Positions 1 through 64,000 of a stretch of DNA of 64,000 nucleotides are shown one piece after another (position 1 is the first letter of the stretch; each line of letters opens with the position of its first letter). The stretch spans positions 7,440,001 to 7,504,000 of the forward strand of contig OZ287748.1 of NCBI GenBank assembly GCA_965649765.1. The letters run 5' to 3'. The position numbers and the translations under genes were made by a program. The notes beneath the pieces are model-generated. The model was given only the letters and a program-made list of their open reading frames with translations, made no database searches and had not been told where the DNA came from. Source of the stretch: Bispira polyomma (taxonomy: Eukaryota).

Positions 1-695
1 TTTTATTGCCTTAAACTCGATTTATGGATAACATATTTACATTTCCATGAGTAGAAATTCTAAAAAAAGAACATATATTTTAATTATATGCTAATTTATT
101 TATTTTACACGTCTTTTTAATATATAATTTGGGACATATGATACATATGGCAGTGTCTAAAATTATAACTAAAATGGATAATATTTTCAAAGCATATGCT
201 TCACAAATGTAACATAATTTACATACAGCAAAAAAATCAATACTGTAATATTATACATGATCAGAAAAAAGGAAGACTTCAGCATCATTTTATTCTGTAT
301 AAATTTGATACAAATAAAACAGTGCAAGCATTCACACAGAAGATGGATCCGGATCCGCTCATCTGGTCCATTTAAAATTTTCACAGATTTTATTCTTAAT
401 TTTTGGCGGATCCGGATCCCTATCAAGCACCTACAAAGTAGTTTAAAAAATCATGATTCTGCCGGATTTTCTGTCCAGTGTGAATAGTAAACAGAAAATA
501 TTCGTTTTCGGATAATTGTAATCCCGATCCAGATGTGGTCCAGTGTGTTTCTACTTTTAGATCCCTGGTTCAACTACTGATAATGCTGCTAGTGTTCATT
601 GGTAGGATTATAAACATCTTTGGGCAAGATGTAGACATGCCATTGTCTACTTATAAAGCCCCAGGCTATGTTGGAAGACTATTCCTGGAGAATAA

Positions 696-1140
696 GTGAG
701 CGTTTCCATGCAGACAACTTTCTCAGGCGACCAGCCGACGTATTACAGGCAATTTTTAAGTTTTATGTGTCGATACAATTATTTGAGAAAAATAGATACC
801 TTTATTCAAACCTGAATATCTTAGCCATTTCTCAACCGATTTTGATGCAACAAAAAGCATAATATACCTGATAAAACAAGCTTTCTCACCATATTATCAT
901 AAAATTTATACCTTCAGTAATTTTTGAATTATTTAAAAAAATCGGCACTGTTTACAAGGCGACGGGCAATGCCAGGCGATTTTTTTTTTGCTCCTAGTAC
1001 CGAAAAAATCGCCTGGCATTGCCTGTCGCCTATCGGCGTTGCTCACATGTAAACACTTGGTTATAAATCAATAAAACTGATAGATTCGCTGTCGGCCATC
1101 GCCTGAATCCTCAGAAAGTTGCCTGCATGGAAACGCTCTC
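696..1140. mobile_element. PIF/Harbinger-like MITE
   Basis: ~28 bp TIR G(T/A)GAGCGTTTCCATGCAG(A/G)CAACTTTCT with TAA on both flanks (693-695, 1141-1143) and an internal palindrome GGCAATGCCAGGCGATTTT...AAAATCGCCTGGCATTGCC. Confidence 0.85.
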
Positions 1141-2203
1141 TAAGTTTCTGAGACGACGATATATTAATAAGGCGTTATATAAATGATTCAATAACATTTT
1201 CATGTGATATATGCACGGTAACTCAAATTGAGAGGCAATAAACCTCAAAACACTGCCTATTTTTTATTGTGTAAATACTTGTATTGAATTTCACAACAAA
1301 TGTACTTTATACAGCTTTGTGTAATGTGGCAAATTCATGTACAAATTAATTCTTTAATACTTTAAAGTTTAGGACTGCATATCACACACACTTCATCTAA
1401 TAATTTTAAGGCCTTGTGAGATCAACAGAAAGTTTGCTGTGGAATTCATCAAGAAAGGTTTTATTTTGAAGCCAGAGTAGCCTCTGGTTGTTTTCATTTT
1501 GAGATCGTTAATTGCATTGCTTTATTGTTTACGAACAAAATCCTTACAGAGAAAGGTGTAAGAACCTTAAATGATACAAATTTTTCTTTGATTTTAGCTA
1601 ACTATAGGGGCAGACCCTTGAATCACTTTGTCCCACAAATCGTTGACCGCCAAAATTGTAATATGTTGTAGTTCTTAAATACTTGATTTCTTCATATTTT
1701 AATACACTGTCATCCAGCAAAATCATTACATATCAAAACTCGCCACTTATTAAAGATATTCCTATTTACAAACAGAGTTGTAGTGCCTTGCACTGTTTTG
1801 AGAAAGCAAACAAGCATCAGTGAAAAGTTTGGTAAATAGACAGGTAAAGTTTGGGCCAGGTATTTTTCATCATTTACTTGTGGTGGTGAACTTGTTATCA
1901 ACAGACAGCCAAGTTGGCCAACCTTGTTTATAAAGTAATAACATAATCCCTATCTATCAGCCACCCAGAAGTGTTGCAATTGTTCAAAGCTTTAGCTGTC
2001 TATCATTGTAAGATTCCAACAGGCTTAGTGTATCCTTTATGTGGGTGGTGAGATTGAAAAAAAAGTTCTTTTTGGAAAATGAAACTTTAATAAGCCATTG
2101 GTTTCTTTTGCTTTATTTATTCATTACACTTGACCTCTTCTTGGTATAGGCTTATGTTTAATTTGCCTCATTGAGCTGATTCAGTATGATTCCTTACTTA
2201 TTT

Positions 2204-2653
2204 CAGTTCAGACAAGAGCAGAATTCGGGAACGTCGCAGAATTTGGAAACTGTTCCTGTATTCTGCAACCGTGAAGTTTCTGAATTCAGGAACTTTGAGA
2301 ATATTCTAATTTAGGCACTTAACAAAACAAATTGGCAATTTGTGAAAACGGTTATGTAAATATACGTTATTAAATAAAAAACTTTTGTGTTGCTTGAAAA
2401 AAGTCCATTGTTGCATTATATTAGTAAGTTACAGTTCACTAAGAATTTGTGAAGAAATTCGAAACCAATAGTTATCCTCAGAAATAGTTGCTAAATGAAC
2501 CACTGTGTCAAGTAAAATAATGGCAATCAAATTTTAATTTATTTTTAAAACATGAATTTTATAAGGTTCCTGAATTTGGAAACGTTTCCGAATTCAGGAA
2601 CTTCAGGGTTTTGATTTCTGCAACATTCCCGAATTCTGCTCTTTCCTGAACTG
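2204..2653. mobile_element. MITE with CAGT-starting ~38 bp TIRs (Tc1/pogo-like)
   Basis: CAGTTCAGACAAGAGCAGAATTCGGGAACGTCGCAGAA pairs with the reverse complement of ~2616-2653. Subterminal GAATTTGGAAAC/GAATTCAGGAAC repeats are present. The TA target duplication is not intact. Confidence 0.8.
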
Positions 2654-3119
2654 GTTAAATATATCTATACAAAACATAATTACAATTACTAAGGGGGCTA
2701 TGTCTTTGTCTGTTGCCTAGGTTAGTAATATATCAGGAACTGCTTTTGAAAGAACAGTAATATTTAACTAATTGGTGTAGATGTGAAACAACATGGCCTG
2801 TGGTAGGTTTGACCTTTGATATTGAGGGTTTTGACCTTAACCTTATAAATTGTGTCAGACAGTATATGTATTTGGCATAAATATTTCATAATTGGTATAA
2901 GTGTGTATAATACGTTACCTGTCAGAGGAAACTGAGGAGTAAAAGTGCATCTAGAATTTTTTTTCTTCTTTTTGGTGATTTAATATCTCTAAAAATCGAC
3001 TTGGGTGTCTCAGTGTATAGATTTAAGATCTCTATAAATCACGTAGCTATCTTAAATTATCAAGATGCTCTCTCAATTTCTTGACTTAATAAAGTACAAA
3101 TAGAGGTCATAAGTTGTTT

Positions 3120-3340
3120 GCGCTTTTACTATATAATTTAAAAATATATTAAAAAGAGTAGGTCATAATGCGCTTTTACTATATCATTTAAAAACATATT
3201 AAAAAGAGTAGGTCATAATGTACCTTCTTGACGTCAACCAGTGTTGCTGTTAGTGAGGTGGTCTATAATTAGAAAATGAGTTGTTAATTTCTACCAGGTG
3301 GCTGGCCAGGTAACTAATACATAAAATAGAGTAAATATTT
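3120..3340 (+). repeat. Dispersed ~190 bp repeat (second copy ~5682-5860) with a local ~51 bp tandem duplication
   Basis: TTTTACTATATCATTT..ATATTAAAAAGA.TAGGT.ATAATG..TGTTGCTG..TACCAG.TGGCTGGCC..TAGAGTAAATATT is present at both loci. Confidence 0.75.
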
Positions 3341-4171
3341 TTTTAGAATTGTGTGACATTTTGTAGATAGATTTGTAGAGTATCATATTAATTAGATCTA
3401 CCTGGGGATTTTTGGGTAATATACACCTACGCTGGTCTTCCCCCTGCCTTGTATAGAAAACTATTGCAGCTAGCCTCACCAGATTTTCAGAATATGTTTA
3501 TTGCTATATTATCTTGCTCAGAGTTGATAAATTTGAGCCCCAATAATAAAAACAACATGGCCGCAGCAACAACTTCTCTAAAGAAAATTTATCATTCTCA
3601 GACAAACTGTTACAGATATCTTTATCTAATTTAGTATACAGTTTGCCTATATGTAAATATTCCTAACTGAACTTTGGCCTCATTTTAAAAAGCAAAATGC
3701 AACTTCTTTAAGGCCTTAGTAACGTAAACACAAAAAACGATCATCGCTAAACCACGTTATAAAAAAAAAACTGTCTAGCACCATACACTACTCTACACTA
3801 CTGTTATAAAGGCCTCAAAGTCCATTTTTAAAATACAATATTTTATTTTATGAGTTGTGAAAATGAAAGAGGACGGAATTATTAACAGTTCAAGCTCAAT
3901 TTAAAGAATTTCAACATTTATTTTAACAATTTAACAACAACAAATACTACGTATAAGCAGTTGTAAAATTGTATTAAAAATATGAATATTTGTCCAAGTA
4001 CACCCTTTACAAATGTGACACAATACACATACATATAAGAAAGCAATACTACAATATTGTACACCACCAGATACAGAATGACTACAGCATTATTTTGTAT
4101 GATTTACTTTTTCAATAATATTCAATAAACTGTGATAAAATTAGAAAATCACGTAAGTTAATATGTTACAA

Positions 4172-4460
4172 ACCATGGCCGCCATCTTGAAAAAGGTTTT
4201 CGGACATTTAAAGTATTGCAGCTATCATCACTAAATTTGTTGGAGGTGTTTCTTGTCAATAGCCTGGTTGGGATTATATTTGGGCCCATTCCGATAAAAC
4301 AAGATGGCCGCCACGGCCGCCATCTCAAAAACGGTTTCTGGACATTTAAAGGAAAAGTATTGCAGCTATCATCACCAAATTTGTTGTGGAGGTGTATTAT
4401 ATCAATAGCTTGATTGGGATTGTATTTGGGCCCATTATGAAAAACAAGATGGCCACCAAG
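4172..4460 (+). repeat. Two tandem ~140 bp units of a transposon core repeat
   Basis: GGACATTTAAAG..TATTGCAGCTATCATCAC.AAATTTGTTG..TTTGGGCCCATT..AAAACAAGATGGCC occurs twice; related motifs lie at ~3460-3710 and ~42280-42320. Confidence 0.75.
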
Positions 4461-5933
4461 TTTTGCGGTCCACAGAACTATTTATGATAAAATAACTATA
4501 AATTTGTACAAACAAAAAGAAAAAAACAACGAAATTTATAAGCGGCCATTCTACTGTTCTGTAAGAAACTTATCTTTAAAATAGTGTTTGGGTCTTAATC
4601 TCAGGAAACAATTTAGAGAAAATTTGAAGTTTCATATAAAGTGTAACATTTGCTTGTCCCACTTAAGCTGCTGGTTTAACCACATTTTGATATACGATGT
4701 AGTGTATTGCTGTGTGTGAACTATAAAGATCATGAAGGAAAACAATATTAACTTCTAAAGCAAGTCACTGAATGAGTGTGTATATAATTGTTGCATTATA
4801 ATGACCATGGTAACCATTGTATCAAAGTATCAGTAATTAACATAATAATGAGCAAAAGGAAGGAATGTGTACTGAGAACTGCAACGTTAAACTGGGTCAC
4901 ACTTAAAACCTCTTTTGAAGATATGTGTGTTGTATTAGCAATGGTTGGAGATGGGCAAACCATTTGGTTAGAGGAAGAGGCCAGCCTTGTGTTTTGTGAT
5001 CACATTTTGGCAGTTCAAATGATGGATTCGTTATAAAATTGACTGGAATTTAATCTCACAAAGACTAATCTCATTATGTGAAAGCCAATGATCTGTAATT
5101 TTTTTCTGCAATCCTGCTGTCCCTTTTTGTCCTGGGAATACTACCAAAGAGTAGTTAACAAAATCATTTCTGATGGCACAACAACAACGACCAATGCAAC
5201 CTAAACAAATGGTGTATTTCTACCAAGCTTATAATCTGTATTAAAACAAATTATTTAAAACAAAGTATTGAAGTCAGTGATTTGTATTAGGTGTTATTTG
5301 TAATTTGTTATTGATAAGACACAGTATAATTGGGTTTTGGACATGTTGCTATATTATCAGTTTAGGTAGTTGGTGTGGTTAATTAAATAGAAGTTTCTTA
5401 GCACATTTTCTGAACAGCTGAGACAGTTCAATCGTCTTGCTATTTAGTAAATGTTTTAGGCCAAAACCCAACACAAAGAAGCCTTGTTTTCTTTTTTTGA
5501 CCACAAAGATCTTACTGTGAGTACAAGGAATGATATATTTTTGTGGTGACAAAATATAATTTGGTAGACTTTTGTAACAATGGTTTGATAGTGTAGCAGC
5601 TTCAAATCAGAAACCAGTGACGCAATTGCTTCTTTTAAGTCATCTGCATAAAGAAATACAGATACATAAGTTGTATACCGGTTTTACTATATCATTTTTT
5701 AAAATATTAAAAAGATTAGGTAATAATGTGTCTCCTTCCTGTAAACCAATGTTGCTGATAACTGTTGGTCAGCTGGTGTATAATAATTAGATAATCTGTT
5801 TTTAATCAATACCAGATGGCTGGCCGGGAAAGTGAATGGATAAAGTAGAGTAAATATTGTGTTAAAACAAATAATTTTAAGTTACACTACTACTGACTGA
5901 GAAGGTGAAAGGAGGTGAGGTGTATAAATAGTA

Positions 5934-6142
5934 TTTTATTGCAATACAATTACTTACCCAGTGAAACTGTGTGCTTACCGGTAGTTCGCCTGCTGGTGAC
6001 GACCAATCCCTAAGAGAAAAGGGGTTATTTACCGGTCGCCTCCGACGAAAGTCGGTCCGCCGGGGACCGGTACATCACGTGACCCTGCGCGAGAAGCTGC
6101 GCAAACGACCATTCTTTTACTGGTCGCCATTTTTGAAGCATC
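5934..6142 (+). repeat. DIRS left ITR with left extension
   Basis: The 165 bp core 5951-6115 is the reverse complement of 12753-12917; I counted 2 mismatches by eye. Imperfect pairing continues to ~6142. The unique outer extension TTTTATTGCAATACAAT is complementary to the ICR. Confidence 0.95.
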
Positions 6143-6212
6143 GTGTTTCGGATTACGAACTTTAATTGAAATTTACTTGGAACTGTCACAGGTTTTAAGA
6201 AAACGATCTATC

Positions 6213-8975
6213 ATGGAGTTATCTCTTTGGATATGGATTATGCTGGACCTTTTTGGTCCAACCTGGATAGGGTGGATAGGGTTTTGCAGAGCTTTCAGCT
6301 CTGGCCTTATCTTCCTGGGATACAAGATGGCGACCCGGTTCCCGGGTTTGTTGCATCTTGTGGGGGTACTTGTACCCTCGGGGAGATACAGGAGCTCCGC
6401 TCTCTGGCTTGTTGTCTGGCTGAGTTTACTCGGCGCAGTGGAGGGTAGAGTCCATCCCACGGGACCGTCTACCTCAATACAACTTCCTCCCCTGGCTATT
6501 CTGACGGTGGTGGCTATATCTCTGATATTTGCCGCCCTGTTTCTCATCTGCGTAGCCACCCCTCCTCCCAAGCCTCTTAGGGCTAGTGGTACGAAATCGG
6601 GACAGAAACAGGGCCGTTGTGGCCATTTCTTTGCATCATGGGATGACCATGGATGGTGTCCCACCTGCCGTCAGGCGGGTAAAGGCCAGGACCCTTGTGC
6701 GAAGAACCCTTCGGATTGCACGTTTTGTGCGTCCTTCACAGATGAACAAAGAAAGAAGATTAAGTTACGAGGCACCTACCGACAACGGCAGGACAAGAAA
6801 CGGGCCCCCCTGGCATCCCCAAAAGATACCCTGCTTGACTCGCCTAACCGGTCCGGTGGTGCTACCGGCCTAACCGGCACCGGAACCAGTACCGAAGCCA
6901 TGGAGGTATCAGACTTTGATGCCAACGTCCTCTTGGATGAACCCACTGAGCTACCTCAGTGCACGGCTTCTACTAGTAGTTTCCAACCACCTTACCCACA
7001 GAGGATCGATATCCAGATCCCATTGGAAAGGGTGACAGGTGTAGGCCCGACACCGGGTATGCCCGGTATTCAGCCGTTACCGCCGCCTCCCCCGGCTACA
7101 CCGATGACACAGTCGCGGGCTCTAGTGGATAATTTGAGAAATCAGTTTACCACGGAACTTTATTCTCTTCACGGCAAGATGGATCTGCAACAACAGCGGA
7201 CCGATAACTTGCTTCAACAGCAGGCGGCAAAGTCGGACTTACTACTTCAGACTCTGATGGAAGAACTATCCTCTTTGAAAAGTCAAACCCGAGGGAGGGA
7301 GCCTCAGGCCACCGGCGAGGTTGCCTCTCCTTCCCAACAGCCTCGTGCCCATTACGAGGATGCTTTAACGACATCCTCCCAACCGCAACCTCATACTAGG
7401 GGCTATCAGGAGCCTATGTTCGAGAAACCGGATAGGTCTTATGGACTACACCATACTAAGACCCCCATGGATACACAGCCGGACATATCATGGGACAAAG
7501 CCACCCCTGATCCTGATCAGGACATGGAGTATATGTCACCTAACACCTTGGCCCGTTATGAGCGTAAGTTCAAGAAAGAGCACAAGAGATCACATAAAAA
7601 GGATAAAAAGAGTCGTCATAGGAAGAGGACCCCAGACGCTTCGGCCTCGGACTCGTCGAATGATTCGGTTGACTATGAAGCGGCTCGACCAGTTAAATCT
7701 AAACATAAGGCTAAGCCTTCAGCTTCTTTAGGGGCTCCCCCGGCACGGGACCCGGAACGCGAGGCAGGCGAAGTCTCAGATGAAAATGAGGAGGAACACG
7801 CTGCAGCGTTTATCGCGGCCAAGAAAAGAGCTAGGGAGATTGTACAAACAGTAAATTCCCCTACGCCGGGACGAAACTCTCGGGATTCTTCACGTTCCCA
7901 CCGAAATTTTTCTGAGGACGATAACGCCACCACAACTAGGGACGAGTATACGTACTTCCCTACATATGTAGAAACTTTGAAGGCGGTTAGGGCAATACTG
8001 GACATTCCAGAACCGAAAAAAAACCCTAAGGAGGAATCTTCAACCTCGCTATTTCGGGCACAGCCAGCAGCGGAGGACTCCATATTGCCTCCATCTCTCA
8101 AGCTACCGGCTTTAGACTTGGCTTCAAAATTTCAGGCTCTCACTCTTGCTACAACTGCTCACCCTACCGGTGGAGAGTCTAGGCGCCTTCAGCAAGGAGA
8201 AATTCTAAAGATGCCCAGGTCGGATGTTAAATTTTATCCGATACAAGACGCCGCGTGGTCAGTCACACCACAACTACTTAATCCCAATTTCCGAGATATC
8301 GAGCAGAACAACCCCAGACAGACTCCGGTCTGTCACGTGTCTCAAAAGCAAATGCGGCAGTGGGAGGGTAGACAGAAGGAATGGCTCTCAGCCCTCAACC
8401 ACTACTCACACTTCTCTAGGGCGGCGGAGATAGCCATCACAAAGGCCCGCCAAGAGCAGGACCCGGCCCTTAAGGAAGAAAATTTAGCTATCGCACAGAG
8501 GGTCATGATTAGTATGTCTCGGGTCGTAGGACACCTCCACGCAGACATTATGACAATGATGGCAAACACAATTCTTTTTCGCAGAGATGCTGTGTTAACC
8601 AATCTGCACCCGTTTGTGCCAGGTCACTTGAAGTCCGACCTGAGGTCATCGTCGTACCAATCGACTGACCTATTCGACCCGGCAGTCGTCACCAAGGCCC
8701 AGGAGGCCATAAAGAACGAAAAAAGGTATAACACAAGCCGAGGTTCCTCAGGGGACTACAAACACAGAAGTAGCTCATCAAAGGGCTCTTATCGCGGCAA
8801 CAGGTCCTCACCCTATTACCAGGGTGGACGGGGTCGTTCTTCCCGGGGGCGGGGAAATAACTCGTACAGAGGTGGTCGTGGAGGCGGCGGTGGCAATGGA
8901 TCGGACAAAGGGTCAGGAGGAGGCTTCAAGAAGCCCTTCCCTCGTGGTGGAGGCCGGGGTGGCTCCTCCAAATGA
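6213..8975 (+). CDS. DIRS ORF1, Gag-like protein with Cys/His zinc finger, low-complexity middle region and RGG-rich C-terminus
   Basis: The frame is open from 6177, with in-frame ATGs at 6213, 6240 and 6327. It contains CGH..DDHGWCPTC..DPC..CTFC (6618-6728), typical of animal DIRS ORF1, a helical C-terminal domain and an RGGRGG tail. The true start is uncertain. Confidence 0.85.
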   Translation: MELSLWIWIMLDLFGPTWIGWIGFCRAFSSGLIFLGYKMATRFPGLLHLVGVLVPSGRYRSSALWLVVWLSLLGAVEGRVHPTGPSTSIQLPPLAILTVVAISLIFAALFLICVATPPPKPLRASGTKSGQKQGRCGHFFASWDDHGWCPTCRQAGKGQDPCAKNPSDCTFCASFTDEQRKKIKLRGTYRQRQDKKRAPLASPKDTLLDSPNRSGGATGLTGTGTSTEAMEVSDFDANVLLDEPTELPQCTASTSSFQPPYPQRIDIQIPLERVTGVGPTPGMPGIQPLPPPPPATPMTQSRALVDNLRNQFTTELYSLHGKMDLQQQRTDNLLQQQAAKSDLLLQTLMEELSSLKSQTRGREPQATGEVASPSQQPRAHYEDALTTSSQPQPHTRGYQEPMFEKPDRSYGLHHTKTPMDTQPDISWDKATPDPDQDMEYMSPNTLARYERKFKKEHKRSHKKDKKSRHRKRTPDASASDSSNDSVDYEAARPVKSKHKAKPSASLGAPPARDPEREAGEVSDENEEEHAAAFIAAKKRAREIVQTVNSPTPGRNSRDSSRSHRNFSEDDNATTTRDEYTYFPTYVETLKAVRAILDIPEPKKNPKEESSTSLFRAQPAAEDSILPPSLKLPALDLASKFQALTLATTAHPTGGESRRLQQGEILKMPRSDVKFYPIQDAAWSVTPQLLNPNFRDIEQNNPRQTPVCHVSQKQMRQWEGRQKEWLSALNHYSHFSRAAEIAITKARQEQDPALKEENLAIAQRVMISMSRVVGHLHADIMTMMANTILFRRDAVLTNLHPFVPGHLKSDLRSSSYQSTDLFDPAVVTKAQEAIKNEKRYNTSRGSSGDYKHRSSSSKGSYRGNRSSPYYQGGRGRSSRGRGNNSYRGGRGGGGGNGSDKGSGGGFKKPFPRGGGRGGSSK

Positions 8976-11031
8976 GACTCCACCGGAGCAGACGGCCTTA
9001 GGGGTTGGGGCGCGTTTGCTTCATTTTGTACCCGAATGGACATCGAAAGGAATAATCAAAAGAGAACTGGATATCATAAGACTAGGATATTCCCTTCCAT
9101 TTCGGAGAAAGCCTCCTCTCTCCCGGTTTCCATACATCATAAGCGGATACACGGGAATAGAAAAAGACAAAGCCTTACACAACTGTGTGGTGGACCTTCT
9201 GTTAAAACAAGCAGTAGTACCGGTACAAAAGACGAACTCGTTGGGATACACCAGTCGTCTTTTCCTCGTACCCAAACCGGGCAGCCGGTGGAGACCGGTC
9301 ATAGACCTCAGTACTCTCAACCAATACCTCGAGGTACACAAGTTCCGCATGGAGACCCCAGAATCCATCCGGGCCTCTCTACAACAGGGGGAATGGGTCA
9401 CCTCATTGGACCTCACGGATGCTTATCTACACATCCCTATTCACCCCAGTTCTCAGAAATACCTCAGGTTCCACCACAGAGGCAAGTCCTACCAGTTCAG
9501 GGCTCTTCCATTTGGACTAGCAACAGCCCCTCACGAGTTCACTCTGCTAGTCAAGGAAGTAAAACTGATGGCCCTCTCTTTGGGAGTTCGGATGCATCAG
9601 TATTTGGACGACTGGCTTATCAGAGCACCTTCGGCAGCTCAATGCCAAGCCAGCACAGAGACTGTGATTTCCCTCATCACAGATTTGGGCTGGATCATCA
9701 ATTACGGAAAGTCGGAACTTATCCCCTCACAGAACTTTACCTTCGTCGGGTACCAGTTCGATCTACAGAGGGGACTGGTACTACCTACAACAGACCGGTT
9801 GTGCAAGTTACAGGATATGATCAACTGGATACTCCTCATCTTTCAGGTGCCGGTGCGACTCTGGATGTCTCTTATCGGCCTCCTTGCGTCAACAGAAAAA
9901 CAAGTACCTGGGGATCGCCTTCAAATGCGACCTCTACAATGGCACCTGAAGAAACACTGGAGCTTCCCAGAAACCTTAAACAAACTCATTCCAGTGGACC
10001 CTCTCCTCAAGGCCCACCTCGAATGGTGGTTGGATCCGAGAAACGTGTTGGTGGGAGACTCTCTCCACCCTCTCGAGCACAATACATTGCTCTTTACAGA
10101 CGCTTCAAACGAAGGCTGGGGCGCTCACTTGGATTATCACACAGCACGAGGCGGATGGTCAGTGTCCGAACAAGATCTACACATAAATGTTTTAGAACTC
10201 AAGGCCGTTTATCTGGCTATACAGGCCTTCAAGGTTCAGTGCACCGGTCAAAGAGTCCTTCTGTCAACAGACAACTCATCTGTGGTAGCCTACATAAACA
10301 AACAGGGAGGCACACACTCGATGGAGATGTGTGCCCTAGTCTGGAGGATACAAACATTGTGTCACAAGTTAGCTGTGACTCTCCGAGCTCGTCACATTCC
10401 CGGATGTCGAAACGTCATCGCCGACGCTCTCTCCAGAAAGAACCAAGTCATCCAGACAGAGTGGTCACTCTGCCCTCGGATCTTCAAAACCCTGTGTCAC
10501 CAGTGGTACACCCCACATGTGGACATGTTTGCAACAAACTTGAATTACAAGCTACCGATATACGTCTCTCCACTTCCAGATCCACAAGCCTGGGCAGTGG
10601 ACGCTCTCAACATATCTTGGGACAACCTGGACGTTTACTGTTATCCCCCGACAGCTCTGATCGCCAAGGTGATCAACAAAGTACGCACTCACAGGTGCAG
10701 GGTACTTCTCATAGCCCCAGGGTGGCCGGGAATGCCCTGGTTCTGGGACCTCGTGGACTTATCACTGCGAGTCCCTCTACTGCTACCTCCACGCCACAAC
10801 TTACTCAGACAACCGTGGAACCTCCGGTTCCATCCGGATCCGGCATTCCTGAACCTTCACGCTTGGTGTCTAGGAGTACCGGACTACAAGAGCAAGGCTT
10901 CACCCCTGCAGTGGCAGAAAGGATTGCTCAACCTCAGAGGCTCTCTACAAGATCCGTCTACAAGTCAAAGTGGACCGTTTTTCAACGATGGTGTGAGGAA
11001 AAGCAGGTGGACTTCACATGCCCACCTATAA
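8824..11031 (+). CDS. DIRS ORF2: reverse transcriptase + RNase H + DNA N6-adenine methyltransferase-like domain
   Basis: RT motifs SRLFLVPK, WRPVIDL, LDLTDAYLHIP, LPFGLATAP, YLDDWL. RNase H motifs FTDASNEGWG, HINVLELKAV, TDNSSVVAYINKQGG, NVIADALSR. MT-like motifs VDMFAT and YCYPP. The conserved part begins near VGARL (~9004); the start codon is uncertain. Confidence 0.96.
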   Translation: MDGVVLPGGGEITRTEVVVEAAVAMDRTKGQEEASRSPSLVVEAGVAPPNETPPEQTALGVGARLLHFVPEWTSKGIIKRELDIIRLGYSLPFRRKPPLSRFPYIISGYTGIEKDKALHNCVVDLLLKQAVVPVQKTNSLGYTSRLFLVPKPGSRWRPVIDLSTLNQYLEVHKFRMETPESIRASLQQGEWVTSLDLTDAYLHIPIHPSSQKYLRFHHRGKSYQFRALPFGLATAPHEFTLLVKEVKLMALSLGVRMHQYLDDWLIRAPSAAQCQASTETVISLITDLGWIINYGKSELIPSQNFTFVGYQFDLQRGLVLPTTDRLCKLQDMINWILLIFQVPVRLWMSLIGLLASTEKQVPGDRLQMRPLQWHLKKHWSFPETLNKLIPVDPLLKAHLEWWLDPRNVLVGDSLHPLEHNTLLFTDASNEGWGAHLDYHTARGGWSVSEQDLHINVLELKAVYLAIQAFKVQCTGQRVLLSTDNSSVVAYINKQGGTHSMEMCALVWRIQTLCHKLAVTLRARHIPGCRNVIADALSRKNQVIQTEWSLCPRIFKTLCHQWYTPHVDMFATNLNYKLPIYVSPLPDPQAWAVDALNISWDNLDVYCYPPTALIAKVINKVRTHRCRVLLIAPGWPGMPWFWDLVDLSLRVPLLLPPRHNLLRQPWNLRFHPDPAFLNLHAWCLGVPDYKSKASPLQWQKGLLNLRGSLQDPSTSQSGPFFNDGVRKSRWTSHAHL

Positions 11032-11942
11032 ATAAAGTAGCAGACTTCTTGATGCACCTATACTCGGACAAGAACCTAAGACCTTCTACCATAGAAGGCT
11101 ACAGGACGGCTATTGCGGATACCCTCGGTTCCACAGTGAATATTAGTCACAATCAGGATATCTCTCGTTTACTGACCAGTTTTCATCGAGACAGGCCTAA
11201 GGCAGCCAGATCCTTACCAAAGTGGAACCTCTCGGTTGTTCTACATCAGCTTACTTGTCCTCCTTTTGAACCGTTAAGAAAAGCAGAACTGAAGCATCTT
11301 ACTTACAAGACAGCCTTCTTACTTGCTCTGGCATCAGGAAAACGTCGGAGCGAAATTCACGCTTGGATATTTGAATACATGCGAAATCTGGGCCACTGGG
11401 AGAAAATATCTTTAGCAGCCTCCCCGGCCTTTTTGGCCAAGAATCAACTTGCCAGGGAAGGACCACAGTGTATCGCACCGGTGATCATCCCGGCTCTCGC
11501 TCCAGCCTTAGACAGAAGCCTAATTACAGACAGATCTTTGTGTCCTGTCAGAGCCCTGAGATACTACTTGGATAAAGTATCCGATATCAGGAAAGGTAGA
11601 AAGCTCTTGTTTGTGTCCTTTAAGAAAGGCCACACCAAAGAAATACAGGCGTCAACCATATCATCATGGATTAAAGAAACAGTTAAGTTGTGTTACTCTC
11701 TCGCTGATGATCACTCTCTCGACCTTTTACAGGTCAAAGCTCATGACGTCAGAGCTTTCGCGGCCTCCAAAGCCTTCCAAGGTGGCGTTTCGGTCGATCA
11801 AATTATGTCAGCCTGCCATTGGAAGTCGCATTCCACGTTCACGGACTTTTACTTGAAAGACCTGGCCTGGGCAGACAAGGACTACCTCTACCTAGGTCCT
11901 GTTGTAGCTGCTCAACAGATTGTGGATACTTCACCTTCCTGA
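9036..11942 (+). CDS. DIRS ORF3: tyrosine recombinase with a long N-terminal extension overlapping ORF2
   Basis: The C-terminal ~350 aa has a core-binding region (STRSVYKSKW...STIEGYRTAI) and catalytic motifs GKRRSEI (R), LCPVRAL, HDVR (HxxR) and HWKSHSTFTDFY (W, Y). The N-terminal ~620 aa is S/P/T/R/G-rich and overlaps ORF2 in another frame. Confidence 0.95.
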   Translation: MDIERNNQKRTGYHKTRIFPSISEKASSLPVSIHHKRIHGNRKRQSLTQLCGGPSVKTSSSTGTKDELVGIHQSSFPRTQTGQPVETGHRPQYSQPIPRGTQVPHGDPRIHPGLSTTGGMGHLIGPHGCLSTHPYSPQFSEIPQVPPQRQVLPVQGSSIWTSNSPSRVHSASQGSKTDGPLFGSSDASVFGRLAYQSTFGSSMPSQHRDCDFPHHRFGLDHQLRKVGTYPLTELYLRRVPVRSTEGTGTTYNRPVVQVTGYDQLDTPHLSGAGATLDVSYRPPCVNRKTSTWGSPSNATSTMAPEETLELPRNLKQTHSSGPSPQGPPRMVVGSEKRVGGRLSPPSRAQYIALYRRFKRRLGRSLGLSHSTRRMVSVRTRSTHKCFRTQGRLSGYTGLQGSVHRSKSPSVNRQLICGSLHKQTGRHTLDGDVCPSLEDTNIVSQVSCDSPSSSHSRMSKRHRRRSLQKEPSHPDRVVTLPSDLQNPVSPVVHPTCGHVCNKLELQATDIRLSTSRSTSLGSGRSQHILGQPGRLLLSPDSSDRQGDQQSTHSQVQGTSHSPRVAGNALVLGPRGLITASPSTATSTPQLTQTTVEPPVPSGSGIPEPSRLVSRSTGLQEQGFTPAVAERIAQPQRLSTRSVYKSKWTVFQRWCEEKQVDFTCPPINKVADFLMHLYSDKNLRPSTIEGYRTAIADTLGSTVNISHNQDISRLLTSFHRDRPKAARSLPKWNLSVVLHQLTCPPFEPLRKAELKHLTYKTAFLLALASGKRRSEIHAWIFEYMRNLGHWEKISLAASPAFLAKNQLAREGPQCIAPVIIPALAPALDRSLITDRSLCPVRALRYYLDKVSDIRKGRKLLFVSFKKGHTKEIQASTISSWIKETVKLCYSLADDHSLDLLQVKAHDVRAFAASKAFQGGVSVDQIMSACHWKSHSTFTDFYLKDLAWADKDYLYLGPVVAAQQIVDTSPS

Positions 11943-12565
11943 ACTACTCTCAACATGTGATATTTGCCTCAGTGTATGTGCCTGTGACCCGGCTACTCTC
12001 TTGTGAAAACCAGGGGGGGGAACCGACCGGATTGTGACACCCGACGGTGCCCCACCGGTCATCCGGATCCATGACTACCGGATCTGGAGTGCTACATACA
12101 GCAGGATACCTGTATCGATGGTGAGAGCAAAGTTGACTTATTCTGTTTTGACCTTAAAACACACATGTAAGCATGGTTGTCGAAAATAAAGTATGTTAAT
12201 ACTATAATTCTGGGGGATAACGGATTACGATCTGTTCTCATATAATAAATATACATATACTTGTCAATATTAGTTCCAGAGTGATATCTAATTATTGCGT
12301 GTATTTTAACCCTTTGTAGGTCAGGAAGTCTTACAGTGTGTGGAAGTTCTGGTACTCCAGGAAAAGGTGGGCGCCTCGACTACAGAGAGCTTCATGCTAT
12401 GGTAAGTTACCATTACCTACTAAACTAATTCCTTCTTTCCTTATAGGATCAGACAGGAAAAGACAGCATCACCACCATCAATACTAATAACTTTGTTTAT
12501 TTTAGAGAAAAGGAGTTCTACCAGCTTCCCTGTGGCGTTTACCCACCTCCTTGGTGATGGTATTC

Positions 12566-12664
12566 AGCACACAGTTTCACTGGGTAAGTAATTGTATTGC
12601 AATAAAATTAAAAATTTTATTCATAAATTGTATTTTTATAAAATACATACTTACCCAGTGAAAC
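12566..12664. repeat. DIRS internal complementary region (ICR)
   Basis: 12566-~12608 is the reverse complement of the element's left end and ~12602-12664 is the reverse complement of its right end, so the ICR is a copy of the circle junction. Confidence 0.95.
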
Positions 12665-12723
12665 GGTTAGAGTCCCACCCAACCTGCCCCGCGGTTAACG
12701 CCAAGGGTAGTGTTATGTCAATA

Positions 12724-12961
12724 GATGGGTTCAAAAATGGCTCTAGTAAATCAGAATGGTCGTTTGCGCAGCTTCTCGCGCAGGGTCACGTGATGTACCG
12801 GTCCCCGGCGGACCGACTCTCGTCGGAGGCGACCGGTAAATAACCCCTTTTCTCTTAGGGATTGGTCGTCACCGGCAGGCGAACTACCGGTAAGCACACA
12901 GTTTCACTGGGTAAGTATGTATTTTATAAAAATACAATTTATGAATAAAATTTTTAATTTT
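12724..12961 (-). repeat. DIRS right ITR with right extension
   Basis: Reverse complement of the left ITR, followed by the extension TGTATTTTATAAAAATACAATTTATGAATAAAATTTTTAATTTT, which is complementary to the second half of the ICR. Confidence 0.95.
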
Positions 12962-14566
12962 ATAGCGAATATTGCCCTTACTATTTCCTAACAATAGCTT
13001 ACATGTTGGAGCCGTCAAATTCACTGGCCAACGAAGATAAACGTTTTATGCTACCTTAAGCATACCAGTGAATTTTAGGTCTGTGTAGAGGACAATGGTC
13101 AGTCCCCCCTAAATAGGTCACATGGGAACCCCAAAGGCGGTAACCCTCATCTTTTTTTTTGTTGCAAGAAAGCCTAAAGTGAATACTTATCTTGCGGGGA
13201 TGGTAGGGAGGGACTTTCCTTGTTAGGAAATAATATGGTATTATCTTATCAAATTTAAAATTAATTTTTAAATTTGGCAAATTTTTAAATTTGGCAAATT
13301 GATGGAGTTAGAGGCCATTTAGGTGGCCAATATGGTGTTTTTTCGCTACTGGGAGTAAAAAAAATCAGTAGTTGTCGACTCGCAGCTTGTGAACCTTCTA
13401 TAGATTCTTTACAAACTTTGAAAGAGAAATATTAATTATTTTAAATACACATTTTGGCAAGAGACAAGTGGTCTCCAATGTGTACAACTGTTATGATATA
13501 AAAGACGTACATGGTACACCACATTTTTTAACAAACTTGGAAGGGGTACCACCATAATATATATTCATCATGCTGGATGTTACACAATATAATGTTCTCA
13601 TTATGAAACATCAGATATAACTACTGTATCTCCAGGGTTGAATTTTTGCCCTTCTGTCAGACTGTTCCCCAGTAGAATGGAACAGATTGATGTTCATCAG
13701 CTAGCGATATCCCTTTTTTATTGACCTAGAAAAAAACCTGGACATTTTTCATTGTCTGTCCTGGAAGAAAGTACATCAAAAAGCAAAGTTTAAATCATGT
13801 GACCTAGAATTCTTGGCCTTTGTGTACATAGAGGTTTCAGTATTTTTCTTAAAGTCTGTCATTGCTTCCAAAATCATTATTTCAGATTGCTAATTACTGA
13901 CGTTACTCTCTGATACAGTTACAAGTTAAAACAAAGAAAGAAATTGGCCTTACAATTCTTAGCTGAGGACAACTGAATCAGTACATTTAAGCCCAACATT
14001 ATTATTATAGAGGATTTTTGACAATTGTGTCAATGAAAAGAACAGCGAAGATTAATGATTCGACTTTTTACTCTCGTGTAATTTACACTCTTCGCTGACC
14101 TTTACACAAAAGAAATAGGTCTCATTTACTTTATTATAATCATTAAAGCATTGCTTCTTAGATTCCTAATATGCAAATGTAATATTTTTTAAATGAACAA
14201 AGTTGCTTTTAGCTGAGATTTTGGCAGAAAAAACTCTTTGATGTGTTTTATTTTATACCAATAGTAAGCAAATATACAAACTGTAAAGTTGATTGTTTTG
14301 GAATAAATAATTGAACCTTAAAACAACATACTAGATAGATTGTATTAGTTGAAACAGCCTGTAAAAATGGCAGTGATAGAAGATTTCGGACATAGCAGTT
14401 AAAATTTTCAGAATTTAATATACGGTAATGAAACAAAAGTTTATACACAAAAAACAAAGTTCAGAAGGTGGATACATGTTTTTGGATCATATAAGATTGG
14501 ATAGTAGTATTTTAATGTGGACAGAAAAATGTAAATAATGAAAAGACAGAGAACATCATACTAAGT

Positions 14567-14768
14567 AAGTGGATGTTTCCATGCAGACAATTTGAGGCGA
14601 TCAGCCGACGAATGACGGCAATTTTATCGCTATCATTGATTTAGTAGTGCCTGTTTCCATGTAAGCAATGGCGTTAGGCGACGAGCAATGCGAGGTAATT
14701 TTTTCGCTCCTGGCAGCGAAAACATAAAAATTGTCGTTGCCTGATCACTGTTGCCCATTGCCGACTTT
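14567..14768. mobile_element. Diverged partial copy of the 696-1140 MITE family
   Basis: Shares GTTTCCATGCAGACAA..GAGGCGATCAGCCGACG and the GCAATG..TTTTTCGCTCCT motifs. Confidence 0.65.
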
Positions 14769-17409
14769 AAAAAGTAGACTAAATGTTCATTACGAGAATC
14801 ATTTCTTGAGCAGAGGATTATCCATAAATTTTGGAAGCTCTGGGTTGGTAAGATGTGTTGGACCTCTGTTGCTGGACATTAACTCCCAAGTAATGGTTCT
14901 ACTAATATCTGTGTAACTTAAGTAAAATAATTCATTGTAAGTATTGCCCCCCACCTTTTATTACTGACAGGAATTCAAGGCCAGGAGTTTGTGGAACGAA
15001 GCAGATGATTGTACATGTATATACAGCTGCAAATATATCCTTATTGAACCTCATGCTCAGCCAGACGCCAAGTATTATTGCTCTTTTACAACATATCAAG
15101 ACTTCTTTGAGAATCATTTAAAGTCTCTTATGACACTTATTTTTTGTTAGTTATTTACTTCTAACATTATTGTTATTCAAATTTAAGCAGTCTGTGTAGA
15201 CAGATAGTATCAGAGTTTATCTAAATATGATGCTAAATCCTTAAAATTTGGTGTCAAATTGCAAAAATTAGAACAATAATTGTGAACTATACTTGATGTA
15301 TTACACATCAAGGTCTTCTTCTCTTAAACTACAAGGTGATACAGACTTCCTGAAGTACCTAGGGAAATTATCCAGGACTGTTCTGAAATTTATCCAGATC
15401 CACTCTTCAGATGGGTCTACAAGAATTTTTCCTATTGTACCGGTACAAACCGTACTTTCTTTGAAAATCTTCCAGTCCTACTGAAGAGACCAGTCTGATA
15501 TTTTTAAAACATTTACCTTACCACCTATATATTAAAATTTGCTCATGGCATTCTGGTCAGATTTTTAGTTTTAAAGTTATGAATTTTGAAAAAAATTTAG
15601 GATTCCTAAAATGTCAAATATCTCCTTAATTATTGGGTTTATAGATCATTTTGAATGTATTTTGAGCTATAGGAAACCAGGGTCAGGCAATCTACTGCAC
15701 TGGTCAGATTTGACCTACAACCTTGTTAAATTAGGTAAAGAAATCCCCCTACCTAATATGATATGATATGTGGAAAGAACTGGTTGCTGTTGGTTATAAT
15801 TTTGGGACAACGTAATCTCACAACTTACAAGGACCACAGATTTCATATTTTGCATACATATGTTGGGTCTCTTGTAAAGAGGCACCATTTGTAAATTTGT
15901 TTTTAAAATTTTAGTGGAAGTTTATCTGTAGATTTGATAATAGCTATAGTCTGGTGCATCTTCAATTTTAGATTATGCTAATATTTGATATTTATATATA
16001 CAACCATGTAATTTAGATATAAATTTTGTTATGAAAGGGAAGTTGATGATACTTAGTGTAAAAAAACATCTTCATATTTATCAACATACACAAACGCTTT
16101 TTCCTCAATTTTCAAAATCGTCACTTCTGCAATTCAGAAATGTTTATGATTCTATAAATTTTGAAGATTAAGAAATTATCTAATAGCACTAAAAGCATTT
16201 AGAAATATCAGAGTTTCAAGCATTTTGGAGTGTAGGCTAGTTTGTCCTAAGTAACCATGTCAGAAGTCGATCTTTGGGCTGATTGTTCTAATGTGGTTAT
16301 CTGGCCTCTTCCATGACTCACATTTCCAAGTAATTTCCTTGTAGATATTGATTGATCAGTAGAAGTTGATGTATTTCTGGTATGAGGTTCCTGTGAGTGA
16401 GTTCTAATTACAGATGACCTGTGTTTTGGTAGCATGAACTGGTCTTGTTTTGTGTTGTTTTGTAAATGATAAATGATACTGGTAGTGTCACTGCAGGCCG
16501 AAACTTACATTGGCACTGAATATCGCTTATTATTTCTGACCAAGTATCAGCTAATATCAATATGATATGTATCCTTCCAATTTATACAATCCAATTGGAA
16601 TTCATAAAAAAGACTGGGATATGACCAAATGACATAAAACCAGCATTTCAAGTGATAATTCCAGCACAAGTACACCTAACAAGCTTTGTTCTCCACACTT
16701 TTTGTGTACCAGTGCCTGAAATATAAAATTTTATCAGTCTATAGACTTTCATCATAAAACAGGTACATAATAGTATACTAAATCAAGAGATGTATCATAA
16801 GATCACAAATTATGCTGTACATCATGGTATCATTTAGAAAAAGGTAATTGTCTTTTAAAAGATATTTAATCGTGCCGACTCCTAATCCATCATACATTGC
16901 AGATATTGTAGATATCCACAGGATTAAGAAATCACTTTGATTCTCGGTCCTGGAAAGTAGGTGGGAAAGCTAGCAGTAGACTTGCTAAAAGACTAGTTGT
17001 TTGCAGCTTAGAAATCTTGACCATCTACTAGTGGGTACATTGTTTATCGAAATCGCCGATGGTTGTTGTTTGGGCTTTTGCGTGCAGATATCAATGTGTA
17101 ATAGAAACACATCAATATCATAACAGACACATATTACACCTTGGGACAACATATATACAACAATTTTAATTCTATTTATGCTTAATACCTTTTAAATAAT
17201 GAATGTTACCATTTTAAGTCCATTTTTACTTGTAAACATATGTAGTGGTTCTCACTTCCGGTTTATTCAGGCAGGTTTTTCGTTTTGCAGATACGTTCCA
17301 GTTGCTTCACACTTTCTATCTTCCGATATTGGCCGATATTGAAGTAATTTTGATATTGTAGATATTGATCTCCACCAACCCAAACAATTTACCATCTACC
17401 CTATTCTGC

Positions 17410-17480
17410 TTTTCTCTACCAGTAAACTGCTTATCATGATATAATACTAGTTGAAAGTGACGTTAAACCCTAATTAAATC
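17410..17480 (+). mobile_element. 3' end remnant of a SINE
   Basis: TTCTCTACCAGTAAACTG..GATATAA..GTTGAAAGTGACGTTAAACCC resembles the 3' end of the 32596-32850 SINE and, as recalled, mollusc SINE tails. Confidence 0.5.
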
Positions 17481-18441
17481 TGACATCATTAGTGTAGACA
17501 TGATTGAGTCTTTACAAGGCTAGGGACATTAAACCCTGATTAAATCTGACATCTTTAGACATATTTAAGTCTCAACAAGGCTAGGGACATTAAACCCTGA
17601 TTAAATCTGACATCTTTAGACATATTTGACCCTTCACAAGGCTAGGGACAGTAAACCCTAATTAAATCTGACATCTTTAGACATATTTGAGTCTTAACAG
17701 GGCTAGGGACATTAAACCCTGATTAAATCTGACATCTTTAGACATATTTGAGTCTCAACAAGGCTAGGGACAGTAAACCCTAATTAAATCTGACATCTTT
17801 AGACATATTTGAGTCTCAACAAGGCTAGGGACATTAAACCCTAATTAAATCTGACATCTTTAGACATATTTGAGTCTCAACAAGGCTAGGGACATTAAAC
17901 CCTAATTAAATCTGACATCTTTTGACATATTTGAGTCTTAACAAGGCTAGGGACATTAAACCCTGATTAAATCTGACATCTTTAGACACATTTAAGTCTT
18001 AACAAGGCTAGGGACATTAAACCCTAATTAAATCTGACATCTTTAGACATATTTGAGTCTCAACAAGGCTAGGGACATTAAACCCTGATTAAATCTGACA
18101 TCTTTAGATATATTTGAGTCTCAACAAGGCTAGGGACATTAAACCCTGATTAAATCTGACATCTTTAGACATATTTAAGTCTTAACAAGGCTAGGGACAT
18201 TAAACCCTAATTAAATCTGACATCTTTAGACATATTTGAGTCTCAACAAGGCTAGGGACATTAAACCCTGATTAAATCTGACATCTTTAGATATATTTGA
18301 GTCTCAACAAGGCTAGGGACATTAAACCCTGATTAAATCTGACATCTTTAGATATATTTGAGTCTCAACAAGGCTAGGGACATTAAACCCTAATTAAATC
18401 TGACATCTTTAGACATATTTGAGTCTTAACAGGGCTAGGGA
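17459..18441 (+). repeat. 61 bp minisatellite, ~16 copies
   Basis: Unit ACATTAAACCCT(A/G)ATTAAATCTGACATCTTTAGACATATTTGAGTCTCAACAAGGCTAGGG; near-identical copies with no unique spacers. Confidence 0.97.
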
Positions 18442-21400
18442 GAAGCTCATAACTATCTCACATTTTTGTTCACATTTCATTGGCTAAAATATTTCTTTGT
18501 TACCATTATGTACTGTTAAAGTGAATGCCAGAATTATTTTGTCCCTCTGGAAGTACCAAGCAGTCTAAGTGCAGTACAACACTGATTACCTGTTCCCATT
18601 GCGTCTCAATAATGCGCTCTTAAACATGTAAAAGATAAGTCACAAAAGAAAATATTTTTCAAGAGACCATAATAGTACGAGTACATTGTAACATTGCAAT
18701 GTTGAGATACGGAAAACGTTCATGATGGTGAGTTGGCCTATACTTTAGACTAGTAACCGAATTTCATTTTTTTTTTTTCCTGGATGAGGTTGGTGCTTCA
18801 CTGAGCATGAAGATTTCCTTGTTTTATTTAAACTCGTTTAAAATATACATTTCTCTGAGGACAACTTTGTTAATAATTCTAAGATCTAAATATCAAGATT
18901 ATAAAAGAATAAAATATCATGGGATACACATAGTTTGAAATGTTGCATCAACTGGTAGAAATATATTCCCTGATATAACAGTGTTTTGTAGCTTCAGTAA
19001 ATTTCCTTACGATAAAAATGGTCACAAATATTAGTGGTTACTAAAACAGATTTACATATGCTTAAATTGTTTTGAAGGTCCTGAAAATTTGATGAAACCT
19101 ACTATAAATGCTTTTTTTTGTGCATGGGTACAACTATAACAGTGTATTGAATTGAAAGTATATCTTCTGACATGATATATACAGGGGAAAATATTGTCAC
19201 TTTGGCCAATTACTCAATTCAAATTTGTCCCTTTATTCATTGTAAGAATATTTTTGATGTTTTAACATTTTAAAAGGACCCTCTATGTGGGCTTCTTAAA
19301 GCAATACTGATACTATTTCTAAGCAATAATGTTACTGTAACGTATTGTTGTACTACTACCGAGTACATTATGTTGTTGTAAATCACAATCAGATTATTTT
19401 ATTGTTCTACATTATTTGATACATGACACAGTCTAATGGCTAAAAAATCCAAAGGTGATCTTTTAGGAGTGCATTGTTGGCATAATGGTGCTCAATCTTG
19501 TACATGTCTTGTAATTGAAGAATATTATATGCATATGTTTTAGTTGACAAGTCTTCCCATTACAATATCCTCAAAACAGTTTGTCAAAAGGGTTTTAAGT
19601 TTTACATATTGTACTATATATTTGCATGTACTTAATAATGTGGGCTTGTTTTATTTACTGTTATTTTGGCTGTTTAAAGTGCAATATCCATGACAATTGT
19701 TTACTTTAAAATGTTTTGTTGCAGGAATTATGTCCTATTACTTGACCATTACACGTATATATTTAACAATGTTTAAATGTGATAGTTGCATAACAAAAGT
19801 TGGGTTTAAAAAAGACACAGGCGCACAGTGTGAAATACACAAACATTGATATGACCATAAAATACTCAAGTTTATATACTCAAATCTGACACCCTCAGTA
19901 TGGACAGGTCGACTGTTTCCAACCAATCTATGAAGGCCTAATATTCTAGGATTATTTTATCATTTCTAAGATGGCGGCACTCTTTTAAGAATGAAAACAA
20001 TATCAGGTAGACTTGCTTGCAACAACTGTTAGTGAAACACTGTATGACGGCATTTTACACAGTTACCATTCTGTTCAAAAGGTGTCAGCACTAGTGTTTT
20101 TATAACTGCCAGCTTCTTTATTTTATTCTAAAAGTAAATTCAATGCATAGAGGGATATAAACCAAAAAGCATAATGTCCTTATACAAGATCTGTATATCG
20201 ACTCTGTCTGATCCAAAGACTACATTGCATATACAAATGTTGCCCTTGTGTTATAATGTAGGCACTGTAGCTTTGTGTGTGCCATGTGTGATTATAATAT
20301 TTATATTGGGGAGATAGATGATTTTAGCCTTATCGTGTAAGACTCCATATAACTTTGGTAAATTTGAATCCCACACACCATAAAAAGGACAATATCTTCT
20401 CAGTATACATGTATCAAATTCTTGTATTCTCATAGTAGTCTTGTCTATTAATATTTGTAATTTCTATTTTTTAATGTACCATTCTGGCTGTTAGACTGGC
20501 TCACAAGCCTTTGTATTTTATCCTGATCCACCATGCATGAAGTCATGATTGCACTATGTGAATTGGATCCGTCTTTCCTGGTGTCTATATATGAAGTCAT
20601 ACTGCCCTCATATAATACTTGAGATAAAAGGACTAGAAGAAAGTCTCCATTGTGAAAAAAGAAAACAATTAAAAACAAATTCCTAGATCCTCCCTTCCAC
20701 CCAGATCCACAAATTATAAACGTAATAGGTTCTTCCCTGGTCCATGCCTCAATTATACCCACTAAATTTCCATGTGTAAAACCATTCAGTAGTTTTGGTG
20801 TAATCAAAGTGACATACATGTACAAACTACATACATGTAGTGGAGGTATTTAAATAAGATTTTTTGACAAGCTTTAGGCAGAAGCAAGGCTAGTATGTTT
20901 TAAAAAAAAATCCAGGCTGCGTTTGAACTTCCACAACCCCACTTAGCTGACCCTTTTTAACTTGCTTCCAACATTGACTTAATTCTCTCTTAGGGGAATC
21001 ATAAAGTATACCCCTAGATTTACCCTAAACTCTCTCTGAATAGCCCATGGGTTTTTAACTTAAATTTAAGGAAATGTAAGGGATGGGCTCTAAAGAGAAT
21101 GTGGTTTTTCCATTCAAAATTTCAACAGTATTTATAGAAAACTAGGGGTGGGCTATTATGAGAGCATGGGCTATTAGGGTATGTAGACAATCTAATACTG
21201 TATGAAATGGAGCTTGGTCCAGACTACAAGATGAAAGACAATTTCTTTTTCTGGATCCGTGGTGAATTATGTAGAACTGGATATGTACAGCCGTTGTACG
21301 TAATATCTCAGAAAAAAGTAGTTTAGAAACCAGATTTAAGGGGGTGCTTTTTACCTTTAATCAAACATACTCTGGATGGGGGTGGGTTTTTTTTTGCTGA

Positions 21401-24400
21401 AAATCAATAAACTTCATTTTGAAGCTTTAGAGGTACTTAATCAGAATTAGAACCCAAGTAAATTTTTCAGTTGGCAACTTTCAATAGTTTAAGTGTGAAA
21501 AATAGGGAGATACTCTTGATTGGACATTCACATTAGTAGGTGGTCAGGTGGACTGCTGTCACTGTGGCATGGTACCACTACTAAACTATTTTAGGGAAAA
21601 ATCTACAAATAATCTGCTCTTGTTGTACTCATAAGAGTGGGCGTTAGACTTGTAAACTCATTTTTTTCCATGAATGTCTTATTTTGTTTACTCAGTTATG
21701 TCCTTGACGGGAGGATTATAGCTAATCTTGATGAATGTTGTTTTTTCTTTCATGCAAAAGTGGCTCTTTCAATGGTCACTGTGAGAAGATATCAGGAGGA
21801 AACAGACCAGACACGTGACTAATTGACTCGTGAAAGTCAAAGGTCCAGAATTGTACTGAAACCTTAGGGTCTGTATTCACTAACGGACTTAGCCAAGTCT
21901 TAAATCTAGTATACTTTTGTGCTGCACAACATAATAGAACATTATCATATGAAACAGTAGAATAATATCAATTTGGAAGTGTTTATAATATTGAATACAG
22001 TCTATGGAAAATAGAAGTTCAGAGAATGGAGGTTCTAGTGTAGTCGATCTTATGAAAAAGAAGGTTTCGGTTGAAATAGACTTTTGTATCTTGGCCAGAC
22101 TTGTCCTATAAATTGAGTATGTTGATACAGAACTCTGTTCACTTGTCACTGTGAAATCTCTTGAACTAAAACTGGATATGCAGCCGAGTTCATTTGTTGA
22201 ACTGATATCCGGTGTCTAAAGTTTAATTTCCTTTAGAGTTAATATTTATATATTAGCATTATTGCATTTATAGTTAAGTCTCTCATGTATCCACATGCAA
22301 ATCTGCCTCCGACAGATTGTTAAAAAATGAACTGCTTTACTGTTGCATTATCAAATTAAAACCCTGAATTATTGTTTCAAGAAAGAATTATTTACAAAGT
22401 CACATCTCCGCATATATTGTTTTTAAAACTTCATTTAAAAAGCAGATGTATGGAGATTTGGATGTATGAATTTACAATGGAATTATTGTTTTTAGAAATT
22501 AATATATATCTAGTGTGGGATAATAGAAGTGCAGATTATTCACAAGTTCTAGTGTATTTTCAATTAGGCTTAATAATGATATTGGTGTTGGTTTGGTTTC
22601 TTTTTGTCTCATCACAGTGGAAATGTTTTTCGATATCTTTTGCAAGTGACCACCATAGAATAGGCCTTTACTGGTTGGACCTGATTTGGTCAATCTATTT
22701 TGTTATTGAGATACATCTGGCATTTGGTCATTGATTCCTGAAGGAGTAATAAATCTCGAGGGAAAAACAAACTCGGACCTTTCTTAGATAAACACTTACA
22801 GAAATGGTCACTGGTCGCTTATGAATTATGGATGTCTGTTAAGCGAAGAAAAAATGACTTGCTATACTAGGGGGAATTTTTGCTCCAGTAAAAATTCACC
22901 ACTTTAGATATTAATGTAAGTTTGAATCAAATTTATTTTTTATTGTAGATTACTTTTTTATTCTGGAATAGATTAATACATTGGTTTTCACTATTGAAGT
23001 AAAAGATTAAGGTAACTAAGTAAAATTAATTCCTGATGAAAATTTCCATTTATATTATAGTTCTAATAGAATAAGCTGCAAAGGAAATTACTAAGAATGT
23101 TGATGGGGGGGGGGGGGGGGGGGGCTTAAAAGAAATAGCAGAAATTTGTTGATGAAAATACAGGTCCATTCGATATTAGAACAAAATAAACAACTGGGCC
23201 AGTTTATTATTAAAGTGACTGTAAATTATGAGGTACAAAGGCAATCTGGTGGTCAAAGTGTCCTCTTTACCTCTCAGCTTGTATAAGTTATAGGGCTATT
23301 GTTTTTTTACCTAGGTTGTCCGGTTGAGAAAGTTTGTCTCTGTTAGTTCTGAGAAACTTGTAGGCTGAGAAAGTTCATATTGGGTACAAATATTCTTTAG
23401 GGGGTGACTAGCTGTACAATGTCATGATCTTATTTCATCCAAATCTTTGATGCTTTTTTTGGCTTTGTGAATAGTGGAGGAAACAAAGCAAAAACTTAAG
23501 TGAAGAAACAAATTACCTTTAGGTACTGATCTCCGCTGAGTAATTACGGTAATCTGAGGTATTGAAATGAATTGTGCATCACCTTATTGTAAACATTAGC
23601 CTGTACTGTGGTGGCATCTGTACATGATTGTTTGGATTCACAAATTTTTGCATACGTCAGTAGCTTGCTTGATGTGTTCGTCTTGAACCCATTTTGCTAA
23701 GCCGGGTAGCAGAGCAATGGCCGTTGTGTTCAAAATGGAGTGGTTTTACTATTTCCGGCTTCCTTATTTAAGGTAGAAACGAAAATAATGGAAAGGGTTG
23801 CAACTAAAATTCATAAAATTAGTAAACAATTACAACTTTCATTAATATTCACAGCTACTCAAGGGGAATGACTACTTAACAATCTCAAATGCATTCCGAA
23901 AGCTAATTCAATAAGATAAATTTTCAGAAGCTATTTTTTTAAGGGCCTTTCTGTTATGTTCGGCCATCTTGGATTTAACAGGAAATCACCTAGTTCTATA
24001 TTTTTCTAGATGTCTGAAAAAAAAATTAGTTCAGACCTATTTTCATTTATACTGAAATGTCAGGCAAGGACTGATGTTTAATTTGATATATGATTTGTAG
24101 GGCCAGCTCTTCACCAGACCTGAGTATAGCTGAAAAGGCTATAAGATATTATTTAACAAAATTAATAGTGGTCTGACTCCAAATGGGGTTTGTGTCTATG
24201 GATTGCCTGATAGTAATTAAGCTACATTCAGAAAAACAAACCCCAAATCGTCATTTTAAAAATGATGTATTACAATATATTCAATAGAGGGTATTGGATT
24301 GCCTGATATTAATTAACATTCAGAAAAAAGAGACGTTCTTAATTTAAAAAATGATGTGTTACAATACATTCAATAGGGTAAGTACACTGTATTATTAACT

Positions 24401-24507
24401 AGCAACAAGTGTTATATGCAGTCATATTGAATCATGTCAAAAGCTTCTATTGCTTGTTGATCTTTTTACCAAAAGGATTGGTCACTGTGGCTGCCATCTT
24501 TAAAATA

Positions 24508-25019
24508 CCGGTTCTGCTCTTGGAAGCGCCCAGGGGCGAAATCGATGAAAATTCAAAGAAGTTGGGGGTGGGCGTCTGCGAGAATGTGCCGTTATGCGAA
24601 CTCGTTTTTCGCTTCGATCCGTATAAAATGACATAAGGTACATCAAAATCACTTATTTTATCTGTTAAATAGAATAATCAACAAATCCATACAATTTCTT
24701 GTGAAAAACAGCCCCATTTTGTTGTTTTTATCTTCAACTGTGTACCGGAAATTACAGGTGCTCCCAGGTGAGAAAATGTCACCATTGTTAGTGTACACAG
24801 GAAGCGCAAATGATGGCTGTTTATATGACCCAAGTTACCTTAAACTGGTATGTTTTACAAAGTTTTGCATATAAAAACATCGATTTTTGGTAGTTTCTTT
24901 ATGGTATTTGTTGTTATATGATACGTTTTTTGCAAAATTAATTGGCCGTTTTCCGTGATATTTGAAAAGTTGGGGATGGGCGTTTACGCGAACATGGGCA
25001 AGATGGAGAGAGGAACCGG
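24508..25019. mobile_element. ~0.5 kb MITE, copy 1 (TA-flanked, TIR CCGGTTCYGCTCT)
   Basis: TA|CCGGTTCTGCTCT ... AGAGAGGAACCGG|TA. Highly similar along its length to 53345-53819. Confidence 0.85.
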
Positions 25020-25670
25020 TAGTTCCTTTACCGTTTAAGGGAGAATTATTTTGTAGCTATTCTGAGTAAATCTAACCTATTCCTTATGTTATGTAGCACT
25101 ATTGCAGATATTATTGCCTAATATTTATGACAGGTGTACTGTATCAATAACTTGTTTGACATTGAAATGACCTGTATAAAATGAATGTTTTCTTTCTTAT
25201 ATATGTTTTTCACTATTAACGAGTTGGACACATGATTTAAAATTAACATGTGTTCCCATTTGGTAAAAACATAAACACAAACATTTGTTCCTGAAAACCT
25301 GATTATGGCCAGAAAAGCAGTGTTCAGTTAGTGAATTGTATTGCTTGAAATTATAATCAATATGTCTGTAAAATGTTTTCAAGACTAAAAATAAAATTGT
25401 ACAAAACTATTGTCTCTTTGAACATCAATATAAACTCTCGAAAAAATGTGAAAAAAGGAACCATTAGGAATCACAGAAAGTGATAATTTTATTTACGGCT
25501 GATACACTCTGTATTCACAGTTATATTGGCAAGTGCTAATGCAACTGTCATTTGAATGACATTTGTATTCATTATCTGGAAGCAGATGTTGACAAGGTAT
25601 GACAGCGTTCAGTTGGATGTTGCTAGTTAGTTACATTTGGAAGCTTTGTAGTCTTCACTTGATGGTTACT

Positions 25671-25793
25671 ATAGGAATAACACCCGACAAAGCATGGTAT
25701 ATGCAGAATTTTACCATGATTTAAGGTGTAGGCCCACGAAGGCGAAGAATGGTAAAATTCTGCGTATATCATGCTTTGAAGTGTTATTCCTAT
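25671..25793. repeat. Long hairpin/palindrome
   Basis: ATAGGAATAACAC..AAAGCATGGTATATGCAGAATTTTACCAT pairs with ATGGTAAAATTCTGCGTATATCATGCTTT..GTGTTATTCCTAT around a ~31 nt loop. A third partial arm copy lies at ~25932-25952. Confidence 0.8.
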
Positions 25794-26199
25794 TCTAACA
25801 TGACAAAGTAATAAACAAGATAAAACTGGCCTTAAATTTACAAAATAACCATATATTTTGGTGATAAACGTAAATAAACTTGGCTGTTCCATCTTAATTA
25901 CATTTGCAGTGGAACTGATGAAGCAGTTAGGGGTATACGCAGAATTTTACCCAGGCTGTCTGCCAATTAGAATTGCTGACACAGCGATGTCATTAAAATA
26001 CAACATTCTGTTTGAAGTTTGTCAGTTTTTGTCCATTGTTTCAGTCATTTTACTTGCACATGTAATGACCGCAAAAACCACTATTATATGAACATGCATG
26101 TTACTGTAGAATAAAAAAAAATTCTGATACCGAAAGGCTCATAGAGAAAGAATTTTAGTGTATTAAACAATGGGCGAATACAAATTTGAAAGAATACAA

Positions 26200-26436
26200 T
26201 GTTTTATTGGGGTATTGCATCCCTTTTAACATCTTTGGTAATAGTGTTATGGCCCAATTTATTGGTGAAGGAAACCAGTACTTTTTTTACTGAAAGAAAA
26301 TATTGATATATGGAAAGTACCTGGCAAACTTTTCTGTATGAAGGAAGCAGTGCGATTTGATTCCACTGTCCTCAGAGGTCAGAGGCTTGAGATACTAAAG
26401 CAGACTCTGATAACCACCAGTTCACCCTGGCTCCTA
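26200..26436 (-). mobile_element. Degenerate tRNA-derived SINE
   Basis: The minus strand reads GGAGCCAGGGTGAACTGGTGGTTA..ACCTCTGAGGACAGTGGAATCAAATCGCACTGC..TTCACCAATAAA, colinear with 32596-32850. Confidence 0.55.
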
Positions 26437-27362
26437 GTACATGTAATATAGGTAGAGTAGTATGACTTCCACAGTTGACAAGTCCATAAGTTTAAAACTT
26501 AAAAAGTTATTTGTTTTTCTTTGTGTAATGTTAAAATATATAAATCCCCTGATTTCATGGATGAAAAACTACATACAGCTATTGGAATTGCCATAATACA
26601 ATTGCTTTTGTCAGTTTTGTTACAGAATATCACCTTTAGAATAGTTGGGAGAATAGAAAACATACATATATATATATATATACATATTTTACAAAATATA
26701 TTTGTTAACACACTTAGCAAACATGGTTACATATTACAAAAAGGTTGAAGTGTTTAGTTTAAAACTTGATTTAAGTTCTTTTTCAGTTGAGTCTAGGTTA
26801 AGAGGTTTTAAGTTGGATTGTTTTTTCGTTGTGGCTATATTATCTTCAAACCTGAACACATCATGTGAAAAAAAAAAAAGAAGGTTTGTTGTAATTTGCA
26901 TTATTATGCAAATTAATTGTAATGGTAATTAGACTTTTATTGCGCTTAATCTACCCTTAACAAAGGGGACTCTAAGGTGCACCAGCACAAAAGACAGTGA
27001 TCCAATTTCCAAAATCAAGGGACAGAAAAAGGGTCAGCAACATAGAGCGCGCCGGGAGACGATTGAGACTAAGGTGGATATGGTATAGTGTACAAGTGGG
27101 TTTTAAGCTTCTTTCTAAAACAGACTAGTGAGGGGGAAGCAAATCCTATACTTCAACTGGCTACATACTATGGTGGATAAATAATAATACTCAGTCTTCA
27201 TTTGCTAATTTCATAGAATATGATCATTTTTAATAAGTTATTGTTGATTTACAGAAATCTCTGTTATACACAGAACTCTTAAGTAACAGTAAGATCTAGG
27301 TGAATCAAACTGAGAACACTAATGAAGCACTGATCAGTAGTTTTCTTTTGCCAGTTTACTAA

Positions 27363-28973
27363 TTAAGCGTCCCTTGAAAAGGGCGCTTATTTGGTTTCAC
27401 CCCTGGTTTCCTCGCCGCCGCCACCGCATAGTCTTCCTTAAATATCTCCTTCAATATTATCTGCATCAAAATTATTTTTGGCCGTTCTCTTAACCAGGAG
27501 TGGGAAATTTTTTTCATATACTTGGCTTTGAACTTTGGCCTACTTAAATGTCAGGTGACCCTGGGGGTGTAAAAGTGCTTGTCACTAGGTTTTCTCAGAA
27601 AGTATTCATCATAGCTCAATGAAATTTGGTATGTACCTTGGTAAGGCAATTTTCAGGATGGGAGACGCTGATGAGATTAATCGGATGATAATTGACCAAT
27701 TGCCAACCGATTGATTTTTATTGAAATGCGAAAAATCGGTACTTTTTTGCAATCTCAGAAACTATTGGGATTTCGGCTTTTTCTTGGTATAAGTTATTCA
27801 TCTACTTTTTGATTTTATGTATGATGTAAAGATTTCACAGTTCTAAGTCCAGTACTCAATGAGTACTGAGTACTTCAAATGAGTAACTTGCTCTATTTTG
27901 CTCTATCTTGCACTTTTATCAACTTTTCTTTTGAAGTACTTGTCATAGTTCAATGAAATTTAGCATGCACATTGCAAATACCAAAGCATAGATGTCCGTA
28001 AATTTTTAGATCAATCTGGTGATAATTGACTGATTGACAGGGTCGATCAATCATACAAAATGGGGAAAAAAATGTGTTGATGGGTGCTCTTTTGAGCGTA
28101 TGAGGATTTTTTATATTTTTAATTTTAGACCAGTACATGCAGTGCGTAACTTTTAAAGAATAGCCTGAATTTTTATTTATTTTTTACCCCATCCAAAAAT
28201 ATGCGATCGTTACTGATATAAAACGATTTCAATTTCAAAAATTTTAAAAGTTAAGGTTTTTAAAACGTCCATTATCTCGGAAACGGTGCTAGATAGAGCG
28301 ATTTCGAGCTTATTTTTGACCCCAGGGTTGATTTTGGCTATATGTAAAATTTCAAAAAAATTTCAATTTTGGTGGCCATCTTGAATTTCTGCGTCTTTTT
28401 CAAAAATGTCCATTATCTCGGAAACGGTGCTAGATAGAGCGATTTCGAGCTCATTTTCGACCCACAGGGTTGATTTTGCTCATATGTAAAGTTTCAAAAA
28501 ATTTTCAATTTTAGCGGCCATCTTGAATTTCTGCGTCTTTTTCGAAAATGTCTGTTATCTCGGAAACGGTGCTAGATAGAGCGATTTCGAGCTCATTTTC
28601 GACCCTCAGGGTTGTTTTTGCTTATATTTATACTTTTAAAAAAATGTTCGATTTTGGTGGCCATCTTGAATTTCTGCGTCTTTTTCGAAAATGTCTTTTA
28701 TCTCGGAAACGGTGCTAGATAGAGCGATTTCCTTATATGTAAACTTTTGAAGTAATTTTTGATTTGGGCAACCAGCTTCATTTTCTGCGTCGTTTTCGAA
28801 AATGTCTGTTATCTCGGAAATGGTGCCATATAGAGCGATTTCGAGCTTATATTTGACCAAAAGTGCTGATTCTGCTTATATGTCAACTTTTAAACAATAT
28901 CAAACCTTATACACTAAACAATTTCATTATTATTTTAACTTTAGGGACGCTTCCTTTTGTTACAACCTATAGT
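27363..28973 (+). mobile_element. Non-autonomous Helentron/HINE-like element with an internal ~142 bp tandem array
   Basis: 5' hairpin TAAGCGTCCCTT-GAA-AAGGGCGCTTA followed by a (CCG)n-like tract. The subterminal inverted repeat AAGCGTCCCT (27365-27374) pairs with AGGGACGCTT (28943-28952). About 4.5 units containing TATCTCGGAAACGGTGCTAGATAGAGCGATTTC lie at ~28260-28880. Ends are uncertain by a few bp. Confidence 0.7.
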
Positions 28974-30047
28974 TTGGTCATGTTCTGTCAAAGGAAGACC
29001 CTCAGTAACAGTTGGATTCCCATTGAGGTGTCTGTGTCTTGTGATAGACTCCAAGCACAGTGTCTCGCTTAAGATGTTGCAGAATCTCTTCCGAAATATG
29101 GCATAAATGATGAAATTGATGGAAGAATTGAGCACCTCGAAGGTGTTGCTAATGTGTATGAGAAAGAAGGCAGGCTGCATGCAGCTGGTGAAGTAGTATT
29201 TGTAGACCATTTGCACAATCCTAGCAGGTGCCTGGCATACCATGAAGACAATCACCACGATTATCATCACTAGGGTTATGTTGTTATCATTATCTACTCT
29301 CCTCGAAGTCATCCTTTGTTTCCTTCGTTGGATGGCTTGGAAAGTCACTATAACTTTTGTATTAACAATAGCCAGTATCAACAGTGGCAAGATAAATGTA
29401 AACATGTAGTACATTAAATCATTATATATCAACTTGTAGGCAGGGTTGTTTCCCAATGCGGTATAATCCCAACTTATGGTTCCATTATTGTGCGTTATGG
29501 TTAGCTCAAAATATTTGGGTATATTATAAGCAATTGTAAATATGGTAACTGTGAAGACTTCCTTGTAGACATTATGCATTGAACAAAAGTGAGGGGCTCT
29601 GTATGGCAGGCATACTGCCATAAATCGATTGAGAGCGATTATCACTGTAAGCCATATGGTTTGCATTTGAGCCATATAGAGGAGAGGAAAGGTGTACAGT
29701 CTGATGTAGATGAAGAGCGAGGTTGTCGCCGTGGCAAAGAAGAGATAGAACTGTCTGATGCTGTAGTGAACACACCAGAGTACCAGGAAACAGTTGTCTG
29801 CTATGGCGAGACTTCGCAGCAAAAAGCAAGCCACTGGACTGCTCTGGTCTCTCACCAGGACAAAGAAAGAGAGCACATTGCCAGTAAAGCCAAAGACACA
29901 TATGATGCCGCAGACTATGCCGTACAGTATGAACAGAATCAACTGGCAGCCAATTTGAACCTCTGCATCCACAGTTGGGGTGACTGTTGAAGAGTTTAGC
30001 AGCCAATTGTCAGCGGTTCCATTTACACCTCCATTTAGTAGATCCAT
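28941..30047 (-). CDS. Rhodopsin-class 7TM GPCR, FMRFamide-receptor-like family, single coding exon, 368 aa
   Basis: Seven hydrophobic segments with class A peptide-receptor motifs: GFTGNVLS (TM1), LAIADNCFL (TM2), IALNRFMAVCLP (TM3), YNIPKYFE (TM4), FILPLLIL (TM5), FMVCQAP (TM6), NSSINFIIY (TM7). N-terminal sequons NGT and NSS. First ATG at 30047. Confidence 0.93.
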   Translation of the reverse strand: MDLLNGGVNGTADNWLLNSSTVTPTVDAEVQIGCQLILFILYGIVCGIICVFGFTGNVLSFFVLVRDQSSPVACFLLRSLAIADNCFLVLWCVHYSIRQFYLFFATATTSLFIYIRLYTFPLLYMAQMQTIWLTVIIALNRFMAVCLPYRAPHFCSMHNVYKEVFTVTIFTIAYNIPKYFELTITHNNGTISWDYTALGNNPAYKLIYNDLMYYMFTFILPLLILAIVNTKVIVTFQAIQRRKQRMTSRRVDNDNNITLVMIIVVIVFMVCQAPARIVQMVYKYYFTSCMQPAFFLIHISNTFEVLNSSINFIIYAIFRKRFCNILSETLCLESITRHRHLNGNPTVTEGLPLTEHDQTIGCNKRKRP

Positions 30048-30261
30048 ATTGAATATCAAGTATCTGTCTACATTAGATCATAAGTATTCTGTAAAGTATC
30101 TGTTTACTTTGAAGTTACTTCCCAGTAAACTATTCTGTGTTATATGAGCATCATGAGTGCCCTTAAAGGTTGACGTCATAGCGCTCTAAGTCAGTTTAAA
30201 TAGTCTTTCGTTGTGCAGCACTACTCCATAGATTAACTCGGGCTTTAAACTTCTCTCAACC

Positions 30262-30292
30262 CCTGAAAATATAGAAGAGAAAAATTAAATAA
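30262..30292 (-). promoter_or_regulatory. Candidate splice acceptor of the GPCR coding exon (implies an upstream 5' UTR exon)
   Basis: The minus strand reads TTTAATTTTTCTCTTCTATATTTTCAG|GG about 215 nt upstream of the ATG, with a strong polypyrimidine tract. Confidence 0.55.
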
Positions 30293-32595
30293 AAGCAAAA
30301 CTGAAGTAATTCTATATTTTAGATACATGTTTAAACTACCAATAATCCTTTGATGAAAATCTCATCTAAAAAATTTCTATAATGGCGCTTAATATCTGTA
30401 CTAGCGGATTCCAAGGGTGCAATAACCAAAATGTCTTTGCTACAGTATAATGAACTTAAATTGTGCGTGATTAGTAGGCAAATGTCAGAAATAATGAAGA
30501 CTTATAAAAGACTTATAAAAATATATGATAATTCTAAAAAGAATTAGATTTTCCAACGATAATTACATAAGTGCTTCTGGTGAAAAAGTCATTATTTTCT
30601 TATAATTGAGCCAGAATTTCATATATAACTGCATCTATATCTATAATATATGAACAAAGACACCAATAAGAAGGGCAATATTTTCTTATCAAAGTAATTT
30701 TGTGGCCTTTATATTCACTTCACACCTTTACCAATTTTTAATAACTGTTGCCAAGTTAAATTTACTTTGTTATGGAAAACACGTCAGTATGAATAAAGAG
30801 TGTGCCTAATAGATTTTGTAAGCACAGGGGTAAGCGGTGTAAAAGTTTGATTACATATATATCATACTTTATAAGTGAAAATGTTCAGTAAGAATCAATA
30901 TGTTAGCTATTTTCAATAAAAAAACTTTGATAGTGAAAAGTGTTTACCTGTGAAATTAAAATTTTAATTAATCCTTGAGGTAAAAATGGCCAATTCGGCA
31001 GTTCATTTTAAAATTGTCAATAAAAAACATTTTATTTACAGCTGTATATTATGTTATATCTTGAAGAGTTTCCCATTTTCAAAATATTTTGTTTGTTTTC
31101 TGGATGTTTTCACATGTATAATACTGAAGTCTAAAGGCTGTCATAACATATAGCAATTTATTGATATATATGCCATTTTTGAACATATTTGATGTAGTGC
31201 TTCTCTCTAAGAGTATCAATTTCAATATGACTTTGGCAGATGTAGAGTATTCAGTTGACTTCTTAGTATTATGACTTTGATAATAATCAACATATTGTTT
31301 AACTTTATGTTTGTGGCTCAGACACTCTTTCTTACATTATACAGTCTAACTTTCAATGATTGATTTTAATTGACTTGTTTACTTCTTTGTATTTGTTTAC
31401 TCAGTGAACAATGATACACCCTGAAATCTCATCTTTTATGCCATAAATCAAATAGCTGGAGAGTTAGGCTAACACAGCTTGTTATAAGGAATGTATGTTC
31501 ATAAGGTATCCGAAGAAGTTAATTACATTGATTGGCATGTGCTTACAAGTTACAACAGGTGTAACAAGAAAGTGTGTTTGAAGAATAAGGTATGCAAAGC
31601 TCAAGTAGATCATCTGCAAACAGTGGGATCTTGGCTTGAGTTGTCCTTTAACCCATAAGGTCAGAGGTGTGTGATTTCACTTGTTTACTTCTGTTGATGT
31701 GAGTGGTCAGTGTTCACTCGTTTATTTTTATGATTTTGTTTTCCATTTCTTAGCTACAGCTTTTGGAACATTGGAATGTCTTACGAGTGAATAGGACTTT
31801 AGGGGGAGGTAGTTTAATGGACTGGTCAGAGACTTGAGATAATGACCCGGGGTCATTATATAAAGAACAATTTTTTATCTCCTGTGAAATATTTTAAAAT
31901 GTTCCTTTTAGATTGCCAGAAAACTTGCTGCAATAACACCATTAACTTGAGAGCCTCTGGAAAAAAAATTTTACTGGAAGAAGTTATTGCTTTTTTACTT
32001 CACCAATGTAAAGTAAATGTTTAACAATTTTTATTTGGTAAATGTTAAATATAAATTTGCATCTATATAGCACTGTTTCTTGGTAGGTCAAAGCACAGTA
32101 CACAGTTTCCATCCCCAGCCCTAATATATTGTTCTTGTATATTTGTTTTACCCAGACACAGCCTGATATTGAATACAATAAGCTTACATTACGCCTCTGT
32201 GTGTGGAATTGATATTTCAGAAAGACCATTTTTAAGGAGAGGATCAGTAGAACTTGGTAAAAGAGAGAAAAAGGAAATCTAGTTAAGAATCCCATTTAGC
32301 TGGCTGTACAGGGTTTATTTAGTTACATCTAGATCTACATTAGTGAGTCGGCAGAGGTTTCTTTGTAAGGGCCATTTGTTAATTTGGCCTATCTGAGCTT
32401 GTTCGGAAAAACTGAGAGGATTCAGGAAGGATTCAGGAAGGCTGGTTCTTGTGTCAGTGTTAATGTCATAATGGGACGAGTTCCTTGATAATGGAATTAT
32501 AACATTGTGTATGATAAAACTATTTATCATAAAAAAATTTAGAATAAGACTTTTCAATATTTAAATGATCCTTCAGTTGTCCATTTGCAGACATT

Positions 32596-32850
32596 GGTGG
32601 CCTTATGTTGTAAAGTAGCTTATGCTTAAGCATTTGGTTTACAGACCCTTTTCTTGTATCCCACCTCTGAGGGCAGTGGTTCAAATCCCACTGCTCCTCT
32701 GATATGGAAAAACATCTGTCGGATACTTATTGTAGGTCAACGCTTTCGAGTACAAACACAATATCCATTCATATATGTACCAAATTCCAACACCAATAAT
32801 CAATTTAGCCATAATGTGATATAAGCTGAGCTTTTAAAAGCGACATAAAA
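32596..32850 (+). mobile_element. Degenerate tRNA-derived SINE
   Basis: GGTGGCCTTA head, B-box region CCACCTCTGAGGGCAGTGGTTCAAATCCCACTGC, and 3' CACCAATAA..GATATAAGCTGA..AAAAGCGACATAAAA. Confidence 0.6.
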
Positions 32851-33329
32851 GTTTAGACCCAAATGCGGGGAATGTAATCCTAATTTTAGTCAATTCAATA
32901 TAAGGTTACCCAAATGTTTTTTATCTCCTTGTCTCATTTTTACCTCTAGCTTATATGCTGTGGGTATACGGATGAAGTGGCTGAACAAGTGTCTCCAGAC
33001 TAGTTCTGGGTAACTCTGAGGCAAGGAAGCTCATATTTAGTATAAATATTCCTCAGGTGTGTGCAACGTCCTAGTTTAATTTTACCCAAAGGCTGTGGGG
33101 TGTTAACATATCCAATGCTATTTTCGGAAATATTTTCTGTCTGTGTCACAGTTAGCAAATGTTTCACTAAACGACAATGTTGAGTCTGGAGAAAATGTCT
33201 ATATTTATGGAGAAATTGATGGTGAATTTTATTTGTGAGTTAATTTTTTGTCTTGATTTACAAAGATTCCAGGAACATATCTTCATTAACTTAAAATTAC
33301 CTAATACGTAAGAATGAACCGAAAGAAAA

Positions 33330-33925
33330 AATGAACTTACCCCCTGTCGTAATCCTTAGATTTATTACATATACTCTCATCACTCATTATTAGCTTGTAA
33401 CACAAGGATATTGCGGAGTAAAAATGTTAAGGATAAAGCTCATGTTTCAATTATATTCTGTTCAATCTTCTATTGTTTTATACTTAAATCCATGCTCTTC
33501 GTAATTGACATGAACTGAAAGACAAAATTAACTTACACTGTTCCTTATTAGGTTGTTTGGATGTATTATCATGGCACATTCTTAGTATAAAACGCGAGAA
33601 TATTATTATCAAGTAACAATTTTAACCATTAAAGTTCATGTTTCAATTTTTGTTCTGTTTAGTTCTCCATTGCTTGATAAATAAAGACATACTTAAAAAT
33701 CCAATGCAAAATGCTTCCTGTTGTCAATAGTTTAAACCCAAAGAAAAAACAGAATCCACTTACCTTGTTGCTCAAATTTGTTATATGCAAGGTATTTTCA
33801 TCGCACATTATTAGTATAAAACTCGGGAATATTCTCAAGTAAAATTTTTAACCATACAACCCGTGTTTAAATGTTCAGTCTTTTATATTGTTTGATAACG
33901 ACATGCTTAAAATCCCGTCCCAAAT
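33330..33925. repeat. Three diverged tandem units of ~200-225 bp
   Basis: Each unit carries ACTTAC..CAT..CATT(A/C)TTAG..ATATT..AGTAA.AAT.TTAA..TGTTT(C/A)AAT..CTTAAA(A)TCC; units start near 33335, 33531 and 33758. Confidence 0.6.
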
Positions 33926-36900
33926 GTGTTTGTTTTCTCTGTCAATAACAAATCAAATTACTGTCCATGTTTTCTGTGGTCCTGTGCAAACTGACAAATG
34001 ATATAGCAATCTCCATGGCCCAAATAATGACTGTATTTCTAATTACATTATCCGTATAAAGCTTTTGGTTGTCATTGCTCCCCATATCCTGCCTTATATC
34101 CTGTTTGTCTTTTGTCCAGAATGCATCTTTTCTCTTGGATAAGTCTGTTTTATTATTTCCCCTCTTCTTTTAAACAGACAGAACAATAGCCACTTTAGCA
34201 CTGTATTACACAAACCAGTAACTCGAGGTGCTATGCCTGTGTGTGTGTGTGTTTGTGTGCTTATGAGACCATATTTCCGTGTCACCAGAATAGCTGATGA
34301 TCAGTGTCACATGTGTGTTTCCTTTTAAAACACCCCCTCCCACAATACCCACATCTCCGTTCAACATGTGAAAGTCCACTTGATCTCTAGATTTACAGAT
34401 TTCCATAGCCACACTTGTAAACAAGTTAGAATTAGCCAGTGTGTTCTGCTCAAGACTCCTTACTCTGTTGCATTGTTGAGTGGTGCTGTTGTAAATCCAG
34501 TAGAGCCTCTATTATTAAAACATGTTGGGAGAGCAAGATTTGGTTTGGATAATGGAAGGTCCATAAAATAGAAGAGGCATTTCACCATGAAACAAGACAA
34601 ATAGATAAATTCAGGAGGATGGAAATGTATTTTAATAAAATGAAATATTTGGATAACGGAATGTCAGATAATGGAGGTTCTACTGTAATACCATTGGCCA
34701 TATTCTTCAATAATATCAATCTTTTAACCCAGAGACTCTAAAGCTCAAATCTAAAGGTCTACATATCTTTGGTTGGAGTGATTTAAGTTCGGGAAATCTG
34801 ACTGCATATTTGAAAGCGCTTCTTAACAAGTGCATGCTATATTTTTGTACATAAAGACTTCCACATAGACCCCTCATTTGAGTCTGATTTTGAGCACATC
34901 AGTTTCTTTGTACAATATCGACCTTAGGCTGTATACATGTAGTTATATTGTTGTGATATATATTGAACAGCATACCATACAATTTGAGACATTACACAAG
35001 TCCTGTCATTAAGACATGGGGATTAATTGTTCTTATTGATTAATTGTTAATGCCCGATCTTCGCGCCGATCACAGTATAGCACAAATTCTGTCAACGGCT
35101 ATCCAATTATTTTCATAAAATGCTGTTTAAAAATTTGATTAATAAAGGACATCCCAGAATTACATTAATACTCTTGTTCATATACGGAGCCTTGTTTGTT
35201 CAGGATATACTGTGAAAGTTATTTTACCTCTTTTGGTCTTAATTGACTCAATGTATTATCACATGATGCACATTTGTAACATTAACATTATATGAGTAAT
35301 TATATTGTCTGAGATTGAATGGCCAGAAATTTAGCCAATTTCATTATTGCAATATAAAAGTAAACTCATGAAAGGAATGTCATATTAGGTTGATTTTCCT
35401 AAATATTAAGTTTGTAGTTTCCTGTCTAAATGTAGAACGATAATATACTTTCATCGGTTGGTAAAGTGTTAAAAAATGTTATGCATCATCATGGCGTTAG
35501 ACAGGGTCATACAAGTTGCACATTTCACTTTCAAACGGACGGGAAAAAAATTAATTGCTCTCTTGAAAAAAATCATTCAGATTCATACATTGTGTATTCA
35601 GAACAAGATCGAATAGAAATAGCCTTATAAAAGTCTATAAAAAGATTCCTGTTCCATCCTGCTCACTTATTTCCCTGAATGTTTCAATGTAGATTATAAT
35701 AATAAAAGAAATAGCCAATTAAACTAGCTACATGTGTGTATTCATTGGGCAATCTAACTGGATCAAAGTTTTTTTATAATGGAAATTAATCGTCCTCCAT
35801 ATATTGATTCTAGGTATTGTAAATCAATGTTTTCTCAGTCATTTCAAGCAAAGTCATTACTTATGGTAAATGTCATTTCCTAAATCTATATGACATGCAA
35901 CAAATCGGTTAAACATGCTCTGAATATGTTTAGTTTAAACTTCTGTCACTATAATTGAATTTTTTGGATGGTTTCAGTTTTTGCAGAAGAAAACAAACCC
36001 CAGTCCATTTTGATAACTTGTCTTGTTTTCAGGGTAAACAGACAGTCTATCTATAATTTTAGTTCAATGCCATATTCAGTGTATTATGATTGTGATCACA
36101 ATTATTGCTCTTATCATCATTGTTTTTATTTTTTTCTAATTTCACTATCCCACATCTACAGAATTTTAGATCGTATAGAAACATATTGTAAATGGCTTCT
36201 AAGCTCATGGTTGTTTTATATACATGATATTTTAAGCTGGAAATAGTTAACATTTATTTTCTTATCAGTTAAGTCTGCTACTAGAAGATGACTTCTTTTT
36301 TTAAATGTAGTGTACAGGAGAAACTGGGCTCTTATATTGAGCTTCTTCGTTGACATTCTCGCAGAAAGATTGTTGAGTTTACAGCAAACTCTTTCCTTAA
36401 TTACAAAGATTAACAATTTAAAATGTCTATGACCCAAATATAAGCATCCATACAATTCGAAACAAGGGAGTGGTGACGTTTTTTTAATAACTTCTTTCAA
36501 ATAAAGTGTTGTACCTGTTACTGTTCTGGCATATTTTACTATTTTTCCTGAAATAACAAACTTTATTTTCAAAAGTATATATTGGAACTACTGTGTTTAT
36601 TCCCAGATCTCAAGGTGCTCCATGTGAAGGTTTGTTTTGCCTGAAAAACGATCCCAACACTTGTCTGACAGGGAGATGCTTTGTTAGATGTGGTTCAGGC
36701 CACATTTTATTTAATCACCATTTGTAAAGCTACACTCTGCAGCTTTTACCCCACATCCTTGACATATAGGCTGTGAGGTATTGGTTTCACATGGGTCGTC
36801 CAAATACATTCCAATAAGATGCCATTCCCTACTTTTTTTAGGTCTCAGAGTTTAATGCACATGAGCTTTACAGAGTGAATTTATGAGTATTTAACCTCTG

Positions 36901-37139
36901 GGTGTTATTATGTCTTCTAAATTATATATACTAATGTTGAGAAACTCAAAAGTACTGAAAAAATGACATTAATGTAAAAAAAAAAAGAGATTAAAGTTGG
37001 TAATATAAAAGGTTATATTAAACAATAACGTGTAATCAAAATTAGGGTAAAAACTAAAAGCACTTTGATTCCACATATCGTGACATATGTATTATTTTTG
37101 ACCAAACCTCTTTAAACCCTTAATTCAAAAGTCCAAGGA

Positions 37140-37310
37140 GGGGCCACGGTGGCCTAGTCGTTAATAAGTAAGCATTGCGCTTCACAATCACTGGTCCCTC
37201 ACCTCTGGGATCGGCTGGCGTGGGTTCGACTTCCTTCGATGCCTATGTGGGAAAGGTGGTAGTTCCTTACTATGGGCCGCTGGTTTCAGTGCAGAACCTA
37301 CTTTTAAGGG
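37140..37310 (+). mobile_element. tRNA-derived SINE
   Basis: GGGGCCACGGTGGCCTAGTCG (A box) and GGTTCGACTTCC (B box, 37223-37234). The spacing and body do not form a normal cloverleaf. Confidence 0.7.
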
Positions 37311-38008
37311 AACTGATTACAAAGAGATCGGTTTTATTCATTATGGTGACATGTAAATGATAGATAGATTGACAGACATGGACCTTTTTCGACCCCTAGG
37401 TTGTAGGCAAGCAGTCGACGAAAATTGGTACTCCCAGGACGTCATTGTCTGTCGACACGCAGTCAACACCCTAAAAATACTATGTTATTTTCCTTCAGTT
37501 CCTCACAATGGCAAATTGTTAGTACAGCAGACTTCCCTGTTTAGAAATTAATATTTGAGGTTAATATTGAACTGAATCCCCCTATGTAATTGTTGGTGTG
37601 TGTTTTTAAGTGACTTCAGCTATCTGAAACCTATTGCCGACCTATTTTCCTTCAGTTCCAGCGTTGTTGTTTTTTTCTTAGTCCTAAAAGAGATTTAAGC
37701 AGCTTTTGAGAGTTGAATATCAAAGACTGAAGTTTTTAAGGAATATAAAATTCCCCACTGTCTCTAAAATTTGCCACCTAGAAAATGTTGCATTTTTGGT
37801 AGAATTGTGGGTAATATTTGCTAAAATTGAGATTTTTGTGACTGTTTTGCCTTTAACTTTAACCTAAATTCCAGATACATGTATTTGTCACCAGTTTTTT
37901 TTTATTGATTTGGCTTAAATGTTAGGGGTGTTGGATTTCAGATGCAGTGCCAAATTTCAGATGCAGTGGTAAATTTTAGGTTCATTTCACTCTATTTTGT
38001 ACTTGTAG

Positions 38009-38200
38009 ATGCAGTACTACAGTTCCTACTGGCCAGCCTACAGGAGCCCAACCTGGCCACTGCGGCGGCCTATTCTGTACTCAAAATATGCGAGCAGTGT
38101 CGCAGCCAGATGACTGAGCACTTTACGGGCCTCGTGCAGATCATTGAAGCCATGGACACGTTTAACTTGAGCCACGAAGCGTGTTTAGGTCTATTAAGAG
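38009..38200 (+). CDS. TNPO3: Transportin-3 internal exon: (D)AVLQFLLASLQEPNLATAAAYSVLKICEQCRSQMTEHFTGLVQIIEAMDTFNLSHEACLGLLR(G)
   Basis: Boundaries cttgtag| and |gtaata, phase 1/1. The peptide is colinear with human TNPO3 as recalled ([65 protein letters not shown]). Confidence 0.93.
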
Positions 38201-40189
38201 GTAATAAATGCTACCATAGTCACAGATGTGTCAATGCTCCCCCAAGGGGTCATTAAAAGCCTCATTATTGGTGACAAGTAGTAAAATGGATTATTTAAAT
38301 CCGGGTCCCCATCTGAGTGGTACTAAAAACCAAAAAATATGTGCCAGACCAATTCGCTTTATTATGTAGTAACATTTTACATTAGAAAGAAAAAAAATTT
38401 AATTTGCCCAAAGTCATTCCCCATTGCACTGTGTTCCTCCAAATTCCTAAGAACAAGACCCAGTAACCTAAAATGTTGTAGTCAATTATGTAAGTTAAGT
38501 GAGAATCGGGTAATTTTAAAAAACTGCGTACGCCTGCCTCTTATTTGATATTTTCAACAGTGTCGACCCATCTAAAGTAACAATGATTTCTATAAAATAT
38601 ACGTCTATTTTTCTATTTTTGTTACAAACTTGTATAAAACAAAACAAATTTTTGAAAAAAATGTCGGGTACTGGAATAATTTTAAAAAGCTCCAAATTTT
38701 ATTTTTTTTTGAGGCTGGATCATCCAATGGTCCACATTCTGATTATGGAAATCAAGCTAAGTTGATTTTTATCTCGGAGAGCGGAAGCCTGCCGAGATCA
38801 TGTATTAGATACATGGCTTTTTTTCTGTAGACAGCACTATTTGGATTACACAGTTTTTGTTACTATTCGATGCGATTTCCTTAAATAAAATTTCCTTAAG
38901 TACATTGGGCCTGACCTATTACACAGAATTCAAAACTAAAACTCAGTAAGATGATGTTTTATATATTTTACTATTTGCTTACACAGTTTTTGTTACAATT
39001 ATATGACTTAAACATTTCTAAAAAAGACCAAATTTAGCTGTATGTTAATCCCTTTAATTTGCTTTCCAAATATCTTATGTCCATGTGCTTCCCCAACTAC
39101 AAATTGATTATTATGATGAAGCATCACATGTCTAATGTCAGCCAGTCAGAATTACTGATACAGTAACCAATGAAATCGCTTCATACTAACAGACTGATAA
39201 AATTTTAGGTAAACAACAGCAACTTCTGTGAGCTACCAAAATATATAAAATATGTTATTTCACAGTTATTAATCTAAATAATAGCCTCTTATTTTGTCAG
39301 AAGATGCAAAAGTATTTATTCTCTGTAAAAGTATTTACTTTCTTGTTAAAGGGCGAGATTTCCATTGAACTTTTGTAAAACTTCAGCTCCAGAGATCTGC
39401 AAAAACCAAAATCAAAATAAAATATATATTTTTTGTACCTTATAGGTTGACATGTAGACAGATAGACAGTTGATTAGGTGGACAGATTTTTTTTGTTGTA
39501 ACTTATACATTGACAGATGGACAGATGTTGGTTTACTTTCAAGTAGGCAGCTTCACAAATAAATACACGTTTCCGAGATTTGTGACCGCAAGGTCACTGT
39601 CCTCTTGTGTTTTCAACACCTCAATATTCCTGTTAAAATATTAGTGTATCTCAGATCTATGTACCATTAAAATATAGGTGGGCGTTAACTGTTGCCACTC
39701 ACTATATATTTTGTATATATATAGTTTTTAAAGCCAAAGGTCTTTTTAGTTATTTATTAAAGAAGAGGAGCCAATAATTCCCCAATAATTCCAACTTAGA
39801 CTGAAGCTCATCTCTGAAGTTTCCCAATCTCTGGCCCGAGTGACCCAAGGAAAATTTGACAATATATTTGCATTCATCACTGAAATCTCTATTAAAATGA
39901 ATGGTCACAAGTACAGGTTGAATTCATCACTGAAATCGCTATTAAAATGAATGGTCACGAGTATAGATTTGTTTCATATACAGAGACTTTGACATGGCCT
40001 TTATTTGAATTGAGTTTAAGTGTCTTTAAAGAATACAGACGTAGTTCAGTAACCCGAGAGTCTCAGGAGATCTAAGTGCAGACTTCTTTTGAGTTTGTGA
40101 CATATCAAACATTAATACTTGTAGAAGTCAGGCTGTGTAAGCCCGTCTCATGAGATCTTTGTGGGGTTTTTGTGTGTGTCTATTTTTAG

Positions 40190-40281
40190 GTGCGGCACTC
40201 ATCCTAGCCAAGATGTCTCACGACAAGATAACAATAGGCATGCAGCAGCTCTGCAATGTTCAGATCACACCACTCCATAAG
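40190..40281 (+). CDS. TNPO3: Transportin-3 internal exon: (G)AALILAKMSHDKITIGMQQLCNVQITPLHK
   Basis: Boundaries tatttttag| and |gtattt. Joins the previous exon in frame and matches TNPO3 [31 protein letters not shown]. Confidence 0.92.
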
Positions 40282-41054
40282 GTATTTCAAATTTATTAAA
40301 GAAAAATGTGATGTCAGATTCTGTTAACATGTTGCCTCACCCTTAAGCCTGGCTCACACTGCAGAGATTTTGAATTGAGATATTAGTACGACCCTGAAGC
40401 AATGCATTGATTGCCCCATCGCCGTCTGATCGAGTTTGTGTGGACACAAATCCTGTACAACCAATGCAAATTGCAGGTCTCCTAGAATGCCCTGAAATCA
40501 CCAGCCTAGGTCTGCAAGTGGGATGAGGCCTTTCATGATATGACCTAGATTTAAACACACCTATTAATTTCCTGATCTCCACTATATACACTTGTAGGGA
40601 GTACAGAATATTGGTATGATATGGCGCCACCTTCTAAGTTCTTGCATTGTTGCTTGTGAGAGACACTGTACCAACTGTAATTACAATATTGTTCGTTGGG
40701 TGAGGTATCTGCTAAACAGAGTTTTCCTGATAGTGAGTCATATGACAAGAATCTGATTACATTTTCTCTTCTGCAATGACCTGTTTCACAGGTTTTGGCC
40801 TCGGTGTTTTCACAGATTGAGCGAGCTCTCAAGTGAGACTAATGTCAAAGCTTTTAGCTAATCGTTGCCATTAAAAAGTATCACTTTATGGATTTAAAGA
40901 GTTTGTAGTTCTTTTGTAAACAATGGAGTTTAACTTATTCACATATTTTTCATGATAATGTTTTTGAATTTTTAGTCATAATTATAAATAACAACATCGC
41001 CCGAGCCAACATCTGGATTTTTTAGGTTAAGTATATTTGTATGATGTTTTTCAG

Positions 41055-41140
41055 ATACTAGAACAAGAAGTTTCAACGGATTCAGAAATTAAGATGCCAG
41101 ACCCTTCAAAGTTTCTGGATCGTTTGGCAACAATATTTAG
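41055..41140 (+). CDS. TNPO3: Transportin-3 internal exon: ILEQEVSTDSEIKMPDPSKFLDRLATIF(R)
   Basis: Boundaries tttttcag| and |gtgagc, phase 0/2. Matches TNPO3 [26 protein letters not shown]. Confidence 0.93.
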
Positions 41141-42099
41141 GTGAGCTAGTGTATCTCTGCAAGGATTTACATTATTAGCTTTTCAGTTTGAGTTTTGCTT
41201 CATCACATAATGTTCAGACTTGTGTGGAATTAAAGAAATTTGATTTTTTCTCATATTTGTTATAGTCGTTTTCACTGGACCTCAAAATCTGTTGTGACAC
41301 GCTCCCAACCCTAGGTTGTTTGTATGTTATTTATCAAATTTGAACAAAGGCAAATTCAGTAGATGGATGTTCTGATTGTAGATAAATTAATTTACAACTG
41401 GCCAACTGACTGCCAATGAAATTTGTATTTTTTAAATTATGTCCTTTGTGTATTCTAGATAATCCGTTTTTGAGATGTTCCTTAATGTTTTATTGCTATG
41501 AAATATCAATCCGAAATCTTTGGGTGAAAATATCCTATGAAGCTGCACACAAAATGAAAAAAAAAAAATGGCTATAGACAAAATAATTAGTCCTTGTTAG
41601 GTCTGGATATGCCTTAAAAATATAGTGTTTCGAAATGCACAAAAATCTGCCATTAGTAGGATTGAGATGTCAGTCTAACTGTTTAACTTGACAACCATCA
41701 ATGAGAGGGGGGGGGGGTGGTTATGATTTTTTAGAAACCATTTGTTGAGAATTTACTTGTAGCCTCCCTGAGGATTATTACAGAACCAGAGACTTTTAAT
41801 CTTTAAAAAAAATTAACAGTCAATTTTTATTATGTCCCCCCTGCTTGGGGGAAGGGGAGGGGGGAAGAGAGACATTATTTTTGTGATATGTCATCCGAGT
41901 TTGGCTTAATTTTTAGCCACCGTTGCCATCGTGAAAAAGCTAAAGAAAAAGTTAATTCATGTGTTTTTCATGGGTATAATTTGCTTGGGGGTGATGTTCG
42001 GTCCGTTTCGAAAAAACAAAATGACTGCCATTGCTGTCAATGTGAATGCTCATTAAAAGGAAAAGTATTGCAATTAGTTTTCTCTGGATTTAATACATG

Positions 42100-43300
42100 G
42101 CTTTATCCGGCTTTACCGGAAGAGTAATTCTGATGGATACTATGGATTAGTCATCGTAACCGCCGCCGCTTCAGTGTGTGTAGAGATTTTACCGTTACCG
42201 CTCTCTTGGGAAAAATTTACACGTAGGCTCCTGAAATTTACAGGAAATTTTCTTTATTACAAAACCTTGCCTGGGAATAATTTTGGCCTCATTTTGACAA
42301 ACAAGATGGCCGCCACGGGCGTCTTTTTGAAAATAATCGGGCTTTTAACTGTGTCGGTTTCTCAGCTTTTAAATGTTGAATCTTATTACGGGTAATATGT
42401 TTAATAGATATATATGTCCTTTATAAGCATGCAGACATTTGACCTTGAATCTCCTCATTCAAGGTCATCGACAGAGTGCCAAAGTACCCCAAGTGACCAA
42501 TTTTGGCCTGAACTTTGAACTTTCCCAAGTGCCCATATCTGGCTTAATATTGGTCCTAGAGGTTTGGGATCTCAAACAAACCTACAGGAAATAATAATAA
42601 GCAGGGAATCTTTTGGTGTGCTCACATTTGACCTTGGCCCTCTCCTTCAAGGTCAAACAGGGATGGCCAAAGCTAAAACTGCCTATATCTCACTTATTTT
42701 GGTCAAACAGGTTTTGGATGTGAAACCAACCTATAGGAAATCATGGGCTTGGAATTTTTTGATGTAGTCCGATTTGGTCAAATTTAAAAGTGCCTATATC
42801 TCACTTATTATTGGTCCGAGAGGTTTGAAGTGCCAACCAAACTTATAGAAAATCATGGGCTGGGAATCTTTTGATGTACTCAGATTTGACCTTGGGCCCC
42901 TCGTTTAAGGTTAAATGAGGATGGCCAAACTTAAAAGTGCCTATATCTCGCTTATTATTGGTCCTACAGGTTTCAAATGTAAAACCAACCTGTCAGAAAT
43001 CAAGGCCTGGGAATCTTTTGCTGTGGTCAGATTTGACCTTGGCTCCCTCGTGCAAGGTCAAACGGATAGGCCAGACTTTAAAGTGCCTATCTCACACTTA
43101 TTGGTCCCACATGTTTGCAATGTGAAACCCACTTGTGTGATTTAAGGCTTTAGCATAAATGCCGTATAGGAAATCATGGGCTCCTAGCTTGGGTGCTAGC
43201 TACCTAAGGTGATTGCTACCTAGGGTGCTTGCTACCTAAGGTGCTTTGTCTTTCTGGTGGATACAAATATGCATCGGTTCTCCGATGCACTGGGTCTAGT
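42100..43300 (+). mobile_element. Helentron/HINE-like element with ~146 bp internal repeats
   Basis: 5' TTTATCC..GGATAC head plus a CCGCCGCCGC tract. About 4-5 units (AAGTGCCTATATCTC...GATTTGACCTTGG...AAGGTCAAAC) at ~42527-43140. The 3' end has GGTGGATACAAA, the hairpin TGCATCGG-TTCT-CCGATGCA (43270-43289) and a CTAGT terminus. Confidence 0.7.
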
Positions 43301-44410
43301 GAAAGATTGTATTTATTTATAATTTCCCCAACACCCAAAAGGCCACCAATTAGGTTTAGGTTCCATTTTAAATTTGTGGAATAGGATCCAAAAAGGCACA
43401 AACTGATTTGATCTCAGGGTTAGTGTAAGTTATATGAAGGGATAGGATTACTTTTGATAATGCTATTGGTGAATCTACATGTGAAACACACTTTTATTTA
43501 TTCCACCAATTTGATTATGTATGTAAGTAGATCTTGTAGTTCACTTTATCTCTGGTTGACTCTCTCAAGTGTCCTGTTTTTTACTGTAACAATCTATGAA
43601 ACTCAACTAAAATTAAACTACAAACCTTTCCTTTGGCATTTGCAGCATATGTAGCCATTAAGTTTGCACTTCTAAATTCAGACTAATTTTGTAACTAAAT
43701 TCCCCAAAAACGCAAGCTATAACTAAACACAGTGTAGATATAAATTCAGGTAAATACAAGTGTCAGTTTCTTTTTGCTTTTAGGTCTAATAATATATTAT
43801 ATTACTGCTTGGGAGTAGCTGTAATATTCGCCATTCAACAAAAATTGAGCAATCTGTAATACTAGCTGATGGCTGTAGATCACTTTTATGATATCTGTCT
43901 TGTGTATGGAAGCCAATTTCCTCCATTTTTTGAGGCCCAAAGCATGTATAGTCTAGTTTTTTGTGAGACAAAGCAAAACAATGAGTACAAGTCATTGTCT
44001 ATGTTAGGTATCTTATGAAACTCTAAAAATGTTAAAGGGAGAAATACTGTCAACTGAAATATAAACCTGTTCTTTTTCTTTTCTTCTGTCAGCCACTGAA
44101 ACCTTCCCATCAATGTCTGTGTCATCCGGTGGTGTATCTTTAAAGTATAACTTATTTCCGAGACATCCATATCTGTCAAATTTAAATCTAGGATTCAACA
44201 AAATGTATGCAATTGATATTACACTGACAAGCAAGATGTTTACCATGGCAAAGGTAAATATAAAATGGTAAAATGCAATTTTTGTTCGCATTTGCCCATG
44301 AGATAGAGTGAGCCTTTGCAAGAAAAGAAGTAAAAGACAGGGATCTCTGAAGTGACTGTGTTTTGATGAAGCAAATATTTGTTATGTATTAATTTGGTTG
44401 AACACAATAA

Positions 44411-44560
44411 GTGAGCGTTTCCATACAAGCAATTTTCTGAGGCAACCAGCCGACGGCAATTCCATCACTTTCACTGATTGATAACCAAGTGTTTCCATGT
44501 GAGCAACACCGACAGGCTGCGGGCAATGCAAGGCAATTTTTTTGCTCCTGGTATACAAAA
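44411..44560. mobile_element. Partial copy of the 696-1140 MITE family
   Basis: TAA|GTGAGCGTTTCCATACAAGCAATTTTCTGAGG followed by ATAACCAAGTGTTTCCATGTGAGCAAC, matching the reverse complement of the right arm of 696-1140. It is truncated where the tandem array begins. Confidence 0.75.
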
Positions 44561-46070
44561 AAAATCCTTAATATCTCGGAAACGGTACGAGATAGAGTGA
44601 TTTCGGCTGAATTTTGGACTTACAGGGTATAAAATTTTTTTTAAAATGTTAAAATTTTCAAACTTTTGCAAAAGTCCTCAATCTCAACAAAGGAAACGAA
44701 AAATCCTTAATATCTCAGAAACGGTGCGAGATAGAGTGATTTCGGGTGAATTTTAGGCCCACAGGGTATAAAAAATTTTTAAAATTTTCAAACTTTTGCA
44801 AAAGTCCTCAATCTCAACAAAGGAAATGAAAAATCCTTAATATGTCGGAAACGGTACGAGATAGAGTGATTTCGGCTGAATTTTGGGCTTACAGGGTATA
44901 AAAAATTTTTTAAAATTTTCAAACTTTTGCAAAAGTCTTCAATCTCAACAAAGGAAACAAAAAATCCTTAATATCTCGGAAACGGTGCGAGATAGAGTGA
45001 TTTCGGGTGAATTTTAGGCCCACAGGGTATAAAAATTTTTTAAAAATGTTAAAATTTTCAAAATTTTGCAAATGTCCTCAATCTCAACAAAGAAAACAAA
45101 AAATCCTTAATATCTCGGAAACGGTGCGAGATAGAGTGATTTCGAGTGAATTTTAGGCCCACAGGGTATAAAAATTTTTTAAAAATGTTAAAATTTTCAA
45201 AATTTTGCAAATGTCCTCAATCTTAACAAAGAAAACGAAAAATCCTTTATATCTCGGAAACGTTGTGAGATAGTGATTTCGGCTGAATTTTTGGCCCACA
45301 GGGTATAAAATTTTTTTAAAAATTTTTAAAATTTTGCAAAAGTCCTCAATCTCAACAAAGAAAACGAAAAATCCTTAATATCTCGGAAACGGTACGAGAT
45401 AGAGTGATTTCGGCTGAATTTTGGGCCCACAGGGTATAAAATTTTTTTAAAAATGTTAAAATTTTTAATATTTTGCAAAAGTCCTCAATCTCAGCAAAGA
45501 AAACGAAAAATCCTTTATATCTCGGAAACGGCGTGAGATAGTGATTTCGGCTGAATTTTTGGCCCACAGGGTATAAAGTTTTTTTAAAAATGTTAAAATT
45601 TTCAAAATTTTGCAAAAGTCCTCAATCTCAACAAAAAAAACGAAAAATCCTAAATATCTCGAAAACGGTACGAGATAGTGATTTCGGCTTAATTTTGGTC
45701 AAAATTTTGCAAAAATTCTAAAATTTTCAAAAATTCTAAAATTTTCAAGTCAAAATTTTCAAAAAATCTTGAAATTTTCAAAAAAGTCAAAAAATTTTAA
45801 AAATCTTTAAATTTTCAAAAAAGTCAATTTTTTTTTTTTCCTTCTTTTTTTTGGAATTTTTTTTTTTTTTTTATTTTTTAAAAAATTGCTCTCCCCCCAT
45901 TTTTGGCCAGCAACTTGAATTTCTGCGTTTATCTCGGAAACGGTGCCAGATAGAGCAATTTCTGGGCTCGGAGGGTATGTGCAGAAAATTGCTCAATGTC
46001 TTGTTGGGACGCTTTGTTTTTGCTCTGCAAAACAATTTCCTTTCATTTGCAAAAGCAGTACTCTAGTTTT
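44560..46070 (+). repeat. Tandem array of ~9 units of 129-140 bp followed by a Helentron-like 3' end
   Basis: The unit core AATCCTTAATATCTCGGAAACGGTRCGAGATAGAGTGATTTCGG recurs from ~44560 to 45700. At ~46005-46070 come GGGACGCTT, the hairpin TTGTTTTTGC-TCT-GCAAAACAA and a CTCTAGTT end, resembling the 27363-28973 element. Confidence 0.85.
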
Positions 46071-47673
46071 TTTTGTAAGTCAATGAAAATGAGCTGAGAT
46101 CAGTTAGAAACTGTGAAGGTAGTAGTAAAGCTACAATTTTAAGATTCATATGACTATAGTAAAGAGTAATTTATACGCTTTCTGAAACTTTTTACAAAAT
46201 TCAATTCCGTCCCATACTCGCTAAAATGTACTGTGAATTTTATCTGGCAGTCATTTGGTATTTTATTGTGGCGAGAAATCTGCGTACCATTCATTATCTA
46301 TATACAAATTATGAATGTCAAGGAAAATGATCTTGATGGGTACTTGCTTCTATTTGGTTTTTTTTGCCTTCTTCATTTAATGGACATTCATAGATTTATA
46401 AGGAAAATGATATTCAAATTAAAGTAGGTCGCACTCAACAAAAACAGTCCCGAAACTGACATCATAAATACTGTTTCAAAATGTAAAAAATGTCAGAAAT
46501 GGTGGTATGTTCAGATCACGTGTCCGTTTTTATGAATAGGGTGTAGTAAAGAGTATTTCTATGGCCAATCAGAGAACGCAATCCCAGTCAATGAAAATAA
46601 GTCTGGATTTTAAGCCCAGTGTAGGACGTTCGCCATTTGTACACAAAAGTTGGGTTATAGAAGTTTTTAAACTAAAATGGTGGGCTTCCTGTTTTGTCAC
46701 ATGTATCAAAAATGGCCCATAAAATGAAAAATTATGCCAACTAAATGACAAAACGTATATATTTTACCATTATTTGACTTATTTCAAGTTATACCAGCTT
46801 TTTATTTGGTAATATGTAGGATAAACTACATTTAAATTTTTTTTACTGCCCCCGCCAAAACAAGTCCAAACTTCAAAATAAGATCTCCACAACCCACGTT
46901 TCTGTTTCCAATGGAGTTACTAGTAAAGCTAAAATTTTAAAATTCATATGACTATAAATAGTAATTTATAAACTTTCTGAAACTTTTTACAAAATTAAAA
47001 TCCGTCCCATAATGACTGAGATATGTCGTTTCAATATATATTTAAAATTGCTGAAAGAAATAAATGTCAAAAAAAATGGCGGACCTAATTCCTGCTTGTC
47101 AACATAGCTATCAGAATCGGCCCATAAAATGGGAAATTCTGACAACTAAATGAGAAAACGTATATATTTGACCATTATTTGACTTACTTTAAGTTATAAC
47201 AGCTTTTCGTTCGGTAATATGTAGGATAAACTACATTTTAATTTTTTCCTGTCGCTATATTCTTGAACAAGGCTTCTAGTCAATTTTCCGTCTTGGTGGA
47301 ATAAATTAAGTGATCCAATCAGCTGTTTCATTGATGGTTATTTTTTTTAATCAAATGCGAGTACGGACTAAGTTCACGTGATCTTCCGAACATGCGCAGT
47401 GAAATGTAATTTATTCTCTAAAAGACGTGAGCGAAAAATAGAAGATACTAGACACTTTATCTTTGGTATCCAGATGTTTTTCAAACGATACGATTCGTTT
47501 TGACTTTTACAGAGATATAGTTTTTATTTATGTACTACATACAGCCTACAACAAGGGAACCTGGTCAAAATAAAAATTCTTGTCTCCAATCTAGAACTTG
47601 GACAACATCGCACTGGTCAAATTTTTTTTTTTTTTTTTTGCAATATTTAAAATTTTTTTTTTTTCAAATTTCT

Positions 47674-49535
47674 GCATGATTATGCCAATGCTTATTGGCA
47701 TAATCATGCTTTCCTGGAGAAAGGGAATAGTGAAAGAACCATCGTTACGCATGGTTGCAACATGTCAACAGGGTAATCTCTGAATCTATAAGGAGTTGTG
47801 CTCTTAAATTTGGTATATATATACTTTTTGGTCTCTAGTTGGTGCAAAATTAATTTTGTGGTATTTAAATGCAGTATAGTAGAAGTTATTCAAGTTTTAA
47901 ATATTGGGATCCTCAGATTTGATTGAAGGTTCCATTACAGCCCATTTCAAATGGTTTCAAAAGGAATATTGTATGTACATGACAAACATTAGGTTTGGGA
48001 AGATATATAACATATATATATATACTTTGGTTAATGAGTGGTTGTGGCTGTAAGGAATATAAAATTTGCCACCATCTGAAATTCGCAACTTAGAAAATGT
48101 TGTGTTTTGGGTAGAATTGTGGTAAATATTTGCTTAAATTATTATTTTTATGAATAATTTGCCTTCCTTACCAGTTATTTTTCGCCAGTTTTTATTTATT
48201 TGGCTTTAATTTTAGGGGTGGCGACTTTTAGATACAGGAGCCAATTTTAGATTCCTTACTGTATCAAGCTGACAATAAAAAATATGGTGAACCCAATATA
48301 TTGCATACAGGTTAACTGGAATATTTTAAAGGATAAAAATTACAGAAGCTAAATGTGTCACAATAGGAATAAACCATATGGGGTCAGAAATGGATGGTTT
48401 TTGATGGCAGGAAATATAGTTTTTTTCGTTTGGTAACAATTATAATTGAACTAAGTGTACCAGTGTAGCGCTAAAAAAAGTGTGTGGGGATACAAAATAT
48501 GGCCAAGGGGGGCTTGTCAAATTTTTGTGTCCCCTTGCAAAATAATGTATCCCCTGAAAATAAATAAATTAATTCTCTGACTATTTGTATATGTGTATTA
48601 TACTTATAAGCTTAAAACTTATAAGCCATTTTAGCTGAGTGCTATTTTATTTATCTTTTGTGATTTAGATTATTAAAGGATTCAAGTAAGTGTGAATAAA
48701 ATTAATGATCTATGTATACCTTTTGTGATTTGTAAAATGTTTGTGCATAGAACAATGTCAGTTTAATAATAAAAACAATCTGTAATTGGATTAAACATGG
48801 GCTTTGATAAGCAAAGGATAAATTTTAATGTGATAGATTTGTTTGGGGTGCTTTAGATTATTAAAGGATTCACGTAAGTGTGACTAAAATAATTAATCTA
48901 TGTATACATTTTGTGATTTGTAAAATTTTTGTGCATAGAACAGTGACAGTTTAGTAAAAAAAAAAAATCTGTAATTGGAATAAACATAGGCTTTGATCAG
49001 CAAGGAATTAATTTAAGTGATAGATTTGTTTGGGTGCTATAGTGGCTTCTGTACTGATGACTAGTACTTTCTTTTGTCTATAGGGATAGTTACTAGTGGT
49101 TCACTATCTTCGAACTAATTTCGGACGCTTTGCAAGCTATAACAGCTAAAAATGAAAATATTAAAATTGGAAAAAAAATTATGGTTTGGTCATTTCTAGA
49201 GCTGTCAAAAACCCCGATAATTTTGTAGGTAAACAAACCAACTTTTGTGAGTTACCAAAATATATGAAAAATTGTTTTTATCAGGTTTTAAAACAAACTT
49301 GTATGAAAAATAAATTATCAAAACATTTTTTAAGGGGATTCGGTTGTTTATACATATGTTTCAGATTTTACTTGAATTTTGCCTTTGGTTTACCTAACTG
49401 GGCACCCACAGTAAATGGTTCTCGAAATCCATTTCAATCGCTGACTAGTGACTGGTTCACTATTTCCAGACTCGTCAGTGGCTTGCTTTGTAGTGGCATT
49501 ATCATGATATGGCCGTCAGGCCATTCTCCTCTTCT
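47674..49535 (+). mobile_element. Helentron/HINE-like element, copy 1
   Basis: 5' perfect 16 bp palindrome GCATGATTATGCCAAT-GCTT-ATTGGCATAATCATGC. 3' subTIR GGCATTATCATG, hairpin ATGGCC-GTCA-GGCCAT and TCTCCTCTT. Contains a ~190 bp tandem duplication (~48663-49035) and a nested MITE. Confidence 0.75.
48048..48261. mobile_element. ~210 bp MITE nested in a Helentron-like element; related copy at ~37737-37980
   Basis: TIR GTAAGGAATATAAAATT / AATTTTAGATTCCTTACTG|TA. The internal TAGAAAATGTTG..GGTAGAATTGTGG..ATATTTGCT sequence is shared with 37737-37980. Confidence 0.7.
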
Positions 49536-49568
<33 letters not shown>

Positions 49569-51489
49569 AAATATTTTTTAAAAAAATTTATTTTTTTTTG
49601 TGTGTCTAACTAATAACTTGGACAAAATCGCCTTGGTGAAAATGTAGATACCAGATTAATTTTTTTTGTAAGCTACAGGTAGACCCTGTCATTAAAGAAA
49701 TATTAAAATTGATCTGTCTATCTGTCGACATGTACGTATGGATAAAAATATTAAAATTAATATAAGCATCCTAACTTAACCTAGGTTATTAGGAATGACA
49801 CAAAAATAACTTACAGGTTGACAGATCATATTTTATTAATGTCCCAAGTCAGAGCCCTACCTAATTAAGCGACCATTGGTCTCAATTGTCATCTTGTTTG
49901 ATATTATGTTATCAGTGTAGAGACTTCCCAAAGAAAGGTACAATAATCTACTCCACCGCAACCAGACATAAAGGTAATACTTATACAAGTCTCACCAGAC
50001 AAAACTATACACCCTTTATTTTTGTAACCCAAACTCTCTATATACACACAAAAGCAATAATTGATAATGTCACAAACCCAATACTATGACATCACAAACG
50101 ATGATCTCACATTGACATCATTTCGTACATGTGTTGTCTTAGTACAATACTGTGCAGATGTGCAGGGGAATAAGAATTGTGACCTTACCATGTTTTGAAC
50201 TATAAAGAGATTATGTGCTACATATCAATATTCACACAGAGGGCCTTTCTGCATTACATTAACAGCGCAGATTTGGGCAGGCTATTGGGGGAAGTCTCTA
50301 TACTGTTCTAGCTTTATACCTTCTGGAGTTTGATCAGGATGTGCACCACAGAGGCTGTTTGGACATTGTAGTCCTTTTGAAGTGAAACATTACCAGTTTA
50401 TTTCTCTTTTGTGTCTAGCTCCCATTGACATTTAGGACTTGAAAAGGTTTATTTATGGGTTTTTCCCCCTGAATACCTGAAAGAGAAAGCAAGGAACCAT
50501 CTTGTATTATGGTACAAAAGACATCAAACTAACTCGACAGGTGTGGCGACCCTGATTAAATCAGGCTGCCAGATTTTTAGATCAGGTTCAAAATATGTTC
50601 GCGTTGTGTTCAAATATGTTCAAAATATTGACATAAATGCAACCCAGTTCTTTGTTTAGTCAAAATAAAGAATTACTGACAGTGAGGCTTGGTTTCACAA
50701 GGACCCTTATTTAGATTGACATAGTAATAAACCGATTTAACAATCAACAATGTTTATTCACAAATAAATTGTGCTCATACTTAATATGACAATTCACATC
50801 TGTTTTCCCAATCAGCTGGGGTAAGAATGACAGCTCAATAAATCAGCTGTTTTACTACAACTTCCAAATATGGAAACCATAAACAAGGTGAAATTAATTC
50901 ACACTACACTAAACAAAATCACAAAAAATTACAAATAAACCCAATAGATAATGATAATAATTAATACTATTAATCTGCAGCAAATTTCCAATATGTCTTC
51001 CCGTAGGGAATTTAAAGTCTGTTTACATTCCTTTTGGTTGTCTAGCAACCTTACGAGTTCTACTCTTTTGCGCACCGCTTTGCGCACCGTACTTCATCAA
51101 TATATTACCAAAATACCGGTGTATTCTTACGTCACCAGTCTACAGGAAGTGATGAAGCACACAGAAATCCCAGATCTTGCCGGTGAGAATGACCAAAATA
51201 GTAAAAAATAAGATAAAATAAACAATATTTAACCCTAATATTATTCAAAATAAAGTTACAGACATACAATAAATGATATGCTAGTTATTGAAACAGATTC
51301 TACTGTCAAATACTCTAACATCAGCACCAATCCATTGGAAAACACCGCTAGCTTTCATTTACACCGCCTAGGTAGATTGTTTTTTACAGAAACTACCGAG
51401 AAAAGCCGATTCACTACGCAGGTCATCTCACAGGCATTGACGTGGGTCCTCAAACCAAACAATTTATTACTCATCATTGCTCAATACGG

Positions 51490-51625
51490 AGCCGTTATTC
51501 ACAAACATTCTTAAAATTTTATTGGTCTCAACCAAATCTTAATGTCAATCTTTGAAACAAAATTTTCAGCCAGTCAAATTAAGGCAGACACAAACACTTA
51601 AGTTTAAGAATCTTTGTGAATACCC
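51490..51625. mobile_element. Small MITE
   Basis: TATTCACAAACATTCTTAAA pairs with TTTAAGAATCTTTGTGAATA (1 mismatch in 20). Confidence 0.6.
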
Positions 51626-53344
51626 GTGGACTATTGTCTTGGTGGACGACTCTAGCAGTAATAAATAGAGTAAAGCTGAAGTTTGTACTGTCTTTAATCA
51701 CCTTGACTAGACTTCAGGTAGGGTAGCTGGGTTAATCCTATTTTTATCTTCTCACTGGTTTTCTCATCATCCCAATCTGGGCTTATTTCCTCTCATAAAT
51801 AATTTTTGCACTGTAAAACACAGATTTATTATCCCCTATCGGCCGAATGGTCAGGGAGGCGGGATATAGGATGTCACCATGCCTGTTTGATCCGATGATC
51901 CTTCCGTAACATGTGTCCAATTTATAACCAGACTGTTTGATATATATATTTTTTTTTGTAATAATTTGTATATCAAGACATCAAAATGTATTTACAATAC
52001 GTACACGACAAGTAGTACAATTTTCACAATCTTACATTTACACACAGGACAAATAAACAAAGACACAGATATATCAGTCTTAGCTGATCAGTAAGTAAAA
52101 ATGTAATGCAGAAACTCTGTTACTCAGTGAATAATAATTCACAATAAGTTAATACAGTTGCAGACTGTTTGATATATTCTGTTCGTATGTTAGATGGGTC
52201 ATTTATAGCCAGTTAGTACTTTCTTCCTGTTTTTTTGTGTGTGTAGCTTTATAGTCTGATATCACCCCTATTGAGGTATCAACCGACTTTACAGTTTACA
52301 CCCCCAGTCTGGGTTCTTTAACTTGTCAACCATTGTTCAGTCTCAGCTTTCACAGGAAGCATAGTTGAGAAAGGGTGGTTTCAACTTCCCAGTACACGTT
52401 GATGCTTGATGCATGACCGTGTTCAAATGGCTTGTGCTGTGATGGTTTTGTGTATCCTAGACGCTAAATCCCTGCCAATGAGATTCAAAATATTAATTGG
52501 CCAACCATTATCACCTGGTGTTACCTAGTATTATTGCCTGGTGTTGGTGATGACATACTATTGTTACCGCTCTTGTCTGTGACATCACAAACAAGGACAA
52601 TATTGATAGACACTATTTATAGTGTCTATAGAGTATGGTGGGGTGACACGGTTTCAAAGGGTGTAATATGTGTTAATATCAAAATTTCAATTTTCATTCT
52701 TTCTATAAAATAGCGAATATCCTCAGAAACGGTAAGATATTATAGTTCAATTTCGAGCCATAATGTGTCACTACCAGGGTAAAAAGGGACTGTAGCATGG
52801 GCTAATATTGAAATTTTACAATTTTCCAAACTCTTGGCAGCCATCTTGGATTTTTACAATTTTATAAAGTGGATATTATATCGGAAACTGTATGAAATAG
52901 AGTGATTTCGAGTAAATTTACAACCCGACAGGGTAAAAATAGCGTAATGACACAAAACCTTGACATACTACTGGTACTGTGTTTAAAACACATATCCACG
53001 ACAGTGGATCATTACAATCTTTGATTGTCTGATTTTATTTACATTTTTACCACAGATAAAATGAGAGGATCAAATATATCAGACCACAGAAATATTTCTA
53101 CAATATATTACCTTAGGCCAGGTCAGCTTTAGGTTTAAAGTCGTACAGACTTCAAGGTCGATCAGGGTCTGTATCCAGTCAAAACGGGATGCAATCAGTT
53201 CGATCTGGAAGCTCACCCCACATTTTCATTTTCCTGCCTAAAATATTAAATAAATTGATTTTTTCGCCCTGATCACCCTAATTTTAAAATCGAGCCCATT
53301 TGCCCGATCTTACTTGTTAGTAGAAACACCACATAAATCAATCA

Positions 53345-53819
53345 CCGGTTCCGCTCTCGGAAGGGCCCATGGGCGAAAACGACAAAAATTCAAAGAAGTT
53401 GGGGGTGGGCGTTTGCGAGAATGGGCCGTTACGCGAACTCGTTTTTTTGCTATAAAATGACATAAAACTCGCCTATTTTATCTGTCAAATAGAATAATCA
53501 ACAAATCCATACAATTTCTTATGAAAAACAGCCCCATTTTGTTGTTTTTATCTTCAACTGTGAACCAGAAATTACCGGTGCTCCCAGGTGAGAAAACGTC
53601 ACCATTGTTAGTGTACACAGGAAGCACAAATGATGGCTGTTTATATGACCAAGTTACCAAAGTTTTGCATATAAAAACATTGATTTTTGATAGTTTCTTT
53701 ATTGTATTTGTTGTTATATGATACGTTTTTTGCAAAATTAATTGGCCATTTTCCGTAATATGTGAAAAGTTGGGGGTGGGCATTTACGCGAACATAGGCG
53801 AGATGGAGAGCGGAACCAG
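53345..53819. mobile_element. ~0.5 kb MITE, copy 2
   Basis: CCGGTTCCGCTCTC ... GAGAGCGGAACCAG; same orientation and internal sequence as 24508-25019. Confidence 0.85.
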
Positions 53820-56800
53820 TGTATATAACCCTTTAAAAAGTTAGTTTCAAAAGAGATAAATTTCTGAGAAACTACATCTTAAAATTACAGGAATAATATT
53901 TGGCTGGATGGTACTTGATTGTAAGGCCTGTGACAGAATGAGATTTAAGCACTGATTATCTAAACACAGCTACATTATTTACATTTTGTGCTGGAATCTG
54001 TGATTTTTTTTTTAATTTGATAAATATGTATGAACGAACCAGTTTCTACCTAATGTGCAGTGATGTCTAAAAAGGGTTTATTTACAGCCAACTCTTTGCA
54101 ACTTTTTTCCAGATTTGCATTTACAAATTGTCAGGCAGGCAACTATTTGTTATTTGTTTTTTTACTTATAAAAGGGTATTCAACATGCGTTTTGTGACAT
54201 TTGCTTTAAGTATCCAGGTTTTCTACAATTTCTACACGGACCAACAAGAACCTGATGAACATTTGTCACCTCAAACTTGTCCACAATTTAGTTTATATTG
54301 CATGTAACAGGGAAGCTATCAGTGACTTTATCAGGCAGACAAGCAGTATATTTTAGGACTAGGTAGATTAGATAGCTGATAGGACAGTGTGCTTTGAGAC
54401 TTTTTCATTGCGATGGAGTTATTATCTGCTAAATACTAAAATGATTTGAAAATTGACTTTTAGACATTAACTCTCGTAAACGTAAATGATTTCTAGACTG
54501 ATGTGCCCACTGACACAAACAGATAAAGCTCATTTCCTTTTTGTTTTGTTTTTGCAAAAAAGTTGGACCTTTAGTTAAAGAAGGTTTGTCTTACTACTCC
54601 AGAATGTTGAGTTCTTCTGGCCACTGTTGTCATCTGGGTTCGTTGACATCTAAATGAACATCGCAGAGCGTAAGCTATTTGCTGTGCATGGTAACCATTC
54701 TGTAGTGAGCTTCACTTAACGGCTTAATAAGCAGATCACTTTCATGTTTGTGGAATGTTCATCACAATGAAACCTTCAGACTCCACCTTTGTCTTTTCTC
54801 TTTATTCTGCCCTAATATACAGAATTACTCTACTATGTCCTAGTTGTATTAAAGTCCCTGTTGATGATTGCTGATTAAAGTTTAAATGATAATAATAAAT
54901 CTTTACTTGAATAGGAGCCAAATTCTGACAAAGTTATATGATGTATATTATAATTACAAGAAATATAATGCACACAGCAGGTTGACCTTAATTAATAGGT
55001 ATAAACAAAATTTATTGTACTAACCAAGAAGTTGTATATAATATATCGCCGAACACTAAGCTTTGTTTGGTTTCTATAGTATATAGTAGACTCTTTGTAA
55101 TACTCAGTGTAAGTGTTAAAGTTTTCTGTAACTCGAATCAATTTTTGTGTCTCATCATTCAGAAATACTAAAATTAGGTACAAGTAGAACTTCAAGCCAT
55201 AAGTAGAAGCAAGAGTCTTGTGAATGTTGGAACATTTTACTTACACACAGTGTACTGTACTTACACTGAGAACAAAAATATATAACAATTGTGTAAGGGT
55301 AGTTACATAGGAAAAGCATGCACACAAAAACACAGCCAAAATAACCTGCTGACAAATTCTCTGGGAAATTGTGCATTTTGTGGTAGGATGGTTTGGTGAG
55401 TTTTTTTTATTAGTCACTGTTGGATCCCGTGGAGGTTGTAGGGTGGTGGAGGTGGGGGCCAGGGATGCGGACTTAGACGATGAATGTCAATGAAGGGCAA
55501 GTACCATTGGTAGTTGTAGACACAGGTCAGTAATCAAGAAAGAAAAAACATCTCTTAAGTTCTACTCAAATGAAGTGCAGGCTGTTTGGAGTTCTGTGTA
55601 TTCAGAACTAACTTGGAGCTGCCAGGTTTCTGAACAACACTTAGATAATCCATAACTTAGATTTCAAGTTTTTCTTAGATTTGTAGTAACTTCAATTAAA
55701 GTTATACCATTCGCCCCCTAGTAACCCACCTGATAGACCTGCACTAACTAGTTCTCTCGATCCAGTCTTCGTTTTGTTCCTTCAGGTTGTTTGTCAACTA
55801 CCAGCTCAGTTGGTTTACCGGTCATTATGAAGTACAAAAGGCTTCCTGTTTGTGAAGAGTTCCCCTATTGTAGAGAAGGAAAACAAACGCCAATTCAAAT
55901 AACCACTCCATGTCACATTAAAGAAGCTTGATTTATTGATCTGGCAGAAAGAGCAATCTTTGAATGTGATCAAATTTAGATACTGGTGTAGATCCCATCC
56001 GATGAGTATATAGACTCAAACTCTGTTTTATTCCAGCTATTCAGAGGAGATTTAAAAATGAATAGCACAGATACAGAATTTTACCGTACTTTTTCTATAT
56101 CTATATCTAAGCCTTAGAATTTGTTGTACGAAGATTAAGCACAATAAAAGAATGTCTATAATAGATTAGAGATTAGATTAGAATATGATGTACTGTGCAT
56201 TTCTTGAAAAAAATTCCACTTATTAAAGGTTTATTGAGGAGTACTGTATTGTCACATATATTTTTAAAGACTGAATAGCTAGTACAGCCTTAGAATGAAG
56301 CTAGATATTCAAGGTAAATATAATCCTATCGTGTTGTCAGCTATAAAAAGTAAATTAAGTGGAAAAAAAGTAGTAGATTCATTTTGTCACTGTCCAAGAT
56401 TAAGCCCGTGAGAAGGGGTTTAAACATTGAATTTATCCAATAAAATATTTTTTTTAAGACATTGATTTTGGGGAAATATTCGTCGCTCAACATTAGTACA
56501 GATTTTGTGCAGGTTTTATTTCTTTAAGGTCATTTTTTAAAATGTTTTCTTTAGAAAAAACAATAATGTTCAGTAATACTGGGACCATGATTGACTTTTA
56601 ACCTTCATATCAAATAGCCTTGACCTCACAAACTTATATATGTGGTATATAAACAATAGGACATACCACATATTGTTAAAAAAGAATAAATGGGCTGAAA
56701 ATATAACCTAAAATATGCAGTGGCATCAGCGATTTTGGCCACAATAAATTGTATTTTGATTACAGTAAATTATGTATTTTATATTAGTTATGAGGACCAC

Positions 56801-58084
56801 ATTGATATTTGTGGCACATTGTTTTGCGTTCCCTTTTTGAGTACAACAGTAAATTTCTTCTCAAATTTTGAAATGAAATATATCATGATTGGGGACTTGC
56901 TTTCGATGAAAGTGTTTTTGAAATGTAAACTTTATTACTTGTACCAAATATTTTTAATAATGTCAGGAGGTATATAAAGTGAATTGTGCAATGTTAATCT
57001 TTTGGATTTAAGGAATAACTCTTGACAAAGCATAGTGTATACGGTAATTTTTACCACGATTGAAGGTGTAGTAACACAAAGGCGAATTCTAACATAACAG
57101 ATTAGAATTATTACCTCATTCCACACACACAGACACACACACACACACCCCTCGTGTTGTGTCTATAGAGAATATGATGCATTTTTAACTTCACCCATAA
57201 GCGCCTACAGAGCATTACATATTTAACAATCGTGAAAAGAACACACTAGTCGCACAAACAACAACTTATGCTCAAGTGAGGGCTGAGACCGGTGACTTAA
57301 GAACCTCGCCCCAAAATCAAGTACGACCAGTGCAAATTGCCAAGGTCCTGAAAGTGGCATAAGGCCTTTGGAGATTACATATGGATACACAAAATTAATA
57401 TACTTATACCATAATTCACTAGGTGTTTACAGTTGTTCTCTTGTGTATAATTTTTGAAAAAAATAAGAATGGACTTGTATAGCATGTTTCTTACAAATCT
57501 GGAATGAGTAATAGTATCCAGGGTAGTTAAAACTAAAGGCCAGTAAAACGGTAAACAGATCACTTATTAATTAGACAAACAAAAGAACCATATTTCATTG
57601 TGTGACAATTTCTTGTAGTTATATGTCTCCATAGCATGTTGTAAATCGAGCCATTTATTCCAGGGATCAGCTGCAGAGTGGTGTAATACTGGAGGTAAAT
57701 CTGACACCCTTGTGAAAGTACTCGCCCTTTTAATGAGTTTTATGGAGCCGGGGGGAGGGGGTTGCAATCTCACGAAGCCCTGGTTTCCATGTAGCCAATG
57801 CTTTCGTTTCTTTTATCTATTTTAATGTATTTCCATATGCCGTCGATGGCAAGTCAACACTGCCTGTGTAAACCACTGTATAAAATCAATATATAATTTA
57901 CAGGTGTTTCCAAATCCTGGTGATCCATGTCTTTTTACATCACTAAATGTGCTAGTGAAATCAGCTACATAGAAACACATGAAATCACCCACACTGAGTA
58001 TTGGCCATCAGTGATTGGCACTCTGTCACATGGAAACGTAAACTTACATGTTTGCTGCTACTGTTGTTTGTTTGTTTGTTTTAG

Positions 58085-58145
58085 GGACACATTACCTACA
58101 GTTACTAACGGACAGCTTCATCCATGTCAACCTGTGATACAAGGG
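58085..58145 (+). CDS. TNPO3: Transportin-3 internal exon: (R)DTLPTVTNGQLHPCQPVIQG
   Basis: Boundaries ttgttttag| and |gtgagt, phase 2/0. Joins the 41055-41140 exon in frame across a ~16.9 kb intron and matches TNPO3 [21 protein letters not shown]. Confidence 0.92.
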
Positions 58146-58467
58146 GTGAGTTTCTAATGGCCTGTTTCCATACAGGCATGAAAGCGACCTATACCATGTC
58201 AAATGTTCACTACTCATATATTTCTTTAGGGTTTGTTAGAGTTGCGACCGATGCAAAAAATTACAACTGATGACTGAAACGGACGTTTCGGTGGTTTTGC
58301 GGTTTGCCGATCCGAAAAACTTTTACTAACACCCGTTTATGTCACATTGTATTTGCGTACTGAGTTATACCATGATACTAAATGGACTAAAAAACCCAGG
58401 AATTATTGTGTTTTCGAGAGTTATAAGAGAGTGGTTGTTTGTTCTTTTTTATCAGTTTCCAGTTTTT

Positions 58468-60820
58468 GCATGATTATGCCAATGCTTATTGGCATAATTG
58501 TGGTTTCCTATGAAAAGAGGGGGGGAGTGGGGGACGGGGGAGGGAGAGTGAGAAAAAGGAAGGTAACCATGGTTATTTTATGTCCACAGGGTAATGTCTG
58601 AACTTACAAGGATTTCAGCTTTCATATTTGGCATACATATGGAGTCTGTTTCAGTGATGGTCCATTTTTAATTTGGTGTCAATATAGCTAAAAGTAAGTC
58701 AGAAATAGCCATTTTCTGTTTAGGGATTGTGAGCTTTGATTAAAGGGTCTGTTACCGCCCATTTCCGGTTTCTCAGTTTCTAGAACGATCTCCTCAGCTG
58801 GTTCATTCATGGATAGTTTTCGTTGTTTTTGTGAAAGAATTTAGAGTAGTAGTAAGGTCATGTGATCTTCCGGGCATGCGCAGTGAAACGATCGATACCT
58901 CTTCCTAATTTATTCTCGCAAAAACGTTGCTAGAACCTTTTACTGATCGAGATCTCTTCTTTGATGTTTCCGGAAACAGCTACGTCATTCAGTTTGCAGT
59001 CAAAATACCGCGAATTATATAAAAATGAATAAAATTAGAAATAAGAAATACATTAATTAAGAAAATCGCCCCAAAGCTTCTACTTCATAGATATATCAGT
59101 TCCAGATGAAAGTTGGTAAGAGTAGATATATACACGTTTTCTGTGCTAATAATTTATATTAAACATATATAAGGGTACTTGCTTCTATTTGGTGTTTATG
59201 CCTTCTTTATTTAATGAATATTTACAGATTTCTAGGGAAAACGATTTTCAAATTAAAGTAGGTCGCTCTCAACAAAAACAGGCCTGAAACTGACCTCATA
59301 ATATTCAAAACGAGGCTGTAAAAGAAGTGCACCCAATAATATTTAATATTTCCGGAAACAGCTACAAAAGATGTCCGTCTTTGAAAATAGAAGAATAAAA
59401 CTAAAACAATGACAATTGGATCCCAAAAATTTAATAATATTACCTCAATAATCACAAATGGGTTTGTTTGTTTTAAACTTCTTATTTACTGATTTTGAAG
59501 TATATATATTTCGTACTTCCTTCTAACTTACCATAACGCAAGCATATAGTTCATATAAACATCGATGAATTGGTGTCGCGAAAATATCCTGGTATATGGC
59601 GGTAGTTTCTTAATATTTTACTGCATTGAATGGCTCTGTCTTCATCAATATTTAACCTTAAATTTCCCTTTTTGTATCACAAGAAAGCTATTAATCTGTG
59701 CTATTCAACCATTCCAACTGTTTTCAACCCTAATGAATATTCTCTGAGATAATTGCATAAATCATTGTAAAAATCTCAAAAGTTTGGAGATAAATAGGCA
59801 TTGATCAAATTATGATTTCTCTGTAATTACTTAAGCTAAAATTTCAAGATTTATATATCATGAAACAGCAATTAATACACTTTCTGACCCTTTTTACAGA
59901 ATATAATTTCCTTTAATATTTACCAAGGTACAAGTCTGTATATTGTACATACATATTTTACTGTAAATTCTATTTCGCAGTCATTTTTATATTGTCGCAA
60001 GAAATCTGCGTATACCGAACAATCCATTGCCCAGTCAATGAGCCGAGATCTGTTAGAAAGTGTGATTAGACTTCAAAATATATAAAAAAATATAACGGGA
60101 AAATGGCAGTTTATTACTACCAAATGAAGTCTGCATCCTAATGGATGAATTGTATGTTTTAATTTTGCTACATTTAAAATTTTTTACTGTCCCCGCCAAA
60201 ACAAGTCGAAACGAAAATGTGGAATTTGCTTATATGTCGTCAAGCATCCTGTTAGCGTACGCTTCCGTTAACGGACAACAGTTCTACTAGAAAATCTCTT
60301 ATTTTGAATTAAAATGAGGATAAAAACGTAAACAGCATTCTCTGATCTTTTAATTTGTATTATCGCCCACTGAAGACCGACCCTGTAGCGACTGTGTCCT
60401 TGTCAGTATTAGTGGACTCCCAAATTTTGTGATATTGTAGGCGTATGCGCAGTCTTTGAAAATTATTTTTACTGATGGTTCACTAATTTCGAATGCTTTG
60501 CAAGCTTTAACAGCTGAAAATACTAAAATTAGAAAATAAAGTGTAGTTTGGTCATTTTGAGAGCTGTAAAAAATCGTTTTTATCAGGATTTAAAACAAAA
60601 TTATGTAATAAATAAATTTTCAAAACATTTTTTAAGGTGATTTGGTTCTTTATGCATACATGTTTTAATTTTGGTTTAGCTTACTTGGTACCTAAATGGT
60701 TCTCGAAACCCATTTCGACCGCTAACTATTGACTGGTTCACTATTTTTAAGATTCGTCAGCAACTTGCTTTTTACTGGTGGCATTATCATGATATGGCCC
60801 CCAGGCCATTCTCCTCTTGT
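58468..60820 (+). mobile_element. Helentron/HINE-like element, copy 2
   Basis: Same 5' palindrome and same 3' GGCATTATCATGATATGGCC..GGCCATTCTCCTCTT end. The last ~350 bp align with ~49095-49535. Internal blocks are also shared with ~46090-47460. Confidence 0.75.
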
Positions 60821-63109
60821 TCTACTTTGTAACCGTTTGTTTACTTGATTATCGCTAATGAAATGGTAACTTCTTTAACGGTTTACCGTTCCGTACACTA
60901 GAGTTTGTTCCCTTGCATCTGTTTATACGTCATGCAATATCCATTAAAAAATCAATCCGGGAGTGATTTTTGATGCATACGGATGTTCTAAGAAATATAT
61001 ACGTCTGTGTAACCATGCTTACTGCTCACATCAAACATGGAACACTTACTGTACTGTCCACCGCTGGAGCAACAGTGCAAAGCTGAAGACCTTGCAGAAT
61101 ACAATAGCAGAGCTAAGGACTGTGGTCAGCTGTGGTTGAACACACAACATGTAGCGTGTGGTCACGATAATCTGAACCTAGGTTGGGATATCTCTTTTAT
61201 GTCTTGATATACACTGAATAAAATTTGTTAAAATCAGATCACAAGTAAGAAAGCTAGCTTTAAAACCTAATGAAGTTTACTACTGAGTTTGACTGTAAAT
61301 ACCTCACAAAAAGTATGTTTTTACAAATGGGTAAAAGAGAAATGAATCAAGCTTAATGTTTAGGAATCCTGTCAAATAGTAACTTGTTTGCCACTTGTAT
61401 TAAGTTGATTGATGCCTATAGCCCACAATGATCACAACAGCCCATATCTCACATTTTCTTAAGCCCATATGCTTCACACAGAGATTTTAGGTAGTATCAT
61501 AGTGATATCGTCTTTAGTATTTTTGCCAGAATATTTAAGTTGGCTAATTTGGGGTTCTTGAGATATTCATGTGTGGCAAGTGTCACGATTAAGGCCTCCA
61601 AGTACATTATATACTCAATGTCTTGAAATTGAATAGCGAAAATACAGTAAAACATGCTTACTGCTTACTTAACAGAGTAGATTTTAAAATATAAGGCTTT
61701 TGTATGAATTTAAATGTTGCTCCACATAAAAGAGAAATCCACATAACAGAGTTCTACCTAAAGGGGGTTGACTGTATATAGCAGCATATTTATGTCTGAC
61801 TCAATATTTTCAACACAGGACTTGTCTATAATTGGTACTCAACTTTATTGTAATAAACAACTCCTAGGAAGTGCATATATTTGAAGAATCAGTGTAATTT
61901 TTGTACGCAGAGTTTAAGTAATGTCCTAATTTCCTTCAGTAAGCTATGGCCATAACCAGGTTTTAGTGACAACAACGGTGGCTGATAAGTGATCACCATC
62001 TGATGTGACACTTTCAATACTGCCAACTTCTTCCAGCCACTTGCCACATTTATCAGGTCTCTCACTATAGTGTTGTGATACAATTTTTACACAGTCTCCC
62101 ACAGGTGTATGCGCCCCTTAATCACATCAGGGGGAGGGGGGGGGGGGTCGTTAAATGGCAGAAGATGCCTGCCTAAATTACCTCTTATTACTCAGCAAGC
62201 GTGTAGCAGTACATCAAGTTATATAGTGTGTGTCCCCTGTTTAGTGTCTTAGGGCTTTCTGATTTATTGCCTTAGGGCTTTCTGATTTAATGCCTTAGAA
62301 GTAGCAACAATTTAAAGCACCACTGACTTCTGTGTTCTTTTTATTTTTTATTCCCCTCACGTCTCACTCCCCACCACCACCCCCCCCCCTACCTCTACCT
62401 ACCTAAAAATAGCTCAATCTTAACTTTGTCACTTGTTTCACTTTGTGTCATTGTGAAGTGAATACATGTCATTTCTCCCCCAGATAATACTGCAGAAGTA
62501 GGAATCTTGGAGCCAAAACCAAATTTCAATGATTTACATTTTTCTTAGGAATATGAACTGCAATTATCTTTCATCATTTCTGCAATTTTTTTAGTTTGTG
62601 TATTAAAACAAATTTAAAGTTTTAATTTTTATTGTTTATAAGCTTATCAGTAAAAATCCTAAATGAATTCCGGATGGAGAATTTTCCTTAATATCCAGTG
62701 TTAGCCACTGTTCTTATAGAATGTGTCCATAGTGTCTTATAATATAAGCCCTTACAAAGCTGGGTTAATAGTTTGTTGCATTTTATGTTCTTATTTGTTT
62801 TTGTCTATTAAACATGACACTATGATAAATTCTATTCTGTTCCCTGGACAGGCCTTGAGACAAAATATTTTTGTCTCTTAATATTCTGCGGATCAAGTAG
62901 GTAGAACAAAATGTCCTGGAAAGTCCACAGAACTCCCTAATCAGTTTTTAATAGCGTCCATGGAGCCAGACAAAGCCTGGGGAGCCTGTTTTATTTAACA
63001 CCAACCAGACATCCTTGTGTGAAACAGTAAGCAAAACACCTCATTTTATGTACCTACCTGATTGTGGCAAAGATAATAGTTACTGAGCTACTGCTATTTA
63101 TACTTACTG

Positions 63110-63579
63110 AAATGTTAGCCTACATATGTCTGCTACTATGGCCTTGTTGGTAGAAAATGTTAGCCTGCATATGTCTACTACTATGGCCTTGTGGGTAGAA
63201 CATGTTAGCCTACATATATCTACTACTGTGGCCTTGTGGGTAGAACATGTTAGCCTACATATGTCTGCTACTGTGGCCTTGTGGGTAGAACATGTTAGCC
63301 TACATATATCTACTACTGTGGCCTTGTGGGTAGAACATGTTAGCCTACATATGTCTGCTACTGTGGCCTTGTGGGTAGAACATGTTAGCCTACATATATC
63401 TACTACTGTGGCCTTGTGGGTAGAACATGTTAGCCTACATATATCTACTACTGTGGCCTTGTGGGTAGAACATGTTAGCCTGCATATGTCTGCTACTGTG
63501 GCCTTGTGGGTAGAACATGTTAGCCTGCATATGTCTGCTACTGTTGTCTAGTGGGTTGAACATGTTAGCCTACATATCT
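63110..63579 (+). repeat. 45 bp minisatellite, ~10.5 copies
   Basis: Unit GAACATGTTAGCCTACATAT(G/A)TCT(G/A)CTACTGTGGCCTTGTGGGTA, with two variants alternating through part of the array. Confidence 0.97.
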
Positions 63580-63790
63580 GGCTCTGTGGCCTAGTGGGTT
63601 GACATACTCGCTTAAGAACACAGATGACCTGGGTTTCATCCCAGCCAATTATATAGTGTCTCGGGTGACCACTAAAAATGGCAGGATTATGCGACTTGGT
63701 TCTATACTGTTCCAACTATTTGTCATAATGAATACAGGTCATTCCTTCACATAAACTGCTATAGACTGGAAATCTTCAAGCCAGAAAAAA
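63580..63790 (+). mobile_element. tRNA-derived SINE
   Basis: Head GGCTCTGTGGCCTAGTGGGTT with an A box (63587-63597) and a B-box-like GGTTTCATCCC (63632-63642), then a non-tRNA body ending near an A-rich stretch. Confidence 0.6.
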
Positions 63791-64000
63791 AAACATTTCA
63801 CAGATTTATATTTCGTTAACTATTAGAATGTTGGGTATTTTACTGCTTGGCAACTGAAATGTAATAGTCAAAGAGATAAAAATACACATGCACTTGATTT
63901 CAGTGAAACTGCTACTACATCTATCTCCATTCAGTCTTCAAAAATCACAAGTTGTACTTGTTTCAAAAAGAGTAAAGTTAGGTTAAATCTGACTTGATAT

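Follow-up and report, generated by a model that had tools for sequence, protein, structure and literature searches.

DIRS1-like retrotransposons have been described by Piednoel et al. 2011 (PMC3266345) and from Xenopus (PMC9210276). They carry inverted terminal repeats (ITRs), an overlapping internal complementary region (ICR), a right extension and TTT ends, and encode an ORF1 with a LAP2alpha-like domain, an RT/RH frame and an overlapping tyrosine recombinase (YR) frame, all of which are shared by the element reported here. DIRS ORF1 was named Gag by position alone, without evident homology to the Gag of retroviruses (PMC4495291). According to the same paper, lamin A is a binding partner of LAP2alpha, which also occurs in the pre-integration complex of MLV. 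In the literature, we found no account of the DIRS assembly site or of its route to chromatin. The word 'membrane' is absent from the main text of PMC3266345 and PMC9210276, and a membrane-anchored DIRS ORF1 of the layout described below was not found in print.

A DIRS1-like element with an N-terminal module in ORF1

The window, i.e. the whole 64,000-nucleotide stretch of DNA that was analysed, contains an element with the following parts:

5933-12966, (+): DIRS1-like element with three frames, each open
5933..6115, (+): left ITR, starting with TTT; 5936-6115 is 95% complementary to 12753-12932
12753..12966, (+): right ITR and right extension, which reaches 12966 and ends with TTT
12566..12667, (+): ICR, two halves overlapping at 12599-12608
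6213..8975, (+): ORF1 ('Gag'), 920 aa counted from the element's first ATG
8713..11031, (+): pol frame, encoding RT, RNase H and, C-terminally, a methyltransferase-like part
8976..11942, (+): ORF3, which overlaps pol and encodes a tyrosine recombinase at its 3' end (PF00589, E 6e-6)

The ICR halves match 5933-5975 (100%) and 12898-12966 (97%). The element thus shows the ITRs with a right extension, the overlapping ICR halves (circle junction) and the RT/RNase H with an overlapping tyrosine recombinase frame by which DIRS1-like elements are recognised. The methyltransferase-like part of pol gave a weak match only, to PF12237 (E 0.14); its motifs look right for an adenine methyltransferase, for which it is a candidate.

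Within ORF1, we distinguish the following segments:

6213..6323, (+): Trp-rich hydrophobic leader, M1 to K-M39; pN/pS 0.33-0.46 with wide intervals
6324..6398, (+): M39 start and basic amphipathic n-region; 4 K/R, 0 D/E
6399..6446, (+): signal-peptide-like h- and c-region ALWLVVWLSLLGAVEG; predicted signal-peptidase cut after 6446, between V-E-G and R
6447..6491, (+): polar linker of 15 aa, predicted luminal stub; pN/pS 1.1-1.7 among young subfamilies
6492..6557, (+): predicted transmembrane (TM) helix LAILTVVAISLIFAALFLICVA; 22 uncharged residues, Kyte-Doolittle (KD) 19-mer peak 3.04
6558..6617, (+): Pro-rich basic juxtamembrane segment; 5 K/R, 0 D/E
6618..6728, (+): Cys/His zinc-finger-like domain, common to a large ORF1 family; pN/pS 0.06-0.12
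7563..7628, (+): basic cluster (aa 451-472), candidate nuclear localisation signal
7950..8717, (+): LAP2alpha-like helical domain; AF2 pLDDT 80

The LAP2alpha-like domain, a further DIRS1-like trait, was the top structure match by two methods: 2v0x came first both in Foldseek (prob 1.00, E 0.054) and in VIA (Z 9.9, rmsd 4.2, 189 aligned; runner-up 7.6). In an HMM search the domain was the third match (E 0.037), and a Pfam search of ORF1 gave no match, the Pfam LAP2alpha family included. No capsid fold was among the structure matches listed by Foldseek and VIA for aa 570-840, and a protein homology search with ORF1 residues 1-200 and 570-840 gave no matches.

The ORF1 start and selection on the N-terminal region

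The ORF1 frame is open over 6000-8975. The first-pass annotation had proposed a membrane-anchored Gag, and its coordinates for the hydrophobic segments and the finger all hold on re-reading. So does its statement that in-frame Met codons before the finger occur only at 6213, 6240 and 6327 (residues 1, 10 and 39), the next being residue 230. It had singled out the strong start context at 6327 (M39); this needs refinement, as M1 (6213) is also in a strong context and comes first. No ATG precedes M1 within the element, and M1 is retained in 79/87 copies. Its context, with a purine at -3 and a G at +4, is present in 36/36 copies of subfamily A, 12/12 of B, 26/27 of C and 9/12 of D, and most subfamily C copies have an in-frame stop closely upstream. 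M10 (6240) was rejected as a start, since it is not conserved (0/12 in subfamily D). An overlapping 72-codon frame from the ATG at 6233 was likewise rejected, being lost in B and showing a pN/pS of 1.5-2.9 when read in its own frame.

To follow the frame, we compared 87 genomic copies in four subfamilies (36 A, 12 B, 27 C and 12 D), of which A, B and C are young. Subfamily-wide indels upstream of 6213 are frameshifting (-1/+1/+2), whereas those downstream are net multiples of 3 (+3, +3, +3, +3 and +9 in D; +3 in C). This change at 6213 is evidence for an ORF1 start at that position. Over 6213-6558, the frame is unbroken in 30/36 copies of A, 8/12 of B and 26/27 of C; stops and frameshifts in sibling copies, which the first-pass annotation had named as evidence against a membrane-anchored Gag, are thus absent from most young copies. 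An apparent stop at 6387 in subfamily D proved to be a projection artefact, as L103, L104 and L108 are open from M1 through the helix. Another member of subfamily D, L102, was scored intact in the comparison and is actually broken.

The comparison of sibling copies over 6213-6560 that the first-pass annotation suggested returned a kept frame, with indels of 3n, and pN/pS below 1. For 6213-6558, pN/pS was 0.45 (A-B), 0.50 (A-C) and 0.46 (B-C), three mutually non-independent comparisons with bootstrap intervals below 1. Control values were 0.78-2.68 for upstream sequence and 0.58-2.87 for shifted frames. The rest of ORF1 is more tightly constrained (0.03-0.22 versus 0.45-0.50), and shared variants within subfamily A give a similar picture (0.45 versus 0.03-0.14 in the remaining ORF1). 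Judged from these substitution patterns, the N-terminal region of ORF1 is under purifying selection as protein. Synonymous divergence is depressed in 6213-6492, so that a signal at the nucleotide level acts there too.

A signal-like segment and a hydrophobic helix precede the finger

In cleavable signals, the h-region is succeeded by a cleavage site whose -3 and -1 residues are small. At the predicted site in ORF1, -3 is V in 88/88 copies and -1 is always small (G 61, C 17, A 8 and T 2 of the 88 copies). The hydrophobicity of the h-region is moderate (KD13 1.65-2.48). Nine of 11 residue changes in the signal-like segment remain hydrophobic (P=0.013); taken alone, its 16 codons give pN/pS values of 0.33, 1.33 and 0.56, with intervals that span 1. 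By its pN/pS among the young subfamilies, the linker is free of protein constraint.

The helix shows a pN/pS of 0.20-0.33, and 13/14 of its residue changes remain hydrophobic versus 7.0 expected (P=1e-4). Among 20,000 dinucleotide-matched random 345-mers, 0.01% reached a KD of 3.04 and 1.1% were open, while none did both. Beyond residue 120 of ORF1, no KD 19-mer exceeds 1.15. An AF2 model of residues 1-200 places a helix at residues 93-114, at low confidence (pLDDT 57). According to the positive-inside rule, positive charge is expected on the cytosolic flank, and the ORF1 charges around the predicted helix agree with this. The sequence thus combines small -3/-1 residues with a single helix and positive charge on its C-terminal side, as is characteristic of a type I protein. 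No stop lies between the helix and residue 920, so a stand-alone protein of about 100-200 aa, as sORF2/FAST fusogens are, is not encoded.

The layout recurs in a distant family

Family E of the same genome (L175-177) is distant, with a Gag ~29% identical in its N-terminal half, and its match to the element's 5' end ceases after ~58 nt. Its ORF1 shows the order FYLLCLFFSSLYNPVYA with R after the predicted cut, linker, helix, SPKKK and finger. Older E-like copies, L214, L180 and L181, likewise show the signal-linker-helix-finger layout. Across families with unrelated flanks, -1 is only G, C, A or T and -3 is V or A. Linker and helix together measure 33-39 aa in 14/14 loci with a placed site (15 tabulated). 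Across the tabulated loci, the predicted stub is 10-16 aa long, its first residue being R, K or T, and a basic patch of 3-7 K/R within 16 aa follows the helix.

Among 150 foreign homologs, two have the same layout, P0015/P0152 (KD 2.87) and P0026 (KD 3.01). Of the foreign matches with a recognisable finger, 99/128 begin less than 30 aa before it. A homology search by N-terminal alignment retrieved P0015 only (8000 candidates scored), two metagenome scans for the DNA around P0015 and P0026 found nothing, and an ESM Atlas search gave no usable match. In other DIRS families of the same genome, an in-frame stop lies shortly upstream in 15/15 loci, as read by eye. In a quick recombinase tree of 26 rows, from which L181, L182, L189, L190 and L194 were omitted as short or without match, 14 anchor-bearing rows fall to the same side of a 98% branch. 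A single origin with the foreign proteins is not resolved in a finger tree (support 0.097). Judging by lower bounds, the anchor-bearing clade seems more amplified than any other DIRS group observed here. Most DIRS families transpose without the anchor.

ORF1 as a putative membrane protein of the ER and nuclear envelope

The proposal of a membrane-anchored Gag is well supported comparatively, by frame, selection, hydrophobic replacements, the cleavage motif and recurrence in distant families. Since a signal-like segment and a hydrophobic helix are conserved before the finger, ORF1 is likely a single-pass ER membrane protein. On sequence grounds, we consider it very probable that the protein is membrane-inserted, and most likely as a type I protein whose luminal stub is tiny and whose finger, basic cluster and LAP2alpha-like domain lie in the cytosol. 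Translation from M1 or M39 would be followed by SRP targeting, as predicted, and signal peptidase would cut after residue 78, such that the mature protein is identical from either start. The stub of ~15 aa would be luminal, the helix would stop transfer, and the remaining ~800 aa, including the presumed dimerisation region within the LAP2alpha-like domain, would stay cytosolic. The element's own RNA might be captured co-translationally at the ER, as in IAP and Ty1, and chromatin might be reached via the nuclear envelope, which is continuous with the ER. Given membrane insertion, a role as ER/envelope tether is more likely than not, and such tethering would agree with the ORF1 anatomy and the LAP2alpha-like domain. 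For the full proposal, a single-pass ER membrane protein that holds element RNA and enzymes at the ER/nuclear envelope of the same cell, we see a somewhat better than even chance. A wider reading, in which a YR-retrotransposon clade in more than one host uses ORF1 as obligatory membrane protein, RNP scaffold and coat, takes a secretory route into the nucleus or out without env, and releases the conserved 78-aa leader as a second product, is possible but doubtful.

Alternative readings

The region could instead belong to a 5' UTR or an intron and carry a cis-acting RNA signal; the hydrophobic frame would then be incidental, and Gag would begin after splicing or at a codon other than AUG. The low synonymous divergence in 6213-6492 fits this, T-rich UTRs yield hydrophobic codons (L194 has a KD of 2.75 across stops), over-extended foreign predictions reach a KD of 2.27, and GTG codons occur mid-helix. 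However, indels keep the frame with pN/pS <1, and family E repeats the protein layout beyond the ~58 nt of 5' match. The candidate acceptors are lost as well: the loss of the AG at 6554 in C and D speaks against removal of 6330-6580, considered in the first-pass annotation, and at its second candidate, the AG at 6579, subfamily D has GAG. Of 8 deletions of at least 20 nt among 90 copies, none is GT..AG and one, a 29-nt singleton, reads GC..AG. No GT..AG joint in 6330-6580 was present among the 15 joints listed, of 16, from three contig sets of unrecorded type, contigs being unable to reveal either splicing or its absence. Thus, we hold this reading to be very improbable.

Three further readings accept membrane insertion. 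ORF1 might undergo a timed release, with signal cleavage followed by an intramembrane cut (by gamma-secretase or similar) and the soluble protein entering the nucleus. The basic cluster at aa 451-472 suits such a fate, and a soluble form has no Met of its own, as Met occurs in 6558-6617 in 1/90 copies. The predicted stub is merely 10-16 aa; gamma-secretase prefers short ectodomains (PMC3826621) and can cut such substrates without shedding, but a short ectodomain is insufficient, a permissive TM and tail being required (PMC2570425). We regard this release as unlikely. Alternatively, ORF1 might be the element's own envelope or matrix that buds into vesicles or reaches the surface, so that the RNP moves between cells, possibly helped by the freed Trp-rich leader. 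The type I layout with TM and basic patch resembles part of the sORF2/FAST anatomy (PMC11952523), the M1-M39 leader is retained though it would be removed, and the clade's apparent amplification, a lower bound, would fit. Yet the stub is unconstrained, starts with R, K or T rather than a myristoylatable G and has no conserved amphipathic motif by eye, and the C-terminal domain matches LAP2alpha, with no capsid fold among the matches listed. For spread between cells, a route that the first-pass annotation had raised, the hallmarks of a fusogen are lacking; we find this reading improbable. Lastly, the first segment might remain uncleaved; a two-helix hairpin (or three segments from M1) would then hold ORF1 in the membrane, and both of its ends would be cytosolic. 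The moderate h-region, the short linker and a near-invariant E at -2 in A-D, which cleavage alone does not require, speak for it. That -1 varies only within G/C/A/T and -3 is V or A, even with unrelated flanks, speaks against it, and we rate the hairpin as quite unlikely.

Comparison with known systems

Compared with described DIRS1-like elements, the preferred membrane-anchored ORF1 adds a 115-aa N-terminal leader/signal/TM module. An apparently obligatory, selected anchor beside anchor-less sister families in one genome offers a ready comparison, by which the question of DIRS assembly and nuclear access becomes testable. An anchored DIRS ORF1 would be a YR-element parallel to the gain of an ER signal by the murine endogenous retrovirus IAP, likewise an env-less retroelement, which acquired an ER-targeting peptide fused in frame to its Gag (bioRxiv 10.1101/2022.06.22.497016, citing Fehrmann 2003 and Ribet 2008). 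As described there, IAP has a retrovirus-derived capsid Gag and buds into the ER, whereas here a cleavable signal and a separate TM anchor are predicted on an apparently non-capsid YR-element ORF1. For yeast Ty1, SRP brings retrotransposon RNA and Gag to the ER, where assembly sites are nucleated; Ty1 Gag, in which neither a signal nor a TM can be discerned, passes into the lumen (PMC3945221), while ORF1 is predicted to be anchored and to face the cytosol. In MLV glyco-Gag, an in-frame N-terminal extension likewise directs Gag into the ER, but the product is an accessory isoform that starts at an upstream CUG and keeps its unique N-terminus in the cytosol (PMC3042739); the extension here starts with AUG, seems to be obligatory and is predicted to have the opposite topology. 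The sORF2 of the Drosophila MDG1 group, related in anatomy to FAST fusogens, belongs to env-less retrotransposons and is a single-TM protein with a small ectodomain and a basic patch. It is encoded as a short protein of its own, and its ectodomain is amphipathic and often myristoylated (PMC11952523), whereas the TM here forms part of an 800-aa ORF1 and neither an amphipathic nor a myristoylation feature is seen in the stub. Finally, the domain of mammalian LAP2alpha, the best fold match for ORF1, is derived from DIRS ORF1, and in TMPO it replaces the TM region (PMC4495291). In the ORF1 studied here, a predicted TM helix and a LAP2alpha-type domain share one chain, a combination relevant to the ancestral role of this lamina-domesticated mammalian domain.

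Architecture of the element

The element occupies 5933-12966 of the window as a ~51% GC island in a 33% GC background, and its inverted terminal repeats are accompanied by a right extension and by an internal complementary region in two parts. It carries three frames:

6213-8975, + strand, ORF1 (Gag), open frame
8713-11031, + strand, pol frame, RT and RNase H
8976-11942, + strand, ORF3, tyrosine recombinase at the 3' end

Repeats, internal complementary region, right extension and three frames match the DIRS1-like elements portrayed in PMC3266345 and PMC9210276. ORF3 is in frame with ORF1, whose TGA it directly follows, and spans 988 codons (8973-11942), as it does in two copies of sibling subfamily B (982 and 988 codons); read-through of this TGA, if it occurs, would yield an anchored ORF1-recombinase fusion. 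Contig depth over the terminal repeat (5944-6119) exceeds that over ORF1 several-fold to ~40-fold, and thus this terminus is common to many other families or non-autonomous elements. At its inner end (6076-6134) the repeat harbors conserved CACGTGAC and GTCGCCATTTT motifs, which we take to be E-box-like and YY1-like, respectively; judged by these motifs, the stretch is likely a promoter. A similar motif lies ~45 nt upstream of the first methionine (M1) in family E, a distant DIRS family of the same genome. To the left of the element, a short AT-rich repeat is present in two ~80% identical copies (3121-3348 and 5679-5867).

ORF1 starts with a conserved, predicted signal-helix module

The N-terminal signal-helix module of ORF1 is real and selected, and marks a new variant among DIRS1-like elements. 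The first-pass annotation had placed a signal-peptide-like segment at 6399-6446, a transmembrane-like stretch (here called the helix) at 6492-6557 and a zinc finger at 6618-6728, and re-translation reproduced all three as well as its in-frame methionines (residues 1, 10, 39 and 230). Hydrophobicity (KD19) peaks at 3.04 in the helix (aa 94-115), compared to a maximum of 1.15 beyond aa 120, and an open frame with equal hydrophobicity occurred in 0 of 20,000 dinucleotide-matched random sequences.

We searched the host assembly (1.035 Gb, 75 contigs) for siblings, scoring 40 of 157 candidates by DNA and 150 of 3474 by finger. The 90 loci analysed comprise subfamilies A (36), B (12), C (27) and D (12), with N-terminal DNA identities to the window of ~98%, ~86%, ~82% and ~60%, and three intermediates, which were excluded from subfamily contrasts. 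Conservation of the frame, proposed earlier as a check, was borne out: indels common to a subfamily are -1, +1 or +2 before 6213 and net multiples of three after it. Stops or frameshifts in siblings would have spoken against the module (6213-6558), yet 30/36 A, 8/12 B and 26/27 C copies carry it intact. Subfamily D is old and decayed, with M1 through helix open in 3/12 copies by direct translation.

The ATG at 6213 is retained in 36 A, 12 B, 23 C and 8 D copies, that at 6327 in 35, 12, 26 and 8, and that at 6240 in 36, 11, 21 and 0. Most C copies contain an in-frame stop four codons upstream of M1. No ATG precedes 6213 within the window copy of the element; in other copies upstream ATGs are sporadic with two exceptions, one inside the terminal repeat in 21/27 C copies and another in 4/12 D copies.

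Column-wise pN/pS over the 115 module codons indicated constraint, which the first-pass annotation had proposed as a check, with values of 0.45 (0.26-0.81) for A-B, 0.50 (0.29-0.83) for A-C and 0.46 (0.30-0.70) for B-C, contrasts that have branches in common, and 0.58-0.66 (uncorrected) against D. Values were 0.20-0.33 for the helix, 1.1-1.7 for the linker, 0.33-1.33 for the 16 signal codons (alone not significant), 0.06-0.12 for the finger and 0.78-2.68 upstream of 6213. The module is therefore coding, yet freer than the remaining ORF1. Selection, as read from the substitutions, retains chemistry: hydrophobic residues were kept in 13/14 helix substitutions (expected 7.0; P=1e-4), 9/11 in the h-region (expected 5.1; P=0.013) and 5/6 in the first ten codons (P=0.10). 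At the predicted cut site, position -3 is V and position -1 is G, C, A or T in 88/88 copies, residues permitted by the signal-peptidase rule. Synonymous divergence across 6213-6492 is below that of helix or finger, which suggests an overlapping RNA signal, e.g. a packaging element.

Splicing would remove the segments from the protein, and two AGs had been put forward as acceptors. The AG at 6554 reads GTT in C and D, and that at 6579 is part of an Arg codon and is preceded by G in D. By eye, donor consensus is absent at all seven GT sites retained across subfamilies. None of eight deletions of at least 20 nt, found in 6/90 copies, has GT..AG ends; one 29-nt singleton deletion has GC..AG ends. 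A Met between helix and finger is found in 1/90 copies. A minor spliced form of ORF1 may exist.

The layout recurs in other families

Family E is 77% identical to the window element in the recombinase and 29% in the N-terminal half of Gag. Its ORF1 begins at the first ATG, in strong context, followed by a typical signal (V-Y-A|R), a 10-aa linker, the helix, SPKKK and the finger. Older E-like copies and the loci L214, L180 and L181 show the same layout. Linker and helix together span 33-39 aa in 14/15 tabulated loci (those with a placed site), and a two-Met leader (M1 and a later Met following K or H) was seen again by eye. At fifteen loci of other DIRS families a stop interrupts the frame a little upstream of the finger, and most of these loci have a Met 13-25 aa ahead of the finger; each locus is weak singly because it is decayed. 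A quick recombinase tree placed 14 anchor-labelled rows and L180 on one side of a 98% branch (midpoint root only).

Young family-E copies (L175:1407-1550) are without an in-frame 29-codon leader piece carried by the older L205, L212 and L215; signal and helix are untouched by this difference. Three near-identical copies (L175-L177) lie within ~1.1 Mb (G000:C5:22.81-23.89 Mb) with breaks in common, perhaps a segmental duplication instead of transposition.

Of 417 foreign matches, the best 150 include 128 with a recognisable finger; 99 of these start <30 aa before it, and most of the 29 longer N-termini look, by eye, like predictions extended too far, with a Met present close to the finger. Two proteins in this set, P0015 and P0026, both from ENA assemblies, have signal, linker and helix; P0015 is at most 45% identical to this genome. 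In a finger tree of 158 rows, all 12 anchor rows fall inside a 13-row group, but with support of 0.097. This grouping hints at a common origin of anchor-bearing ORF1s, including the foreign ones. The foreign finger proteins P0122, P0078 and P0081 lie close to the anchor group in the tree, and P0122, whose N-terminus VGTP is like the helix end of P0026, may be a truncated anchored ORF1.

Possible role of the anchor

Coding frame, start, selection and recurrence of the module are established at the sequence level. Further downstream, ORF1 has a basic cluster at aa 451-472 and a confident predicted fold at aa 570-840 (pLDDT 80), for which two methods both rank the LAP2alpha dimerisation domain first, with scores moderate for a helical fold. 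This agrees with the derivation of that domain from DIRS ORF1 stated in PMC4495291.

ORF1 is predicted to be targeted by SRP and cut after aa 78, leaving a luminal stub and then a cytosolic C-terminus; charges are 4+ ahead of the signal, 1+ in the stub and 5+ past the helix. The anchor would keep the RNA of the element, together with its enzymes, at the ER. ER and nuclear envelope membranes are continuous, with capture at mitotic exit, and this continuity could give the anchored complex a route into the nucleus. Two other roles for the same segments are live: intramembrane release of ORF1 (compare gamma-secretase, PMC3826621) and a self-envelope function (compare sORF2/FAST, PMC11952523).

Going by literature listings, we found no paper on a membrane-linked DIRS or YR element; Repbase reports or the Poulter/Goodwin reviews could mention one. 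The word 'membrane' is absent from the available main texts of PMC3266345, PMC9210276, PMC3783388 and PMC6681497, and 'transmembrane' from that of PMC12440569; 'membrane' occurs three times in the available text of PMC7192593 and twice in that of PMC5890265. The first-pass annotation had also considered cell-to-cell spread. We rank a tether to the ER or nuclear envelope above it, because IAP (bioRxiv 10.1101/2022.06.22.497016) and Ty1 (PMC3945221), according to both papers, use ER targeting for intracellular retrotransposition.
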